Source: Octopus sinensis
Taxonomy: Eukaryota
Length of the DNA stretch: 64,000 nucleotides
NCBI RefSeq assembly: GCF_006345805.1
Contig: NC_043003.1
Coordinates: 46,314,001 to 46,378,000 of the forward strand
Direction of reading: 5' to 3'
Shown here: piece after piece, positions 1 to 64,000 of the stretch
How the letters are laid out: each line of letters begins with the position of its first letter
How positions within the stretch are numbered: the stretch's first letter is position 1
The notes under the pieces: generated by a model
The model's input: the letters and a program-made list of their open reading frames with translations, nothing else
Told to the model about the DNA's origin: nothing
The model's database searches: none
Translations under genes and position numbers: made by a program

Positions 1-2570
1 GCATCATCAACCACGGCATGCCCAGCCCTCCTTTTAACGGGTGTGTGACAGCAAATGGATCGCCTGACCATCGGGACGCATCCTTTCCACAAGAAGCGAA
101 AGAGGATGCGTTGTAGTTTGGTGGTGATGGTAGGGTCGGGACAAGGTACGACGGTCAGGCGGTAGTAGATGACGGACGCGATGTACGTGTTCGCCACCTC
201 CGCTCGACCTTTTAGGGACAGTTTCCTCTCGGCCCATTGCCGGGCGAGAGTGACCACCCTACTCGTTATCTCGTTCCAGTTCTTCTCCACTTGGAGGTCC
301 GGACCAAACCAGACCCCGAGCAACTCAACCGGGCCGTCGGTCCAGCGTCCCACGACGGAGGCGCTGGTGGACGGCATGGGCTTGCTTCTCCAGGTGCCTA
401 GTCGCAAGCCCACTGACTTTTCCGGTTGATTTTCGCTCCTGTCACCGTCGTAGTTTTTCAGTGTCTCGCCGACCAGCTCGATGTGCTCGTGGCTAGACAC
501 TATGACGGTGACGTCGTCCGCGTATGCAGACACGCTCGTCCCGCATCCCAATTCTCGCGGGATGCCCCTTAGAGTCGCCAGCTTCCGCAGTAGTGGCTCA
601 AGAGTCAATACGTATAGAAGCGCCGAGAGGGGGCATCCCTGACGGACCGAACGTGCAATGTCGAAAGGTCTCGATAGATGTCCATTTACGCGAATTACCG
701 AACGGATGCCTCTGTACAAGGCAGCTATCCAGCCGCGGAAGACGGGACCGAAACCAGCCGCTCTCAGGACTGCCTCCAAGTATCGATGGTCTACCCTATC
801 AAAGGCTTTTGATTGATCCAAGTTGATCAGGCCCCACCCATGCCAGGTTCGTTAACTACCCTGTCTATGATGTAGCGCATCAGATGGAGGTTGTCATGGA
901 TGGTCCGGCCTGGCACGGCGCATGTTTGCGCCTTGTCGACCAGTTTCTCGATGACAAGCGCCAACCTCTTGGCTAGCACCTTGGCCAAAATTTCAAGTCT
1001 GCATTAAGCAGAGTGATGGGCCTAAAGTTATCTATTACATTTCCCTTGTTTAGATCTTTCTTCAGCAGTGTTACGGCTCCTCGGCTCACAAAACCAGGAA
1101 TGCTCCCGTTTTGCTGCCAGTTGCAGTACACCGCCGCCAAGAGATCTCCAAACAAGTCTGGCATACAATTGTAAAGCTCGTAGGGTAGACCATCCAAACC
1201 CGGTGATTTGTCCCTCGAGCATTCTGCCATCGCTTCCCGCACTTCCGCCGCCGTGATGGCACCTTCGCAGCACCCTGCCTTTCTTGTCGAGAGTCGTGGT
1301 AGGCTATGTAGGTAGGCACTGAAGTCCACCCTACGTTCTTGCCCTCCACTCGTTCCGAACAGTCGGGCAAAATGCTGCTGAAAGGCCTCACACATTTTAC
1401 TTGGCTCGAGCAATTCGCGCCCCTGTTCATCTACCAGTGACCGAATGGTGGCTTTGTTGCCCTGTTGCGCCTCTGCCACCCGGGCCTCTCTCGCGGCTCC
1501 AACACCTTCGTTCCTTAGAGCACGCATCCTAGCTCTGACAGCACATCCTTCGTGTTTGGCGTTGTGAAGTGTTGGTCGAGGGCCAACCTCGCCGCCAAAA
1601 CGTCGGATGCGATGCCGCTTCTAATTGCCTCTTCTAGCTTCTTAACTAGCTCACCCTCTACTCTATTTCTATCTATGGCTAGTGCTTTGCTGTACCTAAT
1701 CGCTTCTGCTTTTACTGCTCTCTTGAGGGCAAACCACCATTTGTTGTTGATGATGGCTCCCGTCAAAGCCCTCTTTACTAGTGTGCTAATCCGGTCTCTG
1801 AAAACTTGTCTCGATGGGAAAGACGCGTTTAGTTTCCAGTATCCGGGACCCTGCCTAAGTGTCTTACCTAAGTCTAGCGTACATGTCACAAGTTTGTGAT
1901 CCGTGTAGCTGACTATGTGGAATTGTGGACATCCTATGCTATCTCTATCTACTGTCCTACACAGTATCCTATCTAGATACGATCTCGACGACCCGATGGT
2001 TGCTCCATGTCCACGTTGGCGCATTCGGGTGGTCTAGTCGAACCTGTCAGACAGTTGAAAGCGTCTGAGCAGGTCTCTGAGGCATTTGCATCCCCGTCTA
2101 TTCCTATCTCTACCACGTAGTCTACATGCGTGTCCAAGGTAGCATTCCAATCCCCCACTAAGAGTAAAGGACGAGACGTCCCAAGAAAACTTCTAGACGT
2201 TGAAAGAAATCCGCCCGACCTGTTAAGGGCGGTGCGTAAACTGATACGAGCCGAAAAGCGCACCCATTGCTGCCGTCGACATCCAGGACGACCAGTCTAC
2301 CCTCCGGGTCTACGAATATTGTCCTTACATTGAGATCCAGACTCTTGTGAAAAAGTACCGCGGTGCCACTACCGCCCATTCTCGGCAGACAGGGGAAAAA
2401 TAAATGTTGAACTGTCCGCCAAACATGGTCTTTAGGGCCCGCGGATTGTGGAGTCTGGTCTCGCTTATGGCTATGATTTCTAACTTATGTGACTTTATGT
2501 CATTTAAGAGGTACCCTTGTTTCCAAGGGGACCCCAAGCCACGCGCATTTACACAACCAATCTTGATCAT
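1..2570 (-). pseudogene. LINE ORF2 (APE endonuclease + reverse transcriptase), several frameshifts
   Basis: APE motifs: MIKIGCVNARGL, ISETR, LVGDWNA, SYLDRI, YTDHK, GPGYWKLN. RT motifs: SPGLDGLPYELY, NFRPITLLNAD, DQSKAFDRVDH, VRQGCPLS, YADD (513-524). Confidence 0.93.
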
Positions 2571-2601
2571 AGTTCTAATGAATTAGAATACAGAGGGTTA
2601 C

Positions 2602-4597
2602 TTACTGCTCGAAAGTTTTTGCTTTCTCCTCCGTTGGTTTGTCCTCGAGAAGATCCCAGTACAGTTTCTTTGTGAGATATTTTTGGCATTTACCAACCGC
2701 ACTGGGGAAAATGCCTTTGAGTGTGTGGTGCAGACTTTTGGAGATGTGTATTATTTTGATGTGGTCTGGTGGTGTTGTGTATGGGTGGTTGTTTGTTTTT
2801 ATGTCATCTTCTGTTATGTTTGTTTTTGATTGGATGTATTCCATAATTTGTGTTTTTGGTGTCTATGGCTGTGAGCATGTTTGCTGTATATGTTTTTGTG
2901 GTGTTGGTGTGGCTGTTGTTTGCGTTGGGTTTTGAAATGTCTTCGGGAGATGTATTTCCCCCTGCTTTGTTCGTGTTTGCATTTGGTTTGGGTTGTGTTT
3001 CTGCTCTTTATTTTCCTTCTTTTTTGTAGCTATTTGCCATTCCTCACTGGTTTCGTCTTCCGACGAAATTTCTGAGGAATCAGAAGGGGTAGGGGTATGT
3101 TGTGGGCTTCTATGTATGTCTGTGTAGTGTAAGTGTTGTGTTGTTGTTTTCGTTGTTGTTGGTTGTTGAGTGTTTGTGTGTGTTGAGTGCGGTATAAGGG
3201 ATGGGGGATCAGTTTGTGTGTGTTTTCTTGTTTTTCTGTTCCTTTGGGTTTTGCTGTTGATGGTAGTGTTGGTATTTTTCCAGGTGTCGAGTGGTTTTGG
3301 TTGATGACGGATTAGCTTGGTGTGCTTCTCTTGTCGTCTTCTGTGTTGATGGTGGTGTGGGTAGTAGAGCTTTTTTTCCGGAGTGCTTTGGTTGTGGTAG
3401 TGGTTGTTGTTGTTGCTCTTGGTGTGCAGTGGTTGGGCACGTCTTTTTCAAGTTGGTTTCGCTTCCACACAAATAGCAGCGTGGTCGCCTGCCCTCTACC
3501 ACTATATAGAGTTTGTAGCCTCCTGGCAGTTCTATAGCGGTGGGTATCTTCTCTCTTGCTGCTTCATCCAATTGAAGCAGGAATTCGATTGATTTCCCAC
3601 ATAGTCTTTCTCTCCTAGAACCGCGATTTCCAGGATGTTTGTCTCTGACATTGTCTCTGACATTTCAAAGCAGATGGCAGAGACCAACCATTGTGTTTCG
3701 ACATCAAATGGTATGTTTTTTATTTGGACTTTCGTGACCCTTTTGTTTAAATAGACTGGTATCATTACCAAGTCGTCCGAATGTAGCTCCAATGTGGAAA
3801 AACGTTTTGCTAAACTTTCGTGAGGAAACGTACTTGGACTGTACCAAATTTGTTTCCCCAACTGATATATTCCTTGGAGTCCCATACAGGACGAAGGCAT
3901 TTATCGATTTTTTCCTGCGGTGCATTTTCTGTTCTTCTTGTTTTTGTTTATTACTTTATAGATTATTGTTTTTTTTTTTTGCGTGTTTTCCACGATGTGT
4001 TGTGGAATATGAAGGTGCAATTTGTCTCCTTCTTTGGAGAAGAGTGCCTTTGTGCGGTTATCTCTTGTGTGGTGAATGTTACAATTGTTCTTTTGTTTTG
4101 TTACGTCCGCAAAATTTCTTTGAATTTGGCAGTAGAAGTGTTAATTGTGGCAGTGTTAATTGAAGTCATGGTAGTGTGTTGGTGTTGGCGGTATTAGCAG
4201 CAGAAGGCTTGGATGTAGCATTTGACGTCGTAGTAGTGGTGTTGGTGTGGCGGGTGTTGTCTTTGGTAGGCGGCTTTGTGCCAATTTCGTTGTTGTTGTT
4301 GTTGGTGGTGATGGTGGTGGTGCTGGCATTCATGTTTTCGTTTGTATTCATTTTTGAAATCCCTTTCTCTGTCCCTTTATCATCAACAAGTGGTGTGGGG
4401 AGTGAGGGGAAATCTAAGTTAATGTCTTTGGTCGCGGCGATGGTGAATGCGACGTTAGATTTGTTGTTGTTGTTGTGTGGTGGTGATGGTGGTGACAGCG
4501 GTGTTCACGCTGCGATGTTTAGCAGCTAGTGGTAGCAATAGTGTTTGCTACCGTTCTGCATGACTGGCGGGCTAGCCACGTGGTTTCTAGTTGCCAT
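2602..4597 (-). pseudogene. LINE ORF1 (gag-like RNA-binding protein with degenerate CCHC knuckle), broken into several frames
   Basis: Fragments 4166-4351, 3532-3900 (VTKVQIKNIPF), 3209-3571 (VEGRRPRCYLCGSETNLKKTC) and 2602-2844 lie just upstream of ORF2. Start position is approximate. Confidence 0.75.
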
Positions 4598-4821
4598 TTT
4601 CAAAATGAAAAATGGCTAAAAAACCCACGAAAGTTTTGAAAGTTTTTTTGTATTTCGCCCATACAGGGGCGGAATTCTACGTGAATAATTCTCAGGTTTT
4701 TTAGTGAATGAATTTGCACAACGATTAAAACAAAATATTGACAACAAGGAGTTTTCAACATGTAAAAGTGGCCAACTTACTGGAGCCGATATGACTAGCG
4801 TCCGTCCATTGTGAGTAGGTT

Positions 4822-5065
<244 letters not shown>

Positions 5066-5407
5066 ATTCGTTGATTTCAATCAGAGATTTAAAACTAGTT
5101 GTTCCCCTTGCGAGATCAGCGACTGTGAGTCGCTTTGAAAAGTATATTCTGTGAGTAAGGTTTAGCTGACTGCTGTGTCTAGCCAGGCGGTTGTCCAGCA
5201 TCGAAGTAGAGAAGTAACCCAGAAACCATGTGTCTGCTGGTACTGCCAACGGTTAGAAGGGAGCAGTGATCCCCCTTGCTTACAGTATGTCTGACACAGA
5301 TCATGGGTCGATAAACCAGCTAGAAAAGATGTTTTCCTGGGGTTAATAAGTAGTAACATAGTTCTAGCAAGGACTGCCAAGTTATGTTGGCAAATAAACT
5401 TTACTGT

Positions 5408-5509
5408 ATCTATATATATATATATACACCTCACACACTCACACAAAACACACACACACAAAACACACACATACACACACACATGCAAGCACACACATAC
5501 ATACATACA

Positions 5510-5541
<32 letters not shown>

Positions 5542-5695
5542 GATATAGCTTTTTACCTTTCACTTGTGTCAATCGATACATACATACATACATACATGCA
5601 TACATACATGCATACATACATGCATACATACATACATACATACATACATACATACATACATACATACATACATACATACATACATACATACATAC
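5408..5695. repeat. Compound (TA)n/(CA)n/(TACA)n microsatellites
   Basis: Seen directly. Confidence 0.95.
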
Positions 5696-6354
5696 AAAGT
5701 TGAGTAGCATTTTCATGCTTGGATTAGTCCCAAAGAATAGAATATCTGTATCTTATATGTTTTTGCATGCAGAATTCAAAAATAATGTCAAATAATCTGT
5801 ATTACAGACTGTTTCTCTGTTCCGTGATATCCCACTCAGTTCCTGTTACGTGGGCTAAATTTCAGTTAAGTTGTTGAAATGTGAAGCTAACGGTTTAAGA
5901 AATACTCCTAAGTAAATTTTTTATGAATAGAATTAACTTAGTGAAATCATAAATCCAGCTATTTGAGTCAATGTGTCCCAAAAATATATGAAATGAAAAA
6001 TATGTAACACACAAAAGCACAGAAAAATATGAGATATACTAACACACAGAAAAATTAAAACACGCGGGTGAAATCAATATAGACAACAGCGGTACAAACA
6101 TCAGTGAACCACAACACATTGTGGTTGTCATGGTAACAAGCTGCTAATGCCACACTGTCTGTTGATTGGCTAAAATTACCCAAATTTCCCCAACTTTAAT
6201 TCCAAATAACATCAGATTCTTTAATTTACGAGATAAAGTAATTGGTTGATCGTAATCAAAATTCAGAGTTGCGTCGAGACACCAAAATTGAAAGCAATCT
6301 GAGCAAAATTAAGGGCGGGGGGGGGGCTCATTTTGCGAATGAGAAAGATTAGAT

Positions 6355-6547
6355 CCTAAATGAGTAGTACCTGTATTTCAGAAGGCCAGCTTTGTCCCAT
6401 TCTATGTCACGCTGAATCTCCCTGGGAACAACCTTAAAGTACAAATGTCTGCGGATTGTTCAGCTACATTCACGTTCATTTCGCGAGCAGGCTGTTCCAT
6501 TGATCGGATCAACTGGAACACCCGTCGTCGTAACCGACGGAGTCCCT
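6355..6547 (+). mobile_element. Probable SINE-like interspersed repeat fragment
   Basis: Ends in stem-loops (gttcca..tggaac; ccgtcg..cgacgg) followed by a T-rich/(CA)n tail. Family not identified. Confidence 0.4.
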
Positions 6548-6550
6548 TTC

Positions 6551-6588
<38 letters not shown>

Positions 6589-7214
6589 TTTAAATATATG
6601 TATTCATGTATGTACGTATGTATGTATGTCTTCTAACTAATCGCTAGTTCTAAACATACGCATTGCTTTATTTTTCGGCTGCTCCTAGTTACGTACCGTA
6701 CAATTTTATGTGTGTGTACGTACGTGAATGCTTCCTAATATAGGCGTGTATGTATGTATGTAGAAATAGTTATCAATGTGTAAATATGTTGGTCTCCGTG
6801 TGTTTAGGTTTAGGGCTACACATGTGTATGTTTAGTATGCAAATATGATTTACTGTGACATGTACAAGACACAAGATCGCCAAACATCTAAAGTACATCC
6901 TTATGAGTAGATGTCTAACTGGAAGCATATGTGGGACGGCGGTAAGAAACAAACGGCCCTGCACAGGCCTTTTATATTAAATCTGGTTTCGTTCGACGTT
7001 TGTTGGAATATTATTGTTGTTTTGTACTTCTAGGTCAAGTGACGTTGGTTTGTTTCGGTTGTTGTGCTCTTTTTTGTTTTGTTTTGTTTTGTTTTTTTAT
7101 TGTATGTCTTGTTTGCCCTCGTTGTGAATTAATTGCTTTTCATTTTCAGATGTGTAAGATTGCTGTCCATAAAACACACACACACACACACACACATATA
7201 GATGTTTTCGAAAA

Positions 7215-7247
7215 CATGATGATGGTTGTGGTTGTTGTTGTTGTTGT

Positions 7248-7292
<45 letters not shown>

Positions 7293-7471
7293 ATTCATAA
7301 TTTTTGTTGTTGGTGTTTGGGGTGGCGGTGATGGATAGTAGTGGTGATGGCCGTCACCATATATGCGCTCCTGCTAATCATAGTAACAGGACAACTACCA
7401 CAATTGATAATAAAAAACGACAATCATGATGACGTTGACAATGATGATGATGAAGACCAAACGACGACAAC

Positions 7472-7503
<32 letters not shown>

Positions 7504-7522
7504 CAACGATGACGACGACGAC

Positions 7523-7560
<38 letters not shown>

Positions 7561-7720
7561 CGATGATGATGATCATCATCATCGTCATGAAGTGCTCAAC
7601 AACGACGATGATGACGACCGCGATGATGATGATAATGACGATGATGATGATGACAGAGACTTCGACGACGACGACGGCTACCACGATGATGTGATGATGA
7701 TGATCATCATCATCATGATG
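7215..7720. repeat. Trinucleotide microsatellites (GTT/TAG/GAT/GAC)
   Basis: Seen directly; source of poly-Met/Ile ORFs. Confidence 0.95.
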
Positions 7721-7837
7721 GAAATGGTTCGGGATTCTGTTTGCAAACGGGTGTCGCTGTATATATAATTATCGAAATGCATATACTTAATTACGCTTAT
7801 TTAAGCGCATACACACTGTATGATCATGTGGTTATAT

Positions 7838-8005
7838 ATTGCTCGAAATGAGGAGTAGACAGACAGTCGACAATTGACGAAGGGTCGCTCTTTATGTTAC
7901 TTGTCCTGTTTTCCATTTGTTTCTCTCGTTGGCGTGTTGAACTCGTTTGCTTTCGCAATTCATGTTGATTACTGTTTGGTGACGTCCTCTACCCATATAC
8001 GCATG
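7838..8005 (+). mobile_element. Interspersed repeat homologous to 23280-23460 (minus)
   Basis: Shared blocks gctcgaa..tgag..agtag..agacag.cga.aa.tga.gaagggtc, tcctgttttccat and gacgtcct.taccca. Confidence 0.6.
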
Positions 8006-8152
8006 TGCGTGTATTATGTATGTATATATATATATCTATATATATATATATATATATTACATAAATATATATATATATATGTGGGGGGGAGGTATGCGTG
8101 TATGTATATATGTGTGTGTGTGGGAAGGTATATGTATATATATATGTATATG

Positions 8153-8200
<48 letters not shown>

Positions 8201-8223
8201 ATATATATATATAATATATATAT

Positions 8224-8843
8224 ATAATTAATCAATATAGGGTGGCAAAAAAATTTTGTAGAATTTTTTTTTTTTGCCACCAGCGGCATACTAGTGGAAA
8301 AAATTAAATAGTCATAGACCATTTTTAAGTTCAACATCAACAATCAAGGAACGGCCATAATAGGCCATTCACCACTAGAAATAACAGCCAAAGCTTCAAC
8401 CGCAAATAAAAATCAATTCCGTAAACCAGGAGAAAATTTAAAAAACATTTACCCTGTAATTTCTTATACGATGCACCGTTTCATCTGCTGTTTAATGGTA
8501 AACTAACCTGATTAAATTAAATCAAGCCAATCTTCCATAGGCCCTCAGATTCTTCAGTAAGAAATAGCCAAGTCGGAACAGATATTTTCACGAGGCATTT
8601 CCGACCCTGCCAAGGCAATATCTGACCTAAAATTTTCAAATCATCGCACTCGCGCCAAATTTATCGGCAGCAAATAAATATAAGCCGTCGATTCCATTAC
8701 GGAATTAACCAGAAAATTCATAATTAATCAATATAGGGTGGCAAAAAAAATTTTGTAGAATTTTTTTTTTTTTGCCACCAGCGGCCTAGTGGGAAAAAAT
8801 TAAATAGTCATAGACCATTTTTAAGTTCAACATCAACAATCAA
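8224..8843 (-). mobile_element. Retrozyme/Penelope pLTR-like unit: ~124-bp direct repeats (8224-8347, 8720-8843; period 496) around a hammerhead
   Basis: Near-identical direct repeats, an internal hammerhead fold, and a (TA)n tract on the left flank. Confidence 0.75.
8459..8565 (-). ncRNA. Type I hammerhead ribozyme
   Basis: Minus strand: ATTTCTTA-CTGAAGA-ATCTG..(58 nt)..CAGAT-GAAA-CGGTGCATCG-TA-TAAGAAAT. 8-bp stem I, intact core, near-palindromic stem III, GUA triplet. Confidence 0.85.
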
Positions 8844-8848
8844 TATAT

Positions 8849-9030
8849 AAACAATTGCAGCGTGGAAGGTGTTTGTAAGCCATTTAAGAAACACACAAAA
8901 GCCGTTCGATTCACTACAACATTTTTTTCGTGTGTTTCTTAAATGGCTTACAAACACCTTCCACGCTGCAATTGTTTTCGTTCCAGCACACGATCTCAGA
9001 TCAAATCACTTGCTATGCAAGTACATCTCC
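8849..9030. mobile_element. Asymmetric inverted repeat (48-bp arms 8849-8896/8930-8977 plus ~53-bp extension), Penelope-terminus-like
   Basis: The arms are exact reverse complements, with a one-sided extension into (TA)n. Confidence 0.6.
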
Positions 9031-9139
9031 AATACATACATATATATGTATATATACATATATATATATGTGTGTGTGTGTGTATATATATATGCATATA
9101 TATATGTATATATATATATAATATATATATATATATATA

Positions 9140-9235
<96 letters not shown>

Positions 9236-10199
9236 ACATTTCTAAATCTCTCAGATATACATATATTTATATATACGGTTACATGATTATATATATATAT
9301 ATATATATACGCTCAAAAACATATCTAATAATATCTGTATAATTAATACAGGCACTATGCATATGTGCGCATGTATGTATGTATACATTCATGTGTGTAT
9401 GCGTGTTCGTGGGAAGGTATATGTATTCATATACATGTGCGTGTCTGTATGTATTTGTCTTTGGCATATGTGCGTTTGTTCGTGTGTAAGTAAGTAGTTA
9501 TGTATCACAGCATTGTTGACATTGACGATATTCGCGGTGTCGATTACTGATGGCGGGTGTAGAGACGATGGTGGTACAACAATAAATATATCATACGTAG
9601 AAAATAAATATTACATACCTCCTGAATATAATTAGTACTTCATTAGTGCTAAATACCGCAAAACATTTATGAGATTATATATAAAGGATAACCTTGTATC
9701 CTCCTTACTACCTCACCCCCAAACCTTTCCATCAACTCCTTGCTCAATCCCTTCTCGTTACCTTTACCACCGTCAACAACAGCGGTACCGCCATAAAACA
9801 GAATGTCCACCCTTCACCTCTCGTCATATTTTATAATCTTACATACCCAGATATCAAACAAAGCCACTTCAGTAAAGCTTAACATCTTGGTCCTAAATAT
9901 TAATTGGGTCTTAAACACTGTTAAGTGTTGGGCGTGGATGTTTCTAGAGGGTCATGGGAAAAAAAAGTGTGGTGGCGTGATGTGGAAGGGGTTCTGAGCT
10001 GGAGTGAGGTGGTGGTGGTGGTGGTGTTTGAGATGTAGGTGTTAGGTTGGTGAAGTGTATATAGGGGTTTAAGAGGAGAGGGTCGGGCAACGCTAAATCA
10101 TCATCACATCAGAAAAATTCTTGAAATACATAACGGGGTGGGGGAATGAGTGGGGGGAAAGACAAGTAAAAGAAGAATACAAATCTATTTACAACAGTT

Positions 10200-10920
10200 T
10201 TGTTGTTATTGTATTTCTTCTCCTCCGTTGGGGGAGTTGGTGCTGTTGGTGTTGGAGTGACGGCAGCGATGGTGGCGATAGTGGTGATGATGGCAGCGAT
10301 GGTATTGGTGATGGCGGTGGCAGTGGCAGTGGGGCGTGTTGTTGAGGGTGGCGATGGTGGTGGTGCTGGTGGTGGTGGTGGTGATGGTGGTAGTGGTGGT
10401 ACATGTGGTAGTTTTGCCGTAGATGCTAATAATTTTGTTCTGCGAAAGTGAGAGTGCTGTTGGTAGTGTTGTTGGTCGTGGAGGTCGTGGTGGTGGTGCT
10501 GCTGCGGTTGTTGCTGTTGTTGATGTTGGCGTTGTTCTTGTTCTTGCTACTGTTGCTGCTGCAGTTGTTGTTGTTATTACTGGTGGTGGTGGCGATTGTG
10601 GTGGTTGTGAAGGCGGCGGTGATGGGGTGACGGCGGTGGCAGCGGTGACGGCGGTGGCGGCGGTGACGGCGGTGGCGGCGGTGACGGCGGCGGCGGCGGT
10701 GACGGCGGCGGCGGCGGTGACGGCGGTGGCGGCGGTGGCGGCGGTGGCGGCGGTGACGGCCGTGGCGGCGGTGACGGCGGTGGCGGAGACGTCAGTAGCG
10801 GCGGTGGCGGTGGCGGCGGTGACGGTGGTGGCTGTGACGTCGGCGGCGTTAACGTCGGCGGCGCTGACGTCGGCAGCATTGACGGCGGCGGCGGCGGTGT
10901 CATCGACGGCGGCTGCGGCG
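10200..10920. repeat. GC-rich degenerate trinucleotide and 9/18-bp repeat tract
   Basis: GGT/GTT runs grade into (GCGGTGACG/GCGGTGGCG)n at ~10628-10830. Confidence 0.9.
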
Positions 10921-11990
10921 AAGCTCTTAACGTCAGTGTCGCTGTTATTGTCGTTATTGTCGTTGTTCCTAATCGGACCCGATCCAACTGTGATCGGACC
11001 TGTGCTGTCAAGCAAATAGACCTTCCCGCAGGGACCACCTACAGTGTAGGTTCTCAACCCTCTTCTTTCTTTTAACCTATGGGCTCCTTTGATTTTGATT
11101 TTACTTGGATGGACCTTCGTAACCATTCAATGCTTAAAAATATCCCATTGTATTTTTATAAATAATTATTATTAGGAATTTTATGAAAATGAAATTATTA
11201 AAACATTTTCTTTATTGTAGAAGTATAATGAATTTATTGGAGATAGCTTTTAACAACAAAATCTTATATGGACTCGCAAGGGCCATGCAGACCCCGGTTG
11301 AATATCATATGTGAGCTTTCAGACATAAAGTGACAAGGCACATGTAATCTCGGGAAACCCACCATCTTTTATCTTTAAGAGGGAAATCATAAAATGAAGG
11401 AGATTTAGTTTATGTTTCTAGCAAATAGATCAATCAATTCAGTAGTCTTCTGGCTGTGGTCGATATCTGCCATAAAATGCAATCTACCCACGACCATCAC
11501 GACTTTATAAGAATACTTTGCAATCCATTGAGTAATGTGTACTTCGCTTTCATCAAGCAATATGGCTGATGTTTGATAGAGATTTAGTTGCTGTTTCCAG
11601 CAAGTCTTCTACTTACCTCGACTCTCTTATTGCTCTCGCTCATTTTATAGTTGTAGTTGGCAACGGTGGTGGTGGTGGTGGTAGCTTTGATGCTTGTGGA
11701 GGTGGCTATAAAATTGGTGATGATGATGATGGTGATGGTTATGGTAGTAGTTGTGTTCTTGGGGGTGTTAGTGTTTGTGGTATTGTTAATAGTGATGGTT
11801 GTTGTTGCGGTGGTGGTTATGTGTTGGCTATGATGGTGGTGGTGATATTCATAATGATCATGTCGTATTCGTGTTCGTAGTAGTAGTGGCAGTAGTATTG
11901 GTAGTAGTAGGCATATCAAGTAATATGGGTAATGGTCACAGTAGTAGTAGTAGTAGTAGTAGTAGTAATGCAACAGCGGCGGCAACGTCG

Positions 11991-12288
11991 GCGACAAAGG
12001 CGGCGGCGAAAAAGGCGGCGGCGAAAAAGGCGGCGGCGACAAAGGCGGCGGCGACAAAGGCGGCGGCGACAAAGGCGGCGGCGACAAAGGCGGCGGCGAT
12101 AAAGGCGGCGGCGACAAAGGCGGCGGCGACAAAGGCGGCGGCGACAAAGGCGGCGGCGACAAAGGCGGCGGCGACAAAGGCGGCGGCGACAAAGGCGGCG
12201 GCGACAAAGGCGGCGGCGACAAAGGCGGCGGCGACAAAGGCGGCGGCGACAAAGGCGGCGGCGACAAAGGCGGCGGCGACAAAGGCGG
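11991..12288. repeat. 15-bp minisatellite (GCGACAAAGGCGGCG) x ~20
   Basis: Highly homogeneous tandem array. Confidence 0.97.
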
Positions 12289-12824
12289 TGATGGTGGTGC
12301 TGGTGGTGCTGGTGGTTCTTACATTGCGGAAGATGAAGGTAAAAGGTGGGTCGTAGTGACAGAGTAATAGCGATATATAATAGCCCTTTGGTTATGGACG
12401 TACTTGTAAATATTGATGTGACTATAAAGTAAAGGGGTTGTAAATTAGCCGGTGTCCTTTTGTCTGTGTGTAACAGACTCTGAATGACAGACAGCACATA
12501 CTTGTATAGCAATAAAGATAGTGTCTAGGTGTGTGGAAGGTGATATGAGGGAAGTTATTCATATGACCTTGTCTGTTCGTACCTTTTGCAAGACATGGCT
12601 AACATCTGTGTCGTTAAGCAACACTTTCTCGGAGTAATCCCCGTGTGCATTGCAGTGATTGTATGTAGATCATCGGTGTGTATATCTGCCAACAGACACG
12701 CATATACACAAACTGTCTCAAACAAACACACCCACACACACATATTCACACTCGCACACGGATACACACAAACGGTCGTAAAGACACATGCAAACATATA
12801 AACGTATATAAACAGGTAGATATT

Positions 12825-12950
12825 CTTTATTCTTTTACTTGTTTCAGTCATTTGACTGCGGCCATAATGGGACACCGCTTTGAAGGGCTTTAGTCGAACA
12901 AATCGACCCCAGGACTTATTTAAAGCCTAGTTCTTACTATATAGATCTTT
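12825..12950 (-). mobile_element. 3' fragment of SINE family A
   Basis: ttttacttgtttcagtcatttgactgcggccat..aatcgaccccaggacttatt matches the tail of 33591-33996. Confidence 0.8.
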
Positions 12951-13039
12951 TCATGTCCCTGTAACCAGCAATAACCCTGTATCGGTTACAGGGTTAATAT
13001 CGTCAATTTGCAGCTCCTCAAAGCGAATGGACTGGTTCT

Positions 13040-13295
13040 TTTAAGAGGAATCGCGGATTCGAATCTCAGACCGAGCGATGTGTGTGTTTATGAGCGGAAC
13101 ACCTAAGCTCCACGCGGCTCCAACAGAAGGTAATGGCGAACTTCTGCTGACTCTCTCGCCACAACTTTCTCTCACTCTTTCCTCCTGCATTTTGCAGCTC
13201 ATCTGCGATGGACCGGTGTCCCGTTCGGGTGGGGAACCAATACGCCAAGAAAACCTGCCCTTATGAGCCAGGCATGGCTCGAGAAGGAACAAACA
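13040..13295 (+). mobile_element. tRNA-derived SINE (third family)
   Basis: B-box-like GGATTCGAATC, core ctgcgatggaccggtgtcccgttc, terminal stem-loop gagcca..tggctc and an A-rich end. Confidence 0.6.
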
Positions 13296-14244
13296 TTACT
13301 AATAGCAATTCACCATACGTAGGCATAAAGGAAAAAATGAGCTCATTACTAATTCTGATATAACGACCTGCCTGAATGCGTCCACGTGTCATCTAAGACA
13401 CGTTCATGCCATGTACAATAGACAGTCTAGTTAAAAGACATACCGCGGGGGGAGGGAGGATGTAGCATAAACCCGCGCTTTAAAGCAATTTTATGCAATT
13501 TTGGGGAGGGGTGAAATTACCCTCATGATTAAAAGTTATGATCAACAATTTTTGATTTAAATCAGACCAGGTTTATTAGCTATCCTGTGATAAGGCTTTT
13601 TAATTTTCCCTAACTGATATTTCTCGCAAAAAAAGTTGCAATTTGTAAAAATGTATAAATTATCTTGAATGAACTGTTCAAATATACGCAAACAATAGAA
13701 AAAGAATAATTCGTTTATTATCTCCCCTTGTTCAGACCGGTCGACGTAACAGAGCCTCTTTTAGTAGAAGCTATCGCAGTGTTCATGAGTTATTTCATCG
13801 AACTTTTCAGATATCAATTGGTAAAGCTCCTGCTCGTTCTTTGCCTCGCCTTGGATAACCGAGCGTTTCCAAACAGTATTTTAACAGAAAAAGTGACTTC
13901 TAAAAACGGTTATAAAGAGCAAAGAGCTTACTATTCGAGTTTATCCAACTCACGTTTGTTGTCCCAAACTCGGGGTTAGATCGAAGTTCGAGTAACAGTG
14001 GGCTCCACTGGATGAGTTAGATAAGATAGATATGTATTCCCTTACGGCTGATGTAGTTTAACTCTTTTTTTTTTCTCTCAAGGCTTGAGCACCGATTGGA
14101 AAATCCAAACTTGATTGCAAAGAATTCACACGCACACACAAACACATACACACACAAACATATACAGAGACTGAGAGAGGTGGAGAGAAAGTGGATGTGT
14201 ATAGTTAAGAGGAACGTCATTTATGTTAGCATATATGCAAATTT

Positions 14245-15310
14245 TAGGGCGGTGAGCTGGCTAAATTTTACCGCGCCGTACCAAATGCTTAGCGGCACTT
14301 AGTCCATCTTTGTTTTGTGTTCAAATTCAAGGTCACCTTTACCTTTCACTTTTTCAGGCTCGATAAGATACGTAGAAGTTGAGAACTAGGGTGGAAGTAT
14401 TCGACTTTCCCCCTTCCTCGAAAGTGGTGCCCTTGTGCCAAAAATGGAAACCGATATGTTAACATATAGATTAAGGCGGCGAGCTGGCAGAATCGTTAGC
14501 GCGCCGGGCGAAATGCTTAGCGGTATTTCGTCTGCAGCTACGTTCTGATTTCAAATTCCACCGAGCTCGACTTTGCCTTTCATCCTTTCGGGGTCGATAA
14601 ATTAAATACCAGTTACGCACTGGGGTCGATATAATCGACTTAATCGGTTTGTCTGTCCTTGTTTTTCCCCTCTCTGTTTAGCCTCTTGTGGGTAGTAAAG
14701 AAATAGGTATTTCGTCTGCCGCTACGTTCTGAGTTCAAATTCCACCGAGGTCGAATTTGCCTTACATCCTTTCGGGTCGATAACTTCAGTAACAGTTACG
14801 CACTGAGGTTGATATAATTAACTTAATTCGTTTGTCTGTCCTTGTTTGTCCTCTCTATGTTTAGCCATTTTGTGGGCAATAAATCGTTAAAATGCCGTGA
14901 AATATGCTTAGTAGTAGTTTCTTTGACTTTATGTTATAAGTTCAATCTGCCGCCGGGATTACCTTTGTCTTTCATCCTTTTGGGGTCAGTAAAACAAGTA
15001 CCAATTGAGCACTGAAGTTCGATGTAATGGTCTAACCCCTTCCTCAGAATTGCTGGTTTTCTGCCAAACTATGAAAGCAAGACATATATTTTGAAAACCA
15101 CGTGGGGATATTATCAAATATGTTGGTTTCAAATTTTGGCACAAGGCTAGCAATTTTAGGTGAGTGTTTATGCGATTACTTCGAACCCGGTTTGAAATTG
15201 GTACTCATTGTATTGACTCCGAGGGGATGAAAGGCAAAGTCAACCTCGTCGGAATTTGAACTCAGAACCTAATGACATAAATGTCGCTATGCATTTTGAC
15301 TGGTGTGCTA
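14245..15310. mobile_element. Cluster of SINE family B copies (14245-14455 +, 14472-14880 + with duplicated core, 14880-15080 +, 15125-15310 -)
   Basis: Head aaggcggcgagctggcagaatcgttagc, B-box gttcaaattcc, and core gactttgcctttcatcctttcggggtcgataaa..taccag. Confidence 0.88.
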
Positions 15311-15604
15311 AAAGAAATTTCGAAATATTGAAAAGTCATTGAACCCCAGAAGAGTGAAAATCAGTCCAATTTCGTGCGATTTCCGATCACACGGTAATGC
15401 GTTATCACTAATTATCGCGAAGCTTTTTGTCTGATATCATAACGAACCTTGTAATCCACCATACTAACACAGGAAAACATAATAAAGTACTAATAAAATT
15501 ATATTTTAAGAGATAACTATATATATGTATATATATATTATAATATATAATATATATATATATATCTATATATATATATTAATATATATATATATATGCG
15601 TGCA

Positions 15605-15651
<47 letters not shown>

Positions 15652-15655
15652 TGTG

Positions 15656-15858
15656 TGTATGAGAGTTATACACTGAGGGAAAGCCACTAAGTGGTTTTCC
15701 ATCACGCTAGAATGGAAGTTAAATCCCAAACCATGAAAACCTATTCTTAGTTTGGCACATTAAGTAAGAATAGCTTTCGTTGTTTGGGATTTAACTCAGA
15801 TTTCTAGCGTGATGGAAAACCACTTAGTGGCTTTCCCTCAGTATATAACTCTTATACA
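15656..15858. mobile_element. MITE-like foldback, ~200 bp
   Basis: ~95-bp imperfect inverted arms with a short central loop, between (TA)n tracts. Confidence 0.7.
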
Positions 15859-15890
15859 GGCATATAATATACACACCACTCCCTCTTTTG

Positions 15891-15924
<34 letters not shown>

Positions 15925-15949
15925 TTTATATATTACTTATCAAATTCAT

Positions 15950-16314
15950 TACACCGTGGCCATGCTGGGGCACCACCTTCAAGAACTTTTTGACGAATGA
16001 ATTGTCAACAGTACCTTTTTGATTTTTTTAAAAACTGGTATTTGTTTTATCGGCTTCTTTTGTTGAACTGCTAAGTTATGTGAACGTAGACACTCCGACA
16101 TCGGTTGTCAAGCCGCTGAACAAACACAGCACAAGGGCATACAAACATCGATATATATACGATGGCCTTCTTTCAGTTTCCGTCAACCAAATCCACTCAA
16201 TAGTGTTTAGTCGGCCCGAGGCTATGTAGAAGATACTTGTACTTGGTGCCACGCAGTGGGACTGAACCCGGAAGCATATATTTTGGAAGCCAACCACACA
16301 GCCATAATTGTGCC

Positions 16315-16315
<1 letters not shown>
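15950..16315 (-). mobile_element. SINE family A, diverged
   Basis: Matches 33591-33996 in reverse (ggccatgctggggcacc; ggtgccacgcagtgggactgaacccgg). Confidence 0.8.
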
Positions 16316-16358
<43 letters not shown>

Positions 16359-16409
16359 CATACACACACACACACATACACACACACACGCATATATATA
16401 TATATATAT

Positions 16410-16512
16410 GCGATGGTGCCCAGCATGGCCGCGGCCTTCGGGCTAAAACATTTTTAAGGATTTAAGGATATATATATATATATACATATATCCTTAAATC
16501 CTTAAATATATA

Positions 16513-16558
<46 letters not shown>

Positions 16559-16614
16559 TTAAATCCTTAAAAATGTTTTAGCCCGAAGGCCGCGGCCATG
16601 CTGGGCACCATCGC
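16410..16614. repeat. Perfect 59-bp inverted duplication of a LINE/SINE 3' tail around a (TA)n spacer
   Basis: Arms 16410-16468 and 16556-16614. Confidence 0.9.
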
Positions 16615-16689
16615 ATATATATATATATGTGTGTGTGTGTGTGTATGTGTGTGTGTGTATGTGCGTGTGTGTGTGTATGTGTGTATGTA

Positions 16690-16720
<31 letters not shown>

Positions 16721-17143
16721 TTATATATGTGTATGTTGTATGTATGTATATATGTATGTATTTATGTACATATGTGAGTGTATTCATTTTCTTCACTGAA
16801 AGGGGAGATAAGAAGTATTCAATATTCACTTTCAAAAGCTTAATACAACTTAGTAAGCATGGTGCTGATTGTGGTGGTGCTGATGGTGGTGGTGATGGAG
16901 AGGAGTAATGATGATGGTGATTGTTTTGATGTTGAGCTTTGTTCAGTGTTGATTATGAGGATAAATGATGATGGTGATCCTAAAGCTTGTGTCCATGTTA
17001 CTTGAAACTGAAGATTCATTCCACCGTTGCACTGTGTTTTCTTATACACCCTGTATTTCAAGATACATAAATTCATCGACACGCACGCACACACACACAT
17101 ACACACACAGTCACACAGGCAAACACACACACACAAACACACG

Positions 17144-17208
<65 letters not shown>

Positions 17209-17313
17209 TTGTGTGCGTGTGTGTGTGTGTTTGCGTGTGTGTTTATGTATGTAATATATTTGTGTATATATATATATATATATAAAGCGTATATATTTTG
17301 TAGAATAACGTAC

Positions 17314-17368
<55 letters not shown>

Positions 17369-17500
17369 ATAGACGCAGGCGCGCGTGAACACGTGTAGGG
17401 ATTCCCTCCCTCGTCGCACTGAGTCTTCGCTATGTGCGTTCCTTTAAGGAGAAAAAAAACATAACATCTATATATGTTTTATATATATATATATAGATAT

Positions 17501-17549
<49 letters not shown>

Positions 17550-17555
17550 ATATAT

Positions 17556-17590
<35 letters not shown>

Positions 17591-19822
17591 GTATGTATAT
17601 ATGTATGTATGTATATGTATGTATGTATGTATGTATTATGTATATGTGTTTGTGTGCGTACATACTGATGTGCGTCTCTATTTGTGAAATTATGGGAAAT
17701 CTCTGGCAACAGTCTAATTCTGTGAAGTTGCTTATAAAGATGTGGCGTAATTCTTTAATTTCAACGCATACTACACCCAGGCTTTGATCATTACCGCGAT
17801 CAATGTTGCTAAAGCAGAAACGGGAGAAAATGCAAGGACAAAATTTCCATTTGGAAGCAGTGACTGGAAAGAAGTGTTGTTGAATATTTTGCTTCAATAA
17901 TTAGGAAGACTTTACCAAAGATGGGGAACTAGATAGATATATGTAAAATGTATAAGTTGTTTTAGAATAGTTTTAACAAAGTCACAGTTTATCAGCAAAG
18001 AGTAATAGATATTTTGAAAGTAAAACCTAAACTAGAAGACACTTACAACACTAAATATCAAAGGAATATGTCATAATTTTTGCATTTAGAATTTGTTCCA
18101 TGTCTGTGACACCTTGTTCAGATTACAGGTGTATTAAGAATATAACTCTCGCAATGAAAGCTACAGGTGATAGCGAACATGGATGTACACCTTGAAAAAG
18201 AAATTTTTTGTTTAACATGTTTAAATGCGATTACATTCGTTCAGTTTTATTTTATTAGATGCACCTTTTTACGGCTAAGGAGTCATTATTTATAATTAGA
18301 ACCGTTTTCATGAAACTGCATTTCGTTCATCAATAGTTTCTCATTTCATAAGAGAATTCTGAATTTTAGATTTAGAATCAAAAACATATTCAAGCAAATT
18401 GTGTCTGCGCTTCTGAATGGACTGTTAAATATATGTCTATGCTGATCATACAATGTTTTAAATGGCTTACCGTCAAACCTATATAATATCAAACGTTGAT
18501 TCATTGGTTGTTGAAATACTTCTAACATATACTACGATGCTAATGATTGCCATTTAAAGATGATATCGTATTCATTCAGACCCATTTCATATTACGTGTT
18601 GCTCAATTCGTAATTTTTGTATTTTTAATGCTTATATACACATATATATCCAGGAAAATTCTTAGATATTCCACTAACGACCTCATAAATTGCTAACAGC
18701 TCTGTAATATATATTTACATTAGTATAAGAATATGCTTTTTCAATAAGGCGTTCATAAACTGAAAATACTACATTCTACAAATAGGATTGTGAAATACAT
18801 TGCCCTCTCCCTAATTTTATGAACGAGAAGACAAAATAGCATTTTCGTTTATATTATTCTCCTTTCTTGGCCACTGGGTTGGACAAGTTTAAAAAGATGA
18901 AAACAGTCTTAATTCTATTAAACATACTAATTATCTTCCCCTTTGCAATTTACACAGGTTTCCCTATGATAAGCATTGTGTTAAGTGGTATTCGTTTACC
19001 CTGCGCAAAGTTGTCAACAAGCATATAAAATCAGTTTTATGTTTAATATAGAATAACTAGGAACTGGGACATGAAACAATCTCCTGAAATTTTAAGCTAT
19101 AATTTCGTCCAAATATATTTAAGATTTGAGAGACGGAAATTCCCTATGACCAACAGAGATATATTTATCAAATTTTCTCACTGCAAAATCAATCCATTTA
19201 TTTCTATAACAAAAATATTTTCAATTTTATATCAAACATAACTTTGATGAGTGTTGTCGTTTCTTTCTGGAAAAAAAAAGGAAATAAAAAGAAACATGAA
19301 ATAAATGGAACGGATAGCATAATGAAATCGCCTTTTGCTTTTGGCAGAATCGAGGCATAATCTCCAAATAATACCTCTTGATTTGTCATATTTGTACACA
19401 TATTATAATGCACATAGTATAATCATTTGGAAAAGAATTATTAATTGCAATCATATTTCAACAAACGAACATGAGCACCAACATTCACCATGCGCCGACG
19501 ATTCCTTCAACACATGGAAATTTATAAAAAATGAAATTGCTTATTTCATACACTTATAAACACCTGAACAACCGAAAAGCGACACTGTAAGATTAGTTTC
19601 AACTTAAAAAAAAAAGCTAACTTCAAATAATGAATGCTTCTTCTTGAGCATGTAGTGTACTGTGTATCTATTTGCAATATAATGTACAGATACATGTGTG
19701 TGTGCATTTGTGTTTGTCTGTGAATAAACATATATACACATATGCGTACATATAATATGTACACATATCTGTGTGCTGTGATTGCATGTGTGCGTGTACA
19801 TAATATCTACAATATATACTAT

Positions 19823-19871
<49 letters not shown>

Positions 19872-20667
19872 ATTGATATGTGTATAAATATTATATGCCC
19901 CATACGTTAAACAAACTTTCAAATATAAAACATATTTAAGCGTTACGTTCTTATTCATGGGACGCCTTGCGTATATAAACATTCGGCTGTTTGTCATATT
20001 ACACATCAAATCCGCCTCAGAGATAAACATGTGTGTGCGTGTGTGCATGTGTGTGTGTGTGTGTGTGTGTATGTAACCTTATGTGTAACATGGATGCATG
20101 TGGTTGTGTTAATGTCATTGAGTATCTGCATAAATGTGTAATTTCCTCTCTATCTATATGTGCGTGTTGTATGTGTATGCTTGTATGTATGTGTGTATGT
20201 ATGTATGTATGTATGTATGTATGTATGTATTTATGCATGTATGTACGTGCGTGTTTGTTTTTTTACGCAGTCGACATCGTACATAAACTCGATCCCACAC
20301 AAACATTATCCTTATCCCGATGGTACAGGATGCCAAACGGATGTAGAATGAACATCTCACAGACTATCAAATGTCGGCATTGTTGAATAGTTTTTATTGA
20401 CATAAAACCATCTGATCTGGAGCTGACTTTGAAGCTATTTTTTATTTTCCCTTATTTCAATTATTGAGTTTATTCTAGTATTTATTTGTATAACCACAGA
20501 AATATTCGTACACCTAGGTTTATTCTATAAAAAAAAAACATACATAACTCCCTTCTGATTTACGCGCATTCTAACGATTTATCACATCCATATATGAATA
20601 CATTCACGTATCTATAAATCTGTGTGTTTGAGTCTCTCCCTTTCTTCCTTCCAACACAGACGCACAG

Positions 20668-20743
<76 letters not shown>

Positions 20744-20760
20744 TATATATATATTTATAT

Positions 20761-20881
<121 letters not shown>

Positions 20882-21265
20882 AATTAGCGAAAACCACTAT
20901 TATGCAATTCAAACAATGATAGACATAAGCCAAATCATAAATAAAAAATAAAATATATTTTTTAAAACATATAACTAGATCACAAAATGTACAAAAATCA
21001 ATATATATATATATCTATTTATATAACTTACTGTTAATATAAAACAAGGGGGCGTTTCATTACTTAATAAGTGAAAAATTGTATATGAAACGCACAGGCG
21101 AAATGTAATAAAAAGATATAATGAATGTTTAATATATAGGTGTGTGTTGTGCATTCATTACATATACATATATATATGTGTGTGTGTGTATGTAAATATA
21201 TATATGTTGTGTGTGTAAGTATGTATATACAGTATATATATATATGTGTGCTTATGTATATATAT

Positions 21266-21297
<32 letters not shown>

Positions 21298-21298
<1 letters not shown>

Positions 21299-21563
21299 AA
21301 GTTAATCCAAACAAGAAAGCACAAAAAAACACAACAACGCGAGGACGTGGAACAAATATAGTTTTATTGGACGCTCAGGAAAGAAGGAAAGATGGAGGGT
21401 TTAACGTTTCGAGCGGAGGTCTTCGTCGGAAACATAGGAGAAGGAAAGATCCAGAGAAGGAAGACAGAGGGAAAAAAATCGCCAACGGTACAGGTGTAAG
21501 TCGTGGCGACACAAGTGGAAAAATGGAGGTAGAAGAAGAAAGGTAAAAAAGGACGAGGAAAAG

Positions 21564-21570
<7 letters not shown>
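21298..21570 (-). mobile_element. Short Penelope-terminus-like element in (TA)n with a minimal hammerhead
   Basis: Purine-rich element flanked by (TA)n on both sides; contains the hammerhead fold at 21399-21433. Confidence 0.6.
21399..21433 (-). ncRNA. Minimal type I hammerhead ribozyme, mutated (U4C)
   Basis: Minus strand: GTTT-CCGACGA-AGACCTCCGCTC-GAAAC-GTT-AAAC. Loop-less palindromic stem III AACGTT; imperfect stem II. Confidence 0.6.
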
Positions 21571-21604
<34 letters not shown>

Positions 21605-21861
21605 TTTAACAATTAAGGATAATCTCTTAATAAGGGATCTTAACAAGACATTATCGGGTAGCTAGCGTGAAAACCTCATAAAAGAAAAGAATTCGAAAAT
21701 AATTTTTTTCTTTTGAACAAATTAATTATATCTATATTGTATAGAGGGCATTATTACACATAAATGCCTCACACTAGGAGGGACAAAGTCATTACTACCA
21801 AAATTATACTAATCATACCCAAATGCAGTTTTTCAAAGCAAGACATTTAAAAAATGAATTT

Positions 21862-21919
21862 AGTTCTGTATCACCGTGATTTCACATTCAACTTACGTCT
21901 AATGATCGTCAGCAGAACT
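21862..21919 (-). ncRNA. Type I hammerhead ribozyme (left-arm copy)
   Basis: Reverse complement of 21973-22030. Confidence 0.8.
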
Positions 21920-21972
21920 GATTCTGAACACATCATAAATAAACTACCATTATTTATGATGTGTTCAGAATC

Positions 21973-22030
21973 AGTTCTGCTGACGATCATTAGACGTAAG
22001 TTGAATGTGAAATCACGGTGATACAGAACT
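21973..22030 (+). ncRNA. Type I hammerhead ribozyme
   Basis: AGTTCTG-CTGACGA-T-CATTAGAC-GTAA-GTTGAATG-T-GAAA-TCACGGTGA-TA-CAGAACT. 7-bp stem I, GNRA-capped stem II, palindromic stem III, AUA triplet. Confidence 0.8.
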
Positions 22031-22150
22031 AAATTCATTTTTTAAATGTCTTGCTTTGAAAAACTGCATTGGGTATGATTAGTATAATTTTGGTAGTAAT
22101 GACTTTGTCCCTCCTAGTGTGAGGCATTTATGTGTAATAATGCCCTCTAT

Positions 22151-22204
<54 letters not shown>

Positions 22205-22442
22205 TTTATACGTGTGTCTGTATGTATGTCCATGTTTTCATGTATATACACTTGTGTATATGTGTATATATGTTTACATGAATGGGAGTAGTTAGATATG
22301 TGGTGGAGGACGGAATATCTGTGTTTGTGTGCGTGCGCGCAGGTGCGCATTTGTGCGCCTCTGCATATAATTACGTTAAATTTTTTCGTATAAATGAGAG
22401 ACCAGTCCTCAATATATGTTTAAATTGAAACAGAAATTTGTT

Positions 22443-22481
22443 TTGCAACACGAGTTTCACGGCACAGCGATCTTCAGGCAA
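22443..22481 (-). ncRNA. Minimal hammerhead ribozyme, degenerate
   Basis: Minus strand: TTGC-CTGAAGA-TCGCTGTGCCGT-GAAA-CTCGTG-TT-GCAA. Core intact; stems II and III weak. Confidence 0.55.
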
Positions 22482-23009
22482 GAACTTATAAACTCGGTAA
22501 AATAATTATATCCTTTGGTATTTGTGTTTTTGTGTGCATGTGTGCGTGCGTGCATGCGTGTATGTGATTGTGTTTGTGTGTGGGCTCTAACACTTATGTT
22601 TGTTTCTGAAATTACTTTCCATGGTTATTCAGTGGGTGCTTTTTTTTCCCCTCGGGCCTCATTGTTTGTACCAAAAAACGACCCTCGGTCTATGAACGCA
22701 AAACACATGACAATGAATAAATACAATCACTAAAACAAAAAAAAATGGAATCACCACATCAACATAATCTAATCTAAACAACAAATGAAGAAGTCAGAAA
22801 AACACTATAAACAATTGTATTAACAATCTTAATCGATGCCAATAGTTCAAACCATCCATACAAGTGGATTTTGAGGGATATGTTCATGCACAGCGTCAAC
22901 GTTCATTTGGATTCCTTTTGTTATAAGTATATCGGCACACTACTTCAGATTTACTTAAACGTAGTGTTTTTTTTTTTTTTGGCTGAAAACTAAATATCCA
23001 TTTTTGTTT

Positions 23010-24175
23010 TGCGTCTTTCAGTCATCAGATTGCGGCCAAGCTAGAGCACTGCTTTGAATAATTTTTATTCGAATCAATCGATACCGGCACTTCATTTTCT
23101 TTTTTTAAGCCTGATACTTATTCTATCGGTGTCTTTCTCTGAACAGCTATGTTACGGGCACGTAAAGACGCCTATACCGGTTGTCAAGCAGTTATGGGTG
23201 GACAAACACAGCCACAAAATACACACACACAGATTGAAAGAAGTTATATATATATATATATATATATGATAAATAATATACATGGGTACAGGACGTCGCC
23301 AACGGTGCAAATAACATATAATCCGTAAACAAAAGAGTGAAATATGTAGACAACGAGAAAATATGATGGAAAACAGGAAGAGTAAACAAAGAGAAGGACC
23401 CTTCATCAGTTCTCGGCTGTCTACCTACTTCTCACTTCGAGCATTAAATGACAATATGAGTCTTCAAAAGCAGTTGCTCCCATAAATTCTAAAAACAAAA
23501 TTTGTATTTATGGCGGTTCATAGTTGGGGACAAAAACTGACAGTGGAGAGACCCAAGGAAATCGAATGAAAACAAACACGGAGGGTCGTTTGACCAGAAC
23601 GAGAGGAAAATAGTGATCGCTGGAAGAAACATTTTTTTTAAACAGAAAATACAGAAGAGAGAGAGAGAGAAAAACCATGTCCGTTGTTTTAAACGTCCGT
23701 GCAGAAAACGAAAGATGCTGACATGAGGAAAAGAAAGATGGTTGATTGTCACGTGTGAGCAGCGAGACAGAGGTAGAGAGAAACAGAGAAAGAGAGAGAG
23801 AGAGAGAGAGCGAGAAAGAGAGAGAGAGAGAGAAACAGTTAGAAAATGGTTAAGGATGGAGGATGAGAAAAAGGGAATGAGAGAAAGATGGGGGATGAAA
23901 ACAGTATATAGTAGAGACGCATCAAAAAGTTGAAGATGAACTTACTTCGAAATGGATGCGTCGCGTCCATTTAGATTTACTATATTTATATAAATATATA
24001 TATATATATATATGACAACTTATTTCAGTTTCCGTCTAACAAATCCACTCACAAGGTTTTTAGTAGTCCTACGGCTATAGTAGAAGACACTTGACAAAGA
24101 TGCCACGAGGTGGGACTGAACCTGAAACCATGAGGTTGTGAAGCAAGCTTTTTACCACACATCAATGCTTGTGTC
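23010..24175 (-). mobile_element. SINE family A split (23010-23250 and 24005-24175) by an insertion in its internal (TA)n
   Basis: Collinear 3' and 5' halves are separated by ~750 bp that includes the 7838-type repeat. Confidence 0.7.
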
Positions 24176-25879
24176 ATGCAATTTTTTTTTATTACAACCT
24201 AAATATCCATGGGTATTTTTTCCTAGAAACATGAAATCTTTTGAGTGGGGTTTCCATTGTAGATGTTTATTGCCAATAACACTTACGAATGGATTCATAT
24301 GATCTCTGTTCTTTATCAAAAAATAACATACTTATTGTATACAATCCTTACTAAGCTTCAGTAGACCAACTAAAATCTCGTTTAGTTAGATTAGTTATAT
24401 TCATGGTTAGAGTATTTCATGATGAAAGTGATATCACGGCGTGAACAAGATGGAAACTAACTTTTCTCTTTCTACTTTTGTCATGTTAGTTTATCATACT
24501 GATGCTCACTCAACAGAGTATTTACATAAACGATGATGATACTGAAGCCCAATGGAAATTTCTGCCAGAGACCATTAATTATTCCATTTATGCACCTCAA
24601 CTTATTCTAGTGAAAGTGATATGTTTAATTCTATCTGCCAGAAGAGATTTACACGAAGTAATAATTTTCATTTATTAAAGATATCCGGAAACATTGTGAA
24701 TAGAAGTAAATGGTTCAATGATTCAAATAATAACTAGATATCTACATATAACAGTAACATTTTGTTCAATTCGTAATAATATTCAAGATATATCATGCTG
24801 GATGCGCCAGTTTATACTGGTGATAATGCAAAACCATTTTGCTTGAGCTTTGAGAAGACTTTACTTTCCTTCAGATTTTCTTAATCTTATAAGGGTTTTC
24901 TTTAGATGCCATGCGAGTGATGTGGGAGAAACAGTCCGTATACTTCTCTGAGAGAAACTTTTTAACTTTCTGGCAGATTAAATGAAAATCATGTAATATA
25001 CTGGACAGCTTTTTTCAAGAGAATGTCAGCAGGCATGGTTAGAGGTGTCGCTAATTGACAAGAGAATTATTTTTTAAATATGACAGACAATTTGCCAAAT
25101 CCCTTTTGGAAATTCTGTTTATTTAAATTATATTTACTTTTGAGGTCTATTTAGCTTAAATAGATTATACAAAAATCCTTGCCATAGACTACGCTGGGAT
25201 CACTGACGGCTAGTATGTATTGTTCCAGGAAGCTTTCTCCTTTCTCGTAACGATTTGAATTCACGTGTCTACATATGTAGATAAAAATGCGTTCATATGT
25301 TTGATGCTTTTTGAATTTGAATTTAGTTTTTCTATTACTTATAGTTTTTCCTTGTTTATTTTATTCATTATCGTTTTCGCTTTTATTTTATCATACTGCT
25401 GTTATTTTTTTCATCATATTTAATAATTTTGATTAGTTTATTAATTGTAATAGAAATTTTAAATTTTGATATTTATTATTTTATTATTTTGACTTACCAT
25501 AAATACAAGACTTCTCCAACCCGTTCAGTATTTTCCTTCTCTGGTTTAAGACCTTACATCACTGGTTAAGTATTAATACTTACATTTATGATAGGATTTC
25601 ACTTCACTCTTCTTTGTTGAACTCATCTAAAATGGTTCAAGGCCTAATTAATTTGATATTATTAATATACAATTGAAATGCCATTTTATTATCTGAGAAT
25701 GAGTCAGTTTTCATGTCAGATAAAATCCATTTTTTCCGCTCGTCTGATTCCAAAAGTTTCGGAGCATAATTTAGCTAAAGCATTTTAAACTAAAAAGAAC
25801 CCCCTATATGCTAGCTTCAAGACATAAGACATACTTCCAATATTTAATGTCCAAGAATTCATCGCTCCTTAAGTAGGGA

Positions 25880-26280
25880 CCCTACCTGGACTCCTTCTAC
25901 AGCTGTCTGTCTCTGGCCTGTCGTGACCATGTAGAACTCAGACAGCGGTTGAGATCATCTCCCATCTTATCTTGATCTTTTCCCTTGTCTTGGTGTTTAT
26001 TTCATCACCCTGGTTTCCATCTGCTGTCCTTCAGTCGTGCGATGTGACCAACCTATCTATTTTTGTTCTCCTTGATAGCTTCTATGATGTTGACTTTCGT
26101 CTGCTGCCGAATCCAGGCGTTAGTCTTCTCCTGAAATGTGATGCTGTGCATGGGTCGATCCATTTTCCGTTGGGCTACAATAAGGGCATCCATCAAGGTA
26201 GTATTGAGAGCCCATGTTTCACTTTCGTAAATATCACTTGCAGGAATATATACTTCATCTTGGATTATGTCTGATCCCAA
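25880..26280 (-). mobile_element. RTE-clade LINE 3' fragment
   Basis: YESETWALN..AQRKMDR..NAWIRQQTKV.., then VGHIARLKDSRW after a stop. Confidence 0.8.
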
Positions 26281-27957
26281 AATTCAATAAACACAGAAAT
26301 GGTGATGGTCACTAAATTAGTTACTTCATCTCTTCAATGATAACTGTTAATCAAAAGTATTTACTTTTCATCAAATATGATACTTAGATGTCCGCCTACA
26401 AGTACTTCTACAGAGATTAGATCAATTGTAAGAGTTTTCGAAACAAATTTCAATCACTTAGACACGTCATTGAAGAATTACGAGAGATAGCAGGATTTAA
26501 CACTAATGCTTCTTGATAGCAATAAGACAGCAAATTCAGTTTATTTACGTGAGAATAAAATGATATGGGCAACTGTTGAAAAGAATCAAGAAACTAAAAA
26601 AGAGCCAAGTTAGTCAGATAGAGAAAACACCTGACTGAATTACCAGCTGGCCTCATAAAGACCAGCCAAATAACATACTTAGCTGTGTGTGTAACAATCG
26701 AGCATGGAAGTCCGTGACTGTATGAGAACACTGGTGCATCAATTTTACATGTTAACTTTCACCTTGCCTTCCTACCTATTGTATATTTTATTGACGTTTA
26801 TTCATCAATATGTTTGAGTCATTATTAGATGGTTACTTTATATGGAGCGCGTCTTTATTTACCCTGAGTGACTTTCTATCTCTCCAAGCTTTTGAAGAGA
26901 TCAGTCCAATATCACTTTCCAGTGATTTTTGTCACTCTCATGATTGACCTCTGTCTAGCTTTAGACATTTACATTTGGAAAATAGAACACTTGACCACAA
27001 ATTCTTAAATTAAGTCGCGTAGTAACGTTTCATGAAATAACTCGGACTCGCGTATCATGAAAATAATACAGGAACGAAATCAATTAGGTTATCATATCTA
27101 TGAGATCGGTGATGCCTTCTGTTTTTTTTTCTTTTGATCTCTTGAAAACTTTTCTCGAGATAGTCCTGATTGATATACTCGACAAGTCTTCAACTGCGCC
27201 GCTCAATATTTCACGTAATGAATTTACTGAGTGATGGAAGCCATGGCGAGAAATTGGTTCCTCGAATTAGTATTCTCTTTTTGTTTTGTTTTTGTCTTTG
27301 TTTTTTGTTTATTTGTTATTTTTTTCTTTTCAATTCTTCTACTATAAAAAAAAAACAAAAATACCGGAGAGAAACTCTAACTATGGCAACCGAAATACCA
27401 AAACATAATGAAAAAAAAAACAAGGAAAGAAATAAGAAAAGAAAGACTGTGTAAGATTTCTCTGATAACCACACCTGATCGAATTTATTTAGAGAAACTT
27501 GTTGTTCATGTTGATCTTATTGAAGGCGTTTTTGTTTAGAATTTTTAGGTTGTTGATGATGTTATTACTGCAAAAGTTTTCATATTCTTTTGAAATTTTG
27601 TTTTAAATAGAATCGGAAAACATTTTAATGTTGAGAATATTTTTTTCCATTTCGTTTCAAATTAAATAACCAAAATTCTTTGTTTCCCATTTCATTTAAC
27701 AAACTTTTTCACGTATTTTTCCTTCATTACGCTTGTATGTGTGTAATATCTTTCTTTGTATATATTTGGTTCTGCTGTGTATTATTTTGCAGTCAGTGTG
27801 TTGCTTTGCATAGTTTTTTTCGCTTTTTCCTAGGAAACCTTAGAGTTTGAAAGTAAATGTAAAAAAGAAAAGTAAGTTCTGTAATTGTTTTAAAAGTCAC
27901 CACATTTCAAATTCCTAGGCAAAATACAAGACAGTAAATATATATTATCCCCACCAT

Positions 27958-28354
27958 ATACGCGTAGGAGTGACTGTGTGGTAAGTAGCTTGCTTACCAA
28001 CCACATAGTTCCTGGTTCAGTGCCACTGCATGGAACTTTGGGCAAGTGTCTTCTACTATAGCCTCGGGCCGACCAAAGACTTGTGAGTGGATTTGGTAGA
28101 CGGAAACTGAAAGAAGCCCATCGTATATACGTATGTATATATGTGCGTGTGTATGTCTGTGTTTGTACGCCCCCCCCCCCGCAACATCGCTTGACAACCG
28201 ATGCTGGTATGTTTACGTCCCCGTAACTTAGCGGTTCGGCAAAAGTGACCTCTAGAATAAAATACTAGGCTTACAAAAATAAATCCTGGGGTCGATTTTC
28301 TCGACTAAAGGCGGTGCTCCATCATGGCCACAGTCAAATGACTGAAACAAGTAA

Positions 28355-28356
<2 letters not shown>
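27958..28356 (+). mobile_element. SINE family A, full length
   Basis: tRNA-like head (gtgtggtaag; ggttcagt) and tail catggccacagtcaaatgactgaaac, followed by (TAA)n. Confidence 0.9.
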
Positions 28357-28406
<50 letters not shown>

Positions 28407-28409
28407 GTA

Positions 28410-28542
28410 ATGGTTTCAAATTTTGGCACAACGCCAGCAATTTGGGAAAGTAGATAAGTCGATTATATCAACTCCAGTGTCCAACTGGTACTTATTTTAT
28501 CGATCCCCGAAGGATAAAAGGCAGAATCGACCTCGAATAATA

Positions 28543-28577
<35 letters not shown>

Positions 28578-28584
28578 AATAATA

Positions 28585-28629
<45 letters not shown>

Positions 28630-28890
28630 TAATAATAATAATAATAATAATAACTAGCTGGACCCGTGAAAAATTCACGGAAAACATAAAGAATGTAAGC
28701 ATCTGTAAACAGTCAACTGGTGCCATGAGAACTGTTTTGTATATTATAACTGTCTGTCTTTATGTTCTGAGTTCAAATTCTGCCGAGTTCGACTTTGCCT
28801 TTCGTCCTTTCGCGGTCGATAAATTAAGTACCAGTTGTGTACTGGGGTCGATCTAATCAACTGTCCCCCTCCCCACAAAAATTTCAGGCC
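28410..28890. mobile_element. Two partial SINE family B copies (28410-28535 -, 28750-28890 +) with (TAA)n/(TGA)n between
   Basis: Family B core motifs. Confidence 0.75.
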
Positions 28891-28952
28891 TAGAAAGTAC
28901 ATTGTGACAGTTACAGAATATAGAAAGTAATGTAACAACAATGACTATATAA

Positions 28953-29440
28953 AGCATTAATAAATCTCCGAACAAGATATGAACAATAACCGCTCGACAA
29001 CGTAAAGTGTACTAGCCATCTGAATGTGGCTAGCCACTGGGTGTGGGGTGTTACTGACGCTTTTAGCCCCAGGAGATCGACGTCTCCAGCTGGCCTTAGA
29101 CACAATTTCAGTGCACTTGTGTTATTTGCAAAGGGAGGTCATCCTCTCTCGAAAACCAAAGTGATACATACGGACTATAGTTTCAAGGTTATTTGCAAAG
29201 GTCTCCTTAATGAAAACCGGTGTTTACCATACGTTGACGAGAGGCAAAAACCTTGAAACTATAGTCCGTATGTATCACTTAGGTTTTTCGAGGGAGGATG
29301 ACTTCCCTTTGCAAATAACACAAGGGCACTGAAATTGTGTCTAAGGCCAGCTGGAGACGTCGATCTCCTGGGGCTTAAAGCGTCAGTAACACCCCACCCC
29401 CAGTGGCTAGCCACATTCAGATGGCTAGTACACTTTACGT
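28953..29440. mobile_element. Asymmetric inverted-repeat insertion (~190-bp arms, ~60-bp spacer, 47-bp extension) with 15-bp target-site duplication
   Basis: Arms ~29000-29190/29249-29440. ACAATGACTATATAA occurs at 28938-28952 and 29441-29455. Confidence 0.88.
29228..29272 (+). ncRNA. Type I hammerhead ribozyme (C3U core variant)
   Basis: CATACG-TTGACGA-GAGG-CAAAAA-CCTT-GAAA-CTATAG-TC-CGTATG. 6-bp stem I, palindromic stem III, GUC triplet. Confidence 0.8.
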
Positions 29441-29574
29441 ACAATGACTATATAATCCAACCAAAATATCTCAGTTTCACAAACGTAAACGGAATTAGTA
29501 TTTAACCTTAAAATATATCGTACATATTCAAAGAACCTTCTTGGTTTAGTGGTACGGAACGTTGTTCTGTTATT

Positions 29575-29790
29575 CTTTTATTATTTTACTTGTTTCAGTC
29601 ATTTGACGGTGGTCATGCTGGAGCACTACCCTTTAGTTGAAGAAATTGACCCCTGGACTTATTCCCTGTAAGCCTGGTGCTTATTCTATCAGTCTCTTCT
29701 GCTGAACAGCTAAATTACAGGGACACAACCGCACCAACATCAGTTGTTATGCAATGGTGGTGGTGGGACAAACACAGACTCAAACACATA
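29575..29790 (-). mobile_element. SINE family A 3' half
   Basis: ttttacttgtttcagtcatttgacggtggtcatgctggagcac. Confidence 0.8.
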
Positions 29791-29844
29791 CATACATACA
29801 TACATACATACATACATACATACATACATACATACATACATACA

Positions 29845-29875
<31 letters not shown>

Positions 29876-30179
29876 GACAGGCTTGGTAGTGGTGTTGCTG
29901 GCTGGTGCGATTTTGTGGTTTGCTGGTATGCCGAGAGATATCCAGTGGGACCCTAACTTGTTCCCCGATCATAAATGTATAACGTAGATGTGCAATGATG
30001 ACACATCAACAAATGAGCCAGAAATTCTAACTTTAAAAAATATAGAAAGCAAAAGACAACGTTGTATTCCGAAGCCAAAAGATTGTACTTGGGGAGTACA
30101 ATTCTATCGGTCTACAAATTTTCAACCACACAACCGACACCACTCATCAATCTGCTCACGAGCATATTGGTTAGAATCT

Positions 30180-30870
30180 TAAATTATGCGCTCAGTGGAG
30201 AAATGTTAGAGAAAATATCAAAGATGCCTACCTCCTGCGCGTCTTTCCCCCGCATCACCAAGTCTCAAGTAACATAATTTCACACTGTTGCCAGATACGA
30301 CAGATGTCTGCATCCCTTTTGTTACTTGTATCTTCTTCCTCAGTTTCATATCATAAGTTTAGAATATCTTCTCTCTCTTTCCTAATGGCGCTGCCAAACT
30401 TAGGATTTTGTGCTTGGAAAAATTGTTGCTGCTCATGAAGCTGACAATTTACAATACTCGGAGTGTTGGTTGCAGCAGTGTTGAGTGAGCTTGATTTCAC
30501 CTTCTATATAGTAGGAAAGAACGTTCTGTTGTAATCTTTTTATCATGAATACAATATTTCAGATTAACTTTTCGCCAACCCTTCACATCTACTCCTACAT
30601 TTTGAGTGAAGTAATATGGTACGCTAGCTTTTGTCATCCAGCGTAACATTTACAGTGAAACATTAGCGAGATTCTGGGTGATACATAAGGCTGTGACAAT
30701 TTCGGGGACATCCTGCTTGGTACTGTAAGTTAGCCACATGCTGATGACTTTTATCCCTCTGGATAAGACAATTTATGTGGCTCAAATGTTTCCTAAGCAT
30801 TTTTCAATTTGCCCTGGACAAAGGAACTTCAGATTTCGCGTTCTACACTTTATTCATTTCTATAGAATAT
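30180..30870 (-). mobile_element. Highly decayed RTE/BovB-like RT fragment
   Basis: Only patchy resemblance to RT motifs; no open frame. Confidence 0.35.
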
Positions 30871-30892
30871 TTCGTTTTATGGATGCTGTTTA

Positions 30893-31308
30893 AGGTGGCG
30901 AGCTGGCAGGAACTTTAGCACGCCGGGCGAAATGCTTAGCGGTATTTCGTCCACCGCAGTGTTCTGAGTTCAAATTCCGCCGAGGTCAACTTTGCTTTTC
31001 ATCCTTTTGGGGTCGATTAAATAAGTACCAGTTACGCACTGGAGTCGATATAATCGTCTTAATCCGTTTATCTGTCCATGTTTGTCCTCTCTGTGTTTAG
31101 CCCCTTGTGGGTAGTAAAGAAATAGGTATTTCGTCTGCCGTTACCTTCTGAGTTCAAATTCCACCGAGGTCGACTTTGCCTTTCATCCTTTCGGGGTGGA
31201 TAAATTAAGTACCAATTACGCACTGGGGTCGATATAATCGACTTAATATGTTTGTCTGTCCTTCTTTGTCCCCTCTATATTTAGCCCCTTGTGGGCAATA
31301 AAGAAATA
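30893..31308 (+). mobile_element. SINE family B with duplicated core and 12-bp TSD
   Basis: GGATGCTGTTTA at 30881-30892 and 31309-31320. Confidence 0.92.
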
Positions 31309-31894
31309 GGATGCTGTTTACCTCCACAACAGAAAGTGCCATCATCCCAGAAGGTACAGCATTCTTTTTTTTTCAAATATGGGGAATATGATGCGCACCT
31401 TTGTTGATTTGATTTTACTAACCACGAGGCTATTTTAGCAATTTTTTAAAATTATTTCTGTCGTAGTTGTCATCGTCTTTATCACCATGGTGGGTTTTTT
31501 CCGTCATCGCCGTCGTCATTGTAGCTATTTTGCTACTGCAATTTTCATACTGTTTCCCGTGTCTATGTAGTGGCGTCAGTATATCTGTACAAAGCGGTAT
31601 AGCAGTAACGGTCAGATTACCGGCACATTACGTTTTACAAACTAGAAGAGAATTACATATTAGATAATGTAATCCTAGATACTCTTTGTCTGAAATATAG
31701 ATGGCATTATCATGAATGGAACGCTTTGAACATAAGTGTGCTGGATACGAGCTGATAAAATGTTAAAGAACAGCAAAATTAGCTGCAGCATACAGATTGA
31801 AGAATGTTACGTGAATACACATTTGGCTCTACTTTGTTAAATCTCATCTTTGAGAAAACCCTACCAAAATAATGGCAGTTGTTACTAACCAATG

Positions 31895-31951
<57 letters not shown>

Positions 31952-32289
31952 TACTGCCTATTACTGTTGCAGCTATCAATGAAGTCAGTTCACTACTAAG
32001 CGTTCGTAACTGCGATTACTCACTGTTCTTTGAGAAGGGAGTGCCTATCATGGTTGTCGAAATATAGAAGAAAATTTCTGTAGTGTAAAATATTTGTTTT
32101 TGTTTATAACGTTATGTATAGCAGTTATGCAATGACTGAAATGCAACATTATCTGGCATTAATTCAGAGAAATATTCTCTTGCAGACATTTTATCATCCC
32201 GCAAAATAATTTACAAAGAAGAGAAAATACTCATGTAATGTCCCAGAATATAACAATGTATTTTGATGTGTGCGTGCCTATACGTCTGT

Positions 32290-32334
<45 letters not shown>

Positions 32335-33590
32335 TACCATATATACATGAACTTGAAACTCGCTATATTCTTATACTAATAGTATACGTCAGAGTCACGC
32401 GTGCTAGAAGCTACTTAATGAAGTTTCTTCTACGTAAGATATATATCATTGCAATAATCAACTTTCCAATACAACAGCCTCCCGCTAATTACCTCCATCA
32501 ATTCTCAATTATGAATAATAATATGATATTAGTTTTAAAAAATAGATAAATGAATTAAAATTGTTTTTATTTGTCTCGTAGAAATTCTGTCTTTATAGCA
32601 ATCAAGACTAAAATAGTGTTCGCGTTTGGTTTGATTTTCAGTTAATAAGATGGCGCCGAGATTTGCTTCGATTTCACCATAGCTCAGCAGGGGGGCTTTT
32701 GCTGATAAAATGTATCTGATTATTCCATGCTAAATCGTCTAAATATCAATTACAAATGCGGATAAATGCAAATTATTGTTGTCTGTGGACTATTCCAGGA
32801 AACAGCATCACAGAGTTCTAATGATGTGTCAGAGTAACATCAAGGAGAAAGAAAGCCAGAAATAAGTACTATGCTAATTGACGAGTCCGCAAGGAATGCT
32901 GGGATACTGGTGGAGTAGAATTGCAGAATTGTAAATAATAAAATATGACAGCTTCTTAATGAAATTAAAGCAGGCAATGTATATTTTCATATACTTGAAT
33001 TTCCATATGTATGCGTGCGCGTGTTTGTGTCTGCCTGAGTGTTTTGGTGTGTCTGTGTTCATACATATATTGCATTTAGCATCTTAAATATTCATATCGC
33101 CATGAATTTGAACATCTATACACATAGATAAGTATGAATGTATGTAACTGTATTTCCATATTTATATATATGCCATACAAGCAAGAAATTCATGCGTACA
33201 TAAATACATACACCCATATTCATGTGCGTATATGCGTGTTTGTGTATGCGTGCGCGTGTGTGTGTGTATGAATGAATGTAGGTATATAATTATATACGAA
33301 TCCATGTATGTTTGAATGTATGTAGCTTCAGCGTGGTGTCTACATACATGCATAAGTAATTTGTCTCGCAATCACTAGCTGCCAAGTTCGATTCCAGTGC
33401 AAAGCATTTCTGTAAATAATTCAAATTGACCCTACCCTTCTGACTAAAACAAAGTCGACGGAGAAAACTGGGGAAATCCACTGAATATAGCTTACCTATA
33501 ATTCAAAAGGCCAACACTATACACTGTGTGACGCTTAACTTAAGAGTAAGAGCTAATTCAAGGAGAAGGTGATTCAATGCATTAGTCATC

Positions 33591-33996
33591 ATAGGCGCAG
33601 GCGTGGCTGTATTGTAAGTAGCTTGCTTACAAACCACATGGTTCCGGGTTCAGTCCCACTGCGTGGCACCTTGGACAAGTGTCTTCTACTATAGCTTCGG
33701 GCCGACCAAAGCCCTGTAAGTGGATTTGGTAGACGGAAACTTAAAGAAACCCGTCGTATATATGTATATATATGTATATGTATGTGTGTATATGTTTGTA
33801 TGTCTGTTTTTGTCCCCCAAACATCGCTTGACAACCGATGCTGGTGTGTTTACGTACCTGCAACTTAGCGGTTCGGCAAAAGAGACCGATAGAATAAGTA
33901 CTAAGCTTACATAGAATAAGTCCTGGGGTCGATTTGCTCGATTAAAGGCGGTGCTCCAGCATGGCCGTAGTCAAATGACTGAAACAAGTAAAAGAA
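33591..33996 (+). mobile_element. SINE family A, full length
   Basis: Head ggcgcaggcgtggctgtattgtaag..gggttcagtccc; internal microsatellite; conserved tail. Confidence 0.92.
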
Positions 33997-34067
33997 TGAA
34001 AATAACTGAAGTCATTTACTCCATTCATGCACACATGCAGACAGACAGATACACACACACATACACC

Positions 34068-36325
34068 ACGAGAGCTGCGGCCATGCTGGGGTAGCACCGT
34101 TAGCTCTCCTGCTCTTTCGCTACTTGAAAACTCCTCTGATATGTGGAGTTTGGTGAGTGGGGGAGATCGGTGTTGTTGCTCTCATCTCTGTTTCCTGCCG
34201 CGCGGTAGGTTCATCCTGAATTCTTGACCGTAGGAGATACAGTTGCGTTTTGAATACACCTATATCCACACCATGTAGGTCTTTCAGGCTTTTTAGAGTA
34301 TATTGAAGAGCTGTGGGTTCTTGAAACCCAAGCTGTTGCAGTATCTGCTCCTGTATCCTGTTGGCAATGCTGAGATATTTGGCACAACACAGTGGCGTCC
34401 CGTTCTGTTGTTTGTGAAATTCTCAATATCAAAGTTTTCTACAAATCCTTCTAAGATTTTCCAGATATATATCATTCCATATCTTTCCAGCTTTCGTCCT
34501 TGGGAGTAGAGTCTTAACTTTTGCAGCCTCAACCAATAGCTGACGTATCGCATTGAGAAGAACTTTTTGTGTAGCTTCGCAGGATTGCTTTGAGTTACAC
34601 TGTTCATTTTGCACTGTGGAGTAACCTTAGTTGGGAACAGTAGCCTAAAAGGCTGAGGACGAATGTCCTGTAGAGGAGCATCATGGTTACTTGTTCTCTC
34701 GTTCTGAAAGGACAGCTGCCCGCATTTTATTGCCAACGACAATGCCTAGGTCACGCAGTGATTTTGATACTGGGATTAGAATCCTTCCTGGGTTAGTATA
34801 TCCCAGCGAGCTGGCAGAGTAGTCAGCACGCTGGACGAAATGCTTAGCGGTATTTCGTCTGCCGCTACGTTCTGAGTTCAGATTCCGCCGAGGTCGACTT
34901 TGCCTTTCATCCTTTCGGGGTCGATTAAATAAGTACCAGTTATATACTGGGTCGATATAATCGACTTAATCCGTTTGTCTGTCCTTGTTTGTCCTCTCTG
35001 TGTTTAGCCCCTTGTGAGTAGTAAAGAAATAGGTATTTCGGCCGTCGTTTCGTTCTGAGTTCAAATTCCGCCGAGGTCGACTTTGCCTTTTATCCTTTTG
35101 GGGTCGATAAATTAATCACCGGTAAAATTCTGGTGTCGATGTAATCCACTAGTCCCTTCCCCCAAACCTTCGGGGCTTGTGCCCATAATAGAAAGGATAT
35201 CCCGTCTACATATCATTCAGCAACGTGTGTTGGCATGACAGTTGCTGGAATTTTCTATCATTAAATTGCATATTATTGTCCTCTGCCTAATTGTATATTG
35301 CGTCCAATTCCGGTTGAAAGAGCGCAACATCTCCAAGGTTCTGTATCCTCTGAGAGACTTTTGCATCGTCTGCATAGCTAGCAAGAGTGACTATCTAAAC
35401 AGCTGAGGACATGTCTGAGAGGGTCAATATGAATAGCAGTGGCACAAATACGGTGCCCTTTGCGTCGCCAAGTTTTCTATGTTTACGCAACTTGTGGCCG
35501 AATTTATCAAAGCCTTTTGTAAAATCGAGATATATCATGGCCACGTTTCGGTTGTTGAACAGCTGCTTTAACATCCAATTGTAGTGCTGTAAAAACTGCG
35601 TCAGATAGCTGAGAAGGACTGCTGGGAATCCATCAGGGCTTGTAGCTGATATTGCATCTACTTCATCTGATATTGCATCTACCTACTTCTTTGATGTAGA
35701 TGCTACCAATTATTACTGCCTCCCTTTTTACATCTGTTGTGGTAAAGAACAGTAGGGGTGAAAGCACTACTCATTGGGGCACACGTGAGGGAAGCTTTTT
35801 CTGGAAGACTGGCCTAACCCTGCAATGCTCGGAGCAGCCGTTTTGACATACTTAATGAACGCTTAAGGATTTGATTTTTTTATAAACCACGCTATTTTAT
35901 CTTCTCAATCTTTTATATGAGAGCGTTTCAGATTTTTATCAATCTCCAACGGTGTTGTTTTCCGGAAGGATTTTTGCTACAGTTGAGTTCTCTGTTTAGG
36001 CTGTTTACAATCTTTGTACGCCGTCTCATTAGAATTTCCCTGGGAATTCTGTTCTTATGTACAGTGACTTTTGTTCTGGGACAAATTTGTAGCACATAGT
36101 TTGCATTACGGACATGAAGCCTTTGAGTTTCATGGCGATGTCGGATGTGGAGAGACATTGAGGTCAGTTCTATTTGATGATCTCTTTCTCAATCAATTTC
36201 CAGTCTGTTTTATGGAAGTTCTTCTCACAGGCTGCATGGCTACAAATTCCTTTGTTCGATATACAGTCAGTTCTCTTATATTGGGATCAGGGACTAGCGT
36301 TGGTATCACTTTCACATTATGGATG
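34068..36325 (-). mobile_element. CR1-like LINE, decayed and internally deleted, interrupted by a SINE
   Basis: SPDGFP, IYLDFTKGFDK, GTVFVPLLF, YADD (35365-35376) and C-terminal LYSQGRKLERYGMIYIWKILEG; 3' tail stem-loop at 34068-34099. Confidence 0.85.
34803..35198 (+). mobile_element. SINE family B with duplicated core, nested in the CR1-like LINE
   Basis: Family B head and two cores. Confidence 0.9.
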
Positions 36326-36329
36326 AATT

Positions 36330-36550
36330 CCATATTCTTTTCTACTCTAGGCACAAGGCCCGAAATTTTTGGGAAGGGGCCAGTCGATTAGATCATCCCC
36401 AGTACGCAACTGGTACTTAATTTATAGACCCCGAAAGGATGAAAGGCGAAGTCGACCTCGACGGAATTTGAACTCAGAACGTAGCGGCAAACGAAATACC
36501 GCTGAGCAATTCGCCCGGCGTGCTAACGTTTCTGCCAGCTCGCCACCTTA
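36330..36550 (-). mobile_element. SINE family B
   Basis: Reverse complement of head and core. Confidence 0.9.
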
Positions 36551-36987
36551 GATTTAGATTCATGGTTAACAGTTTCGAATAGTGGGTTTCATTTGATATC
36601 ATCGACCCCCAGGATTTAACAGATATTTTATTTTATCGACTCCGGGGCGGGATGTGGATGAAACAACTGAGAATGTAAAGAGATGTATCGCAAAGCAATC
36701 TTTAGCTGTTTCAACGACTCTAATTATATTGGTTTATTATTTATCAGTAACGAGGTCAAATGCGTTGAATTTCTGAAACAATCCACTTAATTTAATTGCT
36801 TTACTACTACTACTGTTTAAATTTTTGTCCGTAGAGAAATAAAAAAAAATGGAACCTGTTCATATTTAAGCTCCGAATCTAGTGGGACGAGTTGGAATAT
36901 TATAATGCACTTAGTGTTCTCTCTAAAACACGATTATTCATTTCACTTTTTTATTAAAGCCGTGATGTGTCTGCCGTTCGCGCGTGC

Positions 36988-37032
<45 letters not shown>

Positions 37033-37044
37033 CACACACACAAG

Positions 37045-37158
37045 GATCCCGGTTCAGTCCCACTGTGTGGCACCTTTGGCAAGTATCTTCTTTGGGCGAC
37101 CTCGGTCCGACCAAAGCCTTGTGAGTGGATTTGGTATACGGAAACTGAAGGAAGCCCG

Positions 37159-37193
<35 letters not shown>

Positions 37194-37210
37194 TTGTGTC
37201 TTTGTGTGTG

Positions 37211-37266
<56 letters not shown>

Positions 37267-37470
37267 TGTGTGTCTATGTTTGTCCCTCCAGTATCGCTTG
37301 ACAACCGATGCTGGTGTCTTTACGTCCCCGTAAATTAGCAGTTCGGCAAAAGAAACCGATAGAATGTGTACTAGGCTTACAAAGAATAAGTCCTGGAGTC
37401 GATTTCCTCGACTAAAGGCGGTGCGCCAGCATAGCCGCAGCCAAATGACTGAAACAAATATAAAAAATAG
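37045..37470 (+). mobile_element. SINE family A, 5' truncated
   Basis: Starts at the B-box region; internal (TG)n is expanded. Confidence 0.85.
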
Positions 37471-38455
37471 AAAGCACATTCTCTCTCAAGTTACGCAGAA
37501 ATTTCTTTCAAAATAAAGATGCAGAAGAGATATGATCCTAGAAAAATCTACAAAAATGGTTGACAGTCACAGCTTGAACGTTTTTAGCCATAGTAGCCTG
37601 TGATTTGGCTATAATTGTAATAAAATCTAATACAATTCAATGATGGAGTGAACACATCATTGAAATTTGAACACAGACCTTTACGAAATGAATACTTTGC
37701 AGAAGTTAAACAATTTAAACGGGTGCTCGCTTTTTTTGTCTTGAATATCTGCCTAGTCGTTTGCTCGCATAATCATCTACGAACGTTATAACCAATATAA
37801 GCCAATTAATGCCCATCTTCAAAAGAAGGATGAAAACCATTGATCCAGCCAGCTAAGCCGATGGCTTAGATATGACGTCACAGGGAGAAGCTTCAATTCA
37901 TTGCAGTTTTGCACCTATGGATTTTATCTCGCAAAATCAGCATTTTTCAATCGAGATCTGTATTTTGTTATTTCTAGATTTTATTGAATTTGGAAATTTT
38001 TATATTTTTTCTCATGCACATCTCACTCTAACGATCATTTTTTGGATTTATGCTAACTTTTAACTTATCAAGGCTCACTGCTTCGCGAAACCCGCCTTTC
38101 AGTAGAATTTCCATTTTCTACTTTACTATATTTTTGCGTTCCATGTTCGGCATATTTTAATTAATTTTTTTTTTTTTCCCATACATTTAAAATCAATTTA
38201 CAGTTTGTCTTTGATCAACTTCGTGTCTGAATCCTGAGTCATCTCATGCAGTTACAACAGTTGAATAAAACCCACACACTCTTTCAATTTCTACTGACTA
38301 TCTATCTATCTAACTGTTTATCTACCTATCTATCTACCTGTTTATCTATCAATTTGCATGTACATTTCTGTCTCATTTTAAAATATTTTTTGCCTCTTTC
38401 ATTCTACATATCTCGATGTATATTTTTTATATTTACGTTTCGCAGTTCCTCTCTC

Positions 38456-38492
<37 letters not shown>

Positions 38493-38681
38493 GTTTATGT
38501 CTTTCTTTCTCTTCTCGCTCTCTCTCTCTCTATCCTCATTTCTTTGTTACTGTACTTCACTTTACCTATCCACCTACCTACCTACGAACATCCTCGTACA
38601 TACCTATCTATATGCAAATCAAAATACCTACACACATACATACATAACTACATACCTATATATCTACTTACCTGCATACCA

Positions 38682-38727
<46 letters not shown>

Positions 38728-38854
38728 GTATGTATATCCACCTAACTATTTACCTATGTCTCTCCCACAATTTAAATTTATTCGCTTATTAAAATTTTAA
38801 GCACACAACACTAACGTCAATATAACTAGCAGCAACAAAAACTACCCCCACTTT

Positions 38855-38860
38855 AGTTAC

Positions 38861-38893
<33 letters not shown>

Positions 38894-38922
38894 TGCTACT
38901 ACTATTACTACTACTACCGCTG

Positions 38923-38954
<32 letters not shown>

Positions 38955-39197
38955 GCTACTACTGCTACTGTTGTGCTGCCACTACCACAACTATTGCTAC
39001 TACTACTACTACACTACTACTACTACTATTACTACTACTACTGCTGCTGCTGCCACTACTACTGTTGTTACTACTAGTACTACCGCTGCTACTGCAAATA
39101 CTACTAACGCTACTGCTGCTGCTTCTGCTACTACTACTATTACCGCTACTGCTGCTACTACTACTACAGCTGCTACTGCTACTACTACTACTACTAG
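38855..39197. repeat. (CTA)n/(CTG)n microsatellite
   Basis: Seen directly. Confidence 0.95.
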
Positions 39198-39670
39198 TGT
39201 ACGAATGCCCTAGACGTGCCCCAAACCACCACAAATTGTGGCGACACGATCAGGTAGCGAAAGCGCTGCATTGGAAACTATGCGAAAAGTCGGGGCTAGA
39301 GAGAGGCAAGACGTGGTATGAGCACAAACCGCAGAGAGTGGCGGAGTCGGATACTAGCAAAGTGCTCTGGGATTTCCCAATCGAAACAAATAAGGTCCTA
39401 GAGCATAACATACCGGACCTAGTGGTGGTGGACAAGATGCACCACATATGTTATACAGTTGATGTTGCATGCCCCTTTGACCCACGAATAGTCAAGAAGT
39501 AAGGCGAAAAGGTCGATAAATACAACCCTCTTAAGTACCAATAACTGTCGGAACCCTGGGAACAGTGAGTAAAAATCTTGAGAAGTACATGGAACAAATA
39601 GGGGCTGCAATAAGAGTGGAGCACTTGCAGAAAACAGCACTGCTTGGAGCCGCACAAATACTTCGGATAC
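39198..39670 (+). mobile_element. R4/Dong-like retrotransposon 3' fragment (restriction-like endonuclease domain)
   Basis: CP..WRHDQVA..LHW..WYEHKP..LWDFPI..PDLVVVD..VDVACPFD..EKVDKY..L and C-terminal LQKTALLGAAQILR; contains a stop and a deletion. Confidence 0.88.
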
Positions 39671-39935
39671 ATTTGGCGGATATTTGTCCTCTTCTTGTGT
39701 GTTGTTAACACAACGTTTCCTCTTATATACCTTCAAGCCTTCATCAGGTGTTTTTCGATGTTGTTGTTGTTGTTGTTGTTGCTGCTGTTGTTCAGGTCAC
39801 TGCTTGGATTCGAGCTCGGAATCTTGGGGCATATGGCGTAGTGATTAAGAGCGCAGGCTACTAACCCCAAGATTCCATGTTCGATTCCAAGCATTGACCG
39901 GAACAACAACAACAAAAACAACAACAACAACAATA
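39668..39935. mobile_element. tRNA-headed element with hammerhead, in inverted arrangement
   Basis: Plus-strand head 39827-39903 has A-box TGGCGTAGTGATT and B-box GTTCGATTCC. An inverted partial head at 39791-39829 continues through (AAC)n into a hammerhead. Confidence 0.75.
39707..39752 (-). ncRNA. Minimal type I hammerhead, stem II damaged
   Basis: Minus strand: AACAC-CTGATGA-AGGCTTGAAGGTATATAAGAG-GAAAC-GTT-GTGTT. Confidence 0.65.
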
Positions 39936-39954
39936 ATAATAATAATGATAATAT

Positions 39955-40016
<62 letters not shown>

Positions 40017-40198
40017 AGAAAGAAAATTTGTTTTCGACGTTAATGACAATCATTTGCGCCCGCGCGTGTGAGGACGCATTATCGACAAATATTTTAGGTC
40101 ACTATCAAAATTATGTAACCACTTATTGAATTGTATACAAGCTTTAAGCTTATCGGAAGAATTGTAGCTCTTATTTACAGGTTACTGTTGATATATAT

Positions 40199-40272
<74 letters not shown>

Positions 40273-40434
40273 TGACACTGATCGTACTTGAGAACTGCGT
40301 CATGAATTATGCTTATGGAATATTCCGCTATATACTCTCTAATTCAATGGACCGGTAGGTGAGGTTTTTTATGGCTTCCCCTTTTTGTCTATGTCAGCGA
40401 ATACATTCATACACACACACATACACACACACAA

Positions 40435-40520
<86 letters not shown>

Positions 40521-40596
40521 TATATATATATATAACAATGATAAATCTCAGAGCGAGTTATAAACAGTAGCGGTAACACAACGTGATGCATATATG

Positions 40597-40730
40597 CCAT
40601 TTGAATATGGCTAACCCAAAAGGGTGGATGCTACTGTAGTTTGTAGCCCCAGGGAGACACCTCCTCCCGCTGGCTATAGACACACTATCTGTGTCCTGTC
40701 AGTATTTGTGAAGGGGAGTCATCCTCCCCG
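40597..40730 (-). other. Conserved multi-hairpin domain homologous to the arms of 28953-29440
   Basis: Same order of helices with divergent loops. Strand inferred from G-U pairs and from orientation relative to the 29228 hammerhead. Confidence 0.65.
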
Positions 40731-40818
40731 TCTTCAACATTCCATTATCGCAATGGACTCCATGTGGACAGCCATCTAAGAGTTTTTGTTCATCTTGATG
40801 CTGACATAAGTTCCTTGT

Positions 40819-40901
40819 TTTTCCTGATGAGAAGGCGGCATAATGCACCCCTTATTCCTTCGAAATTAGGAATATGCAGCCTTCGAAACATATGTCGAAA
40901 A
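40819..40901 (+). ncRNA. Type I hammerhead ribozyme, canonical core
   Basis: TTTTC-CTGATGA-GAAGGC..GCCTTC-GAAA-CATATG-TC-GAAAA. G10.1-C11.1 pair, palindromic stem III, GUC triplet, predicted cut after 40896. Confidence 0.88.
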
Positions 40902-41427
40902 TAAAAGAATTTTGTTAAATCGTCGTTCAACTCCATTCTTTCATTTATTTGTATTAATAAAAACACAAAAATTTCCACACGAAAGCACGTGATCTCTGCC
41001 CTTGGCATGTAGCTTCAACCGTGTTTTTCTGACGTGAATTTGCTACCCAGGTATCGGTTAACCGAATTATCCATACTGAGATAATTCATTCAACTACTTA
41101 TATATACATATATATATATAATTATAAATTAGGGCATCTACGATACACCACCATGCTGAAAATAGCAGCCATGATCTGACTCTAAAACCACCTTAATTTT
41201 CCATATATCAACACGGAGAGAAAATAAAGAGACAATATGAAACTAGTAAAAAATTACTGGATAATCCTAGATCCCGGATTTCTGAATTTGCATTAGGAAT
41301 GCAAATTTATAATTTATAATTTTAATAGTTATTACCTTCGAAGGTTATTTTTTCTATGCTGGCCGCTTGATAAAATCGTTATTTTTTTTTTAAATTAACG
41401 ATCTTATCCTTATATATATATATACAT

Positions 41428-41461
<34 letters not shown>

Positions 41462-42539
41462 CATATACATATGCACATATATGTGTGTATGTATGTATAT
41501 ATATATATTATATATATATATATACACATATATGCTACACACACACATTTATAAATATAGTATGTAATACATTGTTATTCGTCGTATGTACAATATTTTT
41601 ACTGTTGGTTACTGGTACGTATACACTGCATTCGTTCTTTATTTCATTTTAAATCTAAAAAGAAAGCACACATACGCTTTGAAATTAAATGAAACCTGAT
41701 TTTGGTTATTTCTGTTCTATACTACTATCTCTGCTGCGGAGTTTTAGCTCCACTATATAGGGTTCCTATAGCCTGAAGATGAAACGTGAGTTCTTTCTAT
41801 TTTCTTAGGAACCAAGTTATAGTTGCAGAATTATTTCGAACTTTTTTATGAACGACCTAGAAACATGTCTCCAAGTAGGCTACAATATCATGTAGTATAT
41901 CTATCGTTTAGGTTTTGATATTTTTATTATTACAAGTCAGGCTAACGGATATCAGATACAGATATATATCCACTGAGTAAGGGAGTTAGTGTTCTTACAA
42001 TGTCTTCGTGCTGTTCTTGGAATGTTGAAAATGTGTCTCTTAGTTTACGGGTGATGTAACACATAATAACATGGATTGTGTGGGGATAGATCTTTCTGTG
42101 GGAACAGATTATGTACTTCGAGACAACGTTGGAACTTCTATACTTGTCCTTCTATACTTGTCCTTCAATCTTTCTCAGAATCTCATTCATCATCTGAAAA
42201 ATATTCTAGCTAGAAATAGCAGATATAGTAATCAAATTGTAAAATTGTATGAATTACAGACAAATTTATAAGCAGATATTAAAAGTAGTAACAAAATCTC
42301 TCAAATTATATCGATCCATCTTAAAAGTAACGGAAAGACATATAAAATATTTTAGATACCAGTTAAAAGACGAAATGGTGTCGATTAGAAAGACATTGAT
42401 TATATATTTGCTCAGTCAGATTTAATTAATATTATGCAGTCCAAATGTAACAACAGTAAACATCTCGAATGCAACACATCATTTCACATAACAACATAGA
42501 TATACCACAGCTATACACTGTAAGACAATACTACGAAGT

Positions 42540-43600
42540 AACTACAACACATCTACAGCTTTGGCATTATGTGTAGAAAACATATTGAAGAAAGCAAAAC
42601 TATGCACACACCATCGATGTGTACTCAGAGATATCATATTCCACCAGTACCAAGGAAAGAATATATTTGATTCACCATTACAGATTAGACTAGCCCTGCT
42701 TAGATTCTTATATTTTTACAACAAACAACGATAAATTCCAACTTTAAGAAGTAGCGTATATTGTTATTATCACAGCTGGTTAACAGAAGTATTTACAAAT
42801 CACCAATAGATTGGATGAAACCATTTAAGGTGATAGATAGTCTGGACACAAGAAGAGCATAGCTTGTTTTTCTTAGCAAGCTGTAACCCACTCAATTCGT
42901 ATCATTACATGTTAAACTGCACGTAATCAGAAATGACTACAACATACACAGCCACTACTAAAGGACCATCCAACTAGCATACTTTATCACACTCAATCCA
43001 GATAACCATCAAGAACATTTGCATATGGTATCAGTATCGATATGTTAATTTTCCCACAAACATGTGTACATTACTAGATATAGATGCATTTAATGGAGCC
43101 CAATCTCTTGCAAACATTTGGTCCAGGTGTATGGTTTGAGAATACATTCCGCTCGCTCTCACTTAACATTCCTGGAGACCTTGTAAAGGGTCATAGACAC
43201 TGCTTCCTTCTTCAAAAATAGAAAAAAAGCACTGCCGCGCTCTCACCGATATCACCTGATTCATCTACCACTTTTGCTGCTACAAGAATCTGCAGGTACG
43301 ATAGCTGAAACAAGAAGAAAACTTCTACATGATCAATCGATCTGTTCAAAATAGGAACCAAATATTCCTCAAATCCAACTTTACCCCAATACGAAATAAG
43401 GGACAAACTAGGTCCTCTAGTCCATTATCTGAGATAAAAGACAGTTTGTCCATAGTTGATATTCTTTTAGTCAAACCTATGCTCGATCAAATGTGTTCAA
43501 CAACAGCAGCAGGTAGAATGGAATACAGCATGCAATTCTTAACATACAAAGATGCTTTTCTCCGTTGTCAGTTCCGTTGATTTGTAGTGTCTCATCTTTT
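42540..43600 (+). mobile_element. Possible very old LINE ORF2 3' remnant
   Basis: A/C-biased, coding-like composition with only faint motif traces. Confidence 0.25.
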
Positions 43601-43623
43601 TAAAAATGAGACACGCAGACACA

Positions 43624-43685
<62 letters not shown>

Positions 43686-44304
43686 CTGAACATCAAAATA
43701 TCTTACACGTGACGTGATTTGTCAGAGACTTTAGATTTCGGAAAATTAACGAGACACCGTAATGTAGAAGTTATTTGACAAATTAATTCGTTCATGAGAA
43801 GCATAGATGTTGATCACATATTTCGATGCACATATAATAATACTGCTTTGGTTGGTATATCTGTCTATTTGTGTGCGGGAGATATGTATCTATGTATGTA
43901 TAAATATATATATATTTGTATATATATATATTTATATATATATATATATATATATAAATACATGCATGTATATGTGTATATATATAGATAGATATAGATA
44001 TAGATATGTATATATATGCATGTATACTGCCACACACAGACATGTCTGTGTGTCTGTGTGTGTGCATTTATTTTGGCCATCATTTAATATTCTTTTAAAT
44101 AAACAAAGCAATAAATGTATAGTAATATGCTTTATTTAAAAGGAAAAAATGTCTGATGAATACTGTACATATTTCATGAGTTGAAATTTTCAAAAAATAT
44201 AAACAGAAGTTTCATAAACGCAGAACACACCCACACACACACACACAAGTATATTATATAAACACAAATATAAACATATATATGTGTAAATGCATGTGTA
44301 TGTA

Positions 44305-44358
<54 letters not shown>

Positions 44359-44454
44359 GGGCTGAAAATTATGTATATACCTTTTTTTTTATATCTTTTT
44401 GTCTCATGAAAAATGCACAATACGGATATTGTATTTTTTCTGATATGCCTACGC

Positions 44455-44472
44455 CTATACATACATACAAAC

Positions 44473-44504
<32 letters not shown>

Positions 44505-44607
44505 AAGGAGAGAGAGAGAGAGTGAGAGAGAGAGATAGACAGATAGACAGATAGATAGATAGATAGTTAGATAGATAGATAGATAGAGAGAGAGGGAGAG
44601 ATAGATA

Positions 44608-44665
<58 letters not shown>

Positions 44666-44830
44666 GGATGGAGGGATGGATGGATGGATGGATGGATGGA
44701 TGGATGGATGGATTGGATGAATGGATGGATGGATGGATGGATGGATGGATGGATGGATTGGATGAATGGATGGATGGATGGATGGATAGATAGATGGATG
44801 TATACATACAGACATACATACATACATATA
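44455..44830. repeat. Compound (GATA)n/(GA)n/(GATG)n microsatellite
   Basis: Seen directly. Confidence 0.95.
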
Positions 44831-45448
44831 CTTGTACGCATATACGTGTATGTATATGTGAGTGTGTGCGTGTCTACGCACATACATATCAATACACACA
44901 CACAAGTGAGCACTGTGTATTGATGTATTCCGTGCTTCCTATTAAAAATAGACAATAAAAAGTTTTTCAATGGAATTTTATTGCAATTGAGAGAAATATC
45001 TCTGATCGAGTATAATAATATATGTTGCTATGATCGAAGTAAGGTTTTAAGTATGGAACCACATGTGACATAATCAATGATGTATACAACGTCTAGAATA
45101 ATGATAAGCTGCAGTCTATGAATGTAATATTTTATTTATGAAGTATAAACGAAGACATTTATGAATCACTCGATATTTATATAATTTATAAGAGAATTCT
45201 ATGATAAATATTTTGAAATTAAATGTGATATTTGTGTATGTAAGTATATATGTAGCAATCACACGAAAATTAATACGAAGTTGTTGCATGACTTTATTCA
45301 AGGCTACGACTGTTTCTCGTGGCTAGAGGAACTGTTTTATCACCATAGATTGTAATTTTTGTAAATCTATAGAAAATTATTTGATTAATAAATGAAACAG
45401 TTCGTTTTATCATTCTCATCAGATTCTAACTCTATTGTGATAGGTATA

Positions 45449-45858
45449 CTCTTTTACTCTTTTACTCGTTTCAATCATTTGGCTGTGGCCATGCTGGAGC
45501 ACCGCCTTTATTCGAGCAAATCGATCCCAGGACTTATTCTTTGGAAGTCTAGTACTTGTTCTATCGGTCTCTTTTGCCGAACCGCTAAGTTACGGGGACG
45601 TAAACACACCAGTATCGGTTGTCAAGCGATGTTGGAGGGACAAACACAGACACACAAACATATACACATAAATATATATACATATACATATATACGATAG
45701 GCTTCTTTCAGTTTCCGTGTACCAAATCCATTCACAAGGCTTTGGTCGGCCTGAGGCTAGAGTAGAAGACACTTGCGCAAGATGCCACGCAGTGGGACTG
45801 AACCCGAAACCATGTGGTTGGTAAGGAAGCTATTTACCACACAGCCACTCCTGCGCTA
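45449..45858 (-). mobile_element. SINE family A, full length
   Basis: Reverse complement of the 33591-33996 family. Confidence 0.92.
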
Positions 45859-46214
45859 TATTTTCCAACAGGAATATATTTTGGTGGAAGTGAAATTGCA
45901 TAGTGTCAAATTGTTAGCATCGATATAAGCATCAATATTCCCTTTCGAGATAATTACCCACTATGATTTACTATAAGCTTCCATGTGCCACCGCGACTGA
46001 CTGGTCATTGAGTCAACTTTAAATGTACACGAATAAAGTGAATAGAAGTGAAATTTACTACAATGTATTCTCTATTATAATCACAAACCGGAAGTAAGAT
46101 TGGTAGTATGCAAATAATGTAATAGAGAGAGGAGGTTCGAAAGTTACTAAATGCGGAATGAACGGTAGGGGCCAATCTAAAAAGGATATATAATAAAATT
46201 GACCTCTGTCGCTC

Positions 46215-46987
46215 CATGCCCTGTTCATTCTTTTCCTATATCCCTAGCGAGTACTTCATTATCATTTCTCGGATTACTCAGAAAGTAGCACTCCATTGCA
46301 GCCACATTCATTTCTTTCGCCCACCTTATTTTAGTAGTTGCATGACGACGACTGGGTCCACGCTGCTCACCCGTGGGGTACCCGCCAAGTGAGATACCTT
46401 CACAAGGTGTTCCAGCCTTATTCACGCTGTTTTCATTTCTATTTTTATTTGACATTTCAGCATTCATGATGAAAGTTAGTGAATTTTAGGTTGCACAACT
46501 ACCAGGAATTTTTTAACCCCTGGCACAATCACTGACAGGATCTCCACCCTAAGATATAAGATTCCTGTAATCCTGGTTTAATCATTGCTTCTGGACTTTA
46601 GGTATATGCTATTTTGGTTGCCGTTGCATCGTAAGAGTTCGTTAGCTTTTATACGGGTCTTGTTTTTCTTCCTGTAGTGTGTCAAAATAGCAAGACACAT
46701 GCACCCTCCTTACAGAGCAAGGTCTATGGGGATGCCGCTTTAGTCGCCGAAGTACCGACCGAAAAATGAATTTCCTCGCTCCCAGTTTAAATACGGGGAA
46801 GAGGTGGCAGGTTAGGAGGGTGGTCGCATCCGTCTCATGGCAAATTGGTCTTTTCTTTACAGTAGCAACATAGCAATATTTTGAGAAGATAAATTTTAAA
46901 AAAAGAAAAACAAAAGAGGGAGAGGAAATTTTTAACTGACTTTCTTTGGCCTTGTACTGCATCGGCCTCATGGCAAAGCAGTCTTCT
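46215..46987 (-). mobile_element. R4/Dong-like retrotransposon 5' UTR and ORF N-terminus, adjoining (TAA)n
   Basis: KIRWAKEMNVAAMECYFLSNP followed by frameshifted GYRKRM resembles R4/Dong N-termini; Dong elements are known to target TAA repeats. Confidence 0.7.
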
Positions 46988-46995
46988 TATTATTG

Positions 46996-47051
<56 letters not shown>

Positions 47052-47172
47052 ATTAATATTATTATTATTATTATTATTATTATCATCATTATCATCATCA
47101 GCATCATCATCATCAACATCCTCCTCCTCCTCCTCCTCCTCCTCATCATCATCATCATCATCATCATTATCA
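46988..47172. repeat. (TTA)n/(TCA)n/(TCC)n microsatellites
   Basis: Seen directly. Confidence 0.95.
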
Positions 47173-49090
47173 CCGTTTTTTGTACATAATAGATGTGTAC
47201 TGTTTGTGACAAACCCAGATTGGTGTATATACCTTAAATGAGCAAACGTACATTCAATATTTTTAATAGTGTTCAGCACCTTAATGCTAAAAGCTGCTAT
47301 TAAATCCGATAAAATAGGTTTGGTGGAATAAACAAATACACGGCATGTCTACTAAATATCTTGTTAAGTCTGTTAGAGGTGAAGATACTCCTCCAGGGTC
47401 ATAAACCAGTTACCTGTGGTTTCCTACACTCCTTAAGGAGCATTAGACCACGTGATATTTCTATTATATAATCTAGTTCTATTATATTTTTTTTTAATTT
47501 GGAGTCGATACATTAAGTACAAACCTATGAAAGTGGGTTAACTGAAATTTTAGAACTTCCTAATGAGTCAGTGTCTGTTAACTATCCCTGCCACGTGCGT
47601 TCTAAGTTCTCTTTTAGTATCTTGTCAAAAGGTAACTCTTCTATCAGGAGTTACAATCGACAAGTAGTATCAGAAGACCGGCTACAACACAATGTTTGTC
47701 TTTTATTTGCCACTGTTATTTTCATTTAATGATGTCGTTTATCCCCGGGCTAATCAAACTTGGTCAAGCAGCAATATAAGGCAGTAAATTAGCAGATTCG
47801 TTGGTGCGTTGTATGAATACCTCGTGACATTTGTTCTGACATTTTAAGTTTAAATCTCACCAAAGACAATCTCACCTTTCATCCTTTTTAGGTCGATAGC
47901 AAACGAGACAATCCAAACTGGTGGAGAGGTGAAACGGCAAGATCGATGGACCGGATCTTATGTGGCATTTATTCAGGAATATTATGTGCTGAGTTCAAAT
48001 CTCGCAGAATCATTCGGGTCAGATCTCTAGTTCAAGGTTACCCTTCTTCCTTCTCGCCTATCTACTTCGGACACCATATAAGGACAAGAGACTCTGCCCG
48101 TTTCTCCTGAAGAAAAATATAAAAATGCATCATATCTATTTTTTGCAGGCATAATGTCCGAGATACTATATTATTTGTTTGGTATTTTTACCTTAATGGT
48201 TTATAGAGATGTGGCTGCTATGTTTATCAGATCGCGCGTCAAACGTAATGTCTACTTTTCACTGTTATTGCTGTTGATGTTATTTCTCTCGCGAGAAACG
48301 AAAGGAAATGAAAACAAAACAAAACTAAAAGCAATAGCCAGAATATATAAAAAAAAAAGCGATAGATCTCCTGTGAAGAAACTATAGTTTAGGTCTTATT
48401 AATGTATAGGTGTGTGTGTTTGTGTGGTGTGTGTGTGTGTGTGGTGTGTGTTTGTGTGTTCGTTTGAGAAAGAGAAGGAGAGAGAGAGAGAGGGAAGGAA
48501 ATAACGTTGAAGAAAATGACTGTAAAATAAGGCAGTAAACACACAAAGAAGACAACAAATAATTATATAAAAAAAAATGGAAGCTGGGTCATGATTGACG
48601 AGATAAGAAAGCAGCTAGATGAAAGTTACCTTAAAAGGTAAGAAAAGAAAGAAAGAAAACGATGCAGTTGAGCTACTTTAATTCGAAAGGGAGTTCTGTT
48701 GTCACGCCTTCCCTATCTTTTTTCTCACCATCACCTCCACCATCTCCACCACTTTTTCCATAAGCCATGATAGAATTCTCATAAACCGATTAGGTTATAT
48801 CCAACAACTTCATAGCAGGAGGGACAGTTTCTTTTATTTCTTTATTTATTTATTCCTGTCTTTTTGTTTTATCTTTTTTTTCTTTTTCATTTTATTGATC
48901 CTTGTTTTTGTTTTTTTTTTTATATTTTACTTTTCATTTTCTTTCTCCCTTTCTTCTTTATATTATTAGTATTATACAACCAAATGTGTTAAAGGGATGG
49001 ATAAGAAGGGCCGTAAATGTAGCTTGTGAGTGGGACACAAATGGAAGGAGACTGATGGTGAAGTAAGTAGAACTAGATTCAAGATGCATG

Positions 49091-49170
49091 GCAGAGGCTT
49101 GGTGAGGCTTGGTGAGGCTTGGCGAGGTTTGGCGAGGTTTGGCGAGGCATGGCGAGATATGGCGAGGCAA
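49091..49170. repeat. 10-bp tandem repeat x8 (GGYGAGGYWT-like)
   Basis: Eight in-phase units. Confidence 0.9.
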
Positions 49171-50942
49171 TTGTGGGACGTGGACAACCTATCCGGTATT
49201 CTGCTTTCTATTTACTCTACTTCAACCTACAGCTTCCAACAAATTGGTTTGTTGTTGTCGTCGTTGTTACTGTCAACGTTATTATTGTCGATGGTTGTTT
49301 GTAATGTTGTTGCTGTTGTTGTTGTTGTTGTTCTCATGATGATGGAGGGGGAAGGGCCGATGCCTTGCTGGTAGTTAAAACGTTTCTTTTATTCAAAGTG
49401 TTATAAAAAAAAAATTCGTTTAGAGATGACTACTGCTATTCCGATTGAATTGATGATTATAATGCTTATTATGCTGATGCTAATGATTATGTAGCTAATT
49501 TGTCATTTTAGTCATTCTCTGAGTGGTAGGGTAGTGGCCTTAATCTGATCGATTCCCTCTCTCTCTCTCTCTCTTTATATATCTCTCTCTCTCTCTATCT
49601 CTCTTTCTCTCTCTCTCTCGCAGACACACAGCGAAAGAACCTGGATCAAATTGCTGCGGTTAAATTTCACCGACAATTCTTTTATGTGAGTTTAGGGAAA
49701 AGCAATGATTTATGCTTCTAAGAATTAAGATTAGGGCACAATGTTGATGTTGTTTGTTGTTCCTGTTGTTATTTAGACTCAGGTCAACTTTGAATGAGCT
49801 CACCTATTGTCAAAGGCAATCCAGGCATAACCAATCCGTCTTTAGTTCCTATATGCATGGAACCAACAGCATTGGATGTATTCTGTGTTTACGACACTAG
49901 GGTATAATCTGAGTGTAAAATTTGGCTAATATTTCTACTAGATTAAGCGAAATGTGTCAAAGCGACTTTATTTGCTCAAATAGCTCGACATGTTTAGACT
50001 AGATGAGAAGAAAGTCCATACGAGTTCGGGGTTTAGAAGAAACCGATGCTTCGAGAGAGTTTAAATGGTATAATATAGTGAAATCCTTAAAGGGACAGTG
50101 GGCATTGAAGTGTATAGAATACATGATATTGTGCATAGATTGGGAGAATGGGAGAATGGTGTTTGGTTAGCTTCTTACGCCTAAGTGTGGGTTTTTTTTT
50201 GGGGGGGGGGGTAGTTTGGAACTGTACTGTGAGCAAAGAGGAACATCTGTGTTTCATCAGATATACTTTACCTCGTTAAGAGTAAGCCACACGGCAAACA
50301 ATGCAAAACAAGGAAACAAGTTGCGTTACTGTAAATGAGAAACGGAGACAAAGAAGAGAAAGGAAAGTTTTGTAGATATAAGCTGAAGTAAATTTACTAA
50401 GTGTTTCGATAGAAATGTTACGGATCGTGGATTAATTTCTTAAACTTAAGTATTAATTGAATTAATATTCTTTGAGTTCCACTTCCAATATTTTTTCATC
50501 GGGGTAAATGGGGAACCCATCACAAATTATTAATTATATATGTTAATTATATGATAAATCATTTACGATAATAAAACAGCGACAGAGAACAATTGAATAG
50601 TAAACCATATATGAAATGTATGCTCTTCTGGTTTTAACTATTGCAAATTTGACGTACCTTATGCATTTTCTCTTAAGATTTACTACAATATTCATTATAT
50701 TTGACACAATCATTTTTGTAGCTAATAAACTTGCAGCTCTTGCTCATATAAGCTTGACGGTTTTTCTTACATCATGCAGATGTTCCTTGACCCATAACAG
50801 ACTTTGGATATGCATTGTCCTAAATACAATAAAATACAACTGAATAAGTGTTATAAATCCCCGAGAAAATTTTTTAAAACTTGATCATGGTCGAGTTTCT
50901 AGTAACATGGTTCAAAATAAAGATCTGTTACTCAATTACAAT

Positions 50943-51031
<89 letters not shown>

Positions 51032-51125
51032 GATGACCAGATAACTGAAAAGATGGCAGCGTGGATTTCCTCCTCGGCATCCAGAACTCGGAGTTTTATC
51101 ATGGCTACCGAATAATTGTCACATT

Positions 51126-51171
<46 letters not shown>

Positions 51172-51175
<4 letters not shown>

Positions 51176-51252
51176 TTAGACTCCAGTCCTCTCATGAACT
51201 TACTCTGTCCGATCGACAGAGTAAGTTCATGAGAGGACTGGAGTCTAAAACA
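51172..51252. repeat. Perfect 38-bp inverted repeat with 5-nt loop, next to (TA)n
   Basis: Arms 51172-51209 and 51215-51252. Confidence 0.92.
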
Positions 51253-52027
51253 GTGTAATTCCACTTTTGTCTATGCTTCTGTTTGTGATTCTCTGATGAC
51301 TGCAGTGGAAGCATTGCGTGCACGCCGAAGCACACATTTTATGTTTTCCTTTTGCTTTTTCGAGGCATCCTATCGAAAATCTGTAATTGAATGAATCTTT
51401 AAAAAATCGATTAAATTTACCTTATTGCTGTTTGCAATCACTAAATATGGTATTTCAACACAAAGAATTCCTACCACGCTAAAGCGCACAATTATTTGCA
51501 ATGGTATTGCATCAAATGGCACGTGAATGCAGACAGTTGTGAATGAGCATTCACATCTATAGGCTCATGTGGACAGAACGTATTTCGAGAAAATCGATTT
51601 TCTATCGACCAAAAGTACAATTGTGATAAAATGTAAACGATCGATGCAAACACCAGTGCACTGACAGGCAGCAGGAGGTAAAGGGTATTTCTAAGAAATA
51701 TCACACTTAAGTGCGAAATTTGAGTAAAAAGCATATGCAAATCGAAATAGTTCCTAGGACTTCTCTGAAAATGAAAGACAGCCAAAAATGGACTTTCTTT
51801 GGGAGAAAAGGATGTTAGCATTGAAATTACCTTATATTAATTTGGAAGTAATGAAAATTCATTATAAATAAAGTTATTTAAGTCCACGTAACCGCAAAAT
51901 TTCAGATGGCATATAGGGTTCGGCAATATGCTATGTTGACCGATAAAGTAGCGAAACGTGTTGATAAATAAGTATCAGAACCGACTGTTCGTAAAACTGA
52001 TAAGAATTTGCCAAAATGTCGTTCAAT

Positions 52028-52274
52028 TATGTTTACTGATGAAGAATAACTCATAATTTCAAATGTTGGTACTAATACTCCTTCTTCATGAAATGGAATT
52101 AAAGAATAAACAATGAACATGTAGATGTCAAATCAAGTGAGTCACGCAAAATATGTTTACTGATGAAGAATAACTCATAATTTCAAATGTGGTACTAATA
52201 CTCCTTCTTCATGAAATGGAATTAAAGAATAAACAATGAACATGTAGATGTCAAATCAAGTGAGTCACGCAAAA
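52028..52274. repeat. Tandem duplication of a 124-bp unit
   Basis: 52028-52151 and 52152-52274 differ by one base. Confidence 0.92.
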
Positions 52275-52353
52275 ATCGAAAAATACCGTTCATTTGTTAG
52301 TTTTATATAACTGTCAGCTAAAGGTTTAAATATTTGTCAGTAAAACATTTGTT

Positions 52354-52404
<51 letters not shown>

Positions 52405-53087
52405 TATAATATATATATATAAAGTATTTGTTCAATTACCAATCAATTTGTTGTTTTCTACTCTCAATTGAATTTTGTTGTGAGAATATATTCACACAGT
52501 TGATCTATCGCCAATTAGTATCGTTTATTCATTAAAGTTAATATTTCATTTTATTTTCACTTATTCAAAATAATTGCCTTGTCTTCTTACTCTTTTGTGT
52601 CAGCTTATTTATTAAACACAGAATGACATGCCTGGATGCACGTGTTCGAGTACAGTTCATTCTAGCATGATATCGAATTTTACTGCAATCACATACGTTC
52701 TTTCATGAAATTGCTTAGAATGCTTAATGCAATTAATGCTCTGATGCTGACTAGACGAACATAGCGGCTGGTCGTACGTGATTTGCGGAATTATAGCCAA
52801 CCAGCGCTATTGAAATTGGATTTTCCATCAAGATTTTGGTTAAAAACGGTAAATCTTACGTTCAAACTAACGATTACGTTATGAAATTTAACTGATACAC
52901 CTACTGGGACGTCTTTTATCCATGTGTAAATTTTCAGCGCAATCACTTGAAAAATACTACCGTTATAATCTTTAACACACATACACACAAAACGACAGAA
53001 CAGGGTTTATTTATTATAGATATGCGAATAAATATGGCTGAGAAGTCTTTGTCTTCCGTCCTACGTGATAGTCCGGCGAGAACCACG

Positions 53088-53275
53088 TAAAAAGAACCCA
53101 GTACTTTCTGTAAAGTGCCTGACGTTAGGAAGGGCATCCAGCCGAAGAAGCACGTGAAAGGAGACAATCGGAGCACTTGGTATATCCATCCGGCTTGCCA
53201 GCTCCTGTCGAACAGTCCAACCAATACCAACATGGAAAACGAATCTTAAATTAGGATGATCTTGATGATGATGAT
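53088..53275 (+). mobile_element. RTE-type LINE/SINE 3' tail fragment
   Basis: cgttaggaagggcatccagccg..catggaaaacg ending in (GAT)n; family recalled from memory. Confidence 0.55.
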
Positions 53276-53298
53276 AATATATAAACACACACACACAT

Positions 53299-53399
<101 letters not shown>

Positions 53400-53559
53400 C
53401 TAGAAATAAGAGTTAGCAATGCAGGTGCTTATATCACTGTAGTCACATTCATTGACAAATATAATTCTCCCTTTTGGTAAAACATTGTAATCAAATGTTT
53501 ATATTATATATGTGTGTGTGTATACATACATACACGCGCGCACACACAGATGGAGGTGG

Positions 53560-54492
53560 AAATATTACAGAAGTAAGTTTAAGACATTTCAATTTAAGAG
53601 AGAATTTCATATAAATGATTTAACACAAATGTGACTGCTTAAAGGAATTTTCCTTCTGCTTTTGTCTTGGATCTGTTGGTGATGGGTCACCATTCTGTTG
53701 TGTAAGGATCTGCCAGTCTGACCAATGTAATTATGTTGGCAACCATTATATGTGATTACGTAGATCAGGTTTTCCGCGTTGCAGTTTTGATTTGACTTGA
53801 CTTTGAAGGTTTGGCCATCTTTGAATTGAAATTCTGGCTCCTCAAATAGGTAACGGCAAGTGCTGAGTTCGTTCTCCTACATTTTGTGACTGTCGTGTTG
53901 GGGGTTTCTTTGTGTGTATTAGCTCCAGTGAGAATGAGTTTTAGTGTTGGGCTGCCTTTTTCTTTTGTTGATTTGTTGTTTTTCTAAGATTTTTCTAATT
54001 TTTTAATCTGGAAATAACATGGGGAGGTTTTCGTGGATGTGATCGAAAATTTTGATGTTCCTGAGGTTGAAGGTTGACACTTTCCCAAGTTGTTTATTCT
54101 GTTGGTGATTATAGCAGGAGGGAAGGCTCTTTAGTCTTTGGTTACGTTTGGATGGTTCTGATACTATGGTACAAATTCGTTTTGTCAGGTTTAAGGGAAT
54201 CTTAAGTTTCGGGTGTTTCGGGTGACATGATGTGAAAAGAAGGTACTGTTTGAGGCCACTGGTTTTGTAGAATATGCCTGTTCCTATTTTCCAATTTTGG
54301 TTTTTGATTAGGATATTCAGAAAAGCAAGTTCTTTGGGGTTAAACTCCATTGCGAAATGGATGTTATTCCTGTGGTTGCTTATCATGTTTTTGAATTCAG
54401 TTAACTCGTCAATATTTTCCTGCCATAAAATAAAGCAATCGTCCAGGTATCTTTTCCAATTGTTTCTGAGTTGGGTATGGAACGTGTCACCA
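53560..54492 (-). mobile_element. Penelope-like element remnant: RT C-terminus, thumb and GIY-YIG endonuclease
   Basis: WKRYLDDCF (YLDD 54438-54449), FAMEFN..LAFLNI..YKT..QYLLFTSCHPKH..IP, then NLIYVI..YIGQTGRSLHNRM..H (LIY 53760-53768, YIG 53721-53729). Confidence 0.92.
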
Positions 54493-54516
54493 AATATATA
54501 TATACATATACATATT

Positions 54517-54572
<56 letters not shown>

Positions 54573-55865
54573 TGTGTAATTTTCCTTTAACCGCAGAGAT
54601 TGTTCTCGTCACTGAAATGTGTAATGTTAATTCATATTCCTTGTTTGACCACACCAAATTTAGAGGCGCCCACATTGTTATCATGTTGTCATGTATTTTG
54701 TAATTATGTATGGATGTGTATGTGTGCACGCGCGCAGTGTATGTGTGAGTTTGTGTGCGAGCGTGCGAGTATTGAATGTAGGTTTGTGTGTATCAATGTG
54801 TCTGCCACATAAAAATTTATCATATCAGCCTTACTCAAAATCCATCGAAGACAAAAGAGTGTTGAAGGATGAAGCCGCTTAGACCTTCTATTGTTCTCTT
54901 GACTTAATAGAAATAACAGGCAAGACACTGTTCTATCAAACCATACAGTCTTATAACTTTGATGAAACCTGAGTGACGCACGCAAATGAAACCGCGAATG
55001 ATTGGATATCATCGGACAGTTAACCAATATCAACTAGAAGAGAACTAGCAGAGCAGAAACGCTATGTTAAGTTCAAAGCTTTAAGGTTCTTATTTGATCC
55101 CTGATCAACAGTGTGCATATTTATGATGAGTAGTAATCGAATATCTAGTTAATAATTACTGAACAGTTTAATTTAATTAAAATTTCAGGTACACAGAAAC
55201 TTGCTATAGCAAGTAAATTAATCACTAGAGTAACGAGTTTTCTTTAATTAGAATTACTGACGAACGCATAGGCTAATTAGAGAAACGTAGGTTTAGTTAC
55301 GTGCTGTATGATAGTTTTGCGCAGAGGATATGAAAATAGCTAAATTAATCTAATCCTTTTCTGAATCACAATTAACTAATGATTATTACCTCTACTTTGA
55401 CTATGTTACTGATCTAACGATAGCAAGCATTCACAACCAATCATTTGTTTAGCCCACATGTACTCTACTTCCTGCTAAAACTATTTACCCATAGTACAGG
55501 CATAAAGATAGATGGTATGGAACAATGTTGTAAAATACTTTGTCTTCTGATGCAATGCGGCGCTGCTGAATGCATATTGAACGCTTTTCGAAATGTTGGC
55601 TATCCACAGACTAAAATTTTTTTCCGTATAGATTACTCTGCAATAAAGAAACAGTTTGTAGAATATCATATAATTTCCTTAGTTCATGCATCAGTAAAGA
55701 AATTCGCTAATTCTCTTAATAGAATACTAATGATACGATAAGTTTAATTTAGATACTAATAAAACGATAAGTTTAGAAAAAGAAATTTTCATTGTGAAAT
55801 TATAAAGTATAAAGTATGAATTTTATTGAGACTCGGAACACTTCAATTATTCTTTTCTGGCACTC

Positions 55866-55918
<53 letters not shown>

Positions 55919-57164
55919 ACACACATACACACACACATACATACACACATACGTACTATGTACTACATACACACATATATACATACACATATACACACAT
56001 GTACATACATACATACATGCACACAACTACTACTACTGCTACTGCTACTGCTACAACTACTACTGCTACAACTACTACTACTACTGTTTCCGTTGCAGAA
56101 TACGTGAACAGCACATTCTTTCATGTCAATGAAAACAATATGGCTGGTGTTATCTAATTTACTCTTTCAAGCGATCAAGTTCAAATAACAAAACCTTGAG
56201 TTCTCTTTTCTCTAGGGCCTACATCTTGGACGCCATGATTGTTGCTTTTTAACTTCTATTTGATAGTTTCGCCTTCAAATAATAAAAAGGGGTGTCACGA
56301 TACGAATGAAATCAATATTTACATATGACAGAGAGATAAATAAAATTGAACGTTGAAGAAGGAACCTTAAGAATTTGTGCCGTTTAAACGACATTAAACA
56401 TGGTCTATTAGAAGTGTGAATTAATATACTACTTTTAAAGAGAGATTCAGTCTAATGAAGATGTTTTGAGTTATGTATTAAGCAGAAAACTTAATGATCT
56501 GCTTCAGCTGTCAGGAAAGCCATTAGCCCAGCGAGAATTACCTTTGGAAATCTGCTATAAACTCCAGCTGCAATGATTGTTATTGTTTATAATCCAATAA
56601 TAATATTAAGAGCGTTAGGAAGATGAGAGATTTCATTGGAAACAGAGTTAAGCTTCAGCTATCTTGCTGTGCCGCACGCCGCGTTCTGAGCGGCGTTTTC
56701 AGTGTGCAGCAATACTGGAGCGCTTTTACGGCGGAATAGATTAATTTACATTGAAAACGAAAATCAAATCGTGAATGGCGGTCGAGTAATTTTATATATT
56801 GCAAATGGCATTGAATACTAATAACAGAGAATGGCCAAAATTTCATGGCGAGTTTATTCGATGCAACAACTGGGAGAATGGTGTGATGGGGATGCAGTCA
56901 AATGGTAATTTAACTGTAGCCAGCAAGAATTTAGAATTTTATTCTAATAAGAGTGATTAGTTGTGCAGAATTCAGATATTCAATTTCAATTTGAAGAATT
57001 TTGATATCGTGTTAGTCAAACGGAAAACTACCGAATTTATGGACGATATATGAGTGGATACATTATTGACTAAATTCTGTAAATATCTCTTTTACTTCAC
57101 AACACATCAACATAACTGTAACAATACCGACATTCATAAAAACGAACACATTCACTCATACACA

Positions 57165-57247
<83 letters not shown>

Positions 57248-58177
57248 CTATATATATATATGTGTATATATATATATATGTGTGTATGTATGTATGTGTG
57301 TATATATACGCACGCATCAGGTCATTGGTATTAATGGGAGAAATGATAGCAGATAGCAGATATGATACAGCTTAAAAGAAAATTTATTGCGGTATTTTGC
57401 TCTCTTTACGTTGTTTTCAAATCCCTCATGCTGAGATTAACTTTCAATGTCTTTCTTCCGGAATCGATAAAATAAGTACCAATGAAATACTGAAGTCTCT
57501 TTAGTCCACTGTACTCTTCCCAAAGCTCTATGGTTTTGCGCTCATGTTTAAAATCAATATTCTATACACAGTAATACTAACGTAAGTGTATCTCTCTATA
57601 TAACTAAAACTTTTGGATCTATGTAAAATAATAGTAAAACCACCGAAATTCAAATAAAATATATTTTAATAAGAATGTTCTAGTATTCCCTGTGAATGCT
57701 ACCTTGAATCATAAGCTACACCCCACCCTGCTCTCTGCAGATTTCAATGATCTCGATCACCTCCAATCAGTTTTTGTATCTTCATTCATCTCTTTGGCAG
57801 TTTTGTTTGCCTAGTAAATCACGCAAGCTTTCTGTTAAGGCAATTTTATTGCAACACATACAATTTTAATCAATGAAAGAAATATAGTTCACGTATAACA
57901 CACACAACACATCAAACTACTTTCACATTTCTAGATGATATGTAATATGATTTTTGTCGTAGATGTTCAAAATTTATTTCACTAGTATGTTTCGTACTCC
58001 TTTCGTATTTCATTATTTCATAAACGTCAACCTTCCTTCAAAAGTTAGAAAAGAACACATTCGATAATGTAACCACTGCTTAGACTAAAACAAACCAGCC
58101 ACAGCGTTGTGCCCAGTCTTGTTTGATATAAAATATTACATCATCGTCATCATCATAATCATCATCATCATCATTAT

Positions 58178-58395
58178 TAAGGCGGCGAATCGTCAGAATT
58201 GTTAGCACGCGGGGGAAAATGCCTAGCGGCATTTCGCCCGTCTTTACGTTCTGAGATCAAATTCTATCGAGGTCAACATTGCCTTTCGTCTTTTCGGGAT
58301 CGTTAAAATAAGTACCATTTAAGCGTTGGGGTCGACATAATCGACTTACACCTTCCCCGAAATTGCTAGCTTTGTGCCAAAATGTGAAACCATTA
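58178..58395 (+). mobile_element. SINE family B, diverged
   Basis: Head and core recognisable. Confidence 0.8.
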
Positions 58396-59789
58396 TTATA
58401 GTTGTTGTTGCTGTAGATATTATTGCGATTAACATTTGATTAAGCCAACAAAAACACAGAGGTATTGTGTTTCTTGCCTCTTTGAGGCTCAAAGTTATCA
58501 GAAAATTTTGTTTTTGAAAGATTGTTGTTTTTGTTTTTTGATTTTGTTTTACAAGAATGGCGTCGGCTTCCACATCCAGAAAATTAAGGGTGGAGCAAGA
58601 AATTACTCACAAAGACAGATGCAGTACGTGGAAGGAGAAGAAAATGATTGAAAGTTCAAAGACCAAATAATTGCACTGCTGCTACAGCGGTAAACGACAG
58701 GCTAGTAACAACAACAACACCAACACCAACAAAAGCAACAATATCATCTGCAGCGGTAGCATTGGTGGTAAAGATTGCATTAAGGAAGATGAGAAGGTAT
58801 TTTCTACGTTGGAAGGTCAAGGTTCAAAAATATTGCATCACTCCTGGGACGGCAGATGACAGGCACAATAAAAACAACGAGAGTAAACAAGAGACATCGA
58901 TTTGACAACATTAGGCCCATGACTGTTAAATCACGAGTTGAAGTTTCACTATATTAACAATATCTAATTCAACATCAGTTGAAAGTTAACTATAATAAGA
59001 ATGGTAGTATGGATGGTAGTTCGTTTAGATCTTGTGTGTGTAACACTGGTAAAGAAAATGTACGATCAACGATGTTTCGCCCTTCATGAGTTCTTCATTT
59101 CAGATATTTCCATCGCAGCTTTACCTCTATTTTTCTTTATCCTTATCAGAGGCAGTGAAGTCTTATTTGGGTCTGATTTGACTGCAATTTCTAGCAGGAC
59201 AATTGACCACGTAGAGGCATATTCATTAGCACCTTGTTGCTATAGTAACATAATGTGTTACCTCATAAGTTGCTCGGCAAACGAAACTTTTCGCACGATT
59301 CAATTGATATATTTTATTTCCAAGAGAATTATATTTTATTTGAAGCTGAAATATTATCATCAAAAATTTTCTTCTCATAACCTACAGGAATTTAGTTTCC
59401 AACAAAATGATAAGGTAATGATTATAAGTAAGAAATATTAATTAATTAATAATTCCCCTACAGTAACTTTTCCCCACTCATACCCAGAACATACACCAAA
59501 ATTACCGCAGCTGAAGCATACTACTGTTTCAATTAAATTGTTGCTATGAAATGTAAGATTCATGAGACGTACCTGAATAACCTCGCTGTAGCGACTAAAT
59601 CTAAATTCACACCCTACCCTTTTCACACGCAAGGAAACGTACACACATGAAAATAATAAATCAAAATAATAAATTGCCTTTCCTTTCAACTCAGACAATG
59701 TGTGTGTGAGCGCGCGCGCGCGCGTGTGTGTGTGTGTGTTCGTTTGTATATGTATACACACACTTTGATATAATTGGATGAGATGTTAG

Positions 59790-61900
59790 TAAATACACGC
59801 AGGTGAAAAAAATTTACATACGTGCATTTTGTCTTCTCTTGAGCACTTACTTTCTATGAAGCGGACAGAGAGGTGAACGAAGATAAAGATGACCAGCCAT
59901 CAAGGAATTGACAAAGAAATCGATAACGGAGACCCAAAGTCGGGCACCCAACCGCATAACAGCACCGTTTTTGCGTTTGGGTACTAGAGTTTGGGCCTCC
60001 GTTATAGATTTGTTTTTCAATTCCTTGTTCTCTGGTCATCTTTATCTTCGTTCACTCCTCCGTTCTCTTCATCTTAGAATGGTATTTAGCAAGGTTAAAG
60101 GATATTTCCTTTCCTAAACCTTTATGAAATCTTTTTGAGAACCAATCTGATGCTGGTTGGTTTCGCAAATCTACTCGGTATGTTGCCCAAATACGAGATC
60201 CCTAACATGTGCCCAATGTTGCTGTCATCCTCTGAATCTCCCTTGTCAATGTTCATGCCTTGCGTGCGTGCTGGAAGATAAAAACTGCCAAGGCGCCAAC
60301 AAGGTTGATGTTCTTATTCATAATGATATTACTATCTCTCCATATTTACTTCAGTACCGCTAAATCAGCCATAGCTGTGTGGTTCTTCTCAGGATTTCTG
60401 CTCTTATTTTTTTTTTATCCTTAATAACTACCGAGAGATATTTTAAGTGTTGCATTATTTCTAGCATCTGTCCTTCTAAAGTGATGTCTGATGGGATTCC
60501 ATTGTTGGCATTTGTCATAAATTTGACGTTTTTGCTACTGATTTTCATCCCAAATTTAGGAGAGGCTCTATCAAAATGGCTAGGCTAATTTAATCAATTC
60601 GTTTTCCTTTCCAGCAAGACCATCATAATGAACATAAAATCTTAAATTTATAATGTTCTTCTTTTTGATACTGAGTGTGCTCATAAGAAATGTCTACAGA
60701 GGCATTGCTCATGAAGTACTCCAGGAAGATAATGAAGAACGCGAAGCAAAGACGATAACACTGATGGAGTCCTGCGATTTCTGTACTGGTATCTTTGACA
60801 AAGAGTAATTGGATGGTAAGAATCAGCTACTGTCCCGTGCTGAATTTTTTTTATTCTGCCTCACAAAATTTGGCATAATACAAAGCATCATACCATACTC
60901 TATCGAACGACTTCTTAAAGACAAATTATATTTCATTTTGGCGTTCGAGCTATTTCTCTCGTAGAGGATGCGGATTTTAAAGAACTGTTCAGAAATGCTC
61001 GTTATTTTACGGAATCCTGTTGGTTCTTTGGCTGCTGCTTTCTGTTTGAGATTTCAATCTATTCAACATGGTCTGAGCATTACCTTCTGTCGTTGATTTT
61101 GATAATTATATACTAATTCTGACTAATTTAACGACGGCATTTTTTTTTGAGAGCCTCACTTACTGCCTCTATCTTTGTACTGAGATATTATCGACTTCAT
61201 AGTGTGATGTGTTAGTAGCATGCAAGTTCATATCTGGAACTGTCTGCAGCTTATCAAGGAGTTTTAAAAACAAAACCCAGTTGGCACATTGCCCTCTCAT
61301 TGCAAGTGTCATTACATGAAGAACCGAGGAATCCCGACTCAGGCATTTCCTACATTGGCATTTCAGTTATCCTGTATGATAAATAAATGTTTCTTGTCTG
61401 TTTAGTTGGTGAAATCTTGAGGGTCTTTACATGATTTTTTAGTATATGCAGTTATCTTATCTGTTGTTGGAGAGTAAAACCGTGCAATTGAGAAATGATT
61501 TTGTGTGCAGACGGATGGTCAAGAGCCTACCTGATACTGGTTGAAAAATTAATACTGTGTTCACTGGGATTTTGTTGAGAGGGAATCATTTGCACAGAAG
61601 TCTTCCTCTCCACTGAAGTATCGTATGATATATGTACTTCCACAGTCTGTGTTTCTTCAGTATTCTTCCATTGAATTTCACAGAATTTGGAGTGGCGCCA
61701 TTGTGACTCTTTACCTAAGTGACATAGTTTCCCATTTTGATGCAGAGTTCTTACATTCCATGTAGCAATTGTAATGTTCCCTCTGTCACAAATCATTCTT
61801 GCTGTGTCACATGTAGAACGCTCGTCACATCCGCTCTGGTAAGAGATAAACTGTACACGTGAGAACATCCGATTACTTCCAGCTGGGGAAAAACTCTTTA
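59790..61900 (-). mobile_element. RTE-clade LINE, heavily decayed
   Basis: APE start NITIATWNVRTL; post-RT segment MKISSKNVKFM..ITLEGQMLE..HLKYLS. Confidence 0.75.
59856..60072. mobile_element. MITE-like foldback nested in the RTE remnant
   Basis: gtgaacgaagataaagatgaccag/ctggtcatctttatcttcgttcac plus further complementary blocks. Confidence 0.7.
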
Positions 61901-63302
61901 TTTGTGAACATAAGGCTGTTACTGTTCAGTCTGGAATTTTCTACCATGGATAATTCACATAAGTCATTCTCTCATTGGTGCTGAGTTAACCTCAAAGCAG
62001 TTTACCAGCGTCTGGCAATTAAAGTCACATGTAACTCATGGAACAGATGAATGAGGAGCAATAATGTCTAACACCCACTTATCACTTAGCCATCGAAATT
62101 TAGAGCTCTATCCGGAGTACCAGAATACCCTACATCTTCATATACTCGCAAACACATATAAGCACGATAACAATAAAAACAAATACAGACAAGAAGAAGA
62201 AGAAGAAGAAGAAGTCGACGATGATGATGATGATGATGATGATGATGTATGTCTATATATATGCATACATTAGTACTGTATATATTTTATACATATGTAC
62301 GTCGTTCTTTATTTTTAGATCCATTCTTTATATCTCCTTTCTCTATCAATTATTGTGCGTCGCAAATAATCTTTGTCGTACGTATTATGCAACAGTTCAT
62401 CTAAAATTAGTTACGCTGTAACGTGCAACGATATTCATAAAACTCTGAGCCGTCATATTCCCTTTTGTATAAAAGTCAACTTTACAGAAATTTTGGTTTA
62501 GAATATTTCTGCCGAGCCATCATAAAAGAGTAGAGAAACGTGAATGGCAATAACATCAATCTGCAGGTGAAATTGAAGAACAAAACACGCACAAACCAGC
62601 CTTCACGACGCCTTCATTGTAAAGAAGAACTGCATCAGTCAACATAGCCTTCCAGCTAATTTAAATAGAGATTACTTTTTGCTGACGCAGATCATTACAA
62701 TTTTTCTCTGATTCTTCTGTTTTACTAAACAGAAATTTAGTGTGTTTTATAAATTGTTAATTTGTATTTCTAATGAGAATTGCTATTTATTTTGGTTTAT
62801 CAATTAACCCTTTAAGACCTGAATTATTTCATTATACAGAAAAAGAGTTGTCATGCTTTAAAATAGTTCATGCAGTGAATTAATAATGCCAACATAATCG
62901 AATCACGTGCAAAATTATACGGAGTAGACTCAGAAGTTTGGTAACAATTAGCGTTTCGAGTGTAACCAGTACAAATTTTCACGCAACACATCAAACTGCA
63001 AGTGACCCAAAAGACATGAATTCTTACGAATCTTATTTACGGATAGCTTTATTAAAGATGTTTACAATACTCATTAAATATATTGCACAGATCAAGAACC
63101 ACGGGACGAAAGAATATAATAGACTAGTGCTTCTGAAACATTTCCTTTTTTCTATGGACCCCTCTGATTCCGGCTTTACTCGAATGGATCCCCACAGCCG
63201 TATGATGTTCAAAAATTTATATCTTATTTGTATAATTGAATATTATCACAAATTGAATAAGAAAACTGTTAAAATATTTTGTGTATAGTAGAAGTATAAA
63301 TA

Positions 63303-63544
63303 TAAAGGCGGCAATCTGGCAGAAACGTTAGCACGTCGGACGAAATACTTAGTGGTATTTCGTCTGCCGTTACGTTCTGCGTACAAATTCCGCCGAGGTG
63401 GACTTTGCCTTTCATGCCTTTCGGGGTCGATAAATTAAGTACCAGTTACGCACTGGGGTCGATCTAATCGACTTTGTCAGTCATTGTTTGTCTGTCCTTG
63501 TTTGTTCCCTCTATGTTTAGCTCCTTGTGGGCAATAAAGAAATA
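63303..63544 (+). mobile_element. SINE family B with probable TSD
   Basis: AGAAGTATAA at 63290-63299 and 63545-63554. Confidence 0.88.
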
Positions 63545-64000
63545 AGAAGTATAACCTATTTATTGCAGATAAATTTTACGACTAAAATCTTATATGGATC
63601 TCCCAAGGGTCTTATGGACACCAGTTGAGAACTGCTGTAAAAGACTATATGCTTCTGTCACACATATAGTAACATTGCGTTAGTATCCAGCATCATTTAT
63701 ATACAACATTATAGGCTAGAAAGAAGTAAAACTTTTTAACATGTCAGGTTAATATTGTCAATATAATTAAGTAAAATGCTGAACGTCGGTTGTGAAAATT
63801 ACTCTTTTTATTTCAGGACTGTTTTTGACAAAATTTTCGACAAGCAGCATAAGGTTTCTTTTTACAAAACACAGTTCTTGTTTCTTTTTACAAAACACAT
63901 TTGCTGCTCTTTTCTACCTGTAATCAACGCAAGTGCCACTCACCATCATACTAGCTACATGTACGGAAACTCTCAGTGCTGTTTGTGAGTGTTCCATATT

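What the first reader, a model, noticed from the sequence alone, without database searches (positions are those of the whole stretch)
28938..29455. Complete insertion footprint: 15-bp TSD, inverted arms and hammerhead at the inversion junction
Seen: TSD ACAATGACTATATAA, a 47-bp extension, ~190-bp arms, and a spacer that begins with a re-used GTTATTTGCAAAGG. A full hammerhead spans the spacer and right arm; the left arm carries only its 3' half. Inference: target-primed insertion with a microhomology-guided template switch, giving a clean record of the mechanism.
Basis: partly seen in the sequence, partly recalled or inferred. Interest (0 to 1): 0.7.

Follow-up and report, generated by a model that had tools for sequence, protein, structure and literature searches.

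The report
Head-to-head hammerhead retrozyme insertion
This is one copy of a common 353-base non-coding jumping repeat with a predicted self-cutting RNA fold, pasted back-to-back into another repeat with a 15-base duplication of the landing site, and its two different fixed ends suggest it was likely copied from both cut DNA strands by a borrowed Penelope-type enzyme, a known kind of element.

Summary
The anatomy is real: a 15-bp TSD, inverted arms and a type I hammerhead fold (predicted cut after 29266). The insertion sits in another repeat; 19 of 19 paralogs of that repeat carry the site once and uninterrupted. The element is a 353-nt tandem monomer with at least 254 hammerhead copies: a non-LTR retrozyme with Penelope (PLE) architecture. 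Three readings need correcting. The 47-bp 'extension' is element sequence (the PLE tail). The 're-used' 14-mer comes mostly from a hairpin built into the monomer; the junction overlap is 2 nt. U3 is the family state (254 U3, 0 C3), not a lesion. Across 114 insertions, 64 are head-to-head; of 50 with both ends at fixed sites, 47 pair one tail end with one tail-less end. TSDs are 10-16 bp and breakpoints scatter. Each arm here holds sequence the other lacks, so simple fold-back fails. Best model: both nicked strands prime reverse transcription at two sites 47 nt apart, and the cDNAs are then joined. No autonomous partner was found. The scan already reported this pattern on other copies and families in this genome.

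The parts
28938..28952 (+). Left copy of the 15-bp target-site duplication. Its first base (A) is private to this locus and repeated on both sides; paralogs have C.
28953..28999 (-). 47-nt PLE-type tail (monomer M1-47); outer 'T' end of the left arm
28953..29190 (-). Left arm, 238 nt: monomer M163 through M353 into M47; holds the 3' part of the hammerhead and crosses its cut site
29189..29190 (.). Inversion junction: 2-nt overlap (TT) shared by both arms; 7 of 8 nt with one bulge
29189..29440 (+). Right arm, 252 nt: monomer M102-M353, ending at the tail-less 'N' end
29189..29201 (+). 5' strand of the monomer's own internal inverted repeat (pairs with about 29306-29318); source of the apparent 14-bp 're-use'
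   Evidence: (I6)
29228..29272 (+). Type I hammerhead fold: U3 at 29234, G8 at 29239, predicted cut after C29266, palindromic loop 3 predicted to allow a dimeric helix III
   Evidence: sequence
29441..29455 (+). Right copy of the 15-bp target-site duplication
28634..29600 (.). Host repeat interrupted by the insertion (approximate extent; paralog matches run on to about 30000 in some)

Best explanation
It is one insertion of a non-coding 353-nt tandem repeat carrying a hammerhead fold (a non-LTR retrozyme), likely pasted in by a Penelope-type enzyme borrowed in trans that likely primed reverse transcription from both nicked DNA strands. Shown: the monomer, the head-to-head layout, the two fixed outer ends 47 nt apart, the TSD and the empty paralogous sites. 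Inferred steps: (1) a GIY-YIG endonuclease nicks both strands of AT-rich DNA about 12-15 nt apart; (2) one 3' end primes at the tail site (M47) and the other at the tail-less site (M353), probably on one RNA held by an enzyme dimer; (3) each cDNA runs 5'-ward past the hammerhead cut site, so the template was a circle or an uncut multimer, not a cleaved linear monomer; (4) the two cDNAs stop at variable points and are joined head-to-head through a few paired bases (here TT, or 7 of 8 with a bulge), and repair fills in the TSD.
For: Monomer wraps head-to-tail with no ORF over 62 codons from ATG. Ends: 26 of 32 head-to-head insertions are T+N in the first sample, with none T+T or N+N. In a sample picked by the hammerhead pattern alone, 21 of 32 are T+N, 2 T+T, 1 N+N and 8 have another end. 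Together 47 of 50 (p 3.7e-11 against 0.5; second sample alone 21 of 24, p 2.8e-4). The sister family gives 10 T+N, 1 T+T and 4 T+other among 15 inverted of 23 loci (picked with a tail-bearing query). TSDs of 10-16 bp in 23 of 24 T+N insertions outside microsatellites; the other 23 of 47 sit in TA-type repeats. 11 of 42 simple T+N insertions, this one included, have no fold-back route. Both arms cross the cut site in 22 of 47, at least one in 41 of 47. Arms of one insertion share non-consensus bases (38 in 5067 positions, 7.5/kb, against 3.5/kb between insertions; 0 of 5000 permutations reach it). A purified PLE enzyme nicks and extends both strands, starts at two RNA sites that bound the tail, prefers AT-rich DNA and is predicted to be a dimer (PMC11167929).
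Against: No autonomous PLE with this terminal repeat was found among 30 GIY-YIG loci examined out of 147 matches. 14 of 64 inverted insertions have an end at neither site and 3 of 50 pair like ends. Shared variants show a common source subfamily, not one RNA molecule; this copy shares none between its arms, and L020 differs at subfamily sites M162-163. In vitro the start site did not differ between strands, so the pairing rule is not shown biochemically. 7 of 31 junctions carry 2-21 inserted bases and 11 of 31 overlap by 0-1 nt. Ribozyme activity and a circular RNA were not observed.
Confidence: 0.72

Rival explanations
1. One priming event followed by self-priming (fold-back) of the cDNA, or a switch to an antisense template, made the inverted arm, as proposed for rotifer Penelope copies.
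For: PMC3846280 proposes self-priming from palindromes at inverted junctions. Arms share variants. L005 joins inside the monomer's internal inverted repeat with a 19-nt overlap, as fold-back would give. This copy's right arm starts exactly at the 5' edge of that hairpin (M102).
Against: Here only the left arm has the 47-nt tail and only the right arm has M102-162, so neither strand can be a copy of itself. The same holds for 11 of 42 simple T+N insertions, and the tail-less arm reaches further 5' in 25 of 42. Fold-back does not explain why the second arm stops at a fixed site 47 nt from the first.
Confidence: 0.13
2. One reading: one cDNA slips back 67 nt, re-copies the 14-mer and changes strand there (two switches).
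For: The 14-mer match is exact and starts at the junction. The hairpin does guide a junction in L005.
Against: 13 of the 14 bases are native to the monomer at that place in the closest copies (L002-L004), and the 14th is the left arm's own next base, so a single join explains everything. Junctions in 31 insertions scatter from M26 to M335. It does not explain the fixed T+N ends.
Confidence: 0.08
3. It is a MITE or foldback DNA transposon with terminal inverted repeats, or two independent insertions side by side.
For: Long inverted arms and a TSD around a short non-coding body.
Against: Arms are asymmetric and vary from about 50 to 730 nt, many copies are tandem or single-orientation, TSD length varies from 10 to 16 bp, breakpoints scatter, and a single TSD flanks both arms.
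Confidence: 0.03

Closest known systems
Metazoan non-LTR retrozymes (Cervera and de la Pena 2020, PMC7229834, passages read; Li, Clavereau and Pollet 2026, bioRxiv 10.64898/2026.07.22.740005, parts 1-2 of 5 and passages read)
   Same: Non-coding tandem monomer of about 350 nt (mussel units 350-390 bp), GC below 50%, one type I hammerhead per unit with a short helix III and palindromic loop, TSDs longer than 4 bp, proposed PLE origin.
   Different: Copies seen are mostly 1-3 units and head-to-head. The core has U3 with G8 fixed. The passages read do not describe inverted layouts, tails or paired ends ('inverted' 0 hits in PMC7229834; 'tail' and 'priming' 0 hits in the preprint). Circular RNA was not tested here.
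Penelope-like elements, insertion architecture (Craig et al. 2021, PMC8557442; Arkhipova et al. 2013, PMC3846280; passages read)
   Same: 5'-truncated partial tandems with an adjacent inverted copy, a tail often at one end only, TSDs (8-10 bp in the rotifer cases), microsatellite targeting, hammerhead in the terminal repeat.
   Different: No RT or GIY-YIG ORF. The tail is 47 nt against 30-40, and TSDs are 10-16 bp. The whole element is a terminal-repeat-sized unit.
PAc Poseidon element in vitro (Frangieh et al. 2024, PMC11167929, parts 1-2 of 4 read)
   Same: Two reverse-transcription start sites bounding the tail, nicking and extension of both strands, AT-rich targets, hammerhead cleavage not needed for insertion.
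   Different: That work did not report that the two strands of one insertion take different start sites; the family here shows that pairing in 47 of 50 cases.
L1 twin priming (recalled, from no call)
   Same: Two target nicks prime two cDNAs that join head-to-head with short microhomology inside one TSD.
   Different: In L1 the second site is variable and the arms cover different parts of the RNA. Here both sites are fixed and the arms overlap by about 190 nt.

Membership tests
Non-LTR retrozyme | Short (150-450 nt) non-coding monomer in tandem | tested here: met
   353-nt monomer wrapping head-to-tail, up to about 3 units; longest ATG ORF 62 codons
Non-LTR retrozyme | Type I hammerhead in each unit | tested here: met
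   Motif and stems in the sequence; stem I A/G variation keeps pairing; sister family keeps the fold with compensatory changes. Rfam gave no hit.
Non-LTR retrozyme | Canonical core C3-G8 | tested here: not met
   U3 with G8 in 254 of 254 exact pattern matches, 0 with C3; sister family C3 in 32 of 33. The variant is in print as a rare natural core (PMC7151607, passage).
Non-LTR retrozyme | Self-cleavage of the RNA | not testable with these tools
   Needs an assay; a two-copy cofold pairs the palindromic helix III, a prediction only
Non-LTR retrozyme | Expressed as linear and circular RNA | tested here: inconclusive
   No run on record as RNA; four guessed-RNA contig sets hold family pieces but cannot show strand, ends or circles
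Non-LTR retrozyme | TSD longer than 4 bp; no LTR, PBS or PPT | tested here: met
   10-16 bp in 23 of 24; no LTR layout in the maps. PBS and PPT were not searched for.
Penelope-like element (autonomous) | RT plus GIY-YIG ORF | tested here: not met
   No such ORF in the monomer
Penelope-like element (non-autonomous derivative) | Inverted 5'-truncated copy with a tail at one end, TSD, AT-rich target | tested here: met
Penelope-like element (non-autonomous derivative) | Terminal repeat shared with an autonomous PLE | tested here: inconclusive
   None in 30 GIY-YIG loci examined of 147 matches; one hit was a separate sister-family insertion
MITE / foldback DNA transposon | Symmetric fixed TIRs and a fixed short TSD | tested here: not met

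The most novel reading that the evidence does not exclude
Each head-to-head insertion records a single enzyme dimer holding one small circular RNA and committing its two subunits to two different start sites, one per DNA strand. The trailing RT displaces the leading cDNA, so both arms copy the same stretch. This would be a general, unpublished rule of Penelope integration that explains the one-sided tail. In addition, a family fixed for a U3-G8 wobble spread to hundreds of copies beside a C3 sister, giving a natural test of whether hammerhead cleavage matters for spread.
Probability: 0.5. Interest if true: 0.55.

Novelty: new member of a known kind. Interest (0 to 1): 0.3.

Why it matters
The single copy is ordinary. 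The family statistics matter modestly. The steps after priming in PLE integration are still unproven, and the near-strict pairing of one tail end with one tail-less end turns the often-noted one-sided tail into a quantitative prediction for the existing in vitro system. It also ties animal retrozymes to PLE enzymes through insertion footprints rather than sequence trees. The U3 family and its C3 sister are a ready pair for asking whether the ribozyme must cut. This scan has already noted the pairing in several families of this genome.

Tried and rejected
Rfam found no hammerhead in the window or in 29150-29330; only hairpin-type miRNA models scored. Autonomous partner: a GIY-YIG search gave 147 matches; 30 loci were examined, including 780-883-aa open frames, and none shares the monomer. 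The 70% hit in L168 is a sister-family copy inside a TA repeat, separate from the ORF. Allelic empty site: joints skipping 503 nt appear in 4 of 4 DNA runs, but the host repeat is multi-copy, so they cannot be assigned to this locus. RNA: no RNA holder listed; four guessed-RNA contig sets were uninformative. A strict-motif TSD scan matched only 14 insertions because tail ends vary (about M41-49), so it was replaced, whose lengths are uncertain by 1-3 nt where flank and element overlap. A paper on C3-G8 exchanges was not held, so the effect of a U3-G8 wobble on cleavage rests on passages of PMC7151607 and PMC3088659 and on recall that core changes usually lower activity. A search of earlier findings by sequence gave nothing. 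Literature searches for Penelope + twin priming + inverted (2 unrelated papers) and retrozyme + head-to-head + TSD + Penelope (no retrozyme paper with 'head-to-head') found no printed statement of the pairing rule; the library lacks most subscription journals. No supplements were read; those of PMC11167929 (Fig. S2, genomic tail ends) may bear on it. The host species was not determined; 'octopus' was my guess. Rejected: MITE, decay of the hammerhead, 14-bp re-use, simple fold-back.

Full report
Observation. The sequence at 28938-29455 holds an exact 15-bp direct repeat at both edges, inverted arms and an exact 14-mer at 29121 and 29188. The arms align over about 197 nt with 6 substitutions and two gaps. 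A type I hammerhead fold reads directly from 29228-29272: stem I CATACG/CGTATG, core UUGACGA, stem II GAGG/CCTT, GAAA, one-pair stem III with a palindromic loop, GUC at 29264-29266. Rfam does not call it.

The family. The right arm found 64 matches among 40 scored candidates of 2096. Their flanks show a 353-nt monomer M that wraps head-to-tail. The left arm is M163 through M353 into M47 (28953-29190, minus strand); the right arm is M102-M353 (29189-29440). The monomer has no ORF over 62 codons; a 20-codon frame starts at M334 and runs into the tail, much as a PLE terminal repeat carries its ORF start (PMC3846280).

The 14-mer. M102-114 and M219-231 are an inverted repeat inside every monomer. 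Any head-to-head copy covering both therefore shows the word twice in direct orientation. The closest copies have A before it, and the G at 29188 is the left arm's own base. The exact overlap at the junction is TT, 7 of 8 nt with a bulge. In 31 simple junctions, breakpoints scatter from M26 to M335; 24 have no inserted bases, of which 13 overlap by 2 nt or more (16.6% at random, p 2.9e-5), and 7 carry 2-21 extra bases. One copy, L005, does join within the hairpin. That this copy's right arm starts at the hairpin's edge may be chance; I cannot exclude a two-switch route.

TSD and empty site. The insertion interrupts another repeat. All 19 paralogs examined (of 40 matches) carry the target once, followed directly by the window's right flank; 12 of 19 match at 34 or more of 40 bases without gaps and the others carry deletions. 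All 19 begin the 15-mer with C, while both window copies begin with A, so a private variant was duplicated, which supports the full 15 bp. Contigs of 4 of 4 DNA runs show the 503-nt skip, but these may be paralogs; no true allele was shown.

Ends. I mapped 114 distinct insertions after dropping 29 duplicate loci: 58 from two similarity searches and 56 from the first 100 listed of 254 hammerhead-pattern matches. 64 are head-to-head; none of the first 58 is tail-to-tail, and one of the 56 has a mixed three-part layout. In the first set 26 of 32 pair a tail end (T) with a tail-less end (N) and 6 have another end. In the second, 21 of 32 are T+N, 2 T+T, 1 N+N and 8 other. Together 47 of 50 with two fixed ends are T+N (p 3.7e-11). 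Of these 47, 23 sit in TA-type repeats; 23 of the other 24 have TSDs of 10-16 bp, mostly 12-13, with 1-3 nt uncertainty. A sister family (350 nt, 247 of 363 columns identical, tail about 43-46 nt) gives 10 T+N, 1 T+T and 4 T+other among 15 inverted of 23 loci.

Mechanism. Here each arm has sequence the other lacks, so neither strand can be a fold-back copy of itself; this holds for 11 of 42 simple T+N insertions, and the tail-less arm reaches further in 25 of 42. Both arms cross the hammerhead cut site here and in 22 of 47, so the template was not a cleaved linear monomer. Arms of one insertion share variants more than random pairs do (7.5 against 3.5 per kb; 0 of 5000 permutations; 31 pairs), which shows a common source but not one molecule; this copy shares none and L020 differs at subfamily sites. 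A purified PLE enzyme nicks and extends both strands, starts at two sites that bound the tail, prefers AT-rich DNA, is predicted to be a dimer and does not need hammerhead cleavage (PMC11167929). I infer twin priming at the two sites followed by joining. The enzyme, the circle and the order of steps are not shown.

Hammerhead core. A pattern with U3 matches 254 places and the same pattern with C3 matches none; 54 of 54 motifs in the first loci have U3 and G8. The sister has C3 in 32 of 33, with a compensatory stem I change and mostly a different palindromic loop 3. So the fold is conserved and U3 is the state in which this family spread. A U3-G8 core is in print as a rare natural variant (PMC7151607) and U3-A8 is known from PLEs (PMC4209133, parts 1-2 read). 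Whether it cuts is untested.

Known kinds. The unit fits metazoan non-LTR retrozymes (PMC7229834; bioRxiv 10.64898/2026.07.22.740005) and the layout fits PLE insertions with an inverted copy and a one-sided tail (PMC8557442, PMC3846280). No autonomous partner was found in 30 of 147 GIY-YIG loci. Two searches found no printed statement of the pairing rule. Earlier notes of this scan report the same reading on other DNA in this genome; I saw them after forming mine, and they are not independent support.

Verdict. Real, well-preserved and ordinary for its family: a new member of a known kind, interest 0.3. The value lies in the family-wide pairing rule and the U3/C3 sister pair.

Noticed in passing
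window 40527-40728: A 5'-truncated minus-strand copy about 70% like the monomer, ending at its tail next to a TA repeat; by eye it matches the C3 sister family.
   Followed up: partly
L168:5436-5770 and L194-L218: Sister family with a 350-nt unit, canonical C3 hammerhead and the same tail/no-tail end pairing.
   Followed up: yes
L034, L056, L062, L110 (ends at M136-139); L050, L052, L117 (M145-155): A recurring third outer end just 5' of, or inside, the hammerhead; no TSD was found for the five scanned. It may mark secondary insertions; earlier notes mention a LINE that targets such repeats. Not checked.
   Followed up: no
L164-L167, L170, L172: A young family with 780-883-aa open frames ending in a GIY-YIG domain; likely autonomous PLEs, with no similarity to this monomer. 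L166 lies in a 5935-bp tandem duplication with a hammerhead-like motif in each copy.
   Followed up: partly
window 28634-30000: The host site is a multi-copy composite repeat (469 candidates), with further very abundant short repeats at 28750-28865 and 29570-29630.
   Followed up: partly
window 21864-22026: A near-perfect 160-bp hairpin that scores on miRNA models below their cut-offs; probably a MITE-like element.
   Followed up: no
L016, about 30-110 bases beyond the element's 5' end: A tRNA-like sequence lies next to this copy; read by eye only.
   Followed up: no

What the first reader, a model, noticed from the sequence alone, without database searches (positions are those of the whole stretch)
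29285..29430. Unassigned conserved multi-hairpin RNA domain downstream of a hammerhead, with a diverged homologue at 40597-40730
Seen: both loci keep this order: hairpin GGGAG(G)-ATGA-CTYCCC; hairpin GGRCAC-N7-GTGTCT; CCAG..GGAG-loop-CTCC..TGG; GGCT(T)A..CAGTARCAYC-variable hairpin-TAGCC; and GCCA-YATTCARA-TGGC. Loops and one hairpin differ in sequence while pairing is retained, and TAGCC has two alternative partners. It does not fit hammerhead, HDV, twister, pistol or hatchet patterns as I recall them. Inference: a possibly new cis-element (RT recognition signal, switch or ribozyme).
Basis: partly seen in the sequence, partly recalled or inferred. Interest (0 to 1): 0.75.

Follow-up and report, generated by a model that had tools for sequence, protein, structure and literature searches.

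The report
Retrozyme fold framing two copying starts
The hairpins are part of a roughly 355-base hammerhead-bearing mobile repeat with at least eight families in this animal genome; its predicted RNA fold is kept across them and frames the two fixed points where inserted copies end, so it likely tells a Penelope-type reverse transcriptase where to start copying.

Summary
The domain is real, but it is one part of a high-copy, non-coding repeat of about 355 nt. I found eight families, 46-74% identical, each with a type I hammerhead.

Whole-structure conservation is strong: consensus energy -44.2 kcal/mol against nulls of -11.0 and -25.1. Per-pair covariation is weak: at best 2 of 42 pairs.

- GGCT pairs upstream, not with TAGCC.
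- CAGTARC pairs with a tail outside the given coordinates.
- The first hairpin gives way to a 35-49 bp rod in the whole unit.

Copies end at two fixed sites. Of 49 resolved mirror-image insertions, 47 use one site at each end, often with 11-15 nt target duplications in AT-rich DNA. This is the Penelope-like (PLE) signature.

Verdict: a non-autonomous PLE-type retrozyme whose fold likely positions two reverse-transcription starts. That step is inferred, and no partner element carrying the domain was found.

Side finding: an L1/Tx1-type LINE is followed by one site of this repeat in 29 of 30 copies. The scan noted a similar fold before in another genome (e1-8868179).

The parts
28938..28952 (+). 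Left target-site duplication (15 nt)
   Evidence: Exact direct repeat with 29441-29455
28953..29193 (-). Inverted, 5'-truncated copy of family F1. It carries the tail and ends at site 2 (28953).
   Evidence: 156-nt and 42-nt inverted arms, 95-97% complementary; CM 150 bits
28953..28999 (-). Tail: 3' strand of helix P4 (28984-28990, one base changed in this copy) and tail hairpin H7 (28964-28978)
29188..29440 (+). Right-hand F1 copy: rod, hammerhead and domain. It ends at site 1 (29440) and has no tail.
29188..29319 (+). Predicted rod extending hammerhead stem I; its outer helix pairs 29188-29201 with 29306-29319
   Evidence: 14-nt perfect inverted repeat; MFE fold, z -3.9; 35-49 bp in five families
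29228..29272 (+). Type I hammerhead motif. Core 29234-29240 has U3 with G8 instead of C3-G8; loop III is palindromic; predicted cut after 29266.
   Evidence: Descriptor scan; coordinates. Cleavage untested.
29292..29307 (+).
   Evidence: P 0.00 in the monomer; 1.00 for F1 when the domain is folded alone
29324..29342 (+). H2 hairpin (6 bp)
   Evidence: 94% of cells paired; two double changes in F9
29345..29375 (+). H3: lower stem, nearly invariant asymmetric internal loop, upper stem
   Evidence: 2 of 4 and 5 of 6 pairs show changes on both sides; one pair E 0.04
29384..29390 (+). 5' strand of long-range helix P4 (its partner is in the tail)
   Evidence: 7 of 8 pairs show changes on both sides; one pair E 0.0004 among the proposed pairs
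29397..29427 (+). H4 (variable, absent in F7) and H5 hairpins inside the P4 junction
29433..29440 (+). End site 1 (inferred reverse-transcription start)
   Evidence: Copy ends cluster 8-18 nt past H5 in four families
29441..29455 (+). Right target-site duplication (15 nt)
40533..40738 (-). 5'-truncated, tail-bearing copy of family F2 with no hammerhead. H2 40678-40696; H3 40644-40676; P4 40630-40636 with 40565-40571; H5 40596-40611; H7 40546-40557.
   Evidence: 198 bits, but this copy was in the training set; z -3.5
5066..5404 (+). Older copy of family F3: tail, spacer, worn hammerhead (5195-5240) and domain, ending at site 1. The start coordinate is approximate.
   Evidence: (90 bits)

Best explanation
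The hairpins belong to a non-coding repeat unit of 353-361 nt that carries a type I hammerhead motif and ends at two fixed sites in the genome; it is likely a non-autonomous Penelope-type retroelement (retrozyme) whose conserved predicted RNA fold likely docks a Penelope-type reverse transcriptase-endonuclease and sets its two start points.

Proposed cycle:
(1) Partial tandem copies are transcribed (inferred).
(2) The hammerhead, at the tip of a long rod, cuts unit-length RNA whose ends the rod holds together for circularisation (inferred from known retrozymes).
(3) A PLE protein supplied in trans nicks both strands of AT-rich DNA 11-15 nt apart (duplications shown, enzyme inferred).
(4) One nick primes copying at site 1, inside the loop closed by helix P4, and the other at site 2, just past tail hairpin H7 (end pairing shown, priming inferred).
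(5) The two cDNAs are joined at their truncated ends, which gives mirror-image insertions with the tail on one side (structure shown, joining inferred).
For: Unit and abundance: head-to-tail periods of 353-361 nt in five well-sampled families. All 8 families have the hammerhead motif upstream of the domain. In 599,800 bases of evenly spaced samples, 6 of 60 stretches hold a copy.

Ends: bimodal in 4 of 4 families tested. Of 56 outward-facing pairs, 7 had an unresolved end; of the other 49, 47 are site 1 + site 2, 2 are site 2 + site 2, and none is site 1 + site 1 (about 2e-12 against a 50:50 expectation, hand calculation). Thirteen pairs outside simple repeats, read by eye, show 11-15 nt duplications.

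Fold: RNAalifold on sequence-only alignments finds H2, H3 and P4 and all helices with eight families. Energy -44.2, against -11.0 +/- 3.7 (0 of 200 tree-based nulls) and -25.1 +/- 2.6 (0 of 300 column-permuted nulls). The signal holds when the related F1 and F2 are dropped. A model trained without F8 and F9 scores listed F8 copies 66-151 bits and listed F9 copies 69-90 bits. The sense strand folds better than the antisense (-44.2 against -36.6). Whole circles have z of -4.6 to -7.5 in 5 of 5 families.

Precedent: PAc starts at two internal RNA sites that delimit the tail, extends both DNA strands, and needs the RNA downstream of its hammerhead (PMC11167929). A coding PLE of this genome has the same layout in miniature: hammerhead, an end after TTTAC, a tail hairpin, and a predicted long-range closing stem.
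Against: No autonomous element carrying the domain was found. None of the 20 extended GIY-YIG loci has it as its own end, and the CM finds only one separate insertion in 17 PLE loci. H2, H3, H4 and H5, among them the most conserved parts, have no counterpart in the coding PLE examined, so the docking role is least supported for them.

Per-pair covariation is weak: 1 pair at E 0.025 (91 sequences); none below 0.05 (134 sequences); and 2 of 42 proposed pairs on a structure-fitted alignment, where the only all-against-all hit below 0.05 was not a helix pair. Internal branches show 24 double changes against 40 breaks. The tests are my own emulation of R-scape.

The rod did not appear in the consensus fold of aligned monomers, nor in the single worn F4 and F8 units. 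The P4 register is ambiguous in F6. The tail (43-60 nt) is longer than the 30-40 nt in print. The F1 hammerhead has U3 with G8 and may be weak. In PAc, hammerhead cleavage is not needed for insertion in vitro (PMC11167929).
Confidence: 0.6

Rival explanations
1. The fold is selected for survival of a small circular RNA (compactness, ligation by a host enzyme, binding of a host protein). The RT reads only short local signals at the two start sites.
For: The whole unit, not only the ends, is strongly folded. H2 and H3 are absent from the coding PLE examined. Animal retrozymes accumulate as circles (PMC7229834, passages).
Against: Helix P4 joins the domain to the tail across site 1 and is the best covarying helix. 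General stability would not need the nearly invariant H3 internal loop or fixed helix positions at 46-74% identity.
Confidence: 0.2
2. The domain is a second ribozyme, or a switch that controls the hammerhead.
For: H1 and the rod exclude each other in predictions; H1 forms in 3 of 5 families (0.45 in a fourth) when the upstream strand is absent. The H3 internal loop is nearly invariant.
Against: No Rfam match. H1 has P 0.00 in all five monomers, and in F6 even when the domain is folded alone. Copy ends fall at PLE-type sites, not at a new cut inside the domain.
Confidence: 0.08
3. The L1/Tx1-type LINE found inside the repeat is its mobiliser, and the domain is that LINE's signal.
For: 25 of 30 LINE 3' ends are followed directly by the repeat. 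Three long copies lie between two repeat copies.
Against: The LINE inserts at one site with its own duplication (a truncated copy in L333). The repeat inserts in TA-rich DNA with two outward-facing 3' ends, which L1-type priming is not known to make (established knowledge). The LINE behaves as a parasite of the repeat.
Confidence: 0.05
4. Conservation acts on DNA (an internal promoter or a single-stranded DNA intermediate), or the copies are only the stumps of a coding PLE.
For: pLTRs hold promoters in other PLEs (PMC8557442, passages). The partner search covered only the loci I fetched.
Against: The unit runs into itself head-to-tail without an ORF in 7 of 8 families. G-U-type changes favour the sense RNA strand.
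Confidence: 0.07

Closest known systems
Animal non-LTR retrozymes (Cervera and de la Pena 2020, PMC7229834, passages seen; Li, Clavereau, Pollet 2026, bioRxiv 10.64898/2026.07.22.740005, part 1 of 5 read)
   Same: Short non-coding unit with a type I hammerhead; size like the mussel (350-390 nt) and axolotl (331 and 353 nt) units; tandem copies; proposed PLE origin.
   Different: In what I read, only single-sequence MFE folds are given, with no fold shared across families. Here the copies are mostly dispersed partial tandems and mirror-image pairs with two fixed ends. Expression and cleavage are untested here.
PAc Poseidon PLE of Anolis (Frangieh et al. 2024, PMC11167929; parts 1-2 of 4 read: abstract, main text, start of methods)
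   Same: Hammerhead followed by a required RNA region; two internal RT starts delimiting a tail; AT-rich targets; both strands nicked and extended.
   Different: PAc is coding and its signal overlaps the ORF start. The paper names only an AC-rich stem-loop and finds no strand difference in start site in vitro. Here genomic pairs almost always use one site each, and the region is longer, with several covarying helices.
EN+ PLE insertion units (Craig et al. 2021, PMC8557442; passages and a motif search of the supplement)
   Same: Partial tandems, an inverted 5'-truncated copy, a tail on one end, (TA)n bias, a hammerhead in the pLTR.
   Different: No ORF; tail 43-60 nt. Exact domain motifs were not found in a matching context in the Naiad/Chlamys/Hydra supplement (exact words only).
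Minimal PLE hammerheads (Cervera and de la Pena 2014, PMC4209133; part 1 of 4 read)
   Same: Short or palindromic helix III suited to dimers; the U3-A8 core variant occurs in F6 and in the coding PLE family.
   Different: Stem I is extended into a 35-49 bp predicted rod; F1 has U3 with G8.
Transposon-targeting Tx1 LINEs such as Tx1L and Tx1-Mar (Kojima 2015, PMC4494074; passages) - applies to the side finding
   Same: A LINE that inserts at one site of another mobile element.
   Different: The target is a hammerhead retrozyme, about 20 nt upstream of the core. The word Penelope does not occur in that paper's main text.

Membership tests
Non-LTR retrozyme | Type I hammerhead motif in each unit | tested here: met
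   8 of 8 families; cores C3-G8, U3-A8 or U3-G8
Non-LTR retrozyme | Short non-coding unit of a few hundred nt | tested here: met
   353-361 nt in five families; no stop-to-stop frame of 100 aa over 28953-29440
Non-LTR retrozyme | Head-to-tail repeats | tested here: met
   Complete periods in 7 of 8 families (not F3 by that filter); mostly partial tandems, no long arrays seen
Non-LTR retrozyme | Self-cleavage of the transcript | not testable with these tools
   Needs a transcription assay
Non-LTR retrozyme | Accumulation as circular RNA | not testable with these tools
   Needs raw RNA reads or northern blots
Penelope-like element (autonomous) | ORF with RT and GIY-YIG endonuclease | tested here: not met
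   No copy contiguous with such an ORF among the loci held; it works like a PLE but is not an autonomous member
PLE-type insertion | Inverted 5'-truncated copy next to the main copy | tested here: met
   56 outward-facing pairs in four families
PLE-type insertion | Tail on one end only | tested here: met
   47 of 49 resolved pairs; 43-60 nt rather than 30-40
PLE-type insertion | AT-rich or (TA)n targets with variable duplication | tested here: met
MITE / TIR DNA transposon | Fixed, equal terminal inverted repeats | tested here: not met
   Arms are unequal and variable, the two outer ends differ by the tail, and many listed copies have no inverted arm
tRNA-derived SINE | tRNA-like head | tested here: not met
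   ARAGORN finds 0 genes in 8 of 8 loci; worn heads could escape it
Known ribozyme or Rfam family (domain itself) | Match to a curated covariance model | tested here: not met
   Rfam also missed the minimal hammerheads, so sensitivity is limited.
Tx1 clade (side finding) | RT phylogeny within Tx1 | not tested
   CCHC ORF1, APE, RT and zf-RVT; best solved match is L1 ORF2p; the label Tx1 is inferred from anatomy and target specificity

The most novel reading that the evidence does not exclude
The 355-nt RNA is a complete, telomerase-RNA-like scaffold for a dimeric Penelope RT. H2 and H3 dock the enzyme; helix P4 and hairpin H7 hand one start site to each subunit, so every insertion is built from two cDNAs primed on opposite strands. 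A LINE has in turn specialised on this RNA's gene, taking its transcription and its hammerhead-cut 3' end to keep inserting there.
Probability: 0.25. Interest if true: 0.75.

Novelty: new variant of a known kind. Interest (0 to 1): 0.5.

Why it matters
How Penelope-type RTs, the closest retroelement relatives of telomerase, choose internal start sites and finish an insertion is largely open. That animal retrozymes ride on them rests mainly on phylogeny.

Eight natural variants of a 355-nt substrate give a ready mutational map, with compensatory pairs, for the one in vitro system that exists. The 47-of-49 pairing of ends is a sharp prediction for double priming. The LINE that targets the repeat adds a parasite-of-a-parasite layer and a specific 20-nt target.

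The element class itself is known, and no function was tested.

Tried and rejected
- H1 as the native fold: rejected for the whole unit.
- MITE/TIR and tRNA-SINE: rejected.
- Candidate family F5 is a 64-nt piece of the domain inside another repeat; it was left out of all counts.
- Apparent links to PLE ORFs in L139, L146 and L175 are separate insertions across (TA)n runs.
- The GIY-YIG search returned 150 scored matches of 5029 candidates. I examined 30 short and 20 long loci, so other PLE clades are not covered.
- Per-pair covariation: mostly not significant.
- The consensus fold of aligned whole monomers did not recover the rod, because the arms do not align by sequence.
- Sequencing runs: no RNA holder listed. 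The contigs laid show the head-to-tail joint also in runs that are not RNA-like, so they say nothing about circles or expression.
- The own genome could not be searched with the RNA model, so the family list and the partner search are incomplete.
- The Atlas look-up gave no result; the PDB sequence search with the PLE ORF found nothing.
- Literature searches listed no paper describing this fold or a LINE targeting a retrozyme. Most listed papers were seen only as listings. Repbase and subscription journals are not covered. The supplements of the bioRxiv retrozyme preprint are closed and could hold related consensus sequences.

Full report
1. Observation. The motif blocks are present at both loci in the stated order. 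The window lies in a 2.72-Gb animal genome. The closest named homologue of a LINE found here is from the octopod Argonauta hians, so the host is probably a cephalopod (inference). The 29285-29430 stretch is the right arm of a mirror-image insertion at 28953-29440, flanked by a 15-nt duplication. A type I hammerhead motif lies at 29228-29272. Rfam gives no match at gathering score and nothing that identifies the domain among the 150 of 191 E-value matches shown.

2. The host element. Own-genome searches gave 2165 and 1688 first-look candidates for the two loci (40 scored each). Profile searches of fetched loci and follow-up searches gave six more families. The eight families are 46-74% identical over the domain and tail. 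Each has a hammerhead motif upstream. The unit runs into itself head-to-tail in 7 of 8 families, with periods of 353-361 nt in the five well-sampled ones. In 60 evenly spaced 10-kb stretches from the 14 first contigs, 6 held a copy. That scales to roughly 27,000 loci (hand estimate; Poisson range about 10,000-59,000).

3. The fold. On a sequence-only alignment of 29 copies RNAalifold finds H2, H3 and a long-range helix P4 between the domain and a tail. With my 42-pair structure, 85.8% of cells pair, against 39-46% when partners are slid; P4 has changes on both sides in 7 of 8 pairs, and H3 in 7 of 10. With eight family majorities the consensus energy is -44.2, with 22 of 42 pairs doubly changed. 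Tree-based nulls give -11.0 +/- 3.7 and at most 10 such pairs (0 of 200); column-permuted nulls give -25.1 +/- 2.6 (0 of 300), and the result holds with six or five deeper families.

Per-pair tests are weak: one pair at E 0.025, none in a larger alignment that misregistered F9, and 2 of 42 on a CM-fitted alignment using 62 of 93 rows (tail-bearing, non-redundant). With eight lineages, power is low.

Folding whole units as circles shows more. F3 gave no complete unit, and single worn F4 and F8 units did not give the rod. The predicted order is tail hairpin H7, site 2, a spacer hairpin, the rod with the hammerhead, H2, H3, then the P4 junction holding H4, H5 and site 1.

4. How copies end. In F1, F2, F6 and F7, 3' ends cluster 8-18 nt past H5 (site 1) and about 54-76 nt past it (site 2; the upper F2 values are inflated by a TA run in the reference). 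Of 56 outward-facing pairs, 7 had one end running to the edge of the reference or into another copy. Of the remaining 49, 47 combine site 1 with site 2, 2 combine site 2 twice, and none site 1 twice. Thirteen pairs outside simple repeats show 11-15 nt duplications; in several others the script found only 2-4 nt, and in microsatellites the length cannot be read. The loci came from best-hit lists, and the F6 and F7 queries included the tail, which favours tail-bearing copies on one arm but not on the other.

5. Mechanism. These are the marks of PLE insertion in Craig et al. 2021 (PMC8557442, passages). Frangieh et al. 2024 (PMC11167929, parts 1-2 of 4) showed that a PLE protein nicks and extends both strands, starts at two internal RNA sites that delimit the tail, and needs the RNA downstream of its hammerhead. 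The domain occupies that position here, and its best covarying helix closes a loop around site 1. I infer that it docks a PLE protein in trans and sets the starts (0.6 overall; the assignment of the element to PLE-type retrozymes alone is about 0.9).

The genome has many coding PLEs (RT plus GIY-YIG). The commonest in my sample has two ORFs and a Cys-rich linker (Neptune-like by recalled motif, not tested by tree). It shares the U3-A8 core and loop III of F6, and its listed copies end mostly just after TTTAC, with a minority (6 of 23 by eye) running on through a hairpin tail; it can form a 13-bp closing stem. It is an analogue, not a homologue: the CM does not hit it. So the partner is unidentified, and H2 and H3 remain unexplained beyond being conserved.

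6. A LINE that targets the repeat. Three long loci hold an L1/Tx1-type LINE between two repeat copies. A query limited to the end of ORF2 and the start of the 3' UTR gave 30 loci. In 25 the LINE is followed directly by the repeat about 20 nt upstream of the hammerhead core; in 4 by the target motif and sequence that reads as the 5' end of another LINE copy (read by eye); 1 is interrupted. Similar 3' ends abut single F3 and F4 copies (by eye). Tx1 LINEs that target other transposons are known (PMC4494074, passages). My searches listed none on a retrozyme. Its insertion style differs from that of the repeat, so it is read as a parasite rather than the mobiliser.

7. Comparison and novelty. The element meets the testable features of animal non-LTR retrozymes (PMC7229834, passages; preprint 10.64898/2026.07.22.740005, part 1 of 5; PMC4209133, part 1 of 4). 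Cleavage and circles are untested. An Octopus repeat annotation lists 30 recently active Penelope families and does not contain the word ribozyme in its main text (PMC13282606, passages). A fold shared across retrozyme families and tied to the two ends was not listed in my searches. An unreviewed note of this scan describes the same kind of thing in another genome (e1-8868179). It is not independent support, and I reached the reading before seeing it.

8. Verdict. A real, undescribed structural feature of a known kind of element: new variant of a known kind, interest 0.5. The most novel reading, a two-start RT scaffold with a dedicated LINE parasite, has probability about 0.25 and interest 0.75.

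Noticed in passing
L031:1500-6985, L032, L063, L324-L353: L1/Tx1-type LINE inserting at one site about 20 nt upstream of the hammerhead core; 29 of 30 copies are followed by the target motif, and four of them appear to be tandem LINEs. Read-through would end at the hammerhead cut.
   Followed up: partly
L135:374-4074, L141, L147, L151: Abundant PLE with a 479-aa upstream ORF overlapping a 781-aa RT-GIY-YIG ORF, a U3-A8 hammerhead variant, two 3' ends, and a predicted 13-bp stem that includes the likely ORF1 start codon.
   Followed up: partly
L006:2635-2698, L179-L198: A 64-nt piece of the domain is carried inside another abundant repeat whose end looks Helitron-like (label recalled, not tested).
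   Followed up: partly
L325-L352: Many F1-like subfamilies, 72-87% identical to F1, with hammerhead cores C3-G8, U3-A8 and U3-G8; the core pair has changed repeatedly.
   Followed up: partly
window 40739-40960 and the flank of L139:9066-9274: The sequence upstream of the window's F2 copy is homologous to the downstream flank of the F2-like copy in L139; possibly a transduction or template switch.
   Followed up: no
window 53622-54494 (-): Decayed PLE RT-endonuclease fragment, about 38% identical to the L135 protein.
   Followed up: no
window 39826-39900: tRNA-like SINE head, seen by eye.
   Followed up: no
L135:5718-5760 and L153:8458-8510: Another hammerhead-like motif in a different repeat that lacks this domain.
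   Followed up: no
L146:7521-9442 (-): Two frames that look like LTR-retrotransposon RT and integrase, by eye.
   Followed up: no
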